DNA of 64,000 nt from positions 124,001-188,000 of the forward strand of contig OY253688.1 of NCBI GenBank assembly GCA_958009085.1, written 5' to 3'. Below the pieces are notes generated by a model. That model searched no databases. It had not been told where the DNA came from and saw only the letters and a list, made by a program, of their open reading frames with translations. Shown in pieces: positions 1 to 64,000 of this stretch. Source of the DNA: Protoeuglena noctilucae (Eukaryota). Position 1 is the stretch's first letter; every line of letters begins with the position of its first letter. The translations under genes and the position numbers were made by a program.

Positions 1-91
1 GCTAACCACCCTCAGCGCACCTCGTGAGCGTGAAGACACACAGCAGAGCAGAGCAGAGTGGGGAACGGGCAAGTGCATAGTTCGCGTGCAG

Positions 92-2677
92 GTGATGCGA
101 GATTTGAAAGACGCGGCGCCCTCGGAGCCTCCCAGCAGTGGCAGTGGCCGCCACACGGGGCGGCTGCCGATGCCGGTGTCGTCCATTTGGCCCTGGTCGA
201 CCCTCACCCCTTGGATGGCCGAGGAGATGCGGAAGAGGGCGAGGTGAGAGATGTGCGTTGCTTGGCTGTGTACTGTCACTGCGACGTGAGACGGGGCGGG
301 GGGGAGCTGAAGCGGGAGGACGGTGTCACCCGGCGCTGCGTCTGTGATTACACTAAAGGGTCTCGTAAATGCTTTCATGCAGGGCCGACCTTCTGCTCAG
401 TGCACAGCTCCGTGATCAGCACACCTATGGCGTCTTCAATCCCTACGACAACCCCGCCTATCCGTCACGTGAGCTCACGCATTGCATGCATGTGGGGTGG
501 GCTAGGATCATCACCTGGTTCTTTTGTATCAACATGCCTGCACACTGTCATGTTTGTGGCTGACACAGACCAGAACGGGCTCATAAGCATGACATGTGAC
601 CTCTCTCGCCCATCTCCCAACACGCAGTGTCGGAGTTCATCGAGTCACATGAGGCGTCAGAAACAGTCCACGACGCCCAGGTGTTCCAGATCCTCGGACT
701 GACGCCCCAGTCGCGGTTCGCTGAGGCCGACGTGCTGCGGCGGTGCGCGCGGGACAGGCGAGGGGCGGCGGGACTGGCAGCTGCGGGGCGATGTGTGTGA
801 AACGGATCATGCAGTGTTTGTGGCTGTGGCTGTCGTTCGTTTTGATGCAGAAGTTTGTGTGTATATAGCTGCCCTCGCAGCCCGTGGCACGGCGAGGCTC
901 TCCTGGCCCTGGCGGAGGCGCGGCTGCGTTCCCTGGCGGCAGTGGGGGTGGCGGAGAGGTCTGCCGAGTCATGGGCCGCCCTGGCTGCGGCGGTGGGGGC
1001 GGACTTAGAGCAACCGGGGTACCTGGTGAGTCACCAGATAGTCAGGCACAGCCACAGAAATGTCAATGGCGTTTGCGATTGGTGATAAAGCTGGGCAGCG
1101 ATGCTGTTGATATCACGATTCAATGACTTACCCGTTTATCTCTCTCTTTCGATCAATCATTCCAGGCTTCCTCGGTGGGCGTGACGTACGAGGGCGTGGG
1201 AGAGGGCGACGATGCCAGGCAGTGGTGGCTGACCGACGAGGAGATGCGACACGGGGAGCCGTTGGGGGTGTCGGCACAGGCGTGCTCGATCGCGGGGCGC
1301 AGGTGAGGGGTGGCTGGGGTTGTTGGGTGGTGTGGGGGTGCAGGTGAGGGTTGCTAGTGTGGGAAAGGGAAAGTCGAGAACCACGTCTTGACTTGACGCC
1401 TCGACATCTTGACACGTTGACATCTCAGCGTCCCACCATCTCAGCTTACTCACCATCTCCTCATCTGATTCCCTCTCACACAGGAAGGAGCGTGACGTGC
1501 GGGTGCAGTCTCTGAAGAATCTCTTTACCCACCATCTGCGCACGACGCCGCACCTCGAGGCACCGGACGCGGGGAGCCGAGGGAGGCACGTCTCCGCTCA
1601 GGGTGAGCAGCCGGGGCACGGAGATGGGACAAGGGATAGTAATGGGTTGAGGGGAGCATGTCTTCTTTGCCAATAGTGAGGTCGGTAATGTTCGGCTGCG
1701 GTTTTTCCTCAACATCCACAATTGTATCCATTCGCATCGCAGCCTGCGTATCAACTTCAGTGTCACTTCATCCTCATGCCCTCTCCTGCCCCCAGTCCGC
1801 CAGCGCATTGCGGATCTCAACCCCCTCGACACGCGGCTGCACGCGGCAGCCTCACGCATGCTGGACGATCGCCTGGCTGAGTTGCGGACAGCAGGTGCGT
1901 TTGTGGTGTTAAGAGATACAGCCGTGTATAGTTAATATAATATCTGTAGTAGATTGCATCACAGTCAAACCGACTGCGGCACACCCTCCCTTCTCTTGCC
2001 ATCACAGAACCAGCCCACCCTCGCCTCACACGTGTTTCCTTTCTTCATACACTATAGTTAGTAATTACCTTTCGTGTGTCTCTCCGCGACCGCAGGCGCC
2101 CTGCCCTCGTTCCCCTCGCTGACGGACGATGAGGCGGAGGCGGCCGTGAGGCGCGCCAGGGAGGCCACGGAGAGGCTGCAGTTGCTGGGGAGGGTACGGA
2201 GACAGGCGAGCGGTGTTGCTGAGAGATGGATTGCTAGGGATGAGATTGCTATGAATGCTGAGGAGGGATAAGGTGTGTGGGAGAGGCTACAGTTGATGGG
2301 AGGGCACGCAGACAGGCGAGCGGTGTTGCTGAGAGATGGATTGCTAGGGATGAGATTGCTATGAATGCTGAGCAGAGACGAGGTGTGTTATGAATGCTGT
2401 TGGCGATGACGTGTGTCCAGAAAGCCACCGAGATGCTGGTGTGATGCAGACCCCTGCTGTGACGCAGCCCTTCTTCAGCATCACTCGTCATCCCACGCAG
2501 GAATCGTCTGTGGAGCTCGCGGAGGGGTCACCTGGGCACACGGAGTTTGCCGCTTACCTCACGGGTGCCAGCGGGGACGGTCGCGGTGGCGAGGGCGGCG
2601 GGGGCGACGGTGCAGCAGAGGTGCAGGAGGCTCTGTGGGAGGCCATGCGGCTGGCGAACCTCGCCAGGGAGCTGTGA
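92..2677 (+). CDS. TPST: Plant-type protein-tyrosine sulfotransferase (TPST)-like protein, 3' part (gene starts before the window); about 8 exons in the window
   Basis: Spliced exons give IWPWSTLTPWMAEEM, NPYD, VHDAQVFQILGLTPQSRFAEADVLRRC, GEALLALAEARLRSLAAVGVAERSAES, VRVQSLKNL and RIADLNPLDTRLH. These match plant TPST motifs as I recall them (IWPWKYLVPWMRED, HNGATFQIAGLTNNS, VAKRRLDSMLYVGLTE, LNNLDVELY). Ends ...NLAREL-TGA at 2677. Confidence 0.8.
2169..2372 (+). repeat. Tandem duplication (~93 nt x2) of an exon end, its splice donor and the intron start
   Basis: 2169-2262 and 2280-2372 share gagaggct(g/a)cagttg...gacaggcgagcggtgttgctgagagatggattgctagggatgagattgctatgaatgctgag. The donor agg|gtacg becomes agg|gcacg in copy 2. 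Confidence 0.95.
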
Positions 2678-2888
2678 GTGCTTTGTTGAAGATAGTAGTG
2701 CTTGGAGTAGCCTTGTTCAAGCAGAGGCTCTCTAGTCCTATGGTGGTGTGCAGCACATGCGCAGCGTCGACAGCGCAGGGCGTGCAAGCCACAGAGACGA
2801 ACATGCGTGGAAGTGAAAGCCAGCTTGGCTGTTTGTGGCTCATGGCTTGCTAGTTATGGCTCGTTGCTCACTTGTGGCTGGCTATGCT

Positions 2889-5800
2889 TTAGTTTGCGCC
2901 CCCCGAGCGCTTGGCACTGGGACGGCTGCCGCCCCTCGCCAATGCGGCAATGACCTGCTTGGCCTTCGCCATGGCCCTCTGCAGCATGACAGGGTTGTCC
3001 TCGCACGTTTCCATTGCCCTGTAAAGGAGCGGGGAGGTGTGCAGTTAGATGGCATGGCTGCACTGGTCGCCTTTGGCAGGGCAGCCCAGTAAGAAAAGTC
3101 ATCAATTGCTCATAACGTACAGCAAGAACTCATCCATTCAGCGAGCACTCGTCGTCTCAACAGACATGTGCATGACACATGCGTACTACTCACCGCGCCA
3201 GCACCCTCAGTGCCTCCGGCACGTCTTCCGCCAAGCAGATGGCCATGGCCTGGTCCATAGCCTCCGCCGCCCTCTCGCTGTCCATCGGGCCAGAAGAGGA
3301 GTTCTTGGCCTTCTCACAAACATCCTTGACGGCCTCGTCAATGCACTCTGTGGCGATCTTGACGTCGAAGACGGGGGAGCCGGCTGCGTGCGTCTCCAAC
3401 CGGCTGCGAGACATGCACGTGGCGGGGCCGAATCGCCGTTGCACCGACTAGCATGGTCGCTTTGACAAGTATGGCGCTGGTCCTACAACCGAGCATGTGT
3501 GCACCAGCTGAGAGACAAGTTCCAACCGTGCGTGTGCCTCACCTGGCCAAGCGAGCCAGCCTGCTGTGGTGCTGAGGAGCCCTGGCGGCCTCGATCAGGG
3601 CCGCCATGACAGCACTGTTGGCTGGTCGCAAAGCACTCCGGACTTCTCTGAGCTGCTGCTCAGCTGCCGGGGCCTGGCTCTGCCTGCTGTCGTCGTCGCC
3701 TGACGCCTCATCGCTGCCACCGTCACCGTGTCCGTTGGCACTCGCAGCCCGCGGGCGCTTGCTGCCCTGAGCCGCGTGGCTGGGGCCTTCCGGGGCAGAA
3801 GCAGGCCTCTTGTGGCCATTCGCGCCACCGGCCAGGGTTGCACGCACAGGTGCCAGTTCTTGCGGCGCCCTCCTCGCCACTGCCGCCGGGGCAGGGTCGG
3901 CAGCCGCGGCCTGAATCACGCCGTCGTCCTCGCCCATCCTACCGCCAAGGTACCGCTGCCAGCGCATGAGAAACGCATAGCCGGTTCAATGTTGCTTACT
4001 CGCCACAGCAGACGGCGGCAACCGTGAGATAACCCAAGTTGAACAAGTGTCGGGCGCAACGCCTACGCCTGGACGCTTCCATCCAAGCCCTCTTCCCTGC
4101 CCTGCCCTCCCCGCCAACGCTTTGCAAGCACTAGCCTGCCCTCCTCCAGCACCATCTTGGCCAGGGCAGCGACACCTTCACAAGCATCCAACGCCCTGGG
4201 GTCGCGACGAGTGCAGGGGCATTGTCGGCGACCACTAGGGTGCCTTCCATGCTCCGTTGTCAATGTCGCACTATGGGGCGCTCGCCCTCACCTCGCCGTG
4301 GCCTCCAGCACTCCGGCCAGGTCTACCGCTCGTCGAATCGCCGCATACCGACCCACGGCCTCCACCGCAGCCGCCGTGTCGATTGATGCCTTGGAGTCGG
4401 CTAGACTCTGTGAGACCCGACTCAGGCCCGCATTTGCTTGCCGGTGGGCGATGTCGGCCACAGCACGGAGCGCAGGTGCGTCCCCAGATACCACACTTGC
4501 CAGCCTGTGAAGGAGGCCACACAACCTGGGCATGAACAGTCGCAACGCGATTGTTGACATGTGCAACTCTCACTAAAGCAACCCGTCACCTGGACAACAC
4601 CTTGAGAGCTTGCCCGGGGTCAGGGGCAGCAGAAGCCTCGATTACAAGGGTGAGTGCGTGACGGCCTTGTGATGACGATGCCATGTCCCAGCATGCCAAA
4701 ATCTGATGCCCAAGATCCACAGGTGGCCCTCCAATAGGTAACATGAAAGACCGATGGAATGCATTACCTCGTGTAGGCCAATCAAGGGCCAGTTGACCGC
4801 ATAAGTCCTTATCAGCCGCATCCTGGCCCACCGCACCGCCCGTGTCGCTGCACCGGCGCTGGCGGGAGGGGCGCTCTGCCGCACCGTCAGCTCCGTGCGA
4901 ATCACATGATCCCGGCGCCAACCGCTTCTGACCAATCAAGACTTGGGATGGGGGTGTTTGCAACGCTGCACCACCATGCGCTAGGTTGGCCCCATCAGCT
5001 GCGGCAGAATGGCCCGTCCTTTGCTTCTGCGCTCAACACAGGGTGGGATGGGGCTGCCTATCACGTGAGGCTCCTGGCCATTCGCGCCACCCAGCGCCTC
5101 AGGACCCCTTGCTGTGACACTCACCCAGGTCGTGGTCTTCACCTCTGCACCCGTCACGCCCTTCTCTGAACCTTCCACCTCGAAGCTCTCCATCCTTGTC
5201 TTAAAGTGCGATTCCCTCCAGCACAAAGTCACGTTCGTTATCACGAGCGAGGGGCCCGCATTGATCTGCCTCAACCCACAGATAGTCCCATTTTTCAGCA
5301 CGAGCGGGTAGTCCACTGTGAGTGGCCCCGTGACGAACCACGTAGAGCCACCCAGATCAACAACACCCCCTTTCACCAACTCACGATTCTTTAACAACTT
5401 GAACAAATCTTTTTCTGGCTCAGCCTCAGAAGCCTGCGGGCGGCAGGGTATGCGAGTGTCGCCGCAGCAACTCCCCCACGCTGAGCTGAGCAAAGGCTGA
5501 GGCTGGCGCATCACCTGTGGGAGACCCAAAGTGGGGTCAGGCAAGGAGTAACGCAGCTCCCCCATGACGCGCTCGGCCTTCAGGCACTCCCCATCATAAG
5601 CCCCGCTGCAAGAAAGACGACAGCATTCGTGAGTTGCTGGCGCTTGTGCAAGGACATGATGACCCGCTGTTAAACCTTACCCGCGCGAGCTCGAAAGAGC
5701 GCTGAAGATATTTTTTATGGCCCTCTCGGACGATACAGCGGGGTCGCCCTTCCATTGCCTATAAAGCTCGGTGAACTTCTCACACAGGGTAGGGTCCCTC

Positions 5801-8239
5801 CGAACCAAGCCCACAGTGATGTATGGCAGGTGGCGCTCTCGCAGCTCCTGCACGCGATTGGCAGAGCGTAAAATGAGGTAAGATGGGTTGCCTTATCCTT
5901 GCAATGGAGTGTAACGTGCAGCCCGGGAGCCAATAGAACGAAGGTGTGCCGGTACGCGATGGCGAGCTGTGTAGCGTGTTCCATACCTGCACAATGGTCT
6001 TCACCGCCTCGTTCACAATCGTTGCTGAGCCCCCCATTCCCCTGCCACGGTCGTCCTCGAAAGTCGCAAAGCCGGCGTGAGTGGGGGGCGCGGGCACTGC
6101 CCCATCCGTGGCCAGTGCCGCATGCAAAGGGCCGGCCCTACGATCAGCGGCAGGCTGACTTCCTCCGTCCCCCTCATCCTGGCTGACGATATCCCTCTCT
6201 TCAGGCTCCACTGCACCGTGGCCCATCGGCTGTGCCTGCAAAGAGTGGTACTTGAAGGCTGATGAGCAAAGCCGCAGCTGTAGCAATCGATGCGCGTCCC
6301 GGCCCGCCCTGAGGTGCTGGGAAAGGCCATGATCATTCTGACCAACTGCGCCCGGTTTGAGGGCTTGTCTAGCCTTCCAGCATAGCATGTGCGTTCTGTG
6401 CGAGCGCCTCACCTCAATTTGCTTTTCGGAAATTGCGCCCACTGGTATCTTCGGCTGCCTGTCATTAAGCAGGGGCGAATACATTTCCTCCTCTTCCGTC
6501 TTTTCTCCGTATTTCTCAATCTGTGACGATGCCTTTATGACCTGCATACATGGAGGCTAGCCACGCTTTGCCTCTGCACACATGATTCAATGGCACGTCA
6601 GATATTTCAACAAACATATGTCACACACCTGGTGTTCGCTGGAAGCGCCTTTCGGCCTTAAAGAGAACGTGATGTCCCCGCGCTCTTGCTCCCAAACCAA
6701 GTCCTCAAATACATTTTTACTGCAGGGATACCAGCAACGTTAGCTGTCACTTCAGAATGGAATAAGGGGCGGAGTGGCGTAGTCTGCGAAGGACATGCAA
6801 GTGCTGCTCACCTCTTGCTGTGGAAGAGTGCCCAGAAGCACACCCACAGCCAATTGACCGCCTCTTGGTGTTCCAGGATTTCCATGTCGTAGCATCCCTG
6901 TCTTACATACTCCAGGGCAACATCTCGCTCAAAGCCCGCCGCAAGGAGCTCCCGCTTGGAAACACTGTTCCCGCTGTTGCGGTCAATCGCCTGCGGGCCG
7001 CAGAAGCCTTGCCTCCGTCATCAGCAAGTCGCATAAAAAGTAGCAGCCGGCTTGCGGCACCCTTTCGACGGCCGCACCTCGCGGATCATTCTCCAGAAGG
7101 TCGCTGGCTTCAGATGCTTCTTCTTTGGAAATTTTTCACGCATAATGTCCTGCGGACGGAGCCATGCGCCAGGAACTCACAGGAAGAAGGTTCATGAACG
7201 CAATTCCATCCGCGCTTGGGCTTGCCGAGGCTCACCGGCTTGCGCATCGATGCTGCAGCGCCTCGTGGCCCACTCGAGCGGCCAAAGCCACGCCGGTCTA
7301 TGCTCTCCATCGTTTAGGCTTTTTTTTCAGGCTAGATTCACTGACACCTATGCAAGCAGGGACAGGAGCTTTCACGCACGCGAGAGGCGCTTCGCCGCCT
7401 ATCACGACGGGACCGCCCCTGTCCAAGGAGCGTAGCAACCGAGAAGAGCGACAACACTTTAACACAAGCGTGATGAAAAACGAATGTACATCAAAGCCAA
7501 TGAACAGAGTACCAAGATTCTTCGCGGGCAAATTTTCTGTAAGTCTTGCGTGCGGTGGTTTCAAGTTTCTTAAAGTTTCCCCGAGTGTTTCTTCTCAGCG
7601 CAACAGAATACGTGAAAAATGACGCGGCAGAATACAGAAGGAGCGCTTGCGAGTGCGCAAGCCAATGCTTAGAACCAAGATGCATGTCTTGGCACAGTTT
7701 TTATATGTAACGAGTTTAGGCCATAGTTTCCAGCAAATTGTCGCTCATTTCTTTTGTTTTAAGACCTGAATTCCATGGTATGTGCAATTCAGGCTGACAT
7801 GAACGGGATAGGCGCGGAGGGTGATGTCCGAGTCGGGGGGACACAAGTCTTTCCCCCCGACATGGACGCTGCTGAGTTCAAGCGCTCCATGACATGTAGC
7901 TGTAGCTATCATGATAGTGTATACCGCGTCTGCATGGGGTGAGCAGTCACGGGCGCGGCAGCGTCCGCAGTGAGCGTCGTCGCAGGTCCCTGGAGTCCCT
8001 AGGCCTGCGAGCATGCGCAGCCACGCTCCGCTAGGCCCCAAGCTGCTAGCAGCCGACGTCGGCTGCAGGTCCAAGCAAGCTGCCGAACTCTCATGTGCCG
8101 CTAAGCTCCGGAATCCACCGCGCATTCCTGTGGAGCTGGCTTGGGCGGTGGATGCACCGCGCCCGGCACCAGGCCCGCCAACCCACGGGAACTCCTCACC
8201 GGTGGGCGGATTTCCAGGCGCTGCCTTGGACTTATCCAT
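2889..8239 (-). CDS. Orphan modular protein A: two winged-helix-like domains, NLS-like linkers and two helical modules; may be two genes; 5' end uncertain
   Basis: Phase-compatible GT-AG exons can be followed through most of ~7150 to TAA at 2889, and several are homologous to exons of the gene at 9185-13619. Upstream of 7150 I cannot follow a clean frame; ATG 8239 (MDKSKAAP) is only a candidate. There is an in-frame TAG at 4063 unless it is spliced out. Confidence 0.6.
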
Positions 8240-9184
8240 GACTGCTGCTGCCACGATGCTGCGCGGAGGCGAGGCGGTGCTGCACGCTGGGCCAGGTGCA
8301 TGTGTCAGAATGCGGAGTCGGGGCGTCGCGTCAAGAGGCCAGACGCGACTCGCGCGTCCCACATTTCCGGGACTGCGCTCGACTTGAGGCTGCGGAGGGC
8401 TGCGACGGCTTCTCTGGTCAGGCAGGTGAGGGCGGGGTGGGTTTTCGAAATGGAAGGGTCGTTTGAGCTGGCGCCCGGTGATGCCCGGCGGTTCCCGCGG
8501 CACGACACCCTGAGCAACAGATACATAATTTGCACCAAAATTGCTGGCAGACATATGGGGCCGCGATCGCCGGCGCGCTGACCCGGCGCGGGCGTGGCGC
8601 GCCCTGCAGCCTGTGCTGGGTCGCGCCGGGCCGCCGACGCCACTTTGGCAGCCACGGGGTCTGCAGTCGTCTTTCTGAGATGTAACTGATGTCACAAAGT
8701 GAAGCATTGACGGGCGGGAGAGGGGGGAACATGTCTTTTATGTCCTTTTCAAACTGAGGCGGGGCACCGCCGCCCCGTCCCGCTGCGGCGCACCCTGCTG
8801 GGCTCCGCACGCGCATTTGTGTTTTTGTTTGCGAGTCGCGCCCCGTGGGGTGCGATGGAACGGGGCTTTCCGAGCGCGGGATGGGCGTTGTTAGCCATGC
8901 ACATTCTTGTGGGCGGGCGGCAGCTTCCGGAGGTCCCGGCTGTGCGCTCCCTCCGGCTGATTCATGTGGGATTGCGTAGGCACGGCGTGATCTATGCGCG
9001 TCGCGTGCTGCATTTCGAGTTTCGGGGGGCAGCGGCAGGTTGTTAGCTTCGTGCATGAGTGTGCAGCGCTAGAAGCGCTGCATGCATGCCAAATTATAAT
9101 GAATAAAATGCCATGCGAAATTGGTAAACCTATTTAAAGCTTTTGATTGCAGTGTCGATTTCTGGAAAGCGCTATGTACCAAGG

Positions 9185-12100
9185 ATGATTGTGGGAGCAG
9201 CCGGGTCAATCAACCCGCTGGCGCGCGACCAAGAACGCTTGCAGGCGCGCGACCAAGATCGCCTCTACCAACGAGCCGAGGCAAGTCTGCAGTGTGCCTT
9301 GGGCGTTGCACCTCTTCGACGTCTTTAGCGGGTCGCAACTCCAGCGTCACCCCAATAACCCGCAGAACCGTCAAGCAAACAGCCATGTCCGGGAGGACTC
9401 TGCCGCAGTTGGCAATGACGCGGAGGGACGGGCCCCGCGCTCATCCCTGAGCATGCAGGCCCAGCAGGGCAGCGGCAGCAGCAGGGATGCGGACCGCCAG
9501 GGCATCTCAAGCTCGTCGCAAGTGGCGGCACCGGCCGGCAGGGCTCCGCCAGTGCCAGAGTCGGCGCCTGTGCGTGCAACCCCGGCCGGCGCTTGTGACA
9601 GAGTCAAGCGCTTGCTCCACGCGGTAAGGGAGCCTAAGCGCAGCGTGCTGCGCCATGCCGGGCCGAGGCAGCTACCCAGGCACGCAATGTGCCCGTATGC
9701 TGACCACAGGAGCTCCGTCGCATTTGGGAGAAGGAGGGCAGGCGAGCGGATTCCAGCCTTCGTCGCCTCGTCGATTCGCCCGACACTGAGGACTTCCGCC
9801 GGGCGCTCGCCAGCCTGAACTCTGACGGGCCGTGCAGTGCCGAGGAGCAAGCGATATTGGCAGAAGAGGTCCTGACGTCCTTCATCTTCGGCCTCTTGTG
9901 CGTGACAACATTCCTGAGCCAACGCTGTCTGCGGTCGCCACGGCTGCCACACCTTCAATTTAAAGCTTCTGACTCCTCGCAGTAAGGAGTCGGACCCGGA
10001 CATCGCATGGATACCTGGTGTCGGGCGCTTCGTCCTTCGTGTCGACTACCCCGACATGCCAGAGTTCCCCAGAAAGGTGAGAGCCGCAACGAGGTCTGTC
10101 ATATCGACCCAGTGCATCTGGCCCTGCAATTTCTGACGTATGGGTTCCTTGCCTCCCCCGCAGCTTCGTAGGAGTAGCATAGCCGCTCAGGACCTCAACT
10201 ACAACAGCGACTCTGGCAGCGAGGAGGAGGAGGACGAGGAGGAGGGCGGCCCTTCCCAGCGACAAGAACATGCTGATCTGACTGGCAAGAGCGTTCCGCG
10301 CTTGCTCACTGCGGTAAGCTAGCCCAAGCGCACCGATAATGAGCCATGCTATGTCGAGCCATGCAGGGCAGAGGCAGGTGCCCAGACACACCGTGCGTCC
10401 CCATGCTCATTGCAGGAGCTCCGCGAACTGAAAACCCTCGGCATCCATCGCGTGTCGGACGCCCAGCTGCGCGAGATGGGGTTCAACACCGACATCACTC
10501 GGGAGTACGTGCGGCAGGGGTGCCATGATGAGAGCATCCTTGAAGAGGACACGGAATTTGAGCGGTGCGCCAAGAAGTTCTTCGACTCTGCGCGTCGCTG
10601 CTTCGGGTGACCTCTCTGGCGGGTGCTGCAGCTCAGCGCTGGCCTCGTGCTTTGTGCGCATCTTGTGTATCAAGATGGATTAGGACCGTGTGCTTCCATC
10701 ATGTGTCATACCTCCGCAGGGAGAGGGTCCACCCTGTCGTGAAGTGCGAGGCTCGACGGCAAGCTCTACTTCTCCCTGAAGCCTCGGCACGGCAGTGCGG
10801 GCGGGGTGAAAGCTTGACTGGGTGGCATTTGCGCGTGGTCAGCTGAAGTGTGGTTGTCCATTCATGTATCTCATTCGCCTTCTCTCCTGCCTCTGCGCGC
10901 AGGGAGGCAGTGGCGGCGCCAATGGTCAGCTGCAGGGCAACACGCGGCGTCCCCACCAGCGTGGTCGACTGGGCAGGGACGGGGCCGCAGGGGAGCCCAG
11001 GACGGGGCGTAAGCAGCTGAGGAAGGGCACCGTGCGCAGGATTCTGCTGAAGGTGAGCGCGCTGGCACCCTGTAGGAGCAGGTACGGATCCGCATGGGTG
11101 GCTCTGGTACCCGTGCAGCGTAGTTGGGGACACCTCGAGCACAAGCGCCTTTGCTTGCAGTGGCTGAAGAAGATGCGCGAGCAGGGCATCGGATCGGTGA
11201 CCAGGACGGAGCTGAGGCGAGGCGGATTCAGAAAAAAAATCAAGGCAGAGTACGAGCGCCAGGGGTGTCCGGTGAAAAAATTTTGGTGCAAATTCTCCGA
11301 CGCCGCCACCAAGTGCTTCTTGTGAGCTGAGCGGCGCATGGATAGACTTATGTTATGTGATGAACGCAGGCCTGGCTAGCGTTAGGCTTGTCCGATTGCC
11401 GCTGCCCCTGATGGCCTCTGCAGCAATCGTGTTGACAAGTACATCGGGGCTGAGGCCACCCCTGACGGGGACATGCGGTTCTTCCTCAGAGAGCTCCACG
11501 GCGGCAACGGGCAGGTTGGTACCACTGAAGCTGTGTTGTGCTTACCTGAAGCTGGAGCTATATTGGCTGCGGGGTACATCCACGATGCATCATCCACGAT
11601 GCATGGTGTGGCATGCGCACTTTCTGATGGCCAGCAGGTGGGCCACGGCACAGCAGAGCCCGAGGGGGAGGAGGACGCTGAGGAGGGTGCAGAGGGGGAG
11701 GAGGAGGAGGAGGAGGAGGAGGAGGAGGAAGAGGATGACGAGGAGGGCGAGGATGACGAGGAGGCTGGGGAGGGCGAGGAGGGAGAGGAGTCTGGGGAGG
11801 CTGGGGAGGGCGAGGAGGCTGGGGAGGGTGGGGAGGGCGAAGAGGCTGCTGGGGAGGGTGAGGAGGGTGAGGAGGGCGAGGAGGCTGGGGAGGGTGAGGA
11901 GGGCGAGGAGGCTGGGGAGGGTGAGGAGGGCGAGGAGGCTGGGGAGGGCGAGGAGGCTGGGGATGGCGAGGAGGCTGGGGAGGGTGAGGAGGGCGAGGAG
12001 GCTGGGGAGGGTGAGGAGGGCGAGGAGGCTGGGGAGGGTGAGGAGGGTGGGGAGGGTGAGGAGGAGGAGGAAGAGGACGACAACATGACACAGCCGACTG

Positions 12101-13619
12101 CTGACCCTACCTTGGCAGCAGTGACCAGCAGGGTGCCGCCAGCGCCAGAAGCAGCACCTATGCGTGCACCCCTGACCTGTACCACAAATGGCCACAAGAG
12201 GCCTGCTCCTGCCCCGGCGGAAGGCCCGAGCCATGGAACCCAGGGCAGCAAGCGCCCGCGGACTGCGATCCCCAGCGGTGACGGTGACGGTGGCGATGAG
12301 GCGGCAGGGGCAGACGGATGCACGCACAGCTTGGGCCAGGCTGCCACGCTGTGTGTGGGGAGTGCACCCCTGGTGCTCGGGGAGCTGGTGATGACCGTAT
12401 ATGACCTGGCTCAGTCAAGCTATGGCCCCCTCATTCCCCTTCTGCACAACGCCGCCACTGGTACCGATCCCATCTGCGCCCTGACTCACCCAGAAAGGTG
12501 AGGGTCTGGCGCAACGATGGTGGCGTCACAGAGTGTGACGACACGGTCTGCACGAGCTGCCCCCTTAATGGCTCATGTTGCTTACATTGCAGCCTGCGGG
12601 AGGTGGACGCCGGAAACGCCTCCACCAAGCATGCCTACTTCCTCATCGCATCGCGTGTGGTGGAGGTGACGTACGCTCAGGTTGTCGACGCCGCTGACGT
12701 CATGGTCCCAAGCACGCGGCTGTGGCCGTCCACGTCCCTATACGCGGAAATCGATGGAGCGCAGGATTCTCTTGCACTGCTGAAGGCTCTGGGAAGGCGA
12801 GGGAGGGGAGCTTGCTGCAGGACACTAGCTGCTGAAGCTGCGACTGCGTTGACAAATGGGCCAGCCGTGCGAGCCACAACATGTGTCGTGTCTTGGCTGC
12901 AGTGCTCTGGTGGAGGTCGGGGACATCCCGCTTTGGCGCAAGCAGCACCTGGAAAGGGCTCTGTGGGTGCTGGCGGAGCTGACGGCGCACGGGCTGACCG
13001 CCCAGGATGATACTCAGCTCGTGTCACGACTCGTCGCAGTGTGGAACCTTGCTCGCAGGGGCCATGGCCCTCTCCTACTCGCCCTGCACGAGGCCGCCAC
13101 GGCGCCCAGTCCCATGCGCGCCCTCGATGCCCTGGCCAGGTGACGGGCCACTGCGGCTGCGTCGCTATTGAGGCTGAACACGAACCCACTCGAGCCAAAC
13201 TCCGGTCACTACCACTGCCGTCGCAGGGCGGCGGAATTGGTGGCCCGAGATGCCTCTGCTATGTGCGCCGTGGCCGCCCTCATTGGCCAGTGGGTCAGCG
13301 AGGCCCAGAGCCAGGAGTTCGTGGGCGCTTCCGAGATCTCTAGCTCGCAGGGTGTGGAGGCTATGGTTCACTACGCGGCACTCCGGCGGGCAGCTTGCCT
13401 GGCCAGTTTGGCAAAGGCCCTGGCGAGGTGGGCGCAAGGGTCACATTATTGGTCGCGTTGGCTGCGTGTGCTGCTGGACCGGTCAGTCCGCCCCGACTCA
13501 TGCTGCGCCTTGACCTCAGGACCCTGGAGGCTTGTTGGAGTGTCCCCGACGCGTGGAGGAATGTGCTGGAGGAGGCCCAGAGCGCTCTAAGGGAGCATGA
13601 GCGTCGTCTCGGGCAGTGA
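9185..13619 (+). CDS. Orphan modular protein B, paralog of A: three winged-helix-like domains, Glu/Gly tract, NLS-like linker and two helical modules; probable frameshift near 10750
   Basis: About 15 phase-compatible exons, e.g. ELRELKTLGIHRVSDAQLREMGFNTDITREYVRQGC, WLKKMREQGIGSVTRTELRRGGFRKKIKAEYERQGC and GVEAMVHYAALRRAACLASLAKALAR. Ends RRLGQ-TGA at 13619. The start at 9185 depends on a GC donor at 9281. Confidence 0.65.
11660..12080 (+). repeat. Coding purine-rich minisatellite encoding ~140 aa of Glu/Gly repeats (EEAGEGEEG)n
   Basis: Imperfect 18- and 27-nt units gaggaggctggggagggt(gaggagggc) within the open frame 11473-12501. Confidence 0.95.
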
Positions 13620-13916
13620 TGGGGCCGCAAGCTGCTGCGGTGCATGCAGCAGGCGGGGGCTGGGCATCGATGGTGGCCCGATGTGATCGCGATCCTCATG
13701 TGAGACCTTTCAAAAGCCTCCCAGCAGAGTCGAGGCTGAAGCGTTGGCTGGCTAGCAAGATCTAGCAAGATCCTTGAATCACAGCGCCAGGGCATCCATA
13801 GCTGCCAGCGCACGAGGCAACTCCAGCGCGCGCCGCCACGCCATCCCCGTCAGCCATCCCATCCAACCCAGGTGCTCCCCTGTGCATTCCCAACATTCCA
13901 GCAGCCTCATTGGCCC

Positions 13917-15524
13917 TCAGAACTTGAACACCTGGTCTTTGCTGTACCCTAGCTCCTTCAGGATGCCCTTCACCTCCCCCTGGTCCTTGGGAGACACCTT
14001 GGCACCTGCGTGTGCGGCACAGAAGCACGATATGGAAAGCCTGACTGGGCATTTCACCCAAAATGGTCTGCGCTTTGTAGCCAACGCATTGAGGCGGTCC
14101 ATGTACGCCACTCTGCGAGCCATCCCCAGTCATCCCCACCCCTCACCTGACACCACGTTCATCATCCCCGGGGGCCCGCAGACGAACACCATGGACCCTG
14201 CCTGGTCGGCGGGGGGCAGGTGCGCCTTGAGCATGTCTTTGGTCAGGTACCCCACCCCGCCCTTCCAGAACAGGCCCCCGAGGCTGGCCTTGTCCACCAC
14301 GTAGTAGACCTTCAGCCGGTCGCTGTGGGCCTGCGAGGATGGGGGCAGGCGGGTGGGAGAGGGATGAGATGAGCGAGAGAGGGACGACAGAGCAACAACC
14401 ACCACCTGCGACTGATCCTGGTGGGCTCCTGCCCGCATGTTACTCAACCATCCAATCACTGTGTCTCTCGTATTCCCCTCACCTTGGCCCATGCGTCGAT
14501 GCGGTCCTTGAGGATGATGTCCGACTCGGTCTGGTTGGCGAACACCAGGGACACCTGCGTCTTGTCGTCCTTGTTGGAGAGGATCTCGTCAATCACCTGC
14601 AGCATCGGGGTGATGCCGGAGCCGCCCGCCACCATGCCGATGTGGCGGTACATGTTGGGCTGCAGGAAAAGGTGGGGGTGCGCGTGGAAGGGAGTGAGCG
14701 AGACGGTCGATGCCTGTCGATGCTCCCATCATCACAGTGGTCGATTATCACGATGCCACCATCCTATGCACCCTGTTCATCACACCTTGTAGTCCAGCTT
14801 CACGATCGGGCCCTTCATCTCCAGCTTGTCACCGACCTTGAGGTCGCCCACGTGCTTGCTGACCTGCAGAACAGCATCGAAACAACGATTGAAGCGCTTG
14901 GGTAGCGAAGCGCGCCTGCGTTGTGCGATCCACACAGACGCATGCACCCACGCACCTTGCCCTGTGGGTAGACCTTGACGACCAGGTCGAGGTAGCCGGC
15001 GGCGGTGCGGGGAGAGGTGGGCGTGTACGGCCGCACGGCCATCTCCGTCGACCCGTCCTCCTTCGGCACCGGGCCGCGGACCAGCAAGCACGACGCGACC
15101 GGCATGCCCGAGTTCTTGCCGTCGGGGAGCTCGAAGCGGAACAGGTGCGTGTTGCCCGTCAGCTTCTCGCGGTGCTGCGGGGAGCGAGGCGCGGGCGACG
15201 CGTGTCGGTTGCAGGGTTGGGGCCCCTAGCGGCGCGGGGGGGACGCATCGCCGGCCACCTGGAGCTTGAATGCGCGCCACTCATCCGGATTCAGCGCACT
15301 CTTCGACGCATCGGCCGCGGCGCTGCTCTGCGGGCGCGGGGGGCGGTCACGAGGGCGGTCACCCTCGGCACCCGCGAGCGCGCGCTACGCCCCTCGAGAC
15401 GCTCCCCGGGACCATCGGCGGACTATATACTACATACATGCATCATCTGCATCCCTAACGCGGTCGCCAGCGTGCCCGTCGCGCACGCCGCGACGAGCGG
15501 GCGCGCCCTCAAGAGCGCCTGCAT
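13917..15524 (-). CDS. NADH-cytochrome b5 reductase, mitochondrial (MCR1/CBR2-like), 7 exons
   Basis: FAD motif [23 protein letters not shown] motifs [13 protein letters not shown] and [10 protein letters not shown], and the C-terminal [23 protein letters not shown] typical of the MCR1 type. Confidence 0.92.
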
Positions 15525-16024
15525 CGTGGCGTAACTACAGCGGGGTCACGAACACGGAAGTCAGCGCGGGTGAAGATGTCACGCGAAGAAGCGTCGGCGA
15601 GTCTGGGCGAGGTGCGAGGGCGACGCGCCGGATGAGTGTGCGCGCCTGCGCCAGTGAGCGGCGCAAGCGCGCGCGTTTCGTGCCGATGCGGCGTCGGATG
15701 TCGGCATTCAACGGTCGTCACCCATGCTTTATGCCCATGCCATGCATCGCGCAGCACCTCGTCACCGCGGGCTCACAGGACGTGACGTGAGGCAGGCAGG
15801 CGAGACTGGGGAAGAAGCAAAGCCACTAGAGGGGAAACGCGCGGCTTTGGGGACACGGCAGCGCGCAGTCGCTGCGCTGCGCAACGCGACACCGCAAGCG
15901 CGCGGATAGGTGGTTGGTCAGTGAGCAACAGGGCACGAAACGGACGCAGTCTTCTAGTCGGGTTGGATCCATGCATACATCAGAACACAAAAGGAAAGGG
16001 CCGGTGCGTGTCTTGCAACGCATC

Positions 16025-19000
16025 TCAGACCCACGCGTTGCCGTTAGCATCGCCGTTGGCCTTGCCATTGCCATCGGCATGAGTGTGGGTGTGCCGGGCT
16101 CGGTCCATGCTGCGGCGCTTGGAGCTGCGGCGCCTGATGCTGCCGTGCTCGGCGCTGGTGCGGTCCTCCGGGCCCCTCAGCGAGGCCTCCTCGGGCGGGG
16201 GGCGCCTGTGGGTGGTCTGCGGGGGCGGGGAGGGCGAGCAGCGTGGGGGCGTGCGAGGTGGAGCAGAGCGGTGGCAGTAAGAAGCACTACTAGAGTGGCA
16301 ATGCAATTGCATCAAACGAGCAACTGAGCGATGCGAATCAGGCAAATTAGAGTCCCAGTCATGCATGACAGCTGCCCATGCTGTGCATCAGCCACGCCTT
16401 CTCCACGGCACATTCGACATCGACAGCAACCACGACCACCCGAAGACTCGTGCGATGACTGTCACTCACCGACACGCGCGTGACGTACTCGAGGTTCCCG
16501 ATGCACCGGTGGATGTTGTCGACGATCTCGTCCGCCTCCTCGCGGCTGCGACCCTTGGCGATCTGGCCGGACGACACGGCCTCCTGGGCCACGCGGCGCA
16601 CCTCTTGGGCCAGCTGCGGGGGTGGTGGAGGGGGGCAACAATGGCGGTCGTGATCTCTAGCGCTCGAATTCCAATCGCTTTGCATAGAAGTCAGCTCAGC
16701 CAGTTGAAGCTAATTCCGCACAGCACCCATTACACGCGCATACCTGCAGCAGATATCGCCCCCAGCCCTCACCTCCACCAGCGCCTCCCTGGGCATGCCC
16801 TTCTCCTTACACCATTCATGTCCATCTCTACTCATGCCCATCTCTTCCTATCATCCCATCTCACCTCCACCAGCGCCTCCCTGGGCATGCCCTTCTCCTT
16901 GGCGAACTCCAGCCCGCGCTTCGTGTCCTCCAGCTTCCGCCTCATTGTGGCCAAAGGCGGTGCCGCATCGCACAGCTCCAGCAGTCGGTCCACGGCGTCC
17001 ACCACCCAGTTCTCGAGCAGCTTGCCCTCCACGAAGCCCACGGACTTGCTGGGGGCCAGGGAGAGGGGTGTGTGTTTGTTTGGATGGGTGGGGTAGGGGG
17101 AGGGGTGGTAAAGGCGAGAGTGCGAGGGTTGCTGGGAGGGAGTGGAGGAAGCCGCCCGCCCACCGCAATCGCAACACTCCATTGCCACTGCCATCCATCC
17201 CGCCTGCTCCCTACCACACCAATTCACCAACCCATCGCTGTCATTTCCAATCCCTCCGTCCCCTCACCGCGCGACCGTGTGCTCCTGGTCCTCGGGGCTG
17301 TCGGCGTCCCTCACGTGCACCACCTCCGACACGTTGATGTTGAAGACGTTGTAGCGACGCATGAGCTTGTACAGCAACACCTGAACGGAGAGGGAGGGGC
17401 GATAAGCAAGATCGTAAGCGCGGTAATGGGGCAGGGCAGTGAGTGCTCGTCACTTTGAGCACGTGCAACGATGATAAACCACGCGCTGCCATGCCACACA
17501 GCACCAACAATATGGTGAATGCATGCAGTAGCAGTGATCACCTTGAGCACGTCCAGCACGATGAACCATGCGCTGCAGTAGATCCAAACGTAGATGAACA
17601 GGGGCTTGTGGATGGCCACCTGGCCACGGAAGAGACCCTCAGCAGGGACGCCAGAGGTTTTGCCGGGGGGCCAGGCGATGGCGAGCACTGGGGGGTTGGG
17701 GGGTGGGTGCGGTGAGTGTGGTGGTGGTGGTGATGGTGGCGGTGGCGGTGGTGATGGTGGTGCAGTGGGTGGGTGCGGGGAACCGGTGGAGGTGACCAGC
17801 GATGTCTGACACAATACGACAGACACATGCTCATCATGTTCTGAACAAACACGCTGGCCCCATTCTCACCGGTGCTGACGACCATGGACAGCACCGCCCC
17901 GAGCATGAGCAGCCAGTGGGGCTGGGAGTGCCAAAAGAAGTAGTCATGGGTGCGGGCGGCAAAGACGGTGAGGAAGTCGGCGATGGAGATGGCCATGTAA
18001 AGCAGCGTGATGACCTGCATAGAGGAAGAGAGTGTAAATTTATATTATATGACATACAGAGGTGGCCATGCACAGAAGCGTGATGGCCTGGGGAAAGATG
18101 GGGTCTAAGGTGGCATCAGCAACGCATCCACGCTCTCGCTCCAACACTTGCTCTCGCCACACAACCCGAGTCGCGCCCCACATCCCCGCCCCTGCCACCA
18201 GCCCCGTCGCCACATAACACCGCACTCGCTCTCTCACCTTCCCGTAAGGAATGTACCCGATGCCCAGCGTCTGGAACACCCCCGTGGGGCTGGTGGAGTC
18301 GAGGGCGAAGTAGAGGAGCAGGAGCGTGGAGAAGCACATGATGAGGCCGAGGAAGGTGGAGACGAGGAACTGCGGTGAGATGTGGGGTGAGAGGTGTGAC
18401 GAAAGGGTAATGGCAGGGGGGTGGCATGCATGGGTAGGGAGCGGCGGCGAAGGGTGGAACAAGCGACAAGTGTTTATGGCGAACGAGCACACCCATGCTA
18501 ATGCTGAGCTCTCTTCCACCTCCTATGCACCTTCTCACAACCACCCATTACATGCTGACCAACACCCACCAACGCTCACCAGCACCCGGATGCGCCACTT
18601 CTCCGGCCGTGGCGAGGGCGACACGCGGTCGTAGCTGACGAGGATGAGCGTGCCATCGTTGAGAATGGCGATGAGCACCAGCATGAGGACTGGCAACTCA
18701 AAGAAGTCGGGGATCGTCGACTCGAAGTCTGTGCACGCCTGCCCCGTGAGGCCCAGGCGCGCGCAGTTGTAGTAGTGCCGGGGCTTGAAGGCGAACACGG
18801 CGATGAAGAAGAACAGCAGCAGCTGCACCGTGGCGGCGATCCTGGGGGTGAAGAGGGGTGGGGTGTGGGGCGTGTGGGTAGGTGGCAGCGGGGGGGGGAG
18901 GGATGGTTGGGTGTGGGAGGGTGGCAGCGGGGCGGGAATCGGCGGGGTGGGTGGGAGGGTGGGGTGATGGGCTGTGGGGTGGAGGTGCGTCTGGTGTCAC

Positions 19001-22000
19001 CTGTACAATGGCTCTTCATACCCACCATGCTCAATTCTCATATCACCCATCTCCCCCCTCACCTGTATGTGAGGTAGCTCTCCATACACATCCCACCCAT
19101 CTCCCCCCTCACCTGTACGTGAGGTAGCTCTTCATGCGGCCGAAGATGATCCGGGACAGCTCCATGGCGTGGATGATGGTCGACAGGCCAGGCTCCGTGA
19201 AGATGATGTCGGAGGCAGCGCGGGCGGCGTCCGTGGCGCCCGCCACGGCGATGCCCACGTCAGCACGCTTCAGCGAGGGGGCGTCGTTCACGCCGTCCCC
19301 CGTCATGCCCACCGCAAAGCCTGGGGGGGAGCAGCGAGGGGGTGAGGGTGAGGATGGGTGTAGGAGAGGGGCTGGGATGAAGCACGAAGAGTGACACTCG
19401 CGTCGCTACCGATGCACTTGCCTGCCTCCGCATCTCGACCATCAGCACCCCACCCCCACCACTCGCCTGCTTGCCCCCATGCACACCCTCACTCACACCA
19501 CCCTATCTCACTCGCCTGCCTGCCTGAGCGTCTCCACGATGAGGAACTTGTGCTCCGGGAACACCTGGGCATACCCATCGGCCTTCAGCACCATCTCCCC
19601 GTACTTCTTGCCCAGATCCTTCGGCACCGTTCCGTCCTCGTTCATCGAAGGGAGCTCGTCCGGGCCCTCGATGCGGTCGCTGAGGCCGATCAGGCGGCAC
19701 ATCTCCTTGGCAATCAGCACCTGGTCGCCCGTCACCATCTTCACCACCAGGCCTAACTCCAGGGCCTGGCGGATCGTCTCCTGGGAGAATGAGTGGGGGC
19801 GAGGAGCGTGTTAGTGGCAGTGCGTGACTTTGTGAGGTGAACAAGAGGCTAGCAGTCAGCGGCTGTGCCACAGCGATCGCCCGCCACCCCACGCACCCCT
19901 CACATGCACACGCACAAGCACAGCAGCAATGGTGCACCGACCACTTATCAATACTTCGCTATCAGTAACTACCATCTCCATGCCTCTCTCGCCTTGGTGT
20001 CCTCCCGGGGAGGATCCAGGAACGTCAGCAGCCCAGCGACGCGCCAGTCGCCATGGTCGTCCGTGCGCGCCACCGCCAGGCACCGGATGCCGCGAGCCGC
20101 GAAGTCCTTCACCGCCACCTCCACCTGCTCCGCGACCTTCGCCTCGCCCTCGCCCAGCAGCGCCAGGATGCGCTGGGGTGCGCCCTTGGCCACCTGGAAC
20201 GTCTCGCCTTCCGGGCTCACCACCGTGGCCTCCGTGCGCTTGGTGGTCGGGTCGAACGGCACGAAGTTCGTCTGCTTGTACCGATCGCACTCGTCCAGGT
20301 CGGCGGAACCCAGCACCATGGTGTCCAGGGCGTCGCGGGGGGGCTCGCGCCACTGGGATGGAAGGCGAGGGATGGGGGTGAGTGGAGTGAGTGGGGTGAG
20401 TGGACAGGGAAAGACGGGATCGGGTGAGAGTGGGCGAATGGCCAGCGCGTTGCCCAAGCACAGCCACCCGCTGCCTTCTGTGTATGTGTAATACACAGTG
20501 TGCAACGTGCGGTGTGCGACATGCGATGTGCGTGCCAGTCACCTTGGCGGCCAGTGCGGCCAAGAGGAGGACCTTGTCCCTGTCCATGTTGGGCATGAAG
20601 GTGGGGCAGTGCTCCTGCACCTCCATCTTGTTCTTCGTCAGAGTGCCTGGGGTCACAGGCGAGGGGCCGGGCGTGTGTCGTCACGTCAGACATGAGGGGC
20701 TGGGCATGGCTGCTAACGCCAACAGAGGTATGCTACTACAGCACACACTGCCTGCACTCCCACACAATCCCAGGCAATCCCACTTTGCATACACCACCTT
20801 CCCAGCACACCGCAGTCATCACAACTCCAGCTCCCTCACCGGTCTTGTCCGAGCAGAGGATGTTCATGCCGGCCATCTCCTCGATGGCCGCGAGCCGCGT
20901 GACGATGGCGCCGTGGCGGGAGAGCTGCCGGGACCCGAGGGCGAGGGTGGAGGTGATGACGATCTCCAGGGCGATGGGGATGGACGAGATCAACACCACG
21001 ACGGTGAACTCGATCGATTTGCGGAACGAGTTGCCGATGCCCATCAAATACCCGAAGCACGTGAAGCACAGCACCACGGCCGCCACGAGGAGCGTCACCA
21101 TCATCTTCAGCAGGAGCTTCTGCAGGCTGCCCATGCCCCCCACGCTCTGGATCATCGTCGCCGACTTGCCCAGGTAAGTGTGGCTGCCCGTCTTCTCCAC
21201 CATCGCGCGCGCCTCGCCGCGCATGGCCGTGGACCCCATCATGCACTTGTGCCCCGGATCCATGGTCACCGGCATGGACTCGCCAGTGAGCGCCGCCTGG
21301 TCCACCTCAATGCGACCCTCGATCACGATGCAGTCCGCAGGGATGGCCGACCCCGACCCCAGGAGCACCAGGTCGCCGGGGACCAGGTCCGCGGCATCCC
21401 TGGTCTCGAAACGACCGTCGCGGCGGACGGTCGCGGACGGCTTGAGCGACTTCTTAAGAGCAGAGACTGGGGGGCAGGGCGAAGGTGGGCGTGCGGCATG
21501 TGGCGTATGGCAGGCGCGGTCGAGCACGATCCGTGCCCGCAAGGTTCCCTGGCCATGCCGGCAACCCCCATCATCGCCAGGCGCGGCATGCGGCACGCAC
21601 GACATGTGCACAGCCCCTCGACATGCTGGCAACGCCCATCTCTGTCAAGCGCGGGGTGCGCTTACCACGACAGCTGCATGCGCATCGACCGCCTCTTACC
21701 TGCGTCCTGTGCCTTGGTCGCCTCGTGCCAACCGATGGTCGCGTTGGCGAGCTGGATGGCCAGCAGCAGGCTGCCGTCCACGTAGCTCTGAATGCCGTAC
21801 TCGACGATGATGGCGGCCCAGAGCATGAACGGCATCGGGCCCCAGAGGCGGTCCAGGAAGATCCTGCAGCCGAGGCAGGGCGCAGGGCAGGTGACCCTTT
21901 CGCGTCGAACGTGGCCCCCGCCAGCGCGAAACCGCCCTCGGGAGTCGCGTCACCTGAGCTTGCTCTTGACCTTCTCCTCCAGCTCATTCTTGCCGTACTG

Positions 22001-22637
22001 CTGGAGGCGCCTCTCGGCCTCTGCGGCGGCGAAAGGTGACGAGGCTTGCGGGCGTGCCCCATCGCATGCCAGGGCAACCCCTCCCGCCTTTTCCGGGGGC
22101 AGGGCGCCCTCGTCTGGCGCATCGAGACACGTACGCGAGGGTGGTGCCTCGGGCCGGGGCAAAGAGCCACTCTTGGGCGGCACCTCCTGCCCGCGGGACT
22201 CTTGGCAAGTGCGACCCCGGTGCGCCGAAAACCGCGCATATCCAGCGCATCGTGCACGCTACCCGTGCAGATTGCGTCCAATTGAGCGACGTCGTGCCAT
22301 CCAGTTCGCGAGGAGGGGCCCGGGCGCAAAGGGACCCTGCCCTGACCCTTTCGGGGTGGGCCGCACCCGGGAGCACCACACAGCGCCCCGGGGGGGCTAT
22401 TCAAGACCGGAGATCGCTCCGAGCAACCAACATAACAGGCGAACCAAGCGGGAAACCCCCTCGCAGCCAGCGAGGGTCCCTGGACCCTCGTCGGAGATGA
22501 CTACACCCAAAGCACCGTCGCGCGCCGCCGCGCGCGTCACCTTCGCTCGTCAAACCCTCGTAGTTGGGGTCGACGTCGACATGGCTAGGCGTGGGGCTCC
22601 CCGGCCCCTCGTTCGTGGAGTTCTCCTCCCTCGACAT
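16025..22637 (-). CDS. PMA: Plasma-membrane H+-ATPase (P-type IIIA), about 17 exons
   Basis: [63 protein letters not shown] and ILNDGTLI motifs in order. ATG 22637; TGA 16025. Confidence 0.95.
16768..16900 (-). repeat. Exact 41-nt duplication of an exon end and donor inside a PMA intron
   Basis: ctcacctccaccagcgcctccctgggcatgcccttctcctt at 16768-16808 and 16860-16900. Confidence 0.95.
19044..19131 (-). repeat. ~38-nt duplication of an exon end and donor inside a PMA intron
   Basis: cacccatctcccccc(c)tcacctgta(t/c)gtgaggtagctct at ~19044-19081 and ~19094-19131. Confidence 0.93.
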
Positions 22638-22803
22638 GCTTGTAGCGCGCAATCCTCGCTGCCCGAGCACGTCACCGCATCCTTACTTGCCCGGAACATG
22701 GGTTTGTAGCTGCGAGCGCAGGCCCGTCGCAGAAGACGAGGGTCCGCCAGTCTGACTGCGGGTGTCAGAGTGCCCCTTCAGTCATCCGGGCCGCGGCGGG
22801 GCC

Positions 22804-23729
22804 CTAGTCGTCGGCGAGGGGGCGGTGTCCGAGCGCGCGGTCGATGTCGCGCGCCGTAAGCTGTCCAGGCAGGTTCTGGTGGTTATTAAAGACTGAGTAC
22901 GCCGATGCCTCGCCGGGACGCCGCGGCCGCGTGTGGTAGTACGTCAGGGCGACGATGGACACCATGACTGCAGGGAGTGGGAACACGCGTTCGCAGGCGG
23001 CCAGGGGAGCTGCACGGGTGCCACTAGATGCCCGAGTCACACCCACCATAGATGGGGAGGATCTCCAGACGCATGGTGACGGGGACGAATGCGAGCCACG
23101 CAGCCATGGCGCACCAGCCCGTCCACCGCGGCCAGAACAGCCAAATGAGGAGCAGGTCCGGGAAGCGCAGCGTGTTCTTCAGGAAACGCCCCACCACCCG
23201 CTCCGCCCACACGGCGTCGCGGGGCAGCCTGCAGAGACAGTCGATGGAAACATCGACGATTTTATCTCGGCGCGGCCAGCTTTGCGAGGCGCAGATGCGT
23301 GACTACCGCGCACCTGAATGTGAAGTCCGCGTCCGGGTCCGCATCGGCCGCATGGGTCGACGTAGACGCTTGGCCGGTCCTTGGTGGGACCCTCCCCGTG
23401 CTCAGCGCCACCACTGCGGGGCGGAGCGGGGCGTGTAAGCTTGGGTAAACAACCACGGAAGCCGAGAGGAACTCGGAGCGTCGATTGCAGCGCGGCCCGG
23501 CCCCAGACTCGCCCGTGTCCCCCTCGCGGACGCCCGACACGTCGTCTCCGTCCTCCATGGCCAGCGTCCGGCCCTTGAACACAATCCGTATGCGATCCTT
23601 CGGAATCTCGAGCTTTTCCGCCATCGCATCGTACAGCGCCCCAATCGTCGGGGTGTCCCCAGATTCGCAGGGCACGGCCACGTCGTACGTGAGCCCGGCC
23701 ACGCGCTTGACCACGACGTTCACGTGCAT
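22804..23729 (-). CDS. SAYSD1: Ubiquitin-like plus SAYSvFN-domain protein (SAYSD1-like)
   Basis: N-terminal UBL fold (TIGALYDAMAEKLEIPKDRIRIVFKGRTL), a hydrophobic segment, and C-terminal RRPGEASAYSVFN...LPGQLTARDIDR. Confidence 0.88.
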
Positions 23730-24032
23730 GGGAACGATATCAACCAGGTTGGCGCCGAGCAGCGCAGCGGGAGGCCGGTCGCCGCCCAGGGGAGCACAGA
23801 GGTACAGGAGGCCTGTTGATGACACCCTGCTGACAAACGAACAGGCCTGTCCACAAGCAGGGGCGACAGGGAGGTACAGAGACTACGACTGGCGGTGAGG
23901 AAGTGAACGTGGGCACCTGTGTGATAGAGATATCCAAGGCACTGGCGCCCGCAGCACAACCCAAGTTCAACCTGAGAGCAGGCATTTAGCCTCACAAGCT
24001 GCAGAGCAAACACCGAACTGCATAGCACAACA

Positions 24033-25228
24033 TCAATTCGCAGGCCGAGCGGCGTGTGCGTCGAGGAAGGCGACCAGCCCATCTAGTCCACGCCCGGTCC
24101 TGGCCGAGACGGGGAGCACAGCAAGCTCCCGATCATTGACCTGCTCCAAGTGGAGCGCTTCCCGAAGTCCGGTTGCGTCAAACTCCTGCGTGGGGCCAGG
24201 CGGGCTGTGCTTAGGCAACGCCCATCACCGCCCATCCGGATGGGTGGCTAGGCGCCACAGCGCAGCACACACCAGGTCTCCCAGCGCGTCCACTTTGTTC
24301 GCCAAGACGGCCAGCGGGATGCCCCAACTGCTCTCGGCGGCCAGGAGCGACGTCAGCGCCCCCGCCGCCTCGTCCCACGTGTCCTCTGCCGCGGCGTCCA
24401 CCACGTACTGCGGACGCCGCAAGCCGATGAACCCTTCGCGTCGCAGACGCGCACGCAGCTTCCCCGCGTCGCGCAGGCGGCGCTGCGTCTCACGAGGACC
24501 ACCTTGACCCCCCCGGCGTAGCGGTGCCACATGGCCCGGAAACGCCTCTGGCCGCCGAGATCCCAGACTTTGACGACGAGCCCCGAGCGCTGGATCTTGC
24601 GGATCTGGAAGCCCACCGTGGGTATGGACGCGCCCGTGAAGGCCGTGCCCTCGAGCGCCCGCACGAGGGCCGTCTTGCCGCTGGCTTCGATGCCCACGAC
24701 GAGCACCTCCGTCTCACGGGGGAAGACTCGATCCCGAACCACTTGAGTGACCTCCCTGCGTCGCGAGGAGGCGACCGGCTCGCGTGAGAGGCGCGCGGCC
24801 CAGCTGCACGGTTGGGCCGCCCCTTCAGTTGCCCCGCCAGCACGCACCTCGCCCCCCGGGATCGCGCGCGCCACCACGGGGCAATCCAGGGACAGCATGA
24901 CGAAGACGAACACCAGGAAGAGCTTTCTGCGGACACGAAGGACCGAAGCAAGGCCGCGATTCCGTTATTTGACCTTGCGACAGCTGCGGCTGTCCAGGCC
25001 GCCGGACCGGCGAGGGAGCGTCACAGCAGGGCCGAGGGCTCGCTTCCACGTCCCCATCACAACAATCATATCACGATGCGCTCCCCTAGGTCGCTGGATT
25101 CGCTCCGAAACGGCTCCCTGCTCACCTTGCGCAAGGTCCTCGGCATCGAAGGCGTCGCTGGAGCCGCGTGAGCGGGTCGGCGGCCCACGAGGATCGTCCT
25201 CGTCCCTGACAATGAGCGGAGCCTCCAT
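24033..25228 (-). CDS. Arf-family small GTPase, Arl8-like, with N-terminal extension and hydrophobic segment
   Basis: G1 GIEASGKT, G2 IPTVGF, G3 WDLGGQRRFRAMW (Arl8 signature), G4 NKVD, G5 VSA. The upstream exon from ATG 25228 joins in frame via a GC-AG intron 25043-24927. ATG 24898 is an alternative start. Confidence 0.85.
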
Positions 25229-25705
25229 GGGGCACGACAAGGCGTCGATGATATTGCACGAGGCGGCCAGGGCAGGGCTCAGCGGCAGCCTCGGAGGACA
25301 CGGCGTCTATAGGGACCTGTTCCTACACACGTGAGTAGAAAGGGCACAAGCGCAGAGCTGACGGCGATGGCTATGCGCGGCGCGAGGGTCGTGGCCGTGT
25401 GCTGGGCGTGCTACGGCCACCCTGCGACACCCTATGACGAAACAGAAGCACGATGGGCCCCAGCTTATCCCCAAAGGGCGTCTATTGGGGCAAGCGGCGG
25501 AGAATGAAGGTGCGCACACAAACTCTTCTGGCGTAGCGACGATGGCGTCAGGGTCCCCGCCTGCGGCTGCAGGTCTTCGCTGAACGTGCACGTGGACTGG
25601 CACCTCCGCGTCTTGGGCACTGGTAGCTGCATCCAGGGACGGACTGGTGCCGGACCGCGGCCCCGGTAGGCTTGCGAGTGCGCTGGGGATCTAAACTCCT
25701 CGCGA

Positions 25706-28700
25706 TGGACTCCCCGCCGGGGCTCCCCAGCGGGAGCGATGAAGGGAGCGGAGACGCAAGAGATGGGCCCGCTGCGGCCCAGGGGCAGACTGCGAGCGAC
25801 AACCGTACGTCTTCCCACGAGATGGAGGGGCATGGCGACGCGGGAGCGGCAGATCACGGCCGGCCCGGTGCTGATTACCGTGACAAGACTCGCGAAGCTG
25901 ACATCGCCGGCCGCTCCGGGGAAATCGGCGAAGAGGAGGGCGATTCCCGAGGCGCGGATGCAAAGGCGGACGGGGAGACGCCGGGGTCCGCGCGCCCAGA
26001 GCTTGGGCGCGACGCAGAGGGGCGTGATGGTGGACATGATGACCGCCGCCACGTCGCCGGGGAGAGCGCGGCGCCCGACGTGGGTTCCGCGGAGAGCGGC
26101 GCGAGGAGTGCTGGGGACGGTCGCTCAGGGGACGGCTCTGGCGCGGCGCCGCTCCACGGCCGCGATGGTGGCGCTGAAGAAGAGGAATTAGAGCCCCGCT
26201 ACCAGGCGAGAGCGCGGGAGGCGGCCCCGCCGATCTGCGGTTGCGAGCGCGCTCCCTGCCCGGCCCAATCACAGGCTGCCTGCGGTGTTGCGCAGGTCGG
26301 AGAGGTGGAGCTGTACGAGCTGGCGAAGCACAAAGTCATTCGCGTCAAAGAGTTTGCTTTCCGGTGAGGCTCGGCCAGCTCAGCCAGGCAGTGGGGGACA
26401 CGACTCGCACCGTGCGCCTGTCGGCCACTGGCACCCTGCATGCTCCAGCTCGCCGTCTCTGCCACTAGCACCCTGCATGTGCTGCTCTCTCTCCTCACTT
26501 CATCGCCCGGGCGCCTTCTCTGCAGGGGCCTCAAGCACACAAACGCGGACTTTCTGCGCCGGGAGCTGGCATTCCTGGCGGATGCCCAGTCCTTGCATGA
26601 ACTGTCCAAGTCTTGCATGGTTCTGGAGGAGATGTTGAAGGGCCTCGGGATCTTCAAGAGCTGGCGATTCGTCCTGGACGTGGCAGAGGCGAGTGGCAGA
26701 GGGGAAGATGAACGGACGCGTTGGTTAGTGGGGTGGGCTGGGGCGCATCTGTGCATGGCAGCCGTGGTGTGGTGACAGATGCAGGCGTAGCAGACGCAGG
26801 GAAGCTCTGCGCTGAGGTCGGGGGACATGGATGCACCACATGCACCACTGCGTGGATTGGCGTGTCCTTGCATGCAATCACGGGCTCGGTCGTGCCCGCA
26901 GCCGGGGACGTTTGACGAGGAGGGCCGGTGCCCCGCCCGCGTGGAGATGCGCGTGCAGGAGAGCAGGCGGCTGGGCGCGTCAGTCAGCACGGACTACAGC
27001 GTCGCCCAGCGGGGGCTCTCCGCAACGGGTGCGTCACGCTGTTATGGAGACCGACAGCCACAGGCAGAGCGCTGTTGTCTGCGCAATGCGGCTGTTCTCA
27101 GGGTGCTGCCAAGGACCCACTCACGCGACGGTGCTGGGCCCCACGATGCCGATCGGCTGCCGTGACACGCCCGTGTTGCCTTGCCGCGCAGTCCGTGCGT
27201 CCTTGCGCAACGCCCTGGGCCACGCCGAGATCTTCCGGGCCTCCTTTGAGCATGGCAAGGACAGCTGGGAGGCTCTTGCGCAGTACTCAGGTGACCATGG
27301 GCCCGCGCAGCGAGAGGGCGGTCTCACTGCATCACACCCACCAGTCCCTGTTGTGTACGAGGGTGTGGGTGCATCTGTGTTGCCCTGCTTTATGCCAGTC
27401 TCAATGAATCGATTCCTACACGAGAATCCCTATTGCTTGAGTGGGTGCTTCTGAGATGCCTTACCCTCTGCCAGCCTCTATCTGGTCAACCCTCGCCGTC
27501 GCACGCACGCAGACCCGCGCTTCCTGCGCCGGTACCTGACGCTGGACTGCAAGGGTTACTTCGCGCGGCAGTCCTTCGAGCAATCTTCCTCGTTCCGATC
27601 CGATGTCTCGGGAATCTCTGTGGGAGTGGAGTCCCCCGTGTGGGGCACCGTGGGTCTGCACGTGGCCATGGCACAGCTGACCGACCCCTCGCGGCAAGCC
27701 TCCCGCAAAGTCGTGCAGCAGGTGGGGGGTGTGGAGATGCTGCGGCCCCGGCGCTGGCGGCAGCGATGCCCATGGTACGAGCGGCTGTCATGGGACCCTC
27801 GCTTTGTCGGCGCGACCTGCTTTGGCGTGAGACGGCGTCACCCTGTGCATTTAACCCAAACGCTCCGCTTCTGTTCGACGCAGCTGGGCGACCACGCCAA
27901 GGTGGCCCTGTCGTACATCTGGAGCCGCAAGTCCGCGCCGACTCCGAAGGGAAGGGAGAGCGTGGGGTCTTGGACGGCCAAGACCGCCACGGAGGTGTCG
28001 GGGCTGCCGTTCGTGGGGGGCGTGCTGCAGTACGTGCGACAGACGGCCGAGGGCACCGTGAGCCTCACTCCGTGGGGGCCGCACGGCGTGGCATTCACCG
28101 GGGGGGTCAAGGCGGGGGTGCTGCTGCCGTACGGGTCCGCCTGGGGCAAGCCGTCGTGCATCACAGGTGAGGGGCGGTGGTTACATCCTCGGGAGGGACA
28201 AGCCACTTGCGTATTCCATGACATAACCAACCTTTTACTTCCGCTCGGCTGTTGCATCCAGCCAGACGATGTGCGATGCCTACCTGCCTTGCCATCCCAC
28301 GCCCTGGTGCTGTCCGCGCATGTCGGAGGTAGTCCATTGGCAGTGCAAGCACTCTCAGCTTCCGCTGCATCCCATGCGCTGACACCCTCCGCTCTCGTTG
28401 CCGCTCCAGAGCGCATGTTCCTGGGAGGTACCAGGACCATCCGGGGCTTTGACACGGGCGGTGCAGGGCCCACGGACGCGAGGCGGGCGTCGGGTGCGCA
28501 GGCCAAGACCAGCTCCTGGTGGCCCCAGTCCTCGAGGACGGCCGACAGCGTGGGGGCTGACCTGGCGTGGTGCGCGCGGCTGGCGGCGCTCTTCCCGCTC
28601 CGGACAAGTGAGGCCGGCCGGCCGGGACGTGTAGTGGCGATGCATGGCGAAGTGAAAATGCATGCGAGCTACGATGCAAGCGAGTGTCAGCATGTGTCAT

Positions 28701-29090
28701 TTATTTCCCTATCATATGCCCCCTGCATGCTACTCCTGCTACTCCCCGCCCTACTTACCCCACGGACGCCAGACTTCCTGTGCCCCATCCGCAGCCGCAG
28801 CTGCAGCGGACCCCGAGTCCCACCCCACCCTCTACGCGCAAGCGTTCATGGACGTGGGCAGCTCGGTGCTCTGGCAGTCGGGCCAAGAGTCCGACGGGGC
28901 GGTGGACGTGCGGGGCACGCTGCAAGAGCTGGGGTCGTCGTGGCGGGCGAGCGCAGGGGTGGGCCTGGTGCTGAAGATGGGGGCTGGGAACATCGAGGCG
29001 AACATCTGCAAGGTCCTGCGGGCGGCCCGGGGCGACGTGGCCTCCTCCTACGTCCTCTCCCTGGGCCTCGCGGTCGAGGGGTTCGAGTGA
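25706..29090 (+). CDS. SAM50: Sam50/Omp85-family mitochondrial outer-membrane beta-barrel assembly protein with acidic N-terminal extension
   Basis: POTRA-like IRVKEFAFRGLKHTNADFLRREL...LKGLGIFKS, LRNALGHAE, ERMFLGGTRTIRGF (conserved RGF loop) and C-terminal RASAGVGLVLKMGAGNIEAN. Confidence 0.88.
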
Positions 29091-29414
29091 GCTGGGCTGG
29101 CACCAGCGGCGTCCTAGCGATCGGCTGGGTGTGCCAAGTAGAACGATGGCGTGTTGGGGGGTGATGGGCCAGCGATTGAATCGTGCAGTGGGCTGCAAGC
29201 CCCGGGTCTGACTGGAGCTGAGTGGAGTTCATTTGAGCGAACGGGACGCATCAGGCGATAAGAGCACTTGCCTGCTTGTGATGTGATAAAGCGCGCGCGA
29301 CGTGTCCCTAGTCCGGCAGCTCCCATCGACGTTGAGCAAGAGCGTTAGTTGTGCCTTCCTGCGGCGCAGTCCAGCCAAAGCCTTGTAAGCGTGGCAATTT
29401 CCTCACGTGCAGAC

Positions 29415-30743
29415 ATGCCCGCTGGCATTGCTCCGGTGGGTCGTGCCGCGGCGATGGCGCGCCGGCCTCGCCCAGATGCGCTGCCGTTTTTCACTGAATG
29501 GAGCTTAAGATCGGGATTGCCGACGCCCCCCGCAGTGGCCGCTTGCGAAAGAGGGACTTGTGACCTGTGCCTGGGGCCTGGCCCGCGTCTTTGCCGCCGC
29601 GGCAGAGGTGGCACGGACGACGAGCAACAAGCGTGTCGACATCACCTTGTTCGCAAGCCTCCTCAAGGTCAAGAACCTCAGCTGGCACCAAGTCGCACTG
29701 CTTCTGAGTCTCGGGGCGTTAGGCCCGTTTGTCTCGGGCATCGTCTTCCTCGCCTGCCTGCTCCCGCGGCGCGAGCGTCAGCAGACCCGGTGCGTCGTTT
29801 TTTACTGAGCCTCCCGCGCTGCCTGCAGCTCGCAGCTGCGCACCCCACCTAACACATCAATCGAACATTCAACGCAGTGCCCCCGCCAAGCTCCAGCCGG
29901 CCCCTGCTACCTCCTCGGCGTCGACCATGGGCCTCTGCGTCTCGAAGGAGGCGCCGGCGGCAACGGACACCGCAGCCACCAAGTACCGCCATGAGGGCGA
30001 CGACTACGCGCTCTTCTTCCCCGATCCGGCCATGCCTTGCAACCGATACCTCGCGGTGAGTGCTGCTGCTCGCCATGGTACCTACCATGGCACCCCTGTC
30101 ACTGCGGGGTCGCCAGGACCCCGATCTCGAGCTGGCCGATCTCAAGCTGGCCGATCTCAAGCTGCGGCCCCATCGCCGGTAGCGCAGGGCCAGGAGTGCC
30201 GCCGTTATGCGTCGGGGGCCTGCGAGTACGCCCACAAGGAGACGTCGCTCGTGCGGTTGCTGCGCCTCCTGAACGGTGCTCGCTCCACGCTCGACGTCTG
30301 CGTGTTCACGATCACGGCCAACGAGATCCGGGACGCCCTGCTCGACGCGCATCGCCGGGGCGTCAGGGTGCGCATCATCTCCGACGACGAGCAGATGTGG
30401 TCCCAGGGCAGCGACGTCAGGGACCTGATGCGTGCCGGGATCCCCACCAAGACGGACAGCAGCGAGTGCCACATGCACCACAAGGTGGCCATCATCGACG
30501 GGGCCAAGGTCCTCACGGGCAGCTTCAACTGGACGCGGCAGGCCGTGATTGGCAACCAGGAGAACATCTGCGTCATGCACTCGCCGGCTATCGTCGCGCA
30601 ATACCAGGTGACGCGCGCTTGCAGCCAGGACCAAGTGCGCGTCGCAGCTGCGCCGCCCGCGTCGCAAACTCGGCTCCCCTAACCCATCGCAGGCGGAGTT
30701 CGACAAGCTCTGGGCCGCCTTCAAGCTGGTCTCAAACAAGTGA
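29415..30743 (+). CDS. PLD6: Zucchini/MitoPLD (PLD6)-family phospholipase D/nuclease; alternative internal start at 29927
   Basis: Single HKD motif HMHHKVAIID...TGSFNWT...NQEN, LFFP followed by a C-C-C-H zinc-wing pattern, and LDVCVFTIT. Upstream exons 29415-29435 and 29536-29789 encode a TM helix and splice in frame. Confidence 0.9.
30120..30165 (+). repeat. Intronic 15-nt tandem repeat x3
   Basis: ccgatctc(g/a)agctg(g) repeated three times inside the PLD6 intron. Confidence 0.9.
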
Positions 30744-31088
30744 CGCATCCTGAGCCCGGCTGCGGGAAGATTGAAGAAAAAGCGTTTGCCCTGCGAGAAC
30801 GCCCGTGTCGCAGCGAGAACAGTCAGCGGAGAGGCCCGCGTGTTCCGCTCCTCGCTACGTTGCTGGATTTCAGAACCGCAGTCTCGTCGGGTGCCCTTCC
30901 TTTTGCCGCCTGCGTCCGTCCCGTTGGCCCTGGCCCGCTCGCGGCCTCTGTCGGGGCCCTCCGCCGGGAAGGTCATCGGTTCGGAAGTTTAAGGGACCCC
31001 CCGTCGCCTAAGGAGAGGGTTTGGGCGGGCAGGGCTGCCCCGCAGCACCACAGGGGCTGGGGGCCCGGGGAGAGGAGGGAGCCCAGGC

Positions 31089-34000
31089 ATGCCTCGCCCT
31101 CAACGCAAGGCCAAGGTCCGTGCCGTGCAGTCGCCTTGTAGAAAAGCGATGCAGTCGTTGGATGCGAGCTGCGGCTCATGGCAGCCATCCTGGCGCGTCG
31201 CGGGGCTCTGCACGACGCCCACCTGCCCGTCTCCCCTTCACCGTGCCCGCCACGCCCGGCGCGCAGATCGAGGCGCAGGCCAAGATCGCGCGAATAGAGA
31301 AGATCGAGAGGAAGGGCTGGGCGGAGACGGATGGCAAGAAGGATGACGAGACGCCCGCCACGGACACCAAGCCCCGGGCAGGTGCGGCGGGTCCTCTGCG
31401 CGGAACGGCGCAGCGATGGGGCGGGGTCGCGGTGCCTCCTTCGGCGACCCTTCACCATGATTGCTGTACGGGGCCCCGCCGCGACCTCTTGCGCGGCGCA
31501 GCGGCCGCGGCGTGCGTCAGGGTGCCTCCTCAGAGCAGCGACGCGCGGGGCCCAGCGGCAGTGGCGCGACTAGCGCTGCGCGTCGCCCCCGCAGCCGCGA
31601 AGAAGCGCAAGGCGGAGGACGAGGACGCAGGGGCGAAGCCGAAGCGACGAAAAGAGGAGCCGCAGAAGGGCGCGCAGGCTGCCAAGGCGGTGGCACCCGC
31701 AACGCCCCGGGTCAAGGCGAGTGCGCGGCGGGCAGCGACGCGATGGCGGTGCAGCGCATAGCGGATCTCATCCAGCGCGGCAGGGCTCGCATCTGCGGGG
31801 ATTGTGATTGTGGCTGCGCTCGCGCCCCCGCCATCGCACCCCCGTCAGTGCCCCCCGCCGCGCCAATGTGCCGCAGCCAGAGCCGGCGCAGGCAGCTGCG
31901 GACGACAAGCTGCCTCCCGTCCCGAGCCGCGTGCGCGTGGGCATGTCTCCGGAGTACCTGGTGCAGAAGCGTCTGGGCAAGGGCGGCTTCGGGCAGGTGT
32001 ACTTGGGGAAAAGGGCGACCCCCGCGAGGGGCAAGGCGGCCAGAGAAGGCAAGGCTTTGAACGAGGTGGCGCTCAAGTTCGAGCACAAGAACTCCAAGGG
32101 CTGCGTGCACGGCCCGCCTTACGAGTGGCAGGTCTACAAGGCGCTCAACACGTGCTACGGGTGCGTGGGCGTGTGCGTGGGGGTGGGCGGGGGCACTCTC
32201 AGCGGGGAGAGTGCTGAGAGTGCGAGGAGCGCGTTGTGCCGGTCCCACCCTCACTGCGCTCCTCCTCCCACATCACCTTGCTGCTCCTCCCACCCCACCG
32301 TCGATGCCCCTCCTGCAGTTTATGCCCCTCCCACCTCGCCCCCCTTGCAGGATCCCCAAGGTGCACAACTTCGGCCAGGTGGGCGACTTCTTCGTGATGG
32401 TGATGGACATCCTGGGCCCCTCCCTCTGGGACGTCTGGAACGAGAAGAACAACCGACTGTCCGAGTCGTTCGTCGCCAGCATCGCCATCGAGGCCATCGC
32501 CATCCTCGCGGGGCTGCACCAGTGAGTGCAGGGTGGTGGATGAGATGGGGTAGAGTGAAGGGGGATGCACCATGGGACCAACAGCACCCTTGCTCACCTT
32601 CGCGGCAAGGGCTACGTGCAGGGGAGTGCGAACAAGCCAGACATGGCATTTCTCTAATTACATCACCCTCGTTCGCCACCACGTTTGCAGAAAGGGCTAC
32701 GTGCACGGGGACGTGAAGCCGGAGAACTTCCTGGTGGGACCGACCAGCGAGGCGGGCAAGTCGCGGAAGCTGTACCTGGTGGACCTGGGCCTGGCCATGC
32801 GGTGGCGGCAGTACCAGAACAAGCACATCGAGTACGACCAGAGGCCGGACGACTTCCGTGGGACCATTCGGTATGCGTCGGTACACGCGCACCTGGGGCG
32901 CACCGCCAGCCGGAGGGACGATATGGAGAGCCTGGCCTACACGCTCATGTTCCTGCTCAAGGGGTCGCTGGTGAGGGCCTCACGCGATGGGGACATGCAC
33001 GAGCCAACATGCAGCTGTGCATACATGAGGCACAGATTGATGAGTGCGCACCCGCTCGCCAACCCGCCTGCCGCAAGCTGTCTGCCTGCCTTTCCACATC
33101 CACATCTTCCCGCTCATGTTCACAAATCTTTCATGCCACCCACCCTCTCGCACACCTCGCACCCCTCACACGCCACCGACCACCACGCCCACCCTGCTCC
33201 CCTATCACGTCCCCCACCCCCTCACCCTCCCTCCCCTCCTGCAGCCCTGGCAGGGCTACCAGGGCGAGCAGAAGGGTTTCTGGGTGTGCAAGAAGAAGAT
33301 GCAGACGTCGGCAGAGGCCCTGTGCCGCTACGCCAGTGCCCCTTTCTGCATGTTCACTGAGGCGGTGCTGGCGCTGAAGTTCGACGAGGAGCCGCGGTAC
33401 GCCGCCTACATCAACCTGCTCGCGCCCATCGCGCAGAGTGAGGGGCGGGGAGATGGGGAAGGGGGTGGGCCACTTGCACAGTCAGGAGTGGGTGCGGACA
33501 GTGGGCATGACTTGCACCTCCAAGGTCCTGTCTGCACCTCTCACACGCCCAACTGTCCATCATTCACCCTTACAACCCTCTTACTTCAAGTCACCTCAGT
33601 ATCCACTCCCCACCGTCCCCCTCTGTCCCTCTTTGCAGTGTCCGACGACCTGGACATCTCCGGCGCTTTGGCATTGGTGCAGGCGCAGCCGCAGCAGCCC
33701 CTCCACGACCCCGAGGGCCCCCGGAAGAAGACGCGGCTGGGGTGGCCGGCGCAGCAGTGGATCACGGTGTACAACAAGCAGAAGTGAGTGGGAGCAAGTG
33801 GGAATGGAACACGTATCTACACCCCTCGCCCTCCTGCCGCTCATCACTCAGCCCATTCATCCCCCACCTCACCCCGCCTTAACCCCTCTCTCTCCCCCCC
33901 CAGGCCCATGAAGCAGCGCTACCACTACAACGTGGCCTCGGACCGCCTCATGGTGCACGTGCAGAAGGGCTACGACGACGGTCTCTTCATCTCCACCGCC

Positions 34001-35816
34001 GCCTGCTGCACGGACCTCAAGGCGCCATGGGCCGTCATCATGGGTGAGGGGGATGGGGTAGCAGATAGCATGTTGTGCTGCGGGTGACCCATGGGGACCC
34101 ATGAGAGAGGGGAAGTGGAGAGCATGCCTGGTGCGTGCCGCGATGGCTGTTGCACACACCAACGCGCCATTGCAGCACACCCCACGACCGTCGCTTCGAA
34201 TCACCCACGTCTCACCCCTCGCTGCTCTCTCCCCATCCTCTCTCAGACGCGGGCACGGGATTCCACGAGCAGGTCTTCCAGCTGTCTCCCCGGGAGTTCC
34301 TCCCCAAGCAGTGGATCATGGCAAGATGGGAGGAGGGGTTCTACATCACGGGTGAGGAGACAGTTGGGTTGTTGCTGTTGATGGCGAGGCAGTTGATAGT
34401 GAGTGTGTGAGCAGTGGATCATGGCAAGATGGGCGGAGGGGTTTTACGTCACGGGTGAGAAGATGACGGTGGGAAAGGACTCGAGAGCTTCAACATTGTG
34501 CATGGCGCATGACGGGCGCATCCCATTCCATGTCGTCTCATGCACGACCATGTCATCTCATCTACCGCACGACTATCTTATTTCATCCCATGCATGGCCA
34601 TCCATCTCACCCCATGCATCACTCACCCCACCCCCACAGCCGTCGCCGGCATGGGCTCCCCCTTCGTGGCGGACCAGCCCCCCGGGGCGCTCGTGGTGAT
34701 GTCCAAGGGCACCTCCTACGCCCAGCAGTCGTACAAGATCAGCGAGAGCTTCCCCTACGAGTGGATCAAGCGCAAGTGGCGCGAGGGCTTCTTCATCACC
34801 AGCATGGGCACCTCCTCCTGCCAGAGGAGGGAGCCCGCGCACGACCGGGAGCCCAACTTCTGGTGAGGGGAGCAGAGGTGTTGTTGTTCAATCCCTTACA
34901 CTGGGATGGCATGCTGGTGCACGACCGGGAGCCCAACTTCTTGTGAGGGGAGCAGGGGTGTCGTTGCCCTCTCTTGTGTGTTTGCCCTCTCTTGTTTGTC
35001 CAATACACGACCGGGAGGCTCGTCTCTTGTGAGCCGAGTGTTGTTACTGGGCGGGAGCAGTCACGTCTTCAACTCTCTCCCCTCGCACAGCCCAAGCAAT
35101 GAACACGTCGTCATGCCCCTCTCCCCTCCCCGTCCCCCTCGCACTCCCCGGGCAATGGGCATGTCTTCACCCCCACCCTCTCATTCTCTCTCCCCTCCCC
35201 TCCCCCGCAGCACCACCTGGGCGGTGGTCATGTCCCATCTCCAAGCCCCTCTCCTCCCTCTCCCCCGCAGCACCACCTGGGCGGTGGTGATGTCCCGGTG
35301 CGCCGGCTTCGAGTCCCAGTGCGTGGAACTGGACTTCCAGTATCCCTCCGAGGGCATTCACCGGCGATGGGAGAACCACTACCGCATCACCGCATGCGCC
35401 GCCACGCCCGTGCAGGCCGCGTTCGTGCTCAGGTGAGACGAGTCTGTGAGACTGGGTGGTTAGGCAGCCCAACGCAGGGGTGGTTAGGCAGTTAAATGCA
35501 GGCCGCGTTCGTGCTCAGGTGAGACATGGGGTGGTGGTGGTGGTGGTAGGGCACCGCACACCTGCGCGGGTGTGGGTGTCCTTCCTATCCCACCACGCAT
35601 GCCCTACACCTGGGAGGTAGCATTGACGATACTAACTCAATACTTACTCGCACTCTCCACCACTGGCCCCTCCCCCGCAGCACCACCACCCGCCGCCCGG
35701 CCGACGAGACCCAGGAGACACTACGCACATCCGCTTTCCCGTCGCAACACATCAAGGAGAAGTGGACCAAGGACCTGTACGTCGCAGGCATCGCGTTCGG
35801 GCGCACCGTCTGCTGA
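31089..35816 (+). CDS. Plant-specific casein kinase 1-like kinase of the MUT9/MLK (PPK) family, about 13 exons
   Basis: [70 protein letters not shown], and the MLK C-terminal domain [46 protein letters not shown]-stop. Confidence 0.95.
34308..35525 (+). repeat. Four separate duplications of splice junctions in consecutive introns of the kinase gene
   Basis: 34308-34359/34411-34460 (donor); 34838-34882/34918-34962 (donor); 35196-35237/35256-35297 (acceptor); 35411-35439/35497-35525 (donor). Confidence 0.93.
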
Positions 35817-37344
35817 CGGGGCTACATAGCCCGGTTGCGCTATAGGGTTGTGTTATAGGGTCGCGAGGGGTCCCCCAGGACCAGCGCCCGCACGGTGCCT
35901 TGGGCTCGCAGCGCTAGTGGGTCAGGGCACTTGCTGAGTCACCAACAGCGTCCCTATCGCTGTGCTGGACTGCGCTCCACCCCACGTTGCGCCCTTGCGG
36001 TTCCACGCACCCCTCCCCACCGCTCCCTGACTCAGGATCGCTCCCCGTCCCGTCAGCTCACCCCCAGCCCCGCTGCCCTTGACAGCCCCGTGTCCAGATC
36101 CGCAGCAGACTAGATCCGGGCTTCGCTAGTGCCCAGAAGCTCCGCTTACCTCCCCTTTGCTTGCGTTTCTACGATGGGACTCGATATTTCCCACGGCCCA
36201 ATCGCAAGGCCTCAGCCCGCCCTGCCTGGCCCGGTTGCTCCGGCACCCGCTTGCCGACTTCGTTAAAGCTTCTCCGCACTTCAAGAAAGCCCGGTCCGAT
36301 CCAGGGAGGGGCAAAGGCATACCGACCAGTCTGTGCCACGCAAAACCCCGCCCCGCCGGGCGCCTCTCTCGGCCACCCGGCCAGAGCTCTACCACTGGGC
36401 CAGAGCTCTAGCCGGCGACGAGCGGAGGGGCGCCGGAGCGGGGCGGAGGGCGCAAACGAGGCGCCGCTCCCTGCCGGGGTGGGTGGGTGTTGGACGTTGG
36501 GTGAGTGGGCTCTACTGCTTAGATCAAGGGGCAAGTGGCGTGGAACTTGGGTCAGCCGGGCTGGCATCCGGGCTAAAGAAAAGACCACCCGCATCGCCAG
36601 GCTACCCGCCCGGCGACGTGCGCCGCGAAGGCGGGGCGGGCGGGCATGGGCAGCCGCACAGGCAGCCCCACGCCGCGCCCTCTACGCCCAGGCGAAGGGT
36701 CGCTGGGCCGGGGCACATGACGTGGGGTGGCCGTGGCGCCCAGGGCTCGTGCGTCACGTAGCGCGGGCGGGAGGGGTGGTGGGCCGGGCCGGGGAAAAGG
36801 GGGCGCGCTAAGGGGCGGGGAACGCGGGCCGGGCTCTGCCGGAGCGCACTCCGCGGAGGCGCGTGCGACGGCTGGGGGCAGCCTGGGAGCTCAGAGGGGA
36901 GGGGAAGGAAAGGGAGGGACGCTAAGGGGGCCGGGCGGCCCGGCGTCGAGGGGAGGGGGGAGGGGTGCTGTGCCCAAAGGGGGAGAAAGGGTCTGTGGTC
37001 GGCACGCGGCGGGAGCTCGTGGCGGGAGGGCGGGTCGGCTAGAGGGCTGCCGAGCTGTGCCGAGGCGGGCGAGGTGGGGCCTGATACGCTGGCCGCGGCC
37101 CTGCAGTGGGTCACGTGGGTCCACACGAAGCACGCGGACCGCTTAGACCAGCCACCCGGGGCAGGCGTGGCGTCCCGTGACCCCAGACCTGGGGTCTGCA
37201 GGCCGGCCACCGCGACAGCCACCGCCTTCGGTAGTGAACCGGGGGCGAGAGGGGCGCTCTCGGTCACACCCCTGCGTCACCGCGGCAGCGAGCCTGGGGC
37301 GAGTCACCGATGGAGTCACCGATGGTGTCCTCGCGTCCCCTCCG

Positions 37345-40300
37345 TCACCGCGGCTCAATCGCCTCCTCGACGGCGCCGAGGGCGTGGAAGAGGCCGTGGA
37401 CTCGCTCGTGGTTGGAGAGGCGCGAGAGGCGGAGGTAGCGGTCGGAGGGCTGCCGGGACGCCGCACCCCGAGGGCCATTGGCAGCCGGGCTCGGAGCGGC
37501 GTTGACGGCCAGGCGGATGGGGCCCTGGGGCGCCACGATGAGCGCGGGGCGCTGCACGGGCGGCGACATGGCCAGGTGGCCCCCCGACAGGCCCTTGTGG
37601 GGGCTCGGTAAGCCGCCGAGGCCCGGGAAGCCGCCCAGGGGTGGCAGGGGCAGGGAGGGCACCCCATCTCCGTTGTGTAAACTCCCGTTGGAGCTGTGCC
37701 GCGCGTGCATGGACAGCGCCACGTGGGGCAGCGAGGGCGGGCGCGCGAGGGCCGCCTGCAACGGGCCCTGCTGGTCCGGGGCCGACGAGCTGGACCCCGT
37801 AGGGTCGTGCTCCTCCGTCCGCGCGCACTCGTCCGGGGGACTGCGGGGAGCAGAGCGACGTGCGTTAGAGTCCATGTCTTACTCCATGACCAATGAGCCA
37901 ATGAAACCCAACATGACACTTTTGCACTGAGCACAGCACCAGACACCCCCGCCCACTGCCGCGCTGCCTCGCCGCCCCGCACCTGTCCCCCGAGTTGGAC
38001 CCGTGGGCGTACCGCGACCAGTCGAAGATCTGCAGGTCTGCCGTGGACTCTGCCCGGGACAGGTCCACGTCCGCCAGCCCCAGCCGCGACCGCCCCCCGT
38101 GGTGGCCGTTGCCCCCCGCGCCGCTGGGCCTCCGCCGGTGCGCCGGGCCGCGGTCGCAGAAGGTGAAGGCGAAGCTGGCGCCGTGGACGGTGCTCTCCGC
38201 GAAGGCCCCTCGGTCGGGTGACCCCGAGGTGCCGTTGCCCAGCGCTGTGTCAGAAACCCCAGACGAGGCTTTGGAGCGGGGCAGGGAGGCCAGGGAGGAG
38301 CCGGCGGGGAGCATGGAGCCCCCGATGGAGCGGCACACGTCCTCGACCATCTGCAGGGACCAGCCGACGAGAGGGCGGGGGTCGGATGGGGTGGGATGCG
38401 TGTGGGGCATGGGCGCTTGGGTAACGTCATAGAGTTCATTCCACTCTCAATAAATCCTCGCCTTGCGCGTGGGGAACCCGCCGTCGGCCTTCATGACGTA
38501 GAGAGCGTGGGTGTTGTGCGCCCGCCCGTCCTCCACAACCCGCGCCCGCGTGATGTTGAGCCCGGCGCGCCCCAGCCGCATGAGGAGGTCGCCCAGGACG
38601 CCGTGCATGTCCCCGAGCTGCAAGTGGATCTTGAGGCCCTTGGGGAAGCGCCGCTCGATGCTGGCCTTGAGGGCGTGCTTGAGCTGGCGCGCGACCGCCT
38701 CGTCGAAGGCCGGCTCGCCCTCCCGCGGGCGGATGAAGAACTCCAGGAGCGCCACGTTGTCCAGAATATCCACCGTGGCGTGGAAGATGTCGTAGTCCAT
38801 GTCAGCCAGGGTGCACGTGGCGTCGAAGAGCAGCTTGGGGCGGTCGGCGCACTGGATGAGCACCTCCCAGTACCCCGACGACCCCTCCATGATCGTGACC
38901 TCCGGCTCGATGTCCGTCGGCACGCACTCCTCCTCCTCCTCGGCCCCCTCCGCCTCCAGGGAGGGCTGGCTGGCCAGCGCCGAGTCGCCGTCGGGGCCCA
39001 GGCGCGCGAACTCCTGCTGGCTCTCTTGGAGCATCAGGCGGTGCAGGCGGCGCTCGTGGTTGACCGACCCGACCACCTCGACCCATCGGACTGCGGGCGG
39101 GGGCAGGGGGGCGCGAGATGCAGCGCGTGGGGGGCATGCAAGGGGCGCAGGGGCGTTGCGAGGAGCTGGGAGGCGATGGGCGCGGGAGCCTCCAGCGGGC
39201 GCACGACAGCGCGGGCGGCGTCGCATCTCACCCGTGGGGGGCGCGCACCCGTTCCCCAGCCCGTGCCCGGCCATGATTTCGTGCAGCTGCGTGACGAGGT
39301 ACTCCTGGCGGTGGGCGTCCTGCACGGCGCGGCCCTTCTCCGTGACGACGACGGTGAAGGCGCAGCGGCGCTTGAACGTCCACGAGGACACGGAGCGGAC
39401 CTCGCAGCCGTTGGTCGTGAGGACGTCGACCAGGGCCCCAAACAAGCCCGGACGGTCAGGGCCCGAGAGCTCCACGACCGTCACGGGCAGCGCCTCGCCC
39501 TCGCCGGCGCCGCACGCGCGCACGTTGAGCATGCGCGAGATGGAGTCGAGTTTGAGCATGTCTGCGGGCGAGGCGGGGATTTTAGGGTCGAGTGCGCGCG
39601 CACCGCATCTCGCCGCGTCGACCGCGGCTCGCCCGGCCAGCGGACGCACCCGTGACCTTGCTGCCGTCGTTATTCGTCAGTCGGAACTCGTCCACGAACC
39701 ACCCGCCGTCCGAGGAGACGCGGGCGCTCCTCACATTGAGGCCAAGCATGGTGAAGTGCTGCGCGAAGCGAGGCCACCGCTCCCTCGTCGTGCCAGCGCA
39801 GCGACGTGCGGCACGAAATATCGGAGGCAGCAGCGGCCACGCGGGCGGCCAGCCGCGACGGCGGGCAGCGCACCTGTACCAGCTCGATGAGCGTCCCGGG
39901 CCGGTTTGCCGAGTCCACCGTGACGATCGTGGCCTCCGGGTCCCCCTCCGTGTCAATCTGAACATTCGGAGGGGTCACACGCAGCTCCTGCGCGCGAGGG
40001 AGGAACGGGGAGCGGTCAGCTCCGCGCGCCGCGTCGCGGGAGGGTCCATGCACCCCCCCGCTGCGCCCGCGCCGTCCCTGCGGCCCGCAGCAGGGGCTTC
40101 GAAATGCAAAGCGCGACGCGGGATGCGATCGACCCGCACGCGACACCCGGGGGGGCCCCGCGGGGGCCCGAACCCTCTGCAGCACCAGCCCATCGGTCGC
40201 GCCGTCTCGAGCCCCCCCGCCCGCGACCGCTCGTCACTCCATCGGCTAAAACACATCATAAGCGGACAGAAGGCGGCACGAACGCGGGGCACGGCAGCGC

Positions 40301-40779
40301 GCGCGGCGGCGAAACGGGCTGCAACCGAAGGGGGTCCGGCGCGCCCGCCCGCTGCGCTTGGTGCAGCGTCCGGGGGAGGGCTCGGACCACAGAATGCGCG
40401 AGCAAGCGCGGCTCCGTTCGACGCGGGGGTCCGCGACGGGAAAGGCCGGCCTGGAGTGGCCGAGCGACCCCCTGATATGGGCGGGTCGAGGGGCCCCCCG
40501 GAGCACTATATTGGGCGATAAGCAGGCGCGTGTGGTAGAAAATCGTCATTTACAGGACTGGGGAGGCGCCCCGGCCCCAGCGCGCGCCCGGAAAGGCGGA
40601 AACAAGGCGGGACCAACGTTTGGCATTTGACTCACGAGCGTCTCGTACTCCAGGAGCGTCCCCTCTTGATTCACGGATGCGAGCGATCCCGATCCCTCGT
40701 TCCGCCGGTAGTCCTCGAAGTGCTGGAGGCTGGAGGCCTTGGGGAGCCCCCCCTTGCGAATGGACAGGAGCACGTCCAT
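37345..40779 (-). CDS. ACR: ACT-domain repeat protein (plant ACR family) with C-terminal extension
   Basis: EYETL|ELRVTPPNVQID, VDSANRPGTLIELVQ, ARVSSDGGWFVDEF, VELSGPDRPGL, NHERRLHRLM, CADRPKLLFDATCTLADMDYDIFHA and ASIERRFPKGL. Confidence 0.93.
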
Positions 40780-41163
40780 CCTGAGAGGGTCACGGGCTCT
40801 TGCGACATCCAAGTCGACCCATGAACCCAGAGCACATGCGCTCTGCACCGGTCCCACCAAGCGCGTCGGAATGAGCACGACGCGACTGGCTGGACGCAAA
40901 TCGGAAACCCGTCAAAAGACTCGAGCGCTGGCGAGGGGGCAGGGGGGGCCGCGACGTGAAGTGCTACCGTCGGGACACCCTTTTCTGACGGAGCGAGAAG
41001 GCTCTCTGGCCACTCGAGCCCGCGCCGGCCGAGCATGTCGAACGACGCACCCAATCCGAAGCACATCGCCGCGCCCGCCCGCTCGCACCGGCCCCGCTTC
41101 GCGCCCGCACTCCCTCCCACGCACGCGTGACCTGCGGACGCGAGCTTGCGCGAGCTCGCGCGG

Positions 41164-42322
41164 ATGCAGGCGCTGGGGCTGCGGCCTCAGGCGGCCGGTT
41201 GCCTGTTCCGGCATGCCCTGCGGTCGGCGCCCCGCCGCGCGGGCGCGGCGCGAGCGATGGGGGCGGTAGAAGAGCTTGTGGCCAGCGGCCGCGGGAAGCG
41301 CGACGTGCAGTTGGTGGAGGGGGACCGCCTGCATTCGACGACCGAGGACCGCGTCGTCGTCTGGGGCGGGACGCTGGCGATGGCGGGGACGGTGTTGGGC
41401 GGCGCCCTGCAGTGCGCCACGGCGCTGGACTGCTGTGCTGCAGCAGCAGCATTGGGCGCGGCGTACGTGTTGGCAGGTAAGGCGCGCTCGGGAAGTAATC
41501 GCCGAGCGGGCCGCGCTCCGCACCGACGCGCCCGACCAGGACACATGCTGTTGCCTGCGCCCGCAGACCTGGGGACGGGGATCTACCACTTCGGTGTGGA
41601 CAACTACGGGGACGCGAACACGCCCGTGTTCGGCCGGCAAATCGAGGCGTTCCAGGGCCATCACCGGAGACCGTGGACCATCACGGAGCGCGAGTTCGAG
41701 AACAATGTGATGCTGGTGCGGGACCCCGCTTGTCGCCCCGCGACATGACATCGACTGCAAGAGTGGGGGTGCGGGTCCAGAACGACCTCCTCCGTATCCC
41801 TCGCATGCAGGTCTTCAAGCCGATGCTCCCGTTCGCGGCGGTGTTCCTGCTTGGCACCCCCTTCCTGCCACCGTTCGTGTCTGTCTGGGCAGGGTCCTTT
41901 ATGTGGCTCATATGCATGAGCCAGCAGTTCCACGCGTGGGCGCACATGCGCAAGTCGGAACTGAACCCGGCCATCGTGTGGCTGCAAGACCACGGCGTGC
42001 TCGTCTCACGCAAGGCGCACGGGGCGCACCACAAGGCGCCGTTTGATGGGAACTACTGCATCGTCTCCGGCTTCTGGAACCCGATCCTCGACAAGGACGG
42101 AGCTGACGACAGCTTCTTCCGCACCCTCGAACGTTTCATCTACAAGGTGTGATGTTGTGTGGCCCATGCTTGACCACGCCCACGGTGCACAGGGTGCAGT
42201 GCAGGCTGACCAGACACCCTGGCGCTGGCTCTCGCTCGCAGACGACGGGCCAGAAGCCAAGATGCTGGGACCTTCCCACGGATTGGCACGAGGAGCCATA
42301 CTTCAAGCCGGAGAGTCAATGA
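41164..42322 (+). CDS. FAD4: Plastid fatty acid desaturase 4 (delta-3-trans; TMEM189/Kua domain)
   Basis: ADLGTGIYHFGVDNYGD, FQGHHRRPWTIT, SQQFHAWAH and HGAHHKAPFDGNYCIVSG His boxes; transit-peptide-like N-terminus. Confidence 0.93.
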
Positions 42323-42473
42323 CAGGAGTAGTTGTCAGCGGGGGCACGCACAGCCCACCCCTGCGCTCGCCCGCCCATAGCAGGTGCCCGCTCGTGAGAT
42401 TAGCGCGGGCACTTGGTAACCCAACACATGCAAACACTTCTTACCCTTGGCCATGCTTGGACCTTAAACTTGC

Positions 42474-43492
42474 TCATGAGCTGGCCTGCTTCCTCCGCGA
42501 AATGTTCACTGCGGAGGATGCCGGGGCGGTGTTCGCGACACGCTCCGCACCGCGCACCGCGCGAAACCCCTGCAATGGCTCACGCCACGCTCTGTGACAG
42601 CAGATGGCCTCACCTGTCTCCCGCTTGAGCACGGTCAGGAGAGTCTGCGAGCTTTCCAAGATCTTCATGTACGCCGACTCCGTCTCCTGCGGTGAGCGGA
42701 AGCCGCGGGCGGTGCCGCTGCCGCATGGGCATATGGAATGCTGGGCGCCTGCCGCAGACAAGGGCACCCAGGGTGTGCGCACCTGGATAACCTTGTCGTA
42801 CTCGTTCCTCGACGCAATCTTTCGTGCAAGGGACTCGTTCAGCTGCGCCAGCCTCCTCGACAGCACCTGGATGTCGTTCTGAATCTTGGCCTTCTCCTGT
42901 AGGCACGAGGCACAACCGCTGTGAGCTCTCCGCAGGTCTTCCACGCGCCTGGATGACAACGGACACTGCATCTCGCCATTCCATACGCAAACTTCTGGCA
43001 ACGCGCGGCTGAGCGGCAGGAAACAAGCCGCACGCTTTGAACCCTGTTTGCGGCCCGCTCTGGCCCGGCTGCGGCCAAGGCAGCGGCCGACACAGGCAAG
43101 AGCGGAGCGAGACCAGGTCCCGGAGCTGCTGGGAGACGCCAGAGGCCGCAGGAGGAAGCAGGAAGGCGGGGCGGGGAGGCATGCCGGGTGACACTGGGCC
43201 AGCCACATGCGACCAACGCCGCGCGGTCTGGTGCTCGCCGATGCGGTCTCCGCACGCAAACAATGCCGCAGAGGCCATTTCGACGCAAAGAGGGCCACTC
43301 GCGCTGTCCTGCCGACCCATACGGCTCCCCAACCTCGTCCAGGAGCCGCGACGGCGCCCACCGCCGGGAGGCTCTCACCTGCTCATCCTCCCGAATTTGG
43401 CGGTCGATCTCCAGCCGCTTCTCTCGCAGGTCCTCGATGCACCTCACGAGCTCATTGTTGTGGTTCTGGAGAGCCGCGCCCTGGGCCGCCAT
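42474..43492 (-). CDS. SSNA1: DIP13/SSNA1 (NA14) microtubule and basal-body coiled-coil protein, 4 exons
   Basis: [26 protein letters not shown]...[30 protein letters not shown]. Confidence 0.95.
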
Positions 43493-43770
43493 GGCTCTCC
43501 AACCCCCCTCGACCCTTCAACAAGCTAGGAAACGACGTACCGTCACGCCGACCTACCACCACCCCTTGCAAGCCGGTGCAGAGCTCAATGGACTTGCTCA
43601 AGCAATTTGGGAAGGGAGCTAGCGGACAGCGTGCGACGGGAATACAAAGCATCTGCAGAGCCTGAGCGGATCGGCAGTCCTCCCGAGCCATTGAGCCCCT
43701 CTCTGGCGGCGAGGCTGGCATGCGCCGCGGCTTCGCTCTCATTTCAGGCCCTCCGAGTCCTCCCGGCCCT

Positions 43771-45247
43771 TCAGTCCAGATGCGGCTCTTGCGCCCCATT
43801 CCCATCTGCGCGCATGACGTCATCTGCTCACTCCGCTGGCTTGAGCGCGGGCCAGCAGCAGACCGATGCTGCGCTCTCCGCCTCACCCCCTGCTTCTGGT
43901 CCCTGGCGCCTGTCCTCGATCTGGCGGAGGTGCTCCCGTGCGGCCTCCATCGCCAGCTCCTGCCGCTGTTGCATGCGCTCCCGCCGCCGCCGGGCCCTGT
44001 GGGTCACACCAGGTACCAGCTCTCGTCACGTGCCGCTCCGCAGCTGCTAGACCTGCTAGCTCATATCCGCCATCGAGCACCCAACCTGGGGCTGAAGTGC
44101 GTCATCCAGAGCTGCCGGCCGACCCAGGCGCCGACGGAAATCACGACAGACGCGATGAGCATGATCACGGCGATGAAGGGGGCGGTGTCCACGAAGTTGG
44201 TGGGTCGGTACGGCGAGAAGGTCTCGGGCGTGTAGTCCGTCAGCCACTGGTTGAGGTCCGCGCGCAGCCAGAGGGACTGGGGGCTGGTGGTGTTGGTGGC
44301 GATGGCGCACGGCGTGACTTGGCTGGCGCTCGCCAGCAGCGTCCCGGCCAGCGGCGCCTCGGCCGGCCATAACGAAAGGTCCCACACCGAGGAAGCGCCC
44401 GAGGCTGGCGCCCACGACGCCAGCTCAAGCACCCTGTGCACACGAGGGCAGCTCGAAGTGCTGGGCCATGTCATGTCTGCCGACGAGAGTCCGACGCACA
44501 CGTCGGCGCTGGTGCAGCGTACTCACGCTGGCGAGCTTCCAGAGCACGACTGCGCCAGTGGGTCCGTGCTTGCATGGGAGGTGGGCGCCACGGCAAAGGC
44601 CATGACGGACGTGCCGGGCGTGGCCCAGGGCTGCGCGCACAATCACGTGGTCCATTTCCCACGGAGCCAGTCCACCGAGCTACCATGCCATGCAGCCTGG
44701 CTCCCAGCCTCACCCGGCAGTCGTCCTCGTGCCCAAGGCCCGTGATGAAGACCGTGGGGTTGCTGGAGAGGTTCGGCGCAGCGCAGGGGGTGTACGTGGG
44801 CGCGGAGGCATTGTAGCTCTGCAGCACGATGAGCGACGCCTGCACGGCTAAAGAGTACTCCACCCCGGGCACCGGCGCCGTGCCGGGCGGGTCGTAGGTG
44901 TACTTGACGCTGCCCCCGGTGCACTGCATGCTCGAGTTCCGCACCAAGCCGAGGCTCGTCCCGAACACGAGGAAGTCCGCGCCTGGGAGGAGTGGGCAGG
45001 CCAGCGTCGCACCCTAACAGGACCACGTCTGCTCCCGGGCTCCAACTCCGCGCAAAGCGCTCCCTCGGCCCTCACCGGAAGCTATACTTTTCACGTTTGT
45101 CTGGTCAACCGAGCCGTGGTCGCAGCTCGCCGCGGCGGAGGCCGAGAGCGCGGCCACGGTTGCCACCAGGACGGGAAACCACCTCCATCCCCCGCGAGGA
45201 GCCTCTTTCCCCGGACCAGGGCGGCGCCCTGTCCACGCGTGAACCAT
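43771..45247 (-). CDS. Uncharacterised type I membrane protein (signal peptide, Cys-containing ectodomain, one TM helix, charged tail), 6 exons
   Basis: Phase-compatible exons: signal-like WFPVLVATVAALSASAAAS, N-glycosylation sequons (NSS, NAS, NLS, NTT), TM APFIAVIMLIASVVISVGAWVG and tail RARRRRERMQQRQELAME. TGA at 43771. Confidence 0.7.
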
Positions 45248-45831
45248 GAGAGCGGTGTGCGCCAGCTGCGCCGGGTCCCCCGGCTCTGGGCGTGGCGGGT
45301 GCCAGGCTACGTCTAAGGGGCCAGGAAAATGATACAGAGACACGGGAATCACGGCGTAGAGAGCGCGCCTCTCGATGCTACATGCGATCCGAGATAACAC
45401 TGGCAAATCTCGATGGGACGCTCGCGTGAGGTGGGGTTGTAGAGGGAGGGTCAAGTGTCACCCTGTCCACAGAGGGCTGGACGCGGGTCAAGAAGACATT
45501 CTACACAGAGACACTTTAGTTATGGAAGGTCACATGGCACGCCGCTGTGTATAGACACGGACAGAGGAACGCTGTCTCGCGGTGTCGGCGTAGGTTGGCC
45601 CGTGCGCACGTTCACAGAGCCTGTCAAAGAGGCCTTTTTTGGGCCTGCCATTTGTTGGCCAGCCAGCATCGTCCCGTGGGCGTCGACGTGTGCTTACAAG
45701 CAAGGTCTCGCCTCGCGCAGCAGCTCTCTGCGTCCGTGACTGTCTGCGCGCTTCCCACCTGGCCTGGTCGCAGCTTGCGGCCAGGTCGCGTGTGGCACCC
45801 TTCATGACGTGTTAGCAGGAGTGCGTTGACG

Positions 45832-47896
45832 ATGCCGGCCACGCGCAGGCCAGCCAGGGCCATTTCGGCCAAGGTGAGCGAGATTGCTCGGCGCGGCGAG
45901 CGCCCCCGACGAGGCTAATCTGAATTTAGCCGACTCTCCCATCGCACGTGTATCTGCCTACGATGTCACGGGGATCGCGCGACGATGGGCACGACGCTTT
46001 TGGCCAGACATGTCACGCTGGAATGCTCGTGAACCGTCGGTGTGATTGGGCCTGCGCCGCTGGGGCCGCTGGCGACGGTCCTTCCATTTGAGCGTGCGCA
46101 GGCTATGGAGGCGCTTGGGGAGGACGAGCTGTCGGCTCTCAACGATGTCAAGAAGGAGTTCTGCCTCATGGCCCGGTCGTTCGCGCTGGACGCCCGGCGC
46201 TCCCTGCAGAAGATCCTGAAGGCCTTCAAGAAGTACGATCGCTCGGGGGACGGGAAGATTAGCACGGATGAGCTGCAGCCCATGATGACGGAGCTCTTCG
46301 GGTGGGACGGGGAGTCCGAGGCACGCAGGCAGAAGGTGCGACATCTATCTGCTCTGCATCACCCGGAGATGCACGCTGTGGCCCGATGCGCGAGCGTCCC
46401 CCATCCATCCTGGCCGTTGCATGCAGAAGGTCTTGGCCATGCGCAAGTTCATTGAGAAGAACGACCTTGACAAGGACGGGGCGATCGACTTTATCGAATT
46501 CGTCGGCCTCTTGCTCCTCCTCGACGACAAGAGCTGGGAAACGGAGCTGCGGGACCGCTTCTCGGCGCTGGTGAGTGGCCGGGCGATGGCCGTCCCACAT
46601 CTGGCATAGGTGACGGCCCACGCATGCAAGGGCGCCCCTGTCGTCGTGGCTCTCGCAGGACATGGACCGCGACGGGTGCATCAGCTACGCCGAGCTGCTC
46701 AACTCGCTGTCGCCGCAAGTGGGGCGGGAGGCGGCGCGGGCGTACCTGGCCGAGTTCGACAAGGACGGGGACGGCAAGATCTCGTTTCAGGAGTTCGTCA
46801 TGCGGGTGCTCGAAGTGGGGCTAGTCATGCCCGAGGGGGGCAAGCAGGACGACGACCCTTTGCTCAAGGCGAGGGATGCGCTGCCTGGCGTGTCACGTCA
46901 TTCATTGCGCAGTCCTTTGCATGGGGTGCAATCAGGCGCCAAGTGCATGCTCAGCACCGCAGCTGCACTTTGCTATGCCGTGCAGCAGGTCGCCGGATGC
47001 ACAACACCGTGGCTGTGCTGTGATATGCGTTGCATCTTGTCTGCATTGCCTCCTGCAGTACCGCGAGGTCTTCTCGAGCTACTCGGACGGCAACAGCTAC
47101 ATCAGCATCAAGGAGATGGGGAGCCTGGCGCGGTACCTAAAGCTGAACCCCACGGACGCGCAGCTGCGGAAGCTGCGGAAGGAATACGACGTAGACGGGG
47201 ACGGCACAATCAACTTCCGGGAGTTCGTCATCCTGATGCTGGAGCTCGAGTCCCTGCGAGGGTCAGACGACCCAGAATTCCAGGCGAGGCGGGGCCAGGC
47301 GCCAGCGGACCGTTCCGTGCTGGGCATCCCTGCTGGGCCTTGACAGAGGCAAGGCGGGCGCCGCACAGGTGCCTCTGCTGGTCTGTGACATGCTCTGAGT
47401 GTGGCCGTGGTGCTACCAGTGGGGTGATGCATGGTGCGCTGGTCGCTGTCGCAGACCCTGTGGAACGCTCTCATGGTGTTTGACAAGGACAAAAACGGCT
47501 ACATCGACGGCATGGAGCTCATCTCAGTGCTGCAGGAGGTGAGAGATGCCCATGCCTCATCGTCCCTCACTGGCAGCTGACGCCTGGTTGCTAACGCCTG
47601 CTGAGACCTGCTACGGACCATCAACACGCATGCATGCACTGCCCCGTGATGCTCTCGGCAAGCAGGTGGTGGAAGGTGGCCAGCCTTTGACGACGGAGGA
47701 GGTGCGCAAGCTCATCCGGGCGGTTGACCGCAACGGCGACGGCAAGATCAGTTGCCGGGAACTGGCCTATTTCCTCCTGGGGGGCCTGGAGGCGAACAAG
47801 AGCCCCGTCGAGATGGCGGTGGGGAACTCGGCTGCTGAGAAGGCCTTCCCCGTCCGCGTCTCCGGGCCAAGCAAGAAGAGCCTGATGCACGACTAA
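45832..47896 (+). CDS. Calmodulin-like protein with eight EF-hand positions (tandem double-calmodulin)
   Basis: EF loops DRSGDGKISTDE, DLDKDGAIDFIE, DMDRDGCISYAE, DKDGDGKISFQE, degenerate YSDGNSYISIKE, DVDGDGTINFRE, DKDKNGYIDGME and DRNGDGKISCRE. The first exon (45832) is inferred; ATG 46104 is an alternative. Confidence 0.9.
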
Positions 47897-48130
47897 CTGT
47901 CTATCATTCAGTCGTAGGAGACTAGGAGCGATCATGCGCAGGATGCCGGTGCCTGAGCACAGAGGACAGCACAGCATCGAGAGCCAGAGGTGCTTCGGAC
48001 ATGGTTGAACGGTGATGAGCGTCTCAAGCTGCGCACAAAGGCGGATGCCACCCTACCCGGAACTCATTCCGCATTGCCTAGGGTTAGGGTGTGACCAAGC
48101 CCATTCCCCACGCACCCTCTCCAGTGCCCA

Positions 48131-50671
48131 TCACGCGCCCACGTCGCCCCCGAACCCCACAGGCGTCCCCATGTCCGCATGGCAGATGGCCATGGCCTGG
48201 TACGAGACCCCCATCTGCCCTTCGCTGTCCCCCACGAGCCTCTCGTATCCCACCCGCAGCCAATGCGCGTCCTCTGCGCTCGCACCCCTGCAGCCACGCA
48301 GCCACGCAATGAGATGTCGCAGTACCAGCCGCCCACCGCAGCAGCTGCTAAGGCAAGGCGCATGCCACAAGGATGCATTCGCGCCGAGGAGCTTGATTTC
48401 AGGGCTCTCACCTGTGCTGGCCAGACACTCAAGCCTCACATGGCCTCACCTCACCCTACCAGCATTGCAGCCCTCGAGCCTCACCTCGTGAGCGCGTCGA
48501 GCCTTACGTCGATGCCCAGTGCCTTGAGAAAGACACCCTGAGCCACCGGCCCAAAGACAGACACGCCGGGAGTGGTGGCGGCGGCAGCACGCAGGGACGA
48601 GAAGTCGACCCAGGCAGACAAGTCCGTGGCGCCTGGGCTGGAAAGGGGGTGGACGCCCCGGTGTCCCCGGATGCCGATCAGAGACGCCGAGTAGGGGGCG
48701 TCTTGGCCATAGTCCATCACCAGGGCTGCACCGCCTTCGGACTGCACACGCTGCGACAGGGTCTGCGGGGGGCGAGGGGTGCTTGGGGGATGCGTTGCCA
48801 GTGGGTGGGACAAGGGGTGGGTTTGATGACCAAACCTGATACGAGCGGTATCTGCGCAGCACCACATCAAAGATGCCAATGCAGCTGAGTCGAGCAAGGT
48901 GGCACGGGGCTCGCAGGAAAGCGCTGGCACCTGCGCCAGCTGCACGGCGTGGGGGCTGAACTCGATCCGATCGGCATTGTCAGCATCGACGATCGGTTCC
49001 ATCGACTGCGTGCCTCCACGGGGCATCTCTCCCTTTGGCCCGCCCTGGTCTGCGTCACACTCTGGGTATCTAGGGCCGCCCGTGCCTGCCTGGGCCCGGC
49101 TGGGGAAGAGGTGCGCGAGGAGCTTGGAGGCGGGCGTCGGGTGCGGGGATAGGACGAATCGGAAGTGCCGGGGGGAGCTGGGGTCGTGGTCGTGGTCGAC
49201 GAGGACCTCTCGCCAGCCATGAGGGGTGCGCACGAACTGCAGAGGACAGAGAGAGGCAGAGTGGAGGATCGGCACGCACTGCGGCGGACAGCGAGTGCAG
49301 AGGAGTGATGGACAGCGAAGGGTGGGGAAAGTGCAGTCTACAGTAAAGATCGAGGGCGTGTGAGTGCTGGGGTGGAGTGCAAGAGGACAGCGCACGACCG
49401 GGTCTCTCGCGAAACAGAGTCCCTACGTAAGCATGTCGATTCCCACTACGCTCACCTGGTGCACAGGCAGGGCATCGACAAACTCGTGGAGGATGTACAG
49501 GGCCGGCACGCCTCCTGGCACGTCGTCAAGGCTCGGGTACCATGACACCGGTATCTGACTCCACGTGCTGCGCCCACGCCGCACCGCCCCCTCCGTCCCC
49601 GCCTCGCCCGCTCCCTCTCGCTCCCCTGGCCCCTCCGCGCACCGCAACGCACCCCACTGCACCTTGCACAACGCAGGTGACACGTCCACCAGGTGGACGG
49701 AAAGGGCCGCGGCAAAGTCTCGGAAAGGCGCCGTGGAGCGCAGGAGGTCGGCCATCAGCGTGCCGCGCCCCGGGCCCAGCTCCACGATCCGCAGACGGCG
49801 GGGCCTGCCCAGGCGCATCCACGCGGCCACCGCCCATACCCCGACCATCTCCCTGCGTGAGCGGCCAGCGAGGCGCACACTGTTTCGTGAGCACATTTGC
49901 TTGGTTGAAGCAGCGTGAGAGGACGCTGGCTCGTCGGGCAAGCCCCTCTGCGGCAAGCAAATAGGCGAGAGTGCCTCGGCAGCGGGCGCCTCCCCACCCA
50001 AACATTTGCGAGATTTCCGGGGACGTCACGAAGTCGCCTTTAGCACCAAAGACGTCTCCGGATGGGTAGTAGCCCTTGGGACTCGCCAGGCACGTGGTCA
50101 TGAACTCGGCAACGGTGATGGGCCCGCCGCCCATGCGTATCCTGAGGGCGCAGAACACGGCAACGACAGTGCATTGGGCGATCTGGAGGGTGGCATTTGA
50201 GTCGATGACGTGGAGCTGCTGCTCAGCGAGGAAAGGGGCACGAGAGGCGCGGCACCTGTGCTGCAGGTGGCGTCCCAGGTCGGTGAGGGGCTCCTTGGCC
50301 GCAGAGGGGCCGGCCTCGTCGAGGCGGGGCGCTTTGAGGAGACCGGATCGATCGACGGATACGATGGTATCCTCGGAAACGCCGGATCGCTCGGCATCGC
50401 GCGAGGAGACGAATCGTGAGGAACAGTGGCCTGCGGTGCCCGTGCGAGACGAGCACGGCACAGATAGCCTGGCCGTAAAAGGCGGGGAGTTGACATCGTC
50501 GGTCCTTCGCCAGGAAGGCCCCGCGAGTTCGCTCTCAAGCCGTGCAGTGGCGATGCATCGTTCCAAACCCTCTCCTGATAGGCACACCCGCGGCGATGCG
50601 ACGGCCGCCGAGTCAGGAGCTGAGCTGCGCGCAATCAGCCATGCCTGTGCGGAACATCGGCGCGCCCACAT
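48131..50671 (-). CDS. NDUFAF7: Mitochondrial protein arginine methyltransferase NDUFAF7/MidA
   Basis: GPITVAEFM, GYY..GDVFGAKGDFVTSPEISQMFGE, VELGPGRGTLMADLLR, HEFVDALPVHQF, GGAALVMDYG and PGATDLSAWVDF. Confidence 0.94.
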
Positions 50672-51120
50672 CGTGACCTCGGCCTATGGCCGGGTCAGCA
50701 GGCGCGGGCGAGCGTGCCGAGGGCACGAGACGACGATGTGGGCGGAGGGCACAAGGAGATCGGGTGCTCAACGCTTGGCGCAGAGTGCTGATTGGCATGA
50801 GCGTGCGCCACAACTACTCTCTCAGCTAAGCTCAGCTTCACGGACAAGGGCAATTTGCCAGTCCTAGGTGTGCTGCACGAGGCACGCAGCGCCAGTCAAC
50901 GTTGCCAGCTCATAGGAAGCAGCAGTCAGAGAGCCAGCTTCCTCAGCTCCGCCGCCGTCGCTGCCCGTGCCGTGGGCACCACGCTGTCCTTCCCCACTGC
51001 GACAGGGGAGTGCGAGTGTGTTGAGGGCCCCAAGCAATGACCCAAGTAGTGTTACTGAGGCAGTAACACTACAGGCATGATACTGAGGCACATTATGTCA
51101 ATGTACAAACCACAATCAGA

Positions 51121-52094
51121 CTACGCCCATGCACAAACCAGGTCCTTCGCAGCACGCAGGCACTCACGGAACACCCCCAGCAACGCCTGGCACATGTCCA
51201 GGGAAGCAATCTTGAGGTCGGGCTTGACCTTATCCCAGGCGACCTGCTTGTCCGCCACAGCCACGTCGAGCGTGTTGTCCGCGCGCACCCGCAGGACGAC
51301 GTTGCAGCCCGTCTTCAGCTTGCGGTTCTGCGGAGGGAAGCGCACGGTCGAGGGACACCCTCAAGCCCGGCTTTCCCGGTTGCCTGCGCAGCGCCTGCCG
51401 TCCCCAGCGTGCCCGGCCTTGCCAGGAAGAATGCCTCGAACTGCTGGAGCTTGTCGAGCTGCTTGGCCTCCGTCATGCGCTTCTCGATGGCCTTGCGGAT
51501 CGCGTCGATGAAGGTGGGGCCGTCCACATCGCGCACGAGCTGCAGCTGGACCACCCGGTTGAAGGCCCCCTTGACCAGGACGTCGCACACGGACGCGTCA
51601 TCCGCCTTCTTCACCGTCCCCGCCTTCACGCCCTTGGCCAGCTCCGCCGACGCCTTCGCCGTGTCCGCAAACACGGCGATGGCGTAGACCTTCACGCCGA
51701 CGATGGCAATCTTCTTGACGCGGTGCCCCACGCCCAGGCATTGGAGGAGCTCCGAATCCCAGAAGCGGGCGCTCCAGGGGAACGCCACGCCCGTGGCCCG
51801 GTCCGCGATCTGGGCGGGGACGAATGGCGGATGGAGGGTATATATGATGAACTACGCGATGGGAGTCACCACAAGCGCATCAAGCCGTCTTCGGCGCACC
51901 GGGGCTGGTCCTGACGGGGCGGGCCCAGTTGCAGCCTGCGACGCGACCGTCCGGGGGCCTCCTGCCCGCCCGGGCCGACGAAGGGACGAAGCGTTGTGCG
52001 GTCTAGGCCCCCGCCTCGCGGACCAGCGATTGGCGTCCGGGCGGTCCGGGCGATGCCATCCGCTGCCCCCCAAGAGCGCACGTGATCCCAGCAT
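51121..52094 (-). CDS. Chalcone-isomerase-fold fatty-acid-binding protein (FAP-like), probably plastid
   Basis: DRATGVAFP, CLGVGHRVKKIAIVGVKVYAIAVF, VQLQLVRDVDGPTFIDAI and IASLDMCQALLGVF; transit-like first exon. Confidence 0.82.
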
Positions 52095-52317
52095 CCTACA
52101 CCTCCCCGCAGCTGCGGCCTTCAACACGGCGAGACAGCTGGTGAAACGCTGCCACGTCTGACGAGTCTGTGTCTCAGGGCTCCTGTCTCCGTCTGTCTTG
52201 GGGACCTGGCAGCGGTGCGGCACGGCACGCTCAGCAGAACCGCGCGAGGCGTCTGGAACGAGCCCACACGTAGGAGCGTGGTCTTGATGATCAAAAGGCT
52301 GCAAGGGAGTTGTCGCG

Positions 52318-53094
52318 ATGTTCAGGAAGGGCGGGAATACGACGACCATCAAATCTGGTGCGCAGCTATTTCTGTGTGCCTGTGGCGCTCGTCCGGGCGT
52401 GCAGGTTGTCAGCAGCAGGTGTTCTTCAACTTGCACGCAACCGCTCTTTGGGTGCAGGGGGGCGCATCAAGCTTCACACGACTTGGGACGACGGGAGCGA
52501 GCTCATCGAGGAATTCGACGCGAATACCGACGAGCTCCTCGTCCGTCGCATCCGCCGGAAGACGGCGGTGGGTTCCGTGGGCGAGTGGGAGTGGCTGGCG
52601 GGAGATCCACCGGCGCCGTCCACGAGTGGAACGCCCTCCTAGCCGAGAGCCCCCGGAACCCCGTCTTCAGGTGCGCTCGTGCCCTGCAAGCTGCCCTTGC
52701 TTCAGAGCAGCTCTGCAAGCGACGCCGATGCCCCGACCGGCCCCCCGGCTCTCGCGCCCGCAGCCGATGTGACCAGCGTGAGGTGTTCCAGTGGCGCATT
52801 CGCAACGTGCCGTACCCGCCCGAGGTGTTTTCGGTGACCGCGGACCCCGCAGAAAGAAAGTTGGTGATCCGCACGGCGAATAAAAAGTACTTCAAGCGCT
52901 TCCCCGTGCCGGAGCTGGACCTGCTGGGGCTGCCGCTCGAGCAGCACCGGTTGCAGTGGCACCACGCCAACATCACCCTGGTGGTCAGCTACGCCAAGCC
53001 ACCGGCCGTGTTGGCAGCGGAGAACGAGGAGCGCGCGCAGCGGCACGCCATGAGGGGCAAGGAGGAAGGAAACGTCGATTGCAAGCAGCAGTAG
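52318..53094 (+). CDS. DPCD: DPCD (deleted in primary ciliary dyskinesia) homolog with an apparent 1-nt frameshift near 52630
   Basis: GRIKLHTTWDDGSELIEEFD...LLVRRIR...GEWEW in one frame; ESPRNPVF|R...FQWRIRNVPYP...IRTANKKYFKRF...DCKQQ-stop in another. Confidence 0.88.
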   Translation: MFRKGGNTTTIKSGAQLFLCACGARPGVQVVSSRCSSTCTQPLFGCRGAHQASHDLGRRERAHRGIRREYRRAPRPSHPPEDGGGFRGRVGVAGGRSTGAVHEWNALLAESPRNPVFRCARALQAALASEQLCKRRRCPDRPPGSRARSRCDQREVFQWRIRNVPYPPEVFSVTADPAERKLVIRTANKKYFKRFPVPELDLLGLPLEQHRLQWHHANITLVVSYAKPPAVLAAENEERAQRHAMRGKEEGNVDCKQQ

Positions 53095-53178
53095 TGCGAG
53101 GGGTGCGGCGCTGGCTGGTATGCATGGTCCGGTAAAAGTGATGAAATGGTAGCGCGCACGGTAGACATGACGCCTCGC

Positions 53179-54785
53179 TCAAGCGGGCACGGCGCGGATG
53201 TAAAGCGAGTTGCCGAACCGGGCATCGGGCGCGTTGACCGGCAGGTCAGGGAGCTGCTCCTCGGGCGGAATGCGCCCGTACGACATCTGCGGTCCACGGT
53301 GAAGGGCCAAGTTCCGGTTGTGGCAGCGTCGCAGGTGGCAGGTGACCAGACAGGTGACGCCTTCCCTGCCGGCGCCGGAGAGGTGCCGGCATCTCACCTG
53401 GGGGTGCCCCCGCCAGAGCATCGTGATGGTCCGCCAGCCCATGTCTTGGAGCTCGGCCGTCGGGTCTGGCTCGCATAACCACTTCCACTCCTCCCGCAGC
53501 CGCCGCAGCCCGCGCCGCCCCTCCACGTCCCGCTTCGCTGCCGTGTCCCCCGGGCCCCCGCCCCACCCCGCGTCCACCTGCCCGCGGTTCCCGTCCGCCT
53601 GCCCCCCCGCGGGGCGGTGCGGCCGCGAGATGGTGTTGATCAGGAACACCGACCCGGGAGCCGCCAGCTCGCGTGCCGTCTTCAGCACCTGCTCGGCGTC
53701 GTGGCGCTCGAGGTACATGAGCAGGCCCTCGGCGAGGAAGACGGACGGCACGGCCGGGTCGAACCCGGCGGCCAGCAGCTGGTCCTTCCAGTCGGGCCGG
53801 CTGAGGTCGCACGCCACGCTCGTGATGGACGCGGCCTTGAGCGGCCAGCGGGGCGGGGGGCCCTCGGGGCTGCGGCGGTCCCCATCCTTGGCCTGCGCCC
53901 AGGCGAGGAGCCGAGAGTGACCGTGAGGTCCGCGACCCACGCGCAGACAGGATCACCACTCCAATGAAGCGCAGACAGGATCACCACACCAGTGAAGGTT
54001 CCGATGGCGCGCCCCTCACCTCGTCCAACTCCCAGCGGGTCGGGCCCACGGCAGCACCGGCGTGGGCGAGGGTGCGCCGCTTGGCCTCGAGCACGTCCCC
54101 CCGATCCACCTCAAACCAGTGCGTGCGCGGGGGCAGCGGCAGCCGCCACGCGCGGGTGTCCATGCCCGCGCCCAGCATCACGACCTGCCGCGGCATGGCC
54201 CCGGACTCGGGACGCGGCGTCGCCTTCCAGGGGGGCGAAAAGCCGGAGGGGTCCAGCACCCCGAGCGCCTCGAGGAGTGCATCGTCGAAGTAGCGCACGC
54301 GGATCGGGAACCGGTTGCCCCACTGCGATGGAAAAGCGACGTGAGTTCTGCGCGAATTCGCCGGATTGGCGCGGACTTCGGCTCGCCCTGCCTCACCAGG
54401 ATGTGGCGGTCTTGGCGGGGACGGTTACGGGCGTTTTTCATGGCCACGCGCCCCGCGAGGACCTCGGCAAGCGGATCGTGGAACAGCGCATTGGGCCGCT
54501 CCGATTCCATCGCCCGCATCGCCGCAATGATTCGCGATGAGAAGCTGACCAAGCTGTCGAGCCCATCGAACTGCGCGCGCAATCAGATTGGCGTGGTATT
54601 GGCGTGGCAGAACCCCCCGGCCCTGGCTGTGCGGTCGTGGGACGCAGTGGACTTCAGCTCGCTCGAAAACGCGTCGCCGTCGCTTCGCTCGCCTGGGACC
54701 GTAACCAAAGCCGGTGAAGCCAGCGGGAAATGTGCCAAACACCGGCGATGCCCACGAGGGGGCGCGCCAGGCTCCCGGCCCCCAT
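53179..54785 (-). CDS. SAM-dependent methyltransferase of the leucine-carboxyl-methyltransferase (LCM/YktD-like) family
   Basis: AAMRAMESERPNALFHDPLA, RVRYFDD, QVVMLGAGMDTRAWRL, FEVD, DLSRPDW...LLAAGFDP and FLAEGLLMYL. The first exon joins via a GC donor at 54692. Confidence 0.9.
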
Positions 54786-54934
54786 CTTGGACGATGGACG
54801 GGTCAATGAAGCTTGCCTTCGTTGTGTGTTCTCGACTTTCTTGACATAGGAAAGGTGGATTCAATGGAGGCGGGGCCCATCTGGCTCTCCAACACTGGCA
54901 ACAGTGGGGCTGACGGACGCCGTCGGTGTAGGAA

Positions 54935-56263
54935 TCAAGAGCGGCCCTCAATCGCCTCGAGGCACTCGCGCACCGAGCCCCCCCGCCTCATGGCCGCCAT
55001 GAGGCGCTCGTAGGCGGGCCCCTGCTCCTTGAGCATCCTGGTCGCTTCGAATGTAGCCCACCGCGTGAGGTTTTGTTGCTGTTGGTCGGTCAGCTTGGTC
55101 TCCGCCCGCATCATGAGCCGCTGCAGCAGCATCAGGTCCGCCGTCTGCCCCAACACCTCCTCGTACTCGAGCCCCTCGGCCGCCAGCCCCGCCATGGCCA
55201 CCACCGCCAGCGCATTGAGCTCGTCGTCGGACAGCTTGCCCTCGATGAGCCGACGGGACAGGCGCGCCTCGGCGAAGTCCGTGTGCTCCTTCCCCAGCGC
55301 GAGCGTGTACCCCGCCACTGGGACCCCCAGCAGATAGCCCACCAAGTAATGGCCGGCCTCGTGCCGGAGCACACGCTCCCTGCGGTGTGAGGGAGCAGGG
55401 AGGCGCGTGGGCGGGCGACGCGCAGCTGGGTCCCTTCTCTGCTCAACCAGAACTGCCCACACCTGTAGTCAGGGAACACGGTGCGGAACGAGTCAATGGC
55501 CGCCTGCAGCAGCCCCGGCGAGACGCTCCCGATCGCTAGGACGAGCAAAGGCACGCCGCCGAGGAGGTAAGGAACGAAGAAGGAGAAGTCGCCCGGCAGC
55601 GTGTTGCCCGCGACCACGCCCAGCCCGGAGAAGACGACGAACACCGTGACGAGGAAGGCCGCGTCGTTGCGCACGGACGGCGTCGCGAGGGACTCGGGGT
55701 CCTTGATGCCTACGCGCTTGAGCTCCCCGAGGAACACGTTGCGCCGCTGAAGGCTGCCCGCCGCAGAGCCGAACATGGGCACCAGCCCGGCCTCGGACAG
55801 CGCCGTGAGGGCCTTGCGGACGTCCCCTAGCAACTCGGGGTCCGTTTTCATGGATGGGGGAGCGCGCGCGAGATTGTCGCATACGACATCGTAGTCCCTG
55901 CAGAGGTGGGCGCGTTATGACGTCAGAGATTGTCGCACGCGACATCGTAGTCCCTGCATAAATGGGCGTGTTATGACGTAATCAAACGTTTTAAGGTTCT
56001 TGGACAGGTAAGAGCCGGCAGGACCGCTCCACGGCGCGGGTCCCCTTGCGTGGGCGGAGGCTCGAAGTGCACCTGAAGAGCGCGGCGGGGTCGCGCTCGG
56101 CCGCCTTTGTGGATGCGGCGGTCGCGGCAGGCTCGGACGCGCGCAAGATGACTCTGCGCGGCACCGCGCCCCGCACGCGCGCGGGCAGCGGCGCCCCGCG
56201 AACGAGTGGCACCATGGCGCTCATCAACGGGGCTCTGAAAGGAATCGACGCCGAGCCCAGCAT
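54935..56263 (-). CDS. VIR3: Plastid FtsH/M41-like zinc metalloprotease-domain protein (VIRESCENT3-like)
   Basis: PSVRNDAAFL, HEAGHYLVGYLLGVP (HExxH), LGKEH, VAMAGLAAEGL and QQQQNLTRWA. Confidence 0.87.
55870..55979 (-). repeat. ~54-nt tandem duplication of a splice acceptor and exon start
   Basis: gagattgtcgca(t/c)(a/g)cgacatcgtagtccctgca...tgggcg(c/t)gttatgacgt at ~55870-55923 and ~55926-55979. Confidence 0.95.
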
Positions 56264-56566
56264 GTAGATAGAACGATGAAGAGCGCATCTGTAGCGCAGC
56301 GGCTCGAGAGGGCGAGGTGGACATCGGAGTCTGACACACGGGTAGCCCCCGAGGGCGGTCGGGCGGGCTCGGGCGGGCCATTCCGAGGGGTTTCGCCGTG
56401 TCGAGCGGACAGTTTCGTGCTCGTATAGTTGGCGCCGGGCAGCCCCGGCGTGTGATTCCTCACGTGTTCACGTTTCGGCGATCGATCCCGCCCCCGGGGC
56501 CCCTTTGTCGCGTCCCCCGCCCTCATCAGTCGTTACCTGGCTAGTGGCGACGGTGCGGGCGCCGTG

Positions 56567-59500
56567 ATGAGCGCCTCGCCCGAACGGGAGGCGGCTGAAG
56601 GTGGGCGGGGAGATGGCCCCAGGGGTGCGGCATATGGGGCTCCCGGCGGTCCCATCGCAAGCTGGGGGACGCACGCGTGGCGTGGCCGTCCGTGCGGCCC
56701 GCCGTGTCGCCCAGGGGCGCGCTGGTCGGCCGCGCAGGCTGAGGGGTCCTTGACCCGGAATTTTTACGGCCGGCGTGCGCACCTCTCCCGCAGGGCCGTA
56801 CTCCGACACGCAATCCAGCGTCCGGGTGGCGGTGCGCATCCGTCCGCTGCTCGAGCATGAGTCCTCGCACCCGACGGAAATGCTCCACCTCGACGCGACG
56901 GGGAAGAGGGTCGTCACGGGCCGGCAGGACTCGCGCATGTCCAAAGAGTACGGCTTCGACGCCGTCCTGGGTCCAGACGCCACGCAGGACGACGTGGCGG
57001 AGGCCGTGGGCCTCGACCAGCTCCTCCAGCGGGTGCTCCAGGGGTACAACGGCACCGTGTTCGCGTACGGGCAGACGGGCTCCGGGAAGACGCACACCAT
57101 GGAGGGTCTGGGGTACGGCTCCTCGGTCGACGGCACCGCGGCCGCCGAGCCGGACCCGGGGCTCATCCCGCGGGCCATTGTTGACCTCTTTGACGCCGCG
57201 TCACGGGAGGCGAGCGCCAACAGCAGGCAGATCCTCATCACCTGCTCCTTCGTGCAAATCTACATGGAGCAGTGCTACGATCTCCTGGGCCCCTCCGCCG
57301 GCGCGGCGGGCATCGTGTCGGCGGTGAGCGGCGCTGCGGACCTCCGCACATGCGCAGGGGCCTCGCGCCTCCTCCCGAGCTCCGGGGGCTGTGCGATACG
57401 TGCACGTGGTTAGATGCCTTGTTTCCGTCCGGTCTGTCACAAGCGACCGTCAGCGGCCACCCCACGGCCCGCGCAGGACAACGTTTTTGACGAGGCCTTC
57501 AACCGCGGCCCCAAGCTGCGCCAGGGCCTGCGCCTCCGCTGGTCGAAGGACGACGGGTTCTACCTGGAAAACATCTACCGCGTGGAGTGCATGGACGCCG
57601 CCGGTGCGCCGCGCGGCATGCCTAACGCCCCCTACGGCCCTCGCCCGCGCCTCTATCGCGCGCCGAAACCGCTCCCGCCGCCCCCGCCCTTCGCGCAGAC
57701 GCGCTGAGTCACTTCGAGCGTGGCGTCCGCAACCGCATCACCGCCTCCCACCGGATGAACCGGTACTCGTCCCGGTCCCACTGCCTCTTCACGCTCGAGC
57801 TGTCCTCCTCGCCCATCGGGCACCCGGAGGAGGTCATTCGCTCCAAATTGGTCATGGTCGACCTCGCCGGGTGAGAGCGCGCGCTCGCGCGCGCTGGGGC
57901 CGACGCAGCGAGAGCTCCTGCACACGCGCCCTCGCTGCGTGGTGTCGACACATGGGCCCGGCGCCATCCGCAGGTCCGAGAAGCAGGCGCAGACGGGCGC
58001 GACGAGTGGGCTGACGCAGAAGGAGAGCATCTCCATTAACCAATCGCTCATGACCCTCCGGTGAGCACGCGGCAGGTCGCGCCCCCCCAGCCTAGCTTAG
58101 CCACTGTTGTTTACCGACCCCACCCCGTTCCTACTCCCCAGGAAGGTCATCTCGGGCTTGGCCGAGGGCGAAAAGCGTCCCCACATCCCCTTCCGCGACT
58201 CCAAGCTCACGTCGCTGCTGCAGCCGTCCCTGGGCGGCAGCTCCTTCACCTCCATGGTCGCCTGCGTGAGCCCCAGCGACCTGTACCACGACGACAACGT
58301 CAGCACGCTCGACTACGCCTCCCTGGCGCAGCGCATCACCAACCGCGTCGTACGCAACGAGGACCCCCGCGCGCGCCTCATCCGCCAGCTGCGCGAGCAG
58401 GTCACCTTCCTGCAGTCCCAGATCGCCCTCATCAAGCCCCTCCTGCCGAGCGAAACCGCCCTCGACCAGCTCCTGCCCCCGCCCATCGACCCGGCCCCGC
58501 GACGCAGCTCCACGGACGGGAGCACGCGCAACGACGGGGGTCCTTCCCGGGCGCTCAGGAGCTTCCCCTCCCTGGTCAAGGACTCGCCCCGCAAGTCCGT
58601 CGCGGCCGACCCGGACATCGACCCCCCGACGCCCACGGGCCCACGGCTGCCCCGGCGCGCCAGCAGTTTCTCTGCACGGTCGCTGCAGGCCATGCCCTCG
58701 CTGCCGCGCGCCCGGGGAAGCGGCAAAGACGGCAAGGACGGCGGCTCGGCCTCGCGCTCCGTCGGCCGCAAGACGCCGGTGCCGGGCTCCGGTCGCCCTC
58801 CCTCCGGGTCGTCGGTTGTGAGCTCAATGGAGGGCGGGGGCGGTCTGTTTGAGAACCGCGGGGACCACTTGGAGCGCGTGACGGAGGACGCCGAGGGCGA
58901 GAAGGACGCGCAGGGGCAGCGCGTGGACGGGCAGCAGGGCAGGGAGGCGTTGGAGGCGTTGGCGCACAAGCTGGTGGCGGCCGTGGCAGTCGTGCGGGGC
59001 CTGCAGCAGGTGAAGGACGCTTGGTGCGATGCCTGGGGCCCTCGCCTAGGTAAACTCCTCTTGTCAGCATGGGCTTGGCTTGGTACATGGTGCCATGCGT
59101 GATGACATGGTCGCTTCCCTGCAGGCCAACGCGCGTCTGCGGGAGGAGTACACACGCGCGACGCAGCGGGCGGAGGAGCTTGAGGAGACGAACGGGGCGG
59201 TGCACCGGGAGAACGAGCATCTGCGGGAGAGGGTGGAGATGCTGGAGGGGGTGGTGGTGATGGACGCGGCGGGGGTGGCGGCGGCGCAGGGGGCGGCGGA
59301 GCAGGCGGGGACGTCGGGGGACGTGGCAGCGGCGCGTCGGGGCCTGCACACGACGAGCACGGCCATGCTGGTGGAGCTGGTGGACCTGCGGCGGGAGAAC
59401 GAGGTCCTGCGGCAGCAGCTGCGAGCGGCGGGGGGGCAGCCGGTGGCGACCGTGGCGGGCATCGAGGCGCGGTCAGGGAGAGCGTCGGTGCCCCCGGGCG

Positions 59501-60812
59501 CGGCGGCGGCCGCCATCGGCCGCGTGCTGCGCTCGGCGCGGTCGGCAAGGACGGACGTTACCGACGCGTCCTCGACCGCCTCCTCCGTGCACCTGGTGCC
59601 TCGCGCCGCGTCGCGGCTGCCATCCCGGCACGCCGCGCGGGGCCCCGCGCCGCTGCCCGCGCTCGCGAGCCTGTCGGCCTCCCCGCTGGAGCTCTCGCGG
59701 CGCACCGCGAGTGAGGCGGACACCGGGCACAGCGCCGGGCCGTCGGCCACAGCCACGGGCTCGGTCCCTACCACGGGCACGCTGTCGGTGGGGCAGCTTC
59801 GGGACCTGGTCGTCGCGCTCAAGAGCAAGCGGGACAGGGAGTCGACGCAGGAGCGGGAGGCGGAGGCCGGGAGGGGCGCGGCGACCGCCGGGGCATCGAC
59901 CAGCGCGCCCCTGCCGAGCCTGACCGAGACGCAGAGGGTGTCGCCCGCAGTGGTGAGGGCCGTTTGCCTTATCTTGTGGCAGCAAAGCCCCTGTGTTATT
60001 ATCAGGATGAGAACGCTTGCAGGCAGCCAGAGATCGCTGCTCATGTCATGCCATTCCGCCCTTTTCCGCAGGCGTCCCTGAGGCTCGGGGTGGTCGGAGA
60101 GGACAGCAAGGCCACCGTGTCCTCGTCGCTCCCCGGCACGGCCGTGCCCTCTCTGGCCGCGGCAGGCCACGCTCCCAAGTGGCACGGGGGCCCGGTCACG
60201 GGGTGGGTGGCCAAGGGCGCCACGCCTCCGCCGGACGGCACCCGCGACGCCCCGCCGGGGTGGCGCAGGAGCCAGTCGCACTCCCCGGATGGCGCCGTGA
60301 CGATGCGGGGGGGCCTGGGTGGCGCGTCGCCCCAGAGCCCAGCGCTGGGTGCTCAGCGCAGCAAGGGGACTTCGGTGGACCTGGGGCGTGCGCTGATGAG
60401 GGGCGCCAGCGAGATCTACGACCGCCGCGCGCCCGGGTCGCCGGCGGGCTCGACGGGAGGGTTTTCGCATGCGGGGGGCCGGAAGGGGGGCGCCGAGGCG
60501 CGGCCTGGTGGCAAGGCGGCGGAAGGGGAGAGTGGGACCGATGGGCAGGAGACGGGGTCGGAGTCCCATGGAATTGCGGTCAAGGTCCGAGACAGCGATG
60601 GTACGGAGCGCGTGGAGGCGTCTGGGCGGCCGTCGTCGCACAACAGCGCGCAGGGGTCCAACAGTGACCCGACGGGGTCGCCGGGCCAGGGCGACTCTGG
60701 CGAGGCGTCGGGCATGGGGACTGCGGAAGACGCGGCACGGAAGCTCGAGGAGATCATGGCGAAGAAGAATGCCATGATGCGCACGCGGGCACGCGTCGCC
60801 ACCATCGTCTGA
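56567..60812 (+). CDS. N-terminal motor kinesin, KIF12/kinesin-16-like
   Basis: VRVAVRIRP, FAYGQTGSGKTHTM, MNRYSSRSH, VDLAGSE, INQSL and HIPFRDSKLT. LRWSKDDGFYLEN resembles KIF12-type motors; coiled-coil and disordered tail. Confidence 0.93.
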
Positions 60813-61579
60813 ACAGCCACGGGGCACTGACGTTGCCGGCCCTATTGATGTATTACCTGTAAGGTAGTTTACCTTGTGGCCCTTGCCGGCTCATGCTTGG
60901 AGCTCGGGGTTTGGATGTGCACACTGATCTGTCGAGTGGACGAAAAATCAGACAGACCTTTCCATTTCTGCGCGTGACGGACCTGCTAGCGTTTGTGTCG
61001 TTGCGCCGATGCAATGACTGCTTTGACCTTTTCATCTAGACAGCAGCGAGATCCCTAGAGACCACCCTCTCGTGGAATTAGGGCTCAGCGCGCCAGTGCG
61101 CCGGCCTCTTTGCCATCTCACCTTATCACACCATAGCTGAGAGTCGTCGGGCCAGTGTGGCCCGTTCCTTGCGTCACGCGAGCAGGGTTTGTATGCCATG
61201 CTGCGCTTGGCTGTCACCTCGCGGTGTGTGTGCAACACCTTTCGATATCTAGTGCCCACTCCGTGATCAACTCCGCTTATCCTCGTTGCATAGCATGTGT
61301 GACTCGGCCCCTCTATTGGCCGGAAGTGACTTGAACTCGTGACCTCCTTCAGTATACTGCGATTCAACCGGCAAGCCCGCCGGGCGGCAGACAACGTTAG
61401 AAACGCTACAGGAAGTCATTGTTGGGGTGCAGAACTTCCCAGTGAAAAGTCTCTGGTTCTACGCTGGCACGAATCTCTGCTGAAACCCAAGCCAGCAAAT
61501 AGGCGAATGCATAAGTCACTCTCAGCCCATGGCGCGCAGATGCGTGTTGCGCCGCGCTGATACACGTGTGCTAGCATCG

Positions 61580-63510
61580 TCAGGGCAGCATGGCCAGCAC
61601 GACGGCGCTGATGGCCACGCCCACGAACGCGTCGTCGATGGCGTGGTCCAGCGCCCGCTTGCTGTAGCTGCTCGCCCACACCTCCAGGATGGCGCCAGCC
61701 AGGTTGGCCACGGCCAGGGCCGTGGTGAGCAGCCCCAGCCCCTGCGCAAGCGTCACCGACGACGCGCTGGCCATGGCCCCCAGCGTCGCACTGCGACGGA
61801 CAGAGGCACACGCAGCCGTGTCAGCAGCCGCTTCTGTATGCAAAAAGCAAAGGCAGACAAGCAGCCTCGCACGCGCACGCCTGGCACTCGCCCCACCCGC
61901 GCCGGCTGGTGTCTCACCTCCCGGCCACCACGCCTGCAGCCACCGCCATCGCCATTGCCAGCGTGACGCCCGCGCGCCGCCCCAGGAGCACCGGCACCGT
62001 CTTGACCCCCGCCACGGCGTCCCCGTCCACGTCCGCGACGTCCATCAGCACCTCACGGGCCATCATGCTGAAGAAGACGAAAGCGGCGGGCCCGATGACG
62101 ACCGGGTGCGCCAATGCCTGGCCGGCCGCCGCTGCCCCGGCGGCGATGGACGCCGCGATGGTCCCCGCAACCACGGCGTTCTTCAGGAAGGCGATGCGCT
62201 TGAAGAGCGGGGTGTAGAGGAGCGTGGCGACGCACGACGCCGCGACGATGCCCCGCACAACCCAGCTGTCGAGCATGCAGGCGCCCGCCAGCACGGCCGA
62301 GTAGAGGCCCAGGCACAGGAGCACCACGTGGTCCTTCTGGACCGTCCCGCGCACCAGGGGCTTGTCCGGGGCGTTGATGGCGTCGTTGCGCATGTCGAAG
62401 TAGTCGTTGAGGGCGCACGAGGCGAGGGCCACCCCCGCAGAGCACCCCGCCACCACCCACACCTGCGGCGAGGCGAGCGCCGCCAGGCTCCGCCCGCCGC
62501 CCGCCCACGCCCCCAGGATCGTCATCAGCACGCTCGGGCCGTAGTTCTTTGGCCGCGTGGTGCGGAGGAGGTCCCGCAGCACCGTGGACCCCTCTGCTCC
62601 GGACCCCAGGTCCCCCAGGGGCACCGACAGCCCAGCCGTGGCACCCTGCGGTCAGGGGTGTGCAGGGAAGACGTCGAGGTCGCGTGAGTAACGACGCCAG
62701 GTTTTGAAGGCTCGCAACGGTATGCATACGCACCACAGGGCTCATGGGACGGCTGGTGGGAAGGGGCCCCTCGTCGCCCAGGAGGCTCCCTAAGAAGCTG
62801 CGCTGCACGGTGACCGTCGACGCGCGCCGCGACGACATGACGCTGCGAAGGGCGAACTGCGGGGCAGACGGAGCGGCCAAGGGCCGAGCACGTTTGCCAA
62901 CGGAAAGCCGTGGGGCCACCTCTCACGGCGCAGGTCGCAACGAGGGCACCTTGCGGTCTCCGATGCGCCTGCCCGGACCGCGGAGGTCGCGCGACAGCCC
63001 GTCGCTGTGGGTAGCGTGGGGGGGTGCCCCGGCCTCCGAGAGCGTCAGGGGCGTGAGCTGGCACCGGGCGGGCCGAGAGCGCTCCCCGGGACCGCGGAGA
63101 TCGTCCCGTAACATCGTCCAGTCATCTCCCTCCGGACCAGGCACCCGCGCGCCGGCCGAGAAGGCGCTCACGCGGACGTCCGGCAGAGCCGCCGCGGGCT
63201 TGCCGCGCCGCACGCGACGACCCGGCCCGCGCAGGTCGGCTTGCAGACTGCGAGTGTCGGCGACGGGCGGGGAGGGTAAGGCCGCGATACGAGAGCCGGC
63301 GCGTCTGTCAAAGGACCGAGAAGCCGGCCGCACCTTCCCCGGCCCGTGGGTCCCGCGACGGCCGGACTCGCCGGCCCCGACGGCGGGCTTGGATTGGGAC
63401 GAGGGTTACCACTCGCGCCGGACGTCGCGCGGATGCGCAGCTCCAGGATCTCCTCCAAAATGGTCGCATGCGCCCGCACTGCGAACGATGTGCCCCACGG
63501 TCATTGCCAT
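61580..63510 (-). CDS. UbiA-family prenyltransferase, DGGGP-synthase-like; 5' exons uncertain
   Basis: TRPKN, Asp-rich motif I NDYFDMRNDAINAPDKP, LYTPLFKR..FLKN, motif II AREVLMDVADVDGDAVAGVKTVP and multiple TM helices. The core 61580-62650 is solid; ATG 63510 is tentative. Confidence 0.85.
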
Positions 63511-64000
63511 CGGAACGGCGAAGCGGTCGATCAGGGGAAGGCGAAGACATCACCGAAAGGAAAGGGGAGCGCGGTCTTTCCCTGGCGGCCCGTCGCCCGG
63601 GACGAAATACCTAAAAGGGCGCACGCGATGACATGCCAAAAAGTCTGCACCCCACGGAGCCTCGGGCGCAGCTGTTCAGAAATTAGAGACCCCGAAGATC
63701 ACGCGAGCTCCGACAGAGCGGCGTCGATGGCCCGCAGGCCGGAGAAATGCCGGGGGCGACCTCTCCAGTTTGGGGCCCCCGTTCGCTCGCAGCTGCGCGT
63801 GCCCTCGAGCGGGCAGGGCCACAGCCGAGCACGAAACCGGCGACAAGGCGATTGAGCGCTCCAAACGCGACGCGCGGGGCCCACCTGGCCGTTGGGGCGC
63901 GGGCCTCGCGAGGCTTCCCGCCCCGATCGAGGGGCTCGAGACGCGCATCCCTCTCCGCGGCGTCTAATTTGAAATGTCAGCGACCCGACACACTCCCGGT

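Follow-up and report, generated by a model that had tools for sequence, protein, structure and literature searches.

The interval from 2889 to 13619 of the 64,000-nucleotide stretch of DNA that was analysed (the window) was confirmed to hold what appears from sequence to be a divergent pair of paralogous multi-exon genes, named L (minus strand) and R (plus strand), both with tentative gene models. Similarity blocks detected by tblastx and by blastp of ORF pieces pair the minus strand at 2.9–7.0 kb with the plus strand at 9.7–13.6 kb, in agreement with a preliminary description of the locus as a head-to-head pair of multi-exon paralogs. The outer ends of both models are stop codons (2889 for L, 13619 for R) that coincide with the borders given there. 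The models were built by an exon-chaining script with splice sites judged by eye and were partly selected by similarity; their uncertain parts are the start, exons 4–10 and the 4067/3938 junction in L, and the start and exons 10745–10794 and 11424–11518 in R:

2889..7247, minus strand: gene L, tentative 16-exon model, 784 codons, pI 8.35
7247-7236, 7149-7078, 6990-6812, 6458-6413, 6345-6252, minus strand: gene L exons 1–5, tentative
6024-5987, 5847-5681, 5605-5515, 5433-5385, 5315-5125, minus strand: gene L exons 6–10, tentative
4927-4590, 4504-4292, 4195-4067, 3938-3543, 3403-3194, 3018-2889, minus strand: gene L exons 11–16, tentative
7248..9452, no strand: spacer separating the putative start codons of L and R, presumed promoter and 5'UTR sequence
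9453..13619, plus strand: gene R, tentative 14-exon model, 906 codons, pI 4.5
9453-9623, 9710-9897, 9983-10076, 10191-10313, 10416-10606, plus strand: gene R exons 1–5, tentative
10745-10794, 10991-11052, 11161-11321, 11424-11518, 11654-12497, plus strand: gene R exons 6–10, tentative
12593-12796 (GC donor), 12903-13139, 13227-13427, 13520-13619, plus strand: gene R exons 11–14, tentative

The spacer had been placed near 8.3–9.1 kb, a position that did not hold up, as the best start codons lie at 7247 (L) and 9453 (R) with both 5' ends being uncertain. The GC peak of the region (0.657 at 8–9 kb) falls inside the spacer, where no ORF scores positive for coding on the strand of either gene. A 5' exon of L near 8.2 kb, beginning at the ATG of ORF 7745-8737, scored below the 7247 start in exon chaining and was rejected. 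The right neighbour is an NAD-binding oxidoreductase at 14.1–14.7 kb, as expected for a block said to sit between housekeeping genes, but on the left flank none of the 11 ORFs before 2.85 kb matched a Pfam family. Within L, GC is low at 5–8 kb (0.53–0.58) and the structure is ill-defined; one open stretch has no counterpart in R:

5125..5433, minus strand: L middle open stretch (ORF 4981-5676)

It looks strand-rich by eye and forms two exons in the model that may be a single one; its fold model (pLDDT 38) was unusable. An Rfam search of window positions 1–16000 found no family.

When all six frames of the 64-kb window were scanned for a relaxed EY(V/E)RQGC motif, three matches appeared, all inside L or R: two in R (10503–10523 and 11248–11268, plus strand) and one in L (6912–6892, minus strand). 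They lie in the main exons of three copies of an N-terminal domain, next to which two degenerate copies are proposed:

6812..6990, minus strand: L-D1 main exon, EYVRQGC, leave-one-out E 1.3e-11
5681..5847, minus strand: L-D2, candidate degenerate domain copy with an 'ELRER' start and the same phases, placed by exon layout only
9710..9897, plus strand: R-D1, degenerate domain copy without the motif, of marginal protein similarity (19/1000 shuffles at best)
10416..10606, plus strand: R-D2 main exon, EYVRQGC, phase 0 after CAG, ending in phase 2 before GTGAC
11161..11321, plus strand: R-D3 main exon, EYERQGC, strongly basic, from the motif scan, leave-one-out E 1.6e-7

For the three copies with the motif, shuffle z is 10–17 (15–17 for R-D2 against R-D3 and L-D1) and 0/1000 shuffles reach the observed score. 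With the window cut into 1,635 six-frame pieces, leave-one-out HMMs ranked the domain first in 3/3 cases at E <=1.6e-7 (R-D2: E 4.8e-14). The exon before R-D2 (10191–10313) terminates in '..PRLLTA' ahead of GTAAG, that before R-D3 (10991–11052) in '..RRILLK' ahead of GTGAG with a 108-nt intron open in frame, and the one before L-D1 is tentatively 7149–7078. The stretch 'ARLLRPA', which lies directly upstream of L-D1 in another frame, had been considered as a frameshift; this was dropped, since exon 7149–7078 fits the usual phase. Between L-D1 and R-D2 pN (0.40) is below pS (0.81), and third positions hold most changes. The repeated domains of the preliminary description were thus found in R with two copies, whereas L has one, L-D2 not being significant in shuffle tests (>350/1000). 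R-D1 and L-D2 resemble the other copies in no more than exon layout and an opening 'ELR'. Positions 9652–9717 (58 nt of intron end and 8 nt of exon) are 76% identical to 10358–10423 upstream of R-D2, which we counted as support for a probable genomic duplication taking in intron sequence.

AlphaFold2 modelled the 64-residue main domain exon with five helices and no strand (pLDDT 77.8; main exon only, input alignment of 3 sequences), and comparison of this model with solved folds gave no match above noise. The domain, which has ~70 residues encoded by two exons and conserved Cys residues, is thus predicted to be all-helical. A winged helix would have a beta-hairpin wing after a core of three helices, and the model does not support the winged-helix-like domains that had been proposed.

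As had also been claimed, each gene carries two copies of a helical module of ~150 residues encoded by three exons (a, b and c):

4067..4741, minus strand: L module 1 (a 4741-4590, b 4504-4292, c 4195-4067)
2889..3658, minus strand: L module 2 (a 3658-3543, b 3403-3194, c 3018-2892, followed by the stop codon)
12349..13011, plus strand: R module 1 (a 12349-12497, b 12593-12796 with a GC donor, c 12903-13011)
13012..13619, plus strand: R module 2 (a 13012-13139, b 13227-13427, c 13520-13616, followed by the stop codon)

In 4/4 copies the two module introns occupy alignment columns 51 and 139 and are in phase 2, and exon c of R module 1 shares one exon with exon a of R module 2. For five of the six module pairs, no more than 1 shuffle in 1000 attained the observed score, in whole-module tests that are biased towards the models since these were partly chosen by similarity. 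R module 2 reached z 20 against L module 1, and L module 2 is the most divergent copy, its z values against the remaining copies being 7.7, 4.2 and 2.5. In leave-one-out searches of the 1,635 pieces exon a ranked first in 3/4 cases and exon b was significant in 2/4 (R module 2: a E 1.7e-9, b E 2.8e-4; L module 1: a E 1.4e-4, b E 5.6e-7). Exon b of R module 1 was not recovered (rank 57), no single exon of L module 2 was significant, and exon c was significant in 0/4. No additional copy of any module lies in the remaining 52 kb of the window. Shuffle tests, leave-one-out HMMs and the shared intron positions hence bear out the claim that the pair was built by module duplication; against shuffled controls the domain, the linker and 5/6 module pairs stand out while R-D1 and L-D2 do not, and HMM searches of the window recover the domain and most or half of exons a and b but not exon c.

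The modules are preceded by a basic linker and, in R, an acidic tract, the order in R being first the tract and then the linker:

3663..3931, minus strand: L linker 2, KRP-x15-KRPR, from DNA similarity to the R linker
12073..12344, plus strand: R linker, KRP-x16-KRPR, from DNA similarity to L linker 2
11662..12077, plus strand: acidic tract of R, tandem array of ~44 copies of the 9-nt unit GAGGAGGGT encoding Glu-Glu-Gly

The linker had been described as similar at the DNA level, and indeed 3931–3663 is 74.46% identical to 12073–12344 over 278 bp (E 8e-47), with a shuffle z of 22.9 and 0/1000 shuffles reaching the score. A weaker linker-like stretch (L linker 1) at 4927–4742 before L module 1 gave 15/1000 against the R linker. 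The linkers are low-complexity and the basic motif is their best-conserved part. With dN 0.24, dS 0.29 and differences of 21/14/17 by codon position, the dN/dS of ~0.8, near 1, shows what appears to be little constraint in the linker. A classical nuclear localisation signal consists of a K-K/R-X-K/R core with an optional upstream KR, and this pattern is matched by KRPAPAPAEGPSHGTQGSKRPR in R and KRPASAPEGPSHAAQGSKRPR in L, a match of the motif alone that makes import putative. Of the proposed localisation signal and acidic tract, the NLS-like basic motif was thus found in both proteins, whereas the long tract (net charge about -87 over 160 residues) is present in R and absent from L. The 9-nt array behind the tract was mapped to 11671–12064, and a further short acidic run of R lies at 10221–10250. 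Acidic nuclear chaperone-like proteins of the nucleoplasmin/nucleolin type served as comparison group: R is like them in having a bipartite-looking basic motif beside a long Glu-rich tract, but no sequence or fold similarity to them was found, and one gene of the pair has the tract.

The searches run support the view that L and R belong to no recognised family, as the preliminary description had stated; Pfam, profile, metagenome, viral, PDB and fold searches gave no relative above noise. With the family gathering thresholds of Pfam, none of 30 exon-level ORF pieces of L and R (used in place of spliced proteins) reached the cut-off, the best having 17.4 bits against 27, while 13/14 neighbour-gene ORFs matched families as a control. 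At E <=10 there was no meaningful Pfam hit for 3/3 domain copies and 4/4 a exons. A profile search of 1.84 billion representative proteins with four domain copies gave one match, the window's own ORF P0001 (R-D3). A word search with the R-D2 ORF against longer proteins gave 68 candidates of which none scored, the b-exon profile at near lengths gave 3 matches among 252 candidates, all of them the window's own ORFs, and the word search with the L middle ORF gave 1 match among 505 candidates, its own ORF P0005. Among 2.9 million viral contigs 118 pattern matches were found and 0 confirmed. The protein atlas had no usable match for the domain and a weak Pectate_lyase_5 lead (0.81, rank 25) for the L middle ORF. 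PDB sequence searches with the domain and exons a, b and c1+a2 gave chance hits only (E at least 0.74). The sole hit of the domain profile was a consensus tetratricopeptide repeat, aligning 'EYvRQGCyDeeiLee' with AYEKQGDYDEAIEYY; it was rejected as chance (E 1.8, 20 residues per repeat), the other signature positions of this repeat being misfits in spacing. Neither motif string was found in the literature. The domain is without a relative in the 1.84 billion proteins and without a fold match, and is therefore a candidate new small helical domain.

A scan of 241 million metagenome records gave 208 pattern matches and 4 loci, all of them bacterial sigma factors. Region 4 of these four aligns, at an hhalign probability of 90.8%, with a stretch of 29 domain columns ('..LGI.RVS...L.E.GF...ITREYVRQ'), a post hoc value as the sigma factors were selected by the motif itself. 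As in sigma-70 region 4 (PF04545), the stretch keeps the helix-turn-helix spacing of small and hydrophobic positions, and in the domain model this region is predicted as two helices, the first short and the second longer, joined by a two-residue turn. However, PF04545 matched 0/3 domain copies at E <=10, in a search whose HMMER filters drop many weak matches, and sigma factors were absent from the PDB sequence hits and the 50 best fold matches of the domain. Unlike sigma factors of bacteria, L and R belong to a eukaryote, and their domain has conserved Cys and extra helices.

The helical modules could also be highly diverged OPR/HPR alpha-solenoid units, which would make L and R organelle-targeted, fast-evolving RNA-binding factors of the kind expanded in green algae. 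OPR proteins are described as arrays of degenerate 38–40-residue helical-hairpin repeats (PMC8635915) marked by a PPPEW or LWALAR-type motif (PMC5541062), LWALAR being reported for the OPR protein CCS2 (PMC8635915, PMC5541062). Both papers, with PMC13126933, describe them as rich in Ala and Gly, interrupted by low-complexity inserts and built on strongly diverged motifs that gaps may separate, and as having many Chlorophyta-specific families, singletons and tandem paralogs. L and R are likewise helical, Ala-rich (12.5–15.3% Ala), fast-evolving and lineage-specific clustered paralogs with low-complexity inserts, and VAVWNLARRGHGPLLLAL in exon a of R module 2, with its 'VWNLAR' stretch, recalls the LWALAR of CCS2. 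Yet this W-x-L-A-R form occurs in only 1/4 a exons, with 'CWDMAS' and 'VYDLAQ' in two others and none in the fourth, and no PPPEW was seen in the L and R models. A profile comparison of exons a and b gave no sign that they are related repeats (hhalign probability 0.9%, with the final 14 columns alone in common), and by this single comparison a tandem 38–40-residue periodicity is not shown. Against solved chains at E <=10, exons a, b and c1+a2 found only unrelated chance hits, even though the PDB contains 7pkt, which according to PMC13126933 includes a Chlamydomonas mitoribosomal OPR protein. The Pfam results contained neither a FAST nor a RAP family, and L and R differ from OPR proteins in an unrelated N-terminal domain, an acidic tract and a nuclear-import-like motif. 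We consider this origin improbable.

Decay of one or both loci, to pseudogenes or to transcribed but untranslated remnants whose open frames are partly products of exon picking, has to be weighed against the coding signs. Frames are open across the 784 (L) and 906 (R) codons of the tentative models, and GC at codon positions 1/2/3 (0.64/0.51/0.70 in L, intron GC 0.58; 0.67/0.51/0.75 in R with the acidic tract excluded, intron GC 0.61) follows the housekeeping pattern in a weaker form. The short introns have donors of the GT(G/A)AG type and acceptors reading CAG, and the 13 of R (85–196 nt) start with GT in 12 cases and GC in one and end with AG in all. All 11 module exons are open with matching phases in both genes, the domain exon has a pN well below pS, and the exons of clearest similarity have the top coding scores (GC3 0.74–0.84). 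In two metatranscriptome runs of the same study, contigs contain shares of 0.35 and 0.25 of the words sampled from 3000–12999, a weak sign of expression, as the words may lie anywhere in this stretch and an RNA run may contain it as DNA. What speaks for decay is a codon bias far weaker than in the neighbour genes (most L and R ORF pieces are negative with the housekeeping codon table), two module junctions with non-canonical or weak splice sites (one the GC donor, another a GTAGGC donor with a TAG acceptor), the low-GC and ill-defined middle of L, the near-neutral linker and the absence, in the searches, of a relative that would show long-term conservation. On balance decay seems about as improbable as an OPR origin. 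Two more runs had word shares of 0.19 and 0.16 and were not counted as evidence. A transposable element or part of an integrated virus, with L and R as cargo or inverted ends, would fit the inverted arrangement with its common 278-bp segment, the lower GC at 5–8 kb and the orphan sequences. It is nevertheless hardly credible, given that the 30 ORF pieces contain no transposase, integrase, reverse-transcriptase or capsid family in Pfam, the rest of the window has no extra module copy, the viral contigs hold no relative, no inverted repeat was found besides the coding linker and the introns carry host splice signals.

The account as a whole that we lean towards, with slightly more confidence than doubt, is that L and R are real divergent, intron-rich coding paralogs made from duplicated exon modules and apparently lineage-restricted. 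The gene and module duplications would be old, because synonymous sites are saturated and introns unalignable. The linker has a dS of 0.29 against saturated dS elsewhere in L and R, and gene conversion between the inverted copies may have exchanged the 278-bp segment far later; this segment would now drift almost neutrally except around the basic motif. This motif might bring both proteins into the nucleus, where the N-terminal domains, small, helical and in part very basic, could contact nucleic acid or chromatin and the helical modules together with R's acidic tract could be protein-binding scaffolds, L and R being diverged partners or sub-functionalised duplicates. Such a function as nuclear, nucleic-acid- or chromatin-contacting proteins with protein-binding scaffold parts is possible, though we find it doubtful. 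It is rather unlikely that the EY(V/E)RQGC domain is an undescribed eukaryotic helix-turn-helix-like DNA/RNA-binding fold and that L and R found a lineage-specific family of nuclear regulators, growing by duplication of symmetric-phase exon modules and with a linker homogenised by gene conversion.

If expressed, the two duplicated paralogs would be a compact and well-resolved case of a eukaryote building new multi-domain proteins, in which modules with introns of the same phase at their borders are copied inside a gene and from one neighbour gene to another, and gene conversion homogenises one part while the remainder diverges past DNA-level recognition. Lineage-specific orphan genes are common in algal genomes, and L and R point to no particular biological process. 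The locus is found on 14–18 contigs in the protein collection and is present in several marine metagenome runs.

Translated comparison of the region to the left (minus strand) with that to the right (plus strand) gave collinear blocks on opposite strands, so that the head-to-head paralog pair proposed in the preliminary description was borne out. The outer coordinates proposed there, 2889 and 13619, are the same as the stop codons of our two gene models, which we call L and R:

9453–13619, plus strand, gene R: 14 predicted exons, 906 codons, pI 4.5
7247–2889, minus strand, gene L: 16 predicted exons, 784 codons, pI 8.35
5125–5433 (in ORF 4981–5676), minus strand, open stretch of L with no counterpart in R, looks strand-rich

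Exons were chained by a small script using a codon table trained on 15 housekeeping ORFs and the models were then corrected by eye; both 5' ends, L exons 4–10, R exons 10745–10794 and 11424–11518 and the L junction 4067/3938 are tentative. The predicted introns measure 67–353 nt and start with GT in 12 of 13 cases in R (the remaining one with GC) and in all 15 in L. Past the similarity blocks we found the donors G/GTGAG, G/GTGAC or G/GTAAG and the acceptor CAG/ (slash, splice site). The end of exon b in R-H1, the first helical module of R, is supported by homology and requires the GC-AG intron 12797–12902 (AAG/GCGAGG); if a GT donor at 12671 were used instead, the phase would be kept and this exon would be 42 codons shorter. 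GC at codon positions 1/2/3 is 0.67/0.51/0.75 in R (acidic tract left out) and 0.64/0.51/0.70 in L, against 0.68/0.53/0.82 in the housekeeping ORFs and 0.58–0.61 in the introns of both genes. Thus the coding signal is present but weak, as this pattern is milder than in housekeeping genes, and the housekeeping codon table gives the majority of the raw ORF pieces a negative score. Comparison of the paralogs gave pN 0.40 and pS 0.81 for the domain exon and pN 0.41–0.47 and pS 0.56–0.66 for the a and b exons of the helical modules, which argues for an old duplication with some purifying selection. That one or both genes are pseudogenes or untranslated we consider unlikely.

When all 64 kb were scanned in six frames with a relaxed EY(V/E)RQGC motif, three sites were found, at 10503 and 11248 in R and at 6912 in L. 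The repeated N-terminal domain described for both genes therefore holds for R with its two motif sites and was not supported for L, which has one and whose second candidate copy, L-D2, had no statistical support in shuffle tests. Two exons encode the domain: a short one, whose phase-0 end reads ‘..(K/R)RLLxA’, and a main one, which follows CAG and runs from phase 0 to phase 2. Its copies R-D2, R-D3 and L-D1 are related (z 10–17, a score reached by none of 1000 shuffles) and each ranked first in leave-one-out HMM searches, with E from 4.8e-14 to 1.6e-7. Protein similarity of the degenerate R-D1 is marginal (19/1000 shuffles); its intron end and exon start are 76% identical in DNA to those of R-D2 (direct repeat family D5), showing that the genomic duplication took in the intron. 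The domain model is all-helical and winged-helix-like domains, as suggested earlier, were not borne out. The putative R-D3 intron 11053–11160 (108 nt) is open and in frame, its retention would add 36 residues to an unbroken protein, and the database ORF P0001 runs straight through it.

The three-exon helical module (exons a, b and c) is present in two copies per gene as described, with exon c of R-H1 and exon a of R-H2 fused into a single exon. Pairwise identity is 18–39%, and in all four copies the two introns lie at alignment columns 51 and 139 and split the codon after its second base. The predicted phase-2 junctions are 12497/12593, 12796/12903, 13139/13227 and 13427/13520 in R and 4590/4504, 4292/4195, 3543/3403 and 3194/3018 in L. 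In shuffles of whole modules, which lean to the models because module borders were picked with similarity in mind, the scores of five of the six pairs were reached by at most 1/1000 and that of R-H1 and L-H2 by 34/1000; most alignments are thus significant against shuffled controls, with this last pair as the weak one. ORF-level BLAST E-values and the leave-one-out tests are free of this bias: exon a ranked first in three of four cases, exon b was significant in two of four with one more non-significant first rank, and exon c was significant in none of four. The remaining 52 kb of the window yielded no extra copy to HMMs of the four module types.

The only segment of L and R that can be aligned as DNA is the basic linker (3931–3663 against 12073–12344, 74.46% over 278 bp, E 8e-47), confirming the DNA-level similarity noted before; it was also recovered as the inverted repeats I1–I3, and a 36-nt piece of it is found again in the first exon of R (I4). 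The motif KRP-x15/16-KRPR, common to the R linker and the second L linker (z 22.9), shows the strongest conservation in a linker that otherwise drifts, and a weaker linker-like stretch precedes L-H1 (15/1000 shuffles). Within the linker dN is 0.24 and dS 0.29, with differences spread evenly over the codon positions (21/14/17). L and R thus seem to have exchanged this segment long after they duplicated; gene conversion between the inverted copies is the simplest explanation, and near-neutral drift would have followed. Furthermore, R-H2 and L-H1 are the best module pair while the shared linker lies ahead of R-H1 and L-H2, so L and R are mosaics.

The acidic tract also holds; in R a 9-nt unit is repeated in tandem about 44 times. 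Its antisense (11382–12414, minus strand) is a long open frame of Ser/Pro-rich repeats, one frame of which has a housekeeping-codon score of 39.9 (GC3 0.85) compared to 22.9 for the sense frame, and a Ser/Pro-rich gene could conceivably lie on this strand. We kept the plus strand because the sense frame continues, with no stop, into the conserved linker and then exon a. Just downstream of the L stop codon a 110-nt unit is present in two tandem copies (2169–2388, 91% matches), the start of which is about 67–73% identical to the GAG/GGG-rich units of the acidic tract (direct repeat family D3).

No known family had been recognised before, and the searches agree. None of 30 ORF pieces of L and R reached the Pfam threshold, and even at E ≤10 nothing was found for the domain copies or the a exons, while 13 of 14 neighbour ORFs were recognised as control. 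HMMER with a profile of four domain copies against 1,835,955,588 representative proteins matched one sequence, the locus's own ORF 10864–11325; word-based searches of 5.8 billion protein clusters gave the window's own ORFs or no match, viral contigs no relative, PDB sequences chance rows alone, and the papers searched neither motif string. L and R are a pair of undescribed genes, apparently confined to one lineage, with a tidy architecture of exon modules, and the evidence implicates no biological process. Such orphan genes are frequent in algal genomes. A mobile-element origin of the block is in our view highly improbable.

A motif-seeded metagenome scan led to four bacterial sigma-70 factors with ‘...ITREYVRQ...’ in region 4, and profile–profile comparison aligned 29 columns with the domain at a probability of 90.8%, for targets picked by the motif itself. 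The helix-turn-helix spacing is retained in this alignment, but unbiased tests of the likeness by PDB sequence and Pfam failed and the 50 best fold matches included no sigma factor; we take this as a hint of a helix-turn-helix-like element and claim no membership. A consensus TPR row for the domain (E 1.8) was taken as chance. Exon a of R-H2 carries ‘VWNLAR’, recalling LWALAR, a motif that has been reported for CCS2, an OPR protein (PMC8635915, PMC5541062). OPR proteins are described as divergent, rich in Ala and in low-complexity sequence, and often restricted to one lineage (PMC8635915, PMC5541062, PMC13126933). No repeat relation was found between exons a and b, and the exon profiles matched no solved chain. 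We keep OPR-like modules as an unlikely alternative.

In the open stretch of L at 5125–5433 we read ‘..VVDLGGSTWFVTGPLTVDYPLVLKNGTI..’, resembling the start of a beta-helix. A word-based protein search with ORF 4981–5676 matched this ORF alone, the protein atlas gave a weak lead to Pectate_lyase_5, and the AlphaFold2 model of the stretch (pLDDT 38) was unusable.

Of the earlier interpretation, orphan status, module duplication, NLS-like motif and acidic tract stand and the winged helix is not supported, and we hold the structural and evolutionary reading with high confidence. Far more tentative is the function. The pattern K-K/R-X-K/R directs nuclear import and KRP..KRPR fits it, a motif match by which both proteins could be imported. 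The small helical domains might then contact nucleic acid or chromatin; R-D3 has a net charge of about +21 over 80 residues. The Glu-Gly tract and helical modules might bind proteins.

The window has a GC of about 0.62 and a clear eukaryotic character, and word matching found the stretch in marine metagenomes and in runs labelled with one organism. GC drops to 0.53–0.58 at 5000–8000, a stretch that takes in the central and 5' portions of L and some of the spacer; elsewhere in the first 20 kb it is 0.60–0.68. A position between housekeeping genes could not be confirmed on the left, where none of 11 ORFs of at least 90 codons (1–2850) matched a Pfam family. Elsewhere, the neighbouring ORFs were recognised by Pfam as pieces of E1-E2 ATPase, kinesin, protein kinase, Arf GTPase, UbiA, DPCD, LCM methyltransferase, PLD-like protein, lipid desaturase, ACT-domain protein and EF-hands, all intron-split. 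Two of them are:

52291–53094, plus strand, DPCD-family gene
56754–59102, plus strand, kinesin

DPCD is tied to motile cilia, and its presence suggests that the organism has a flagellate life stage.
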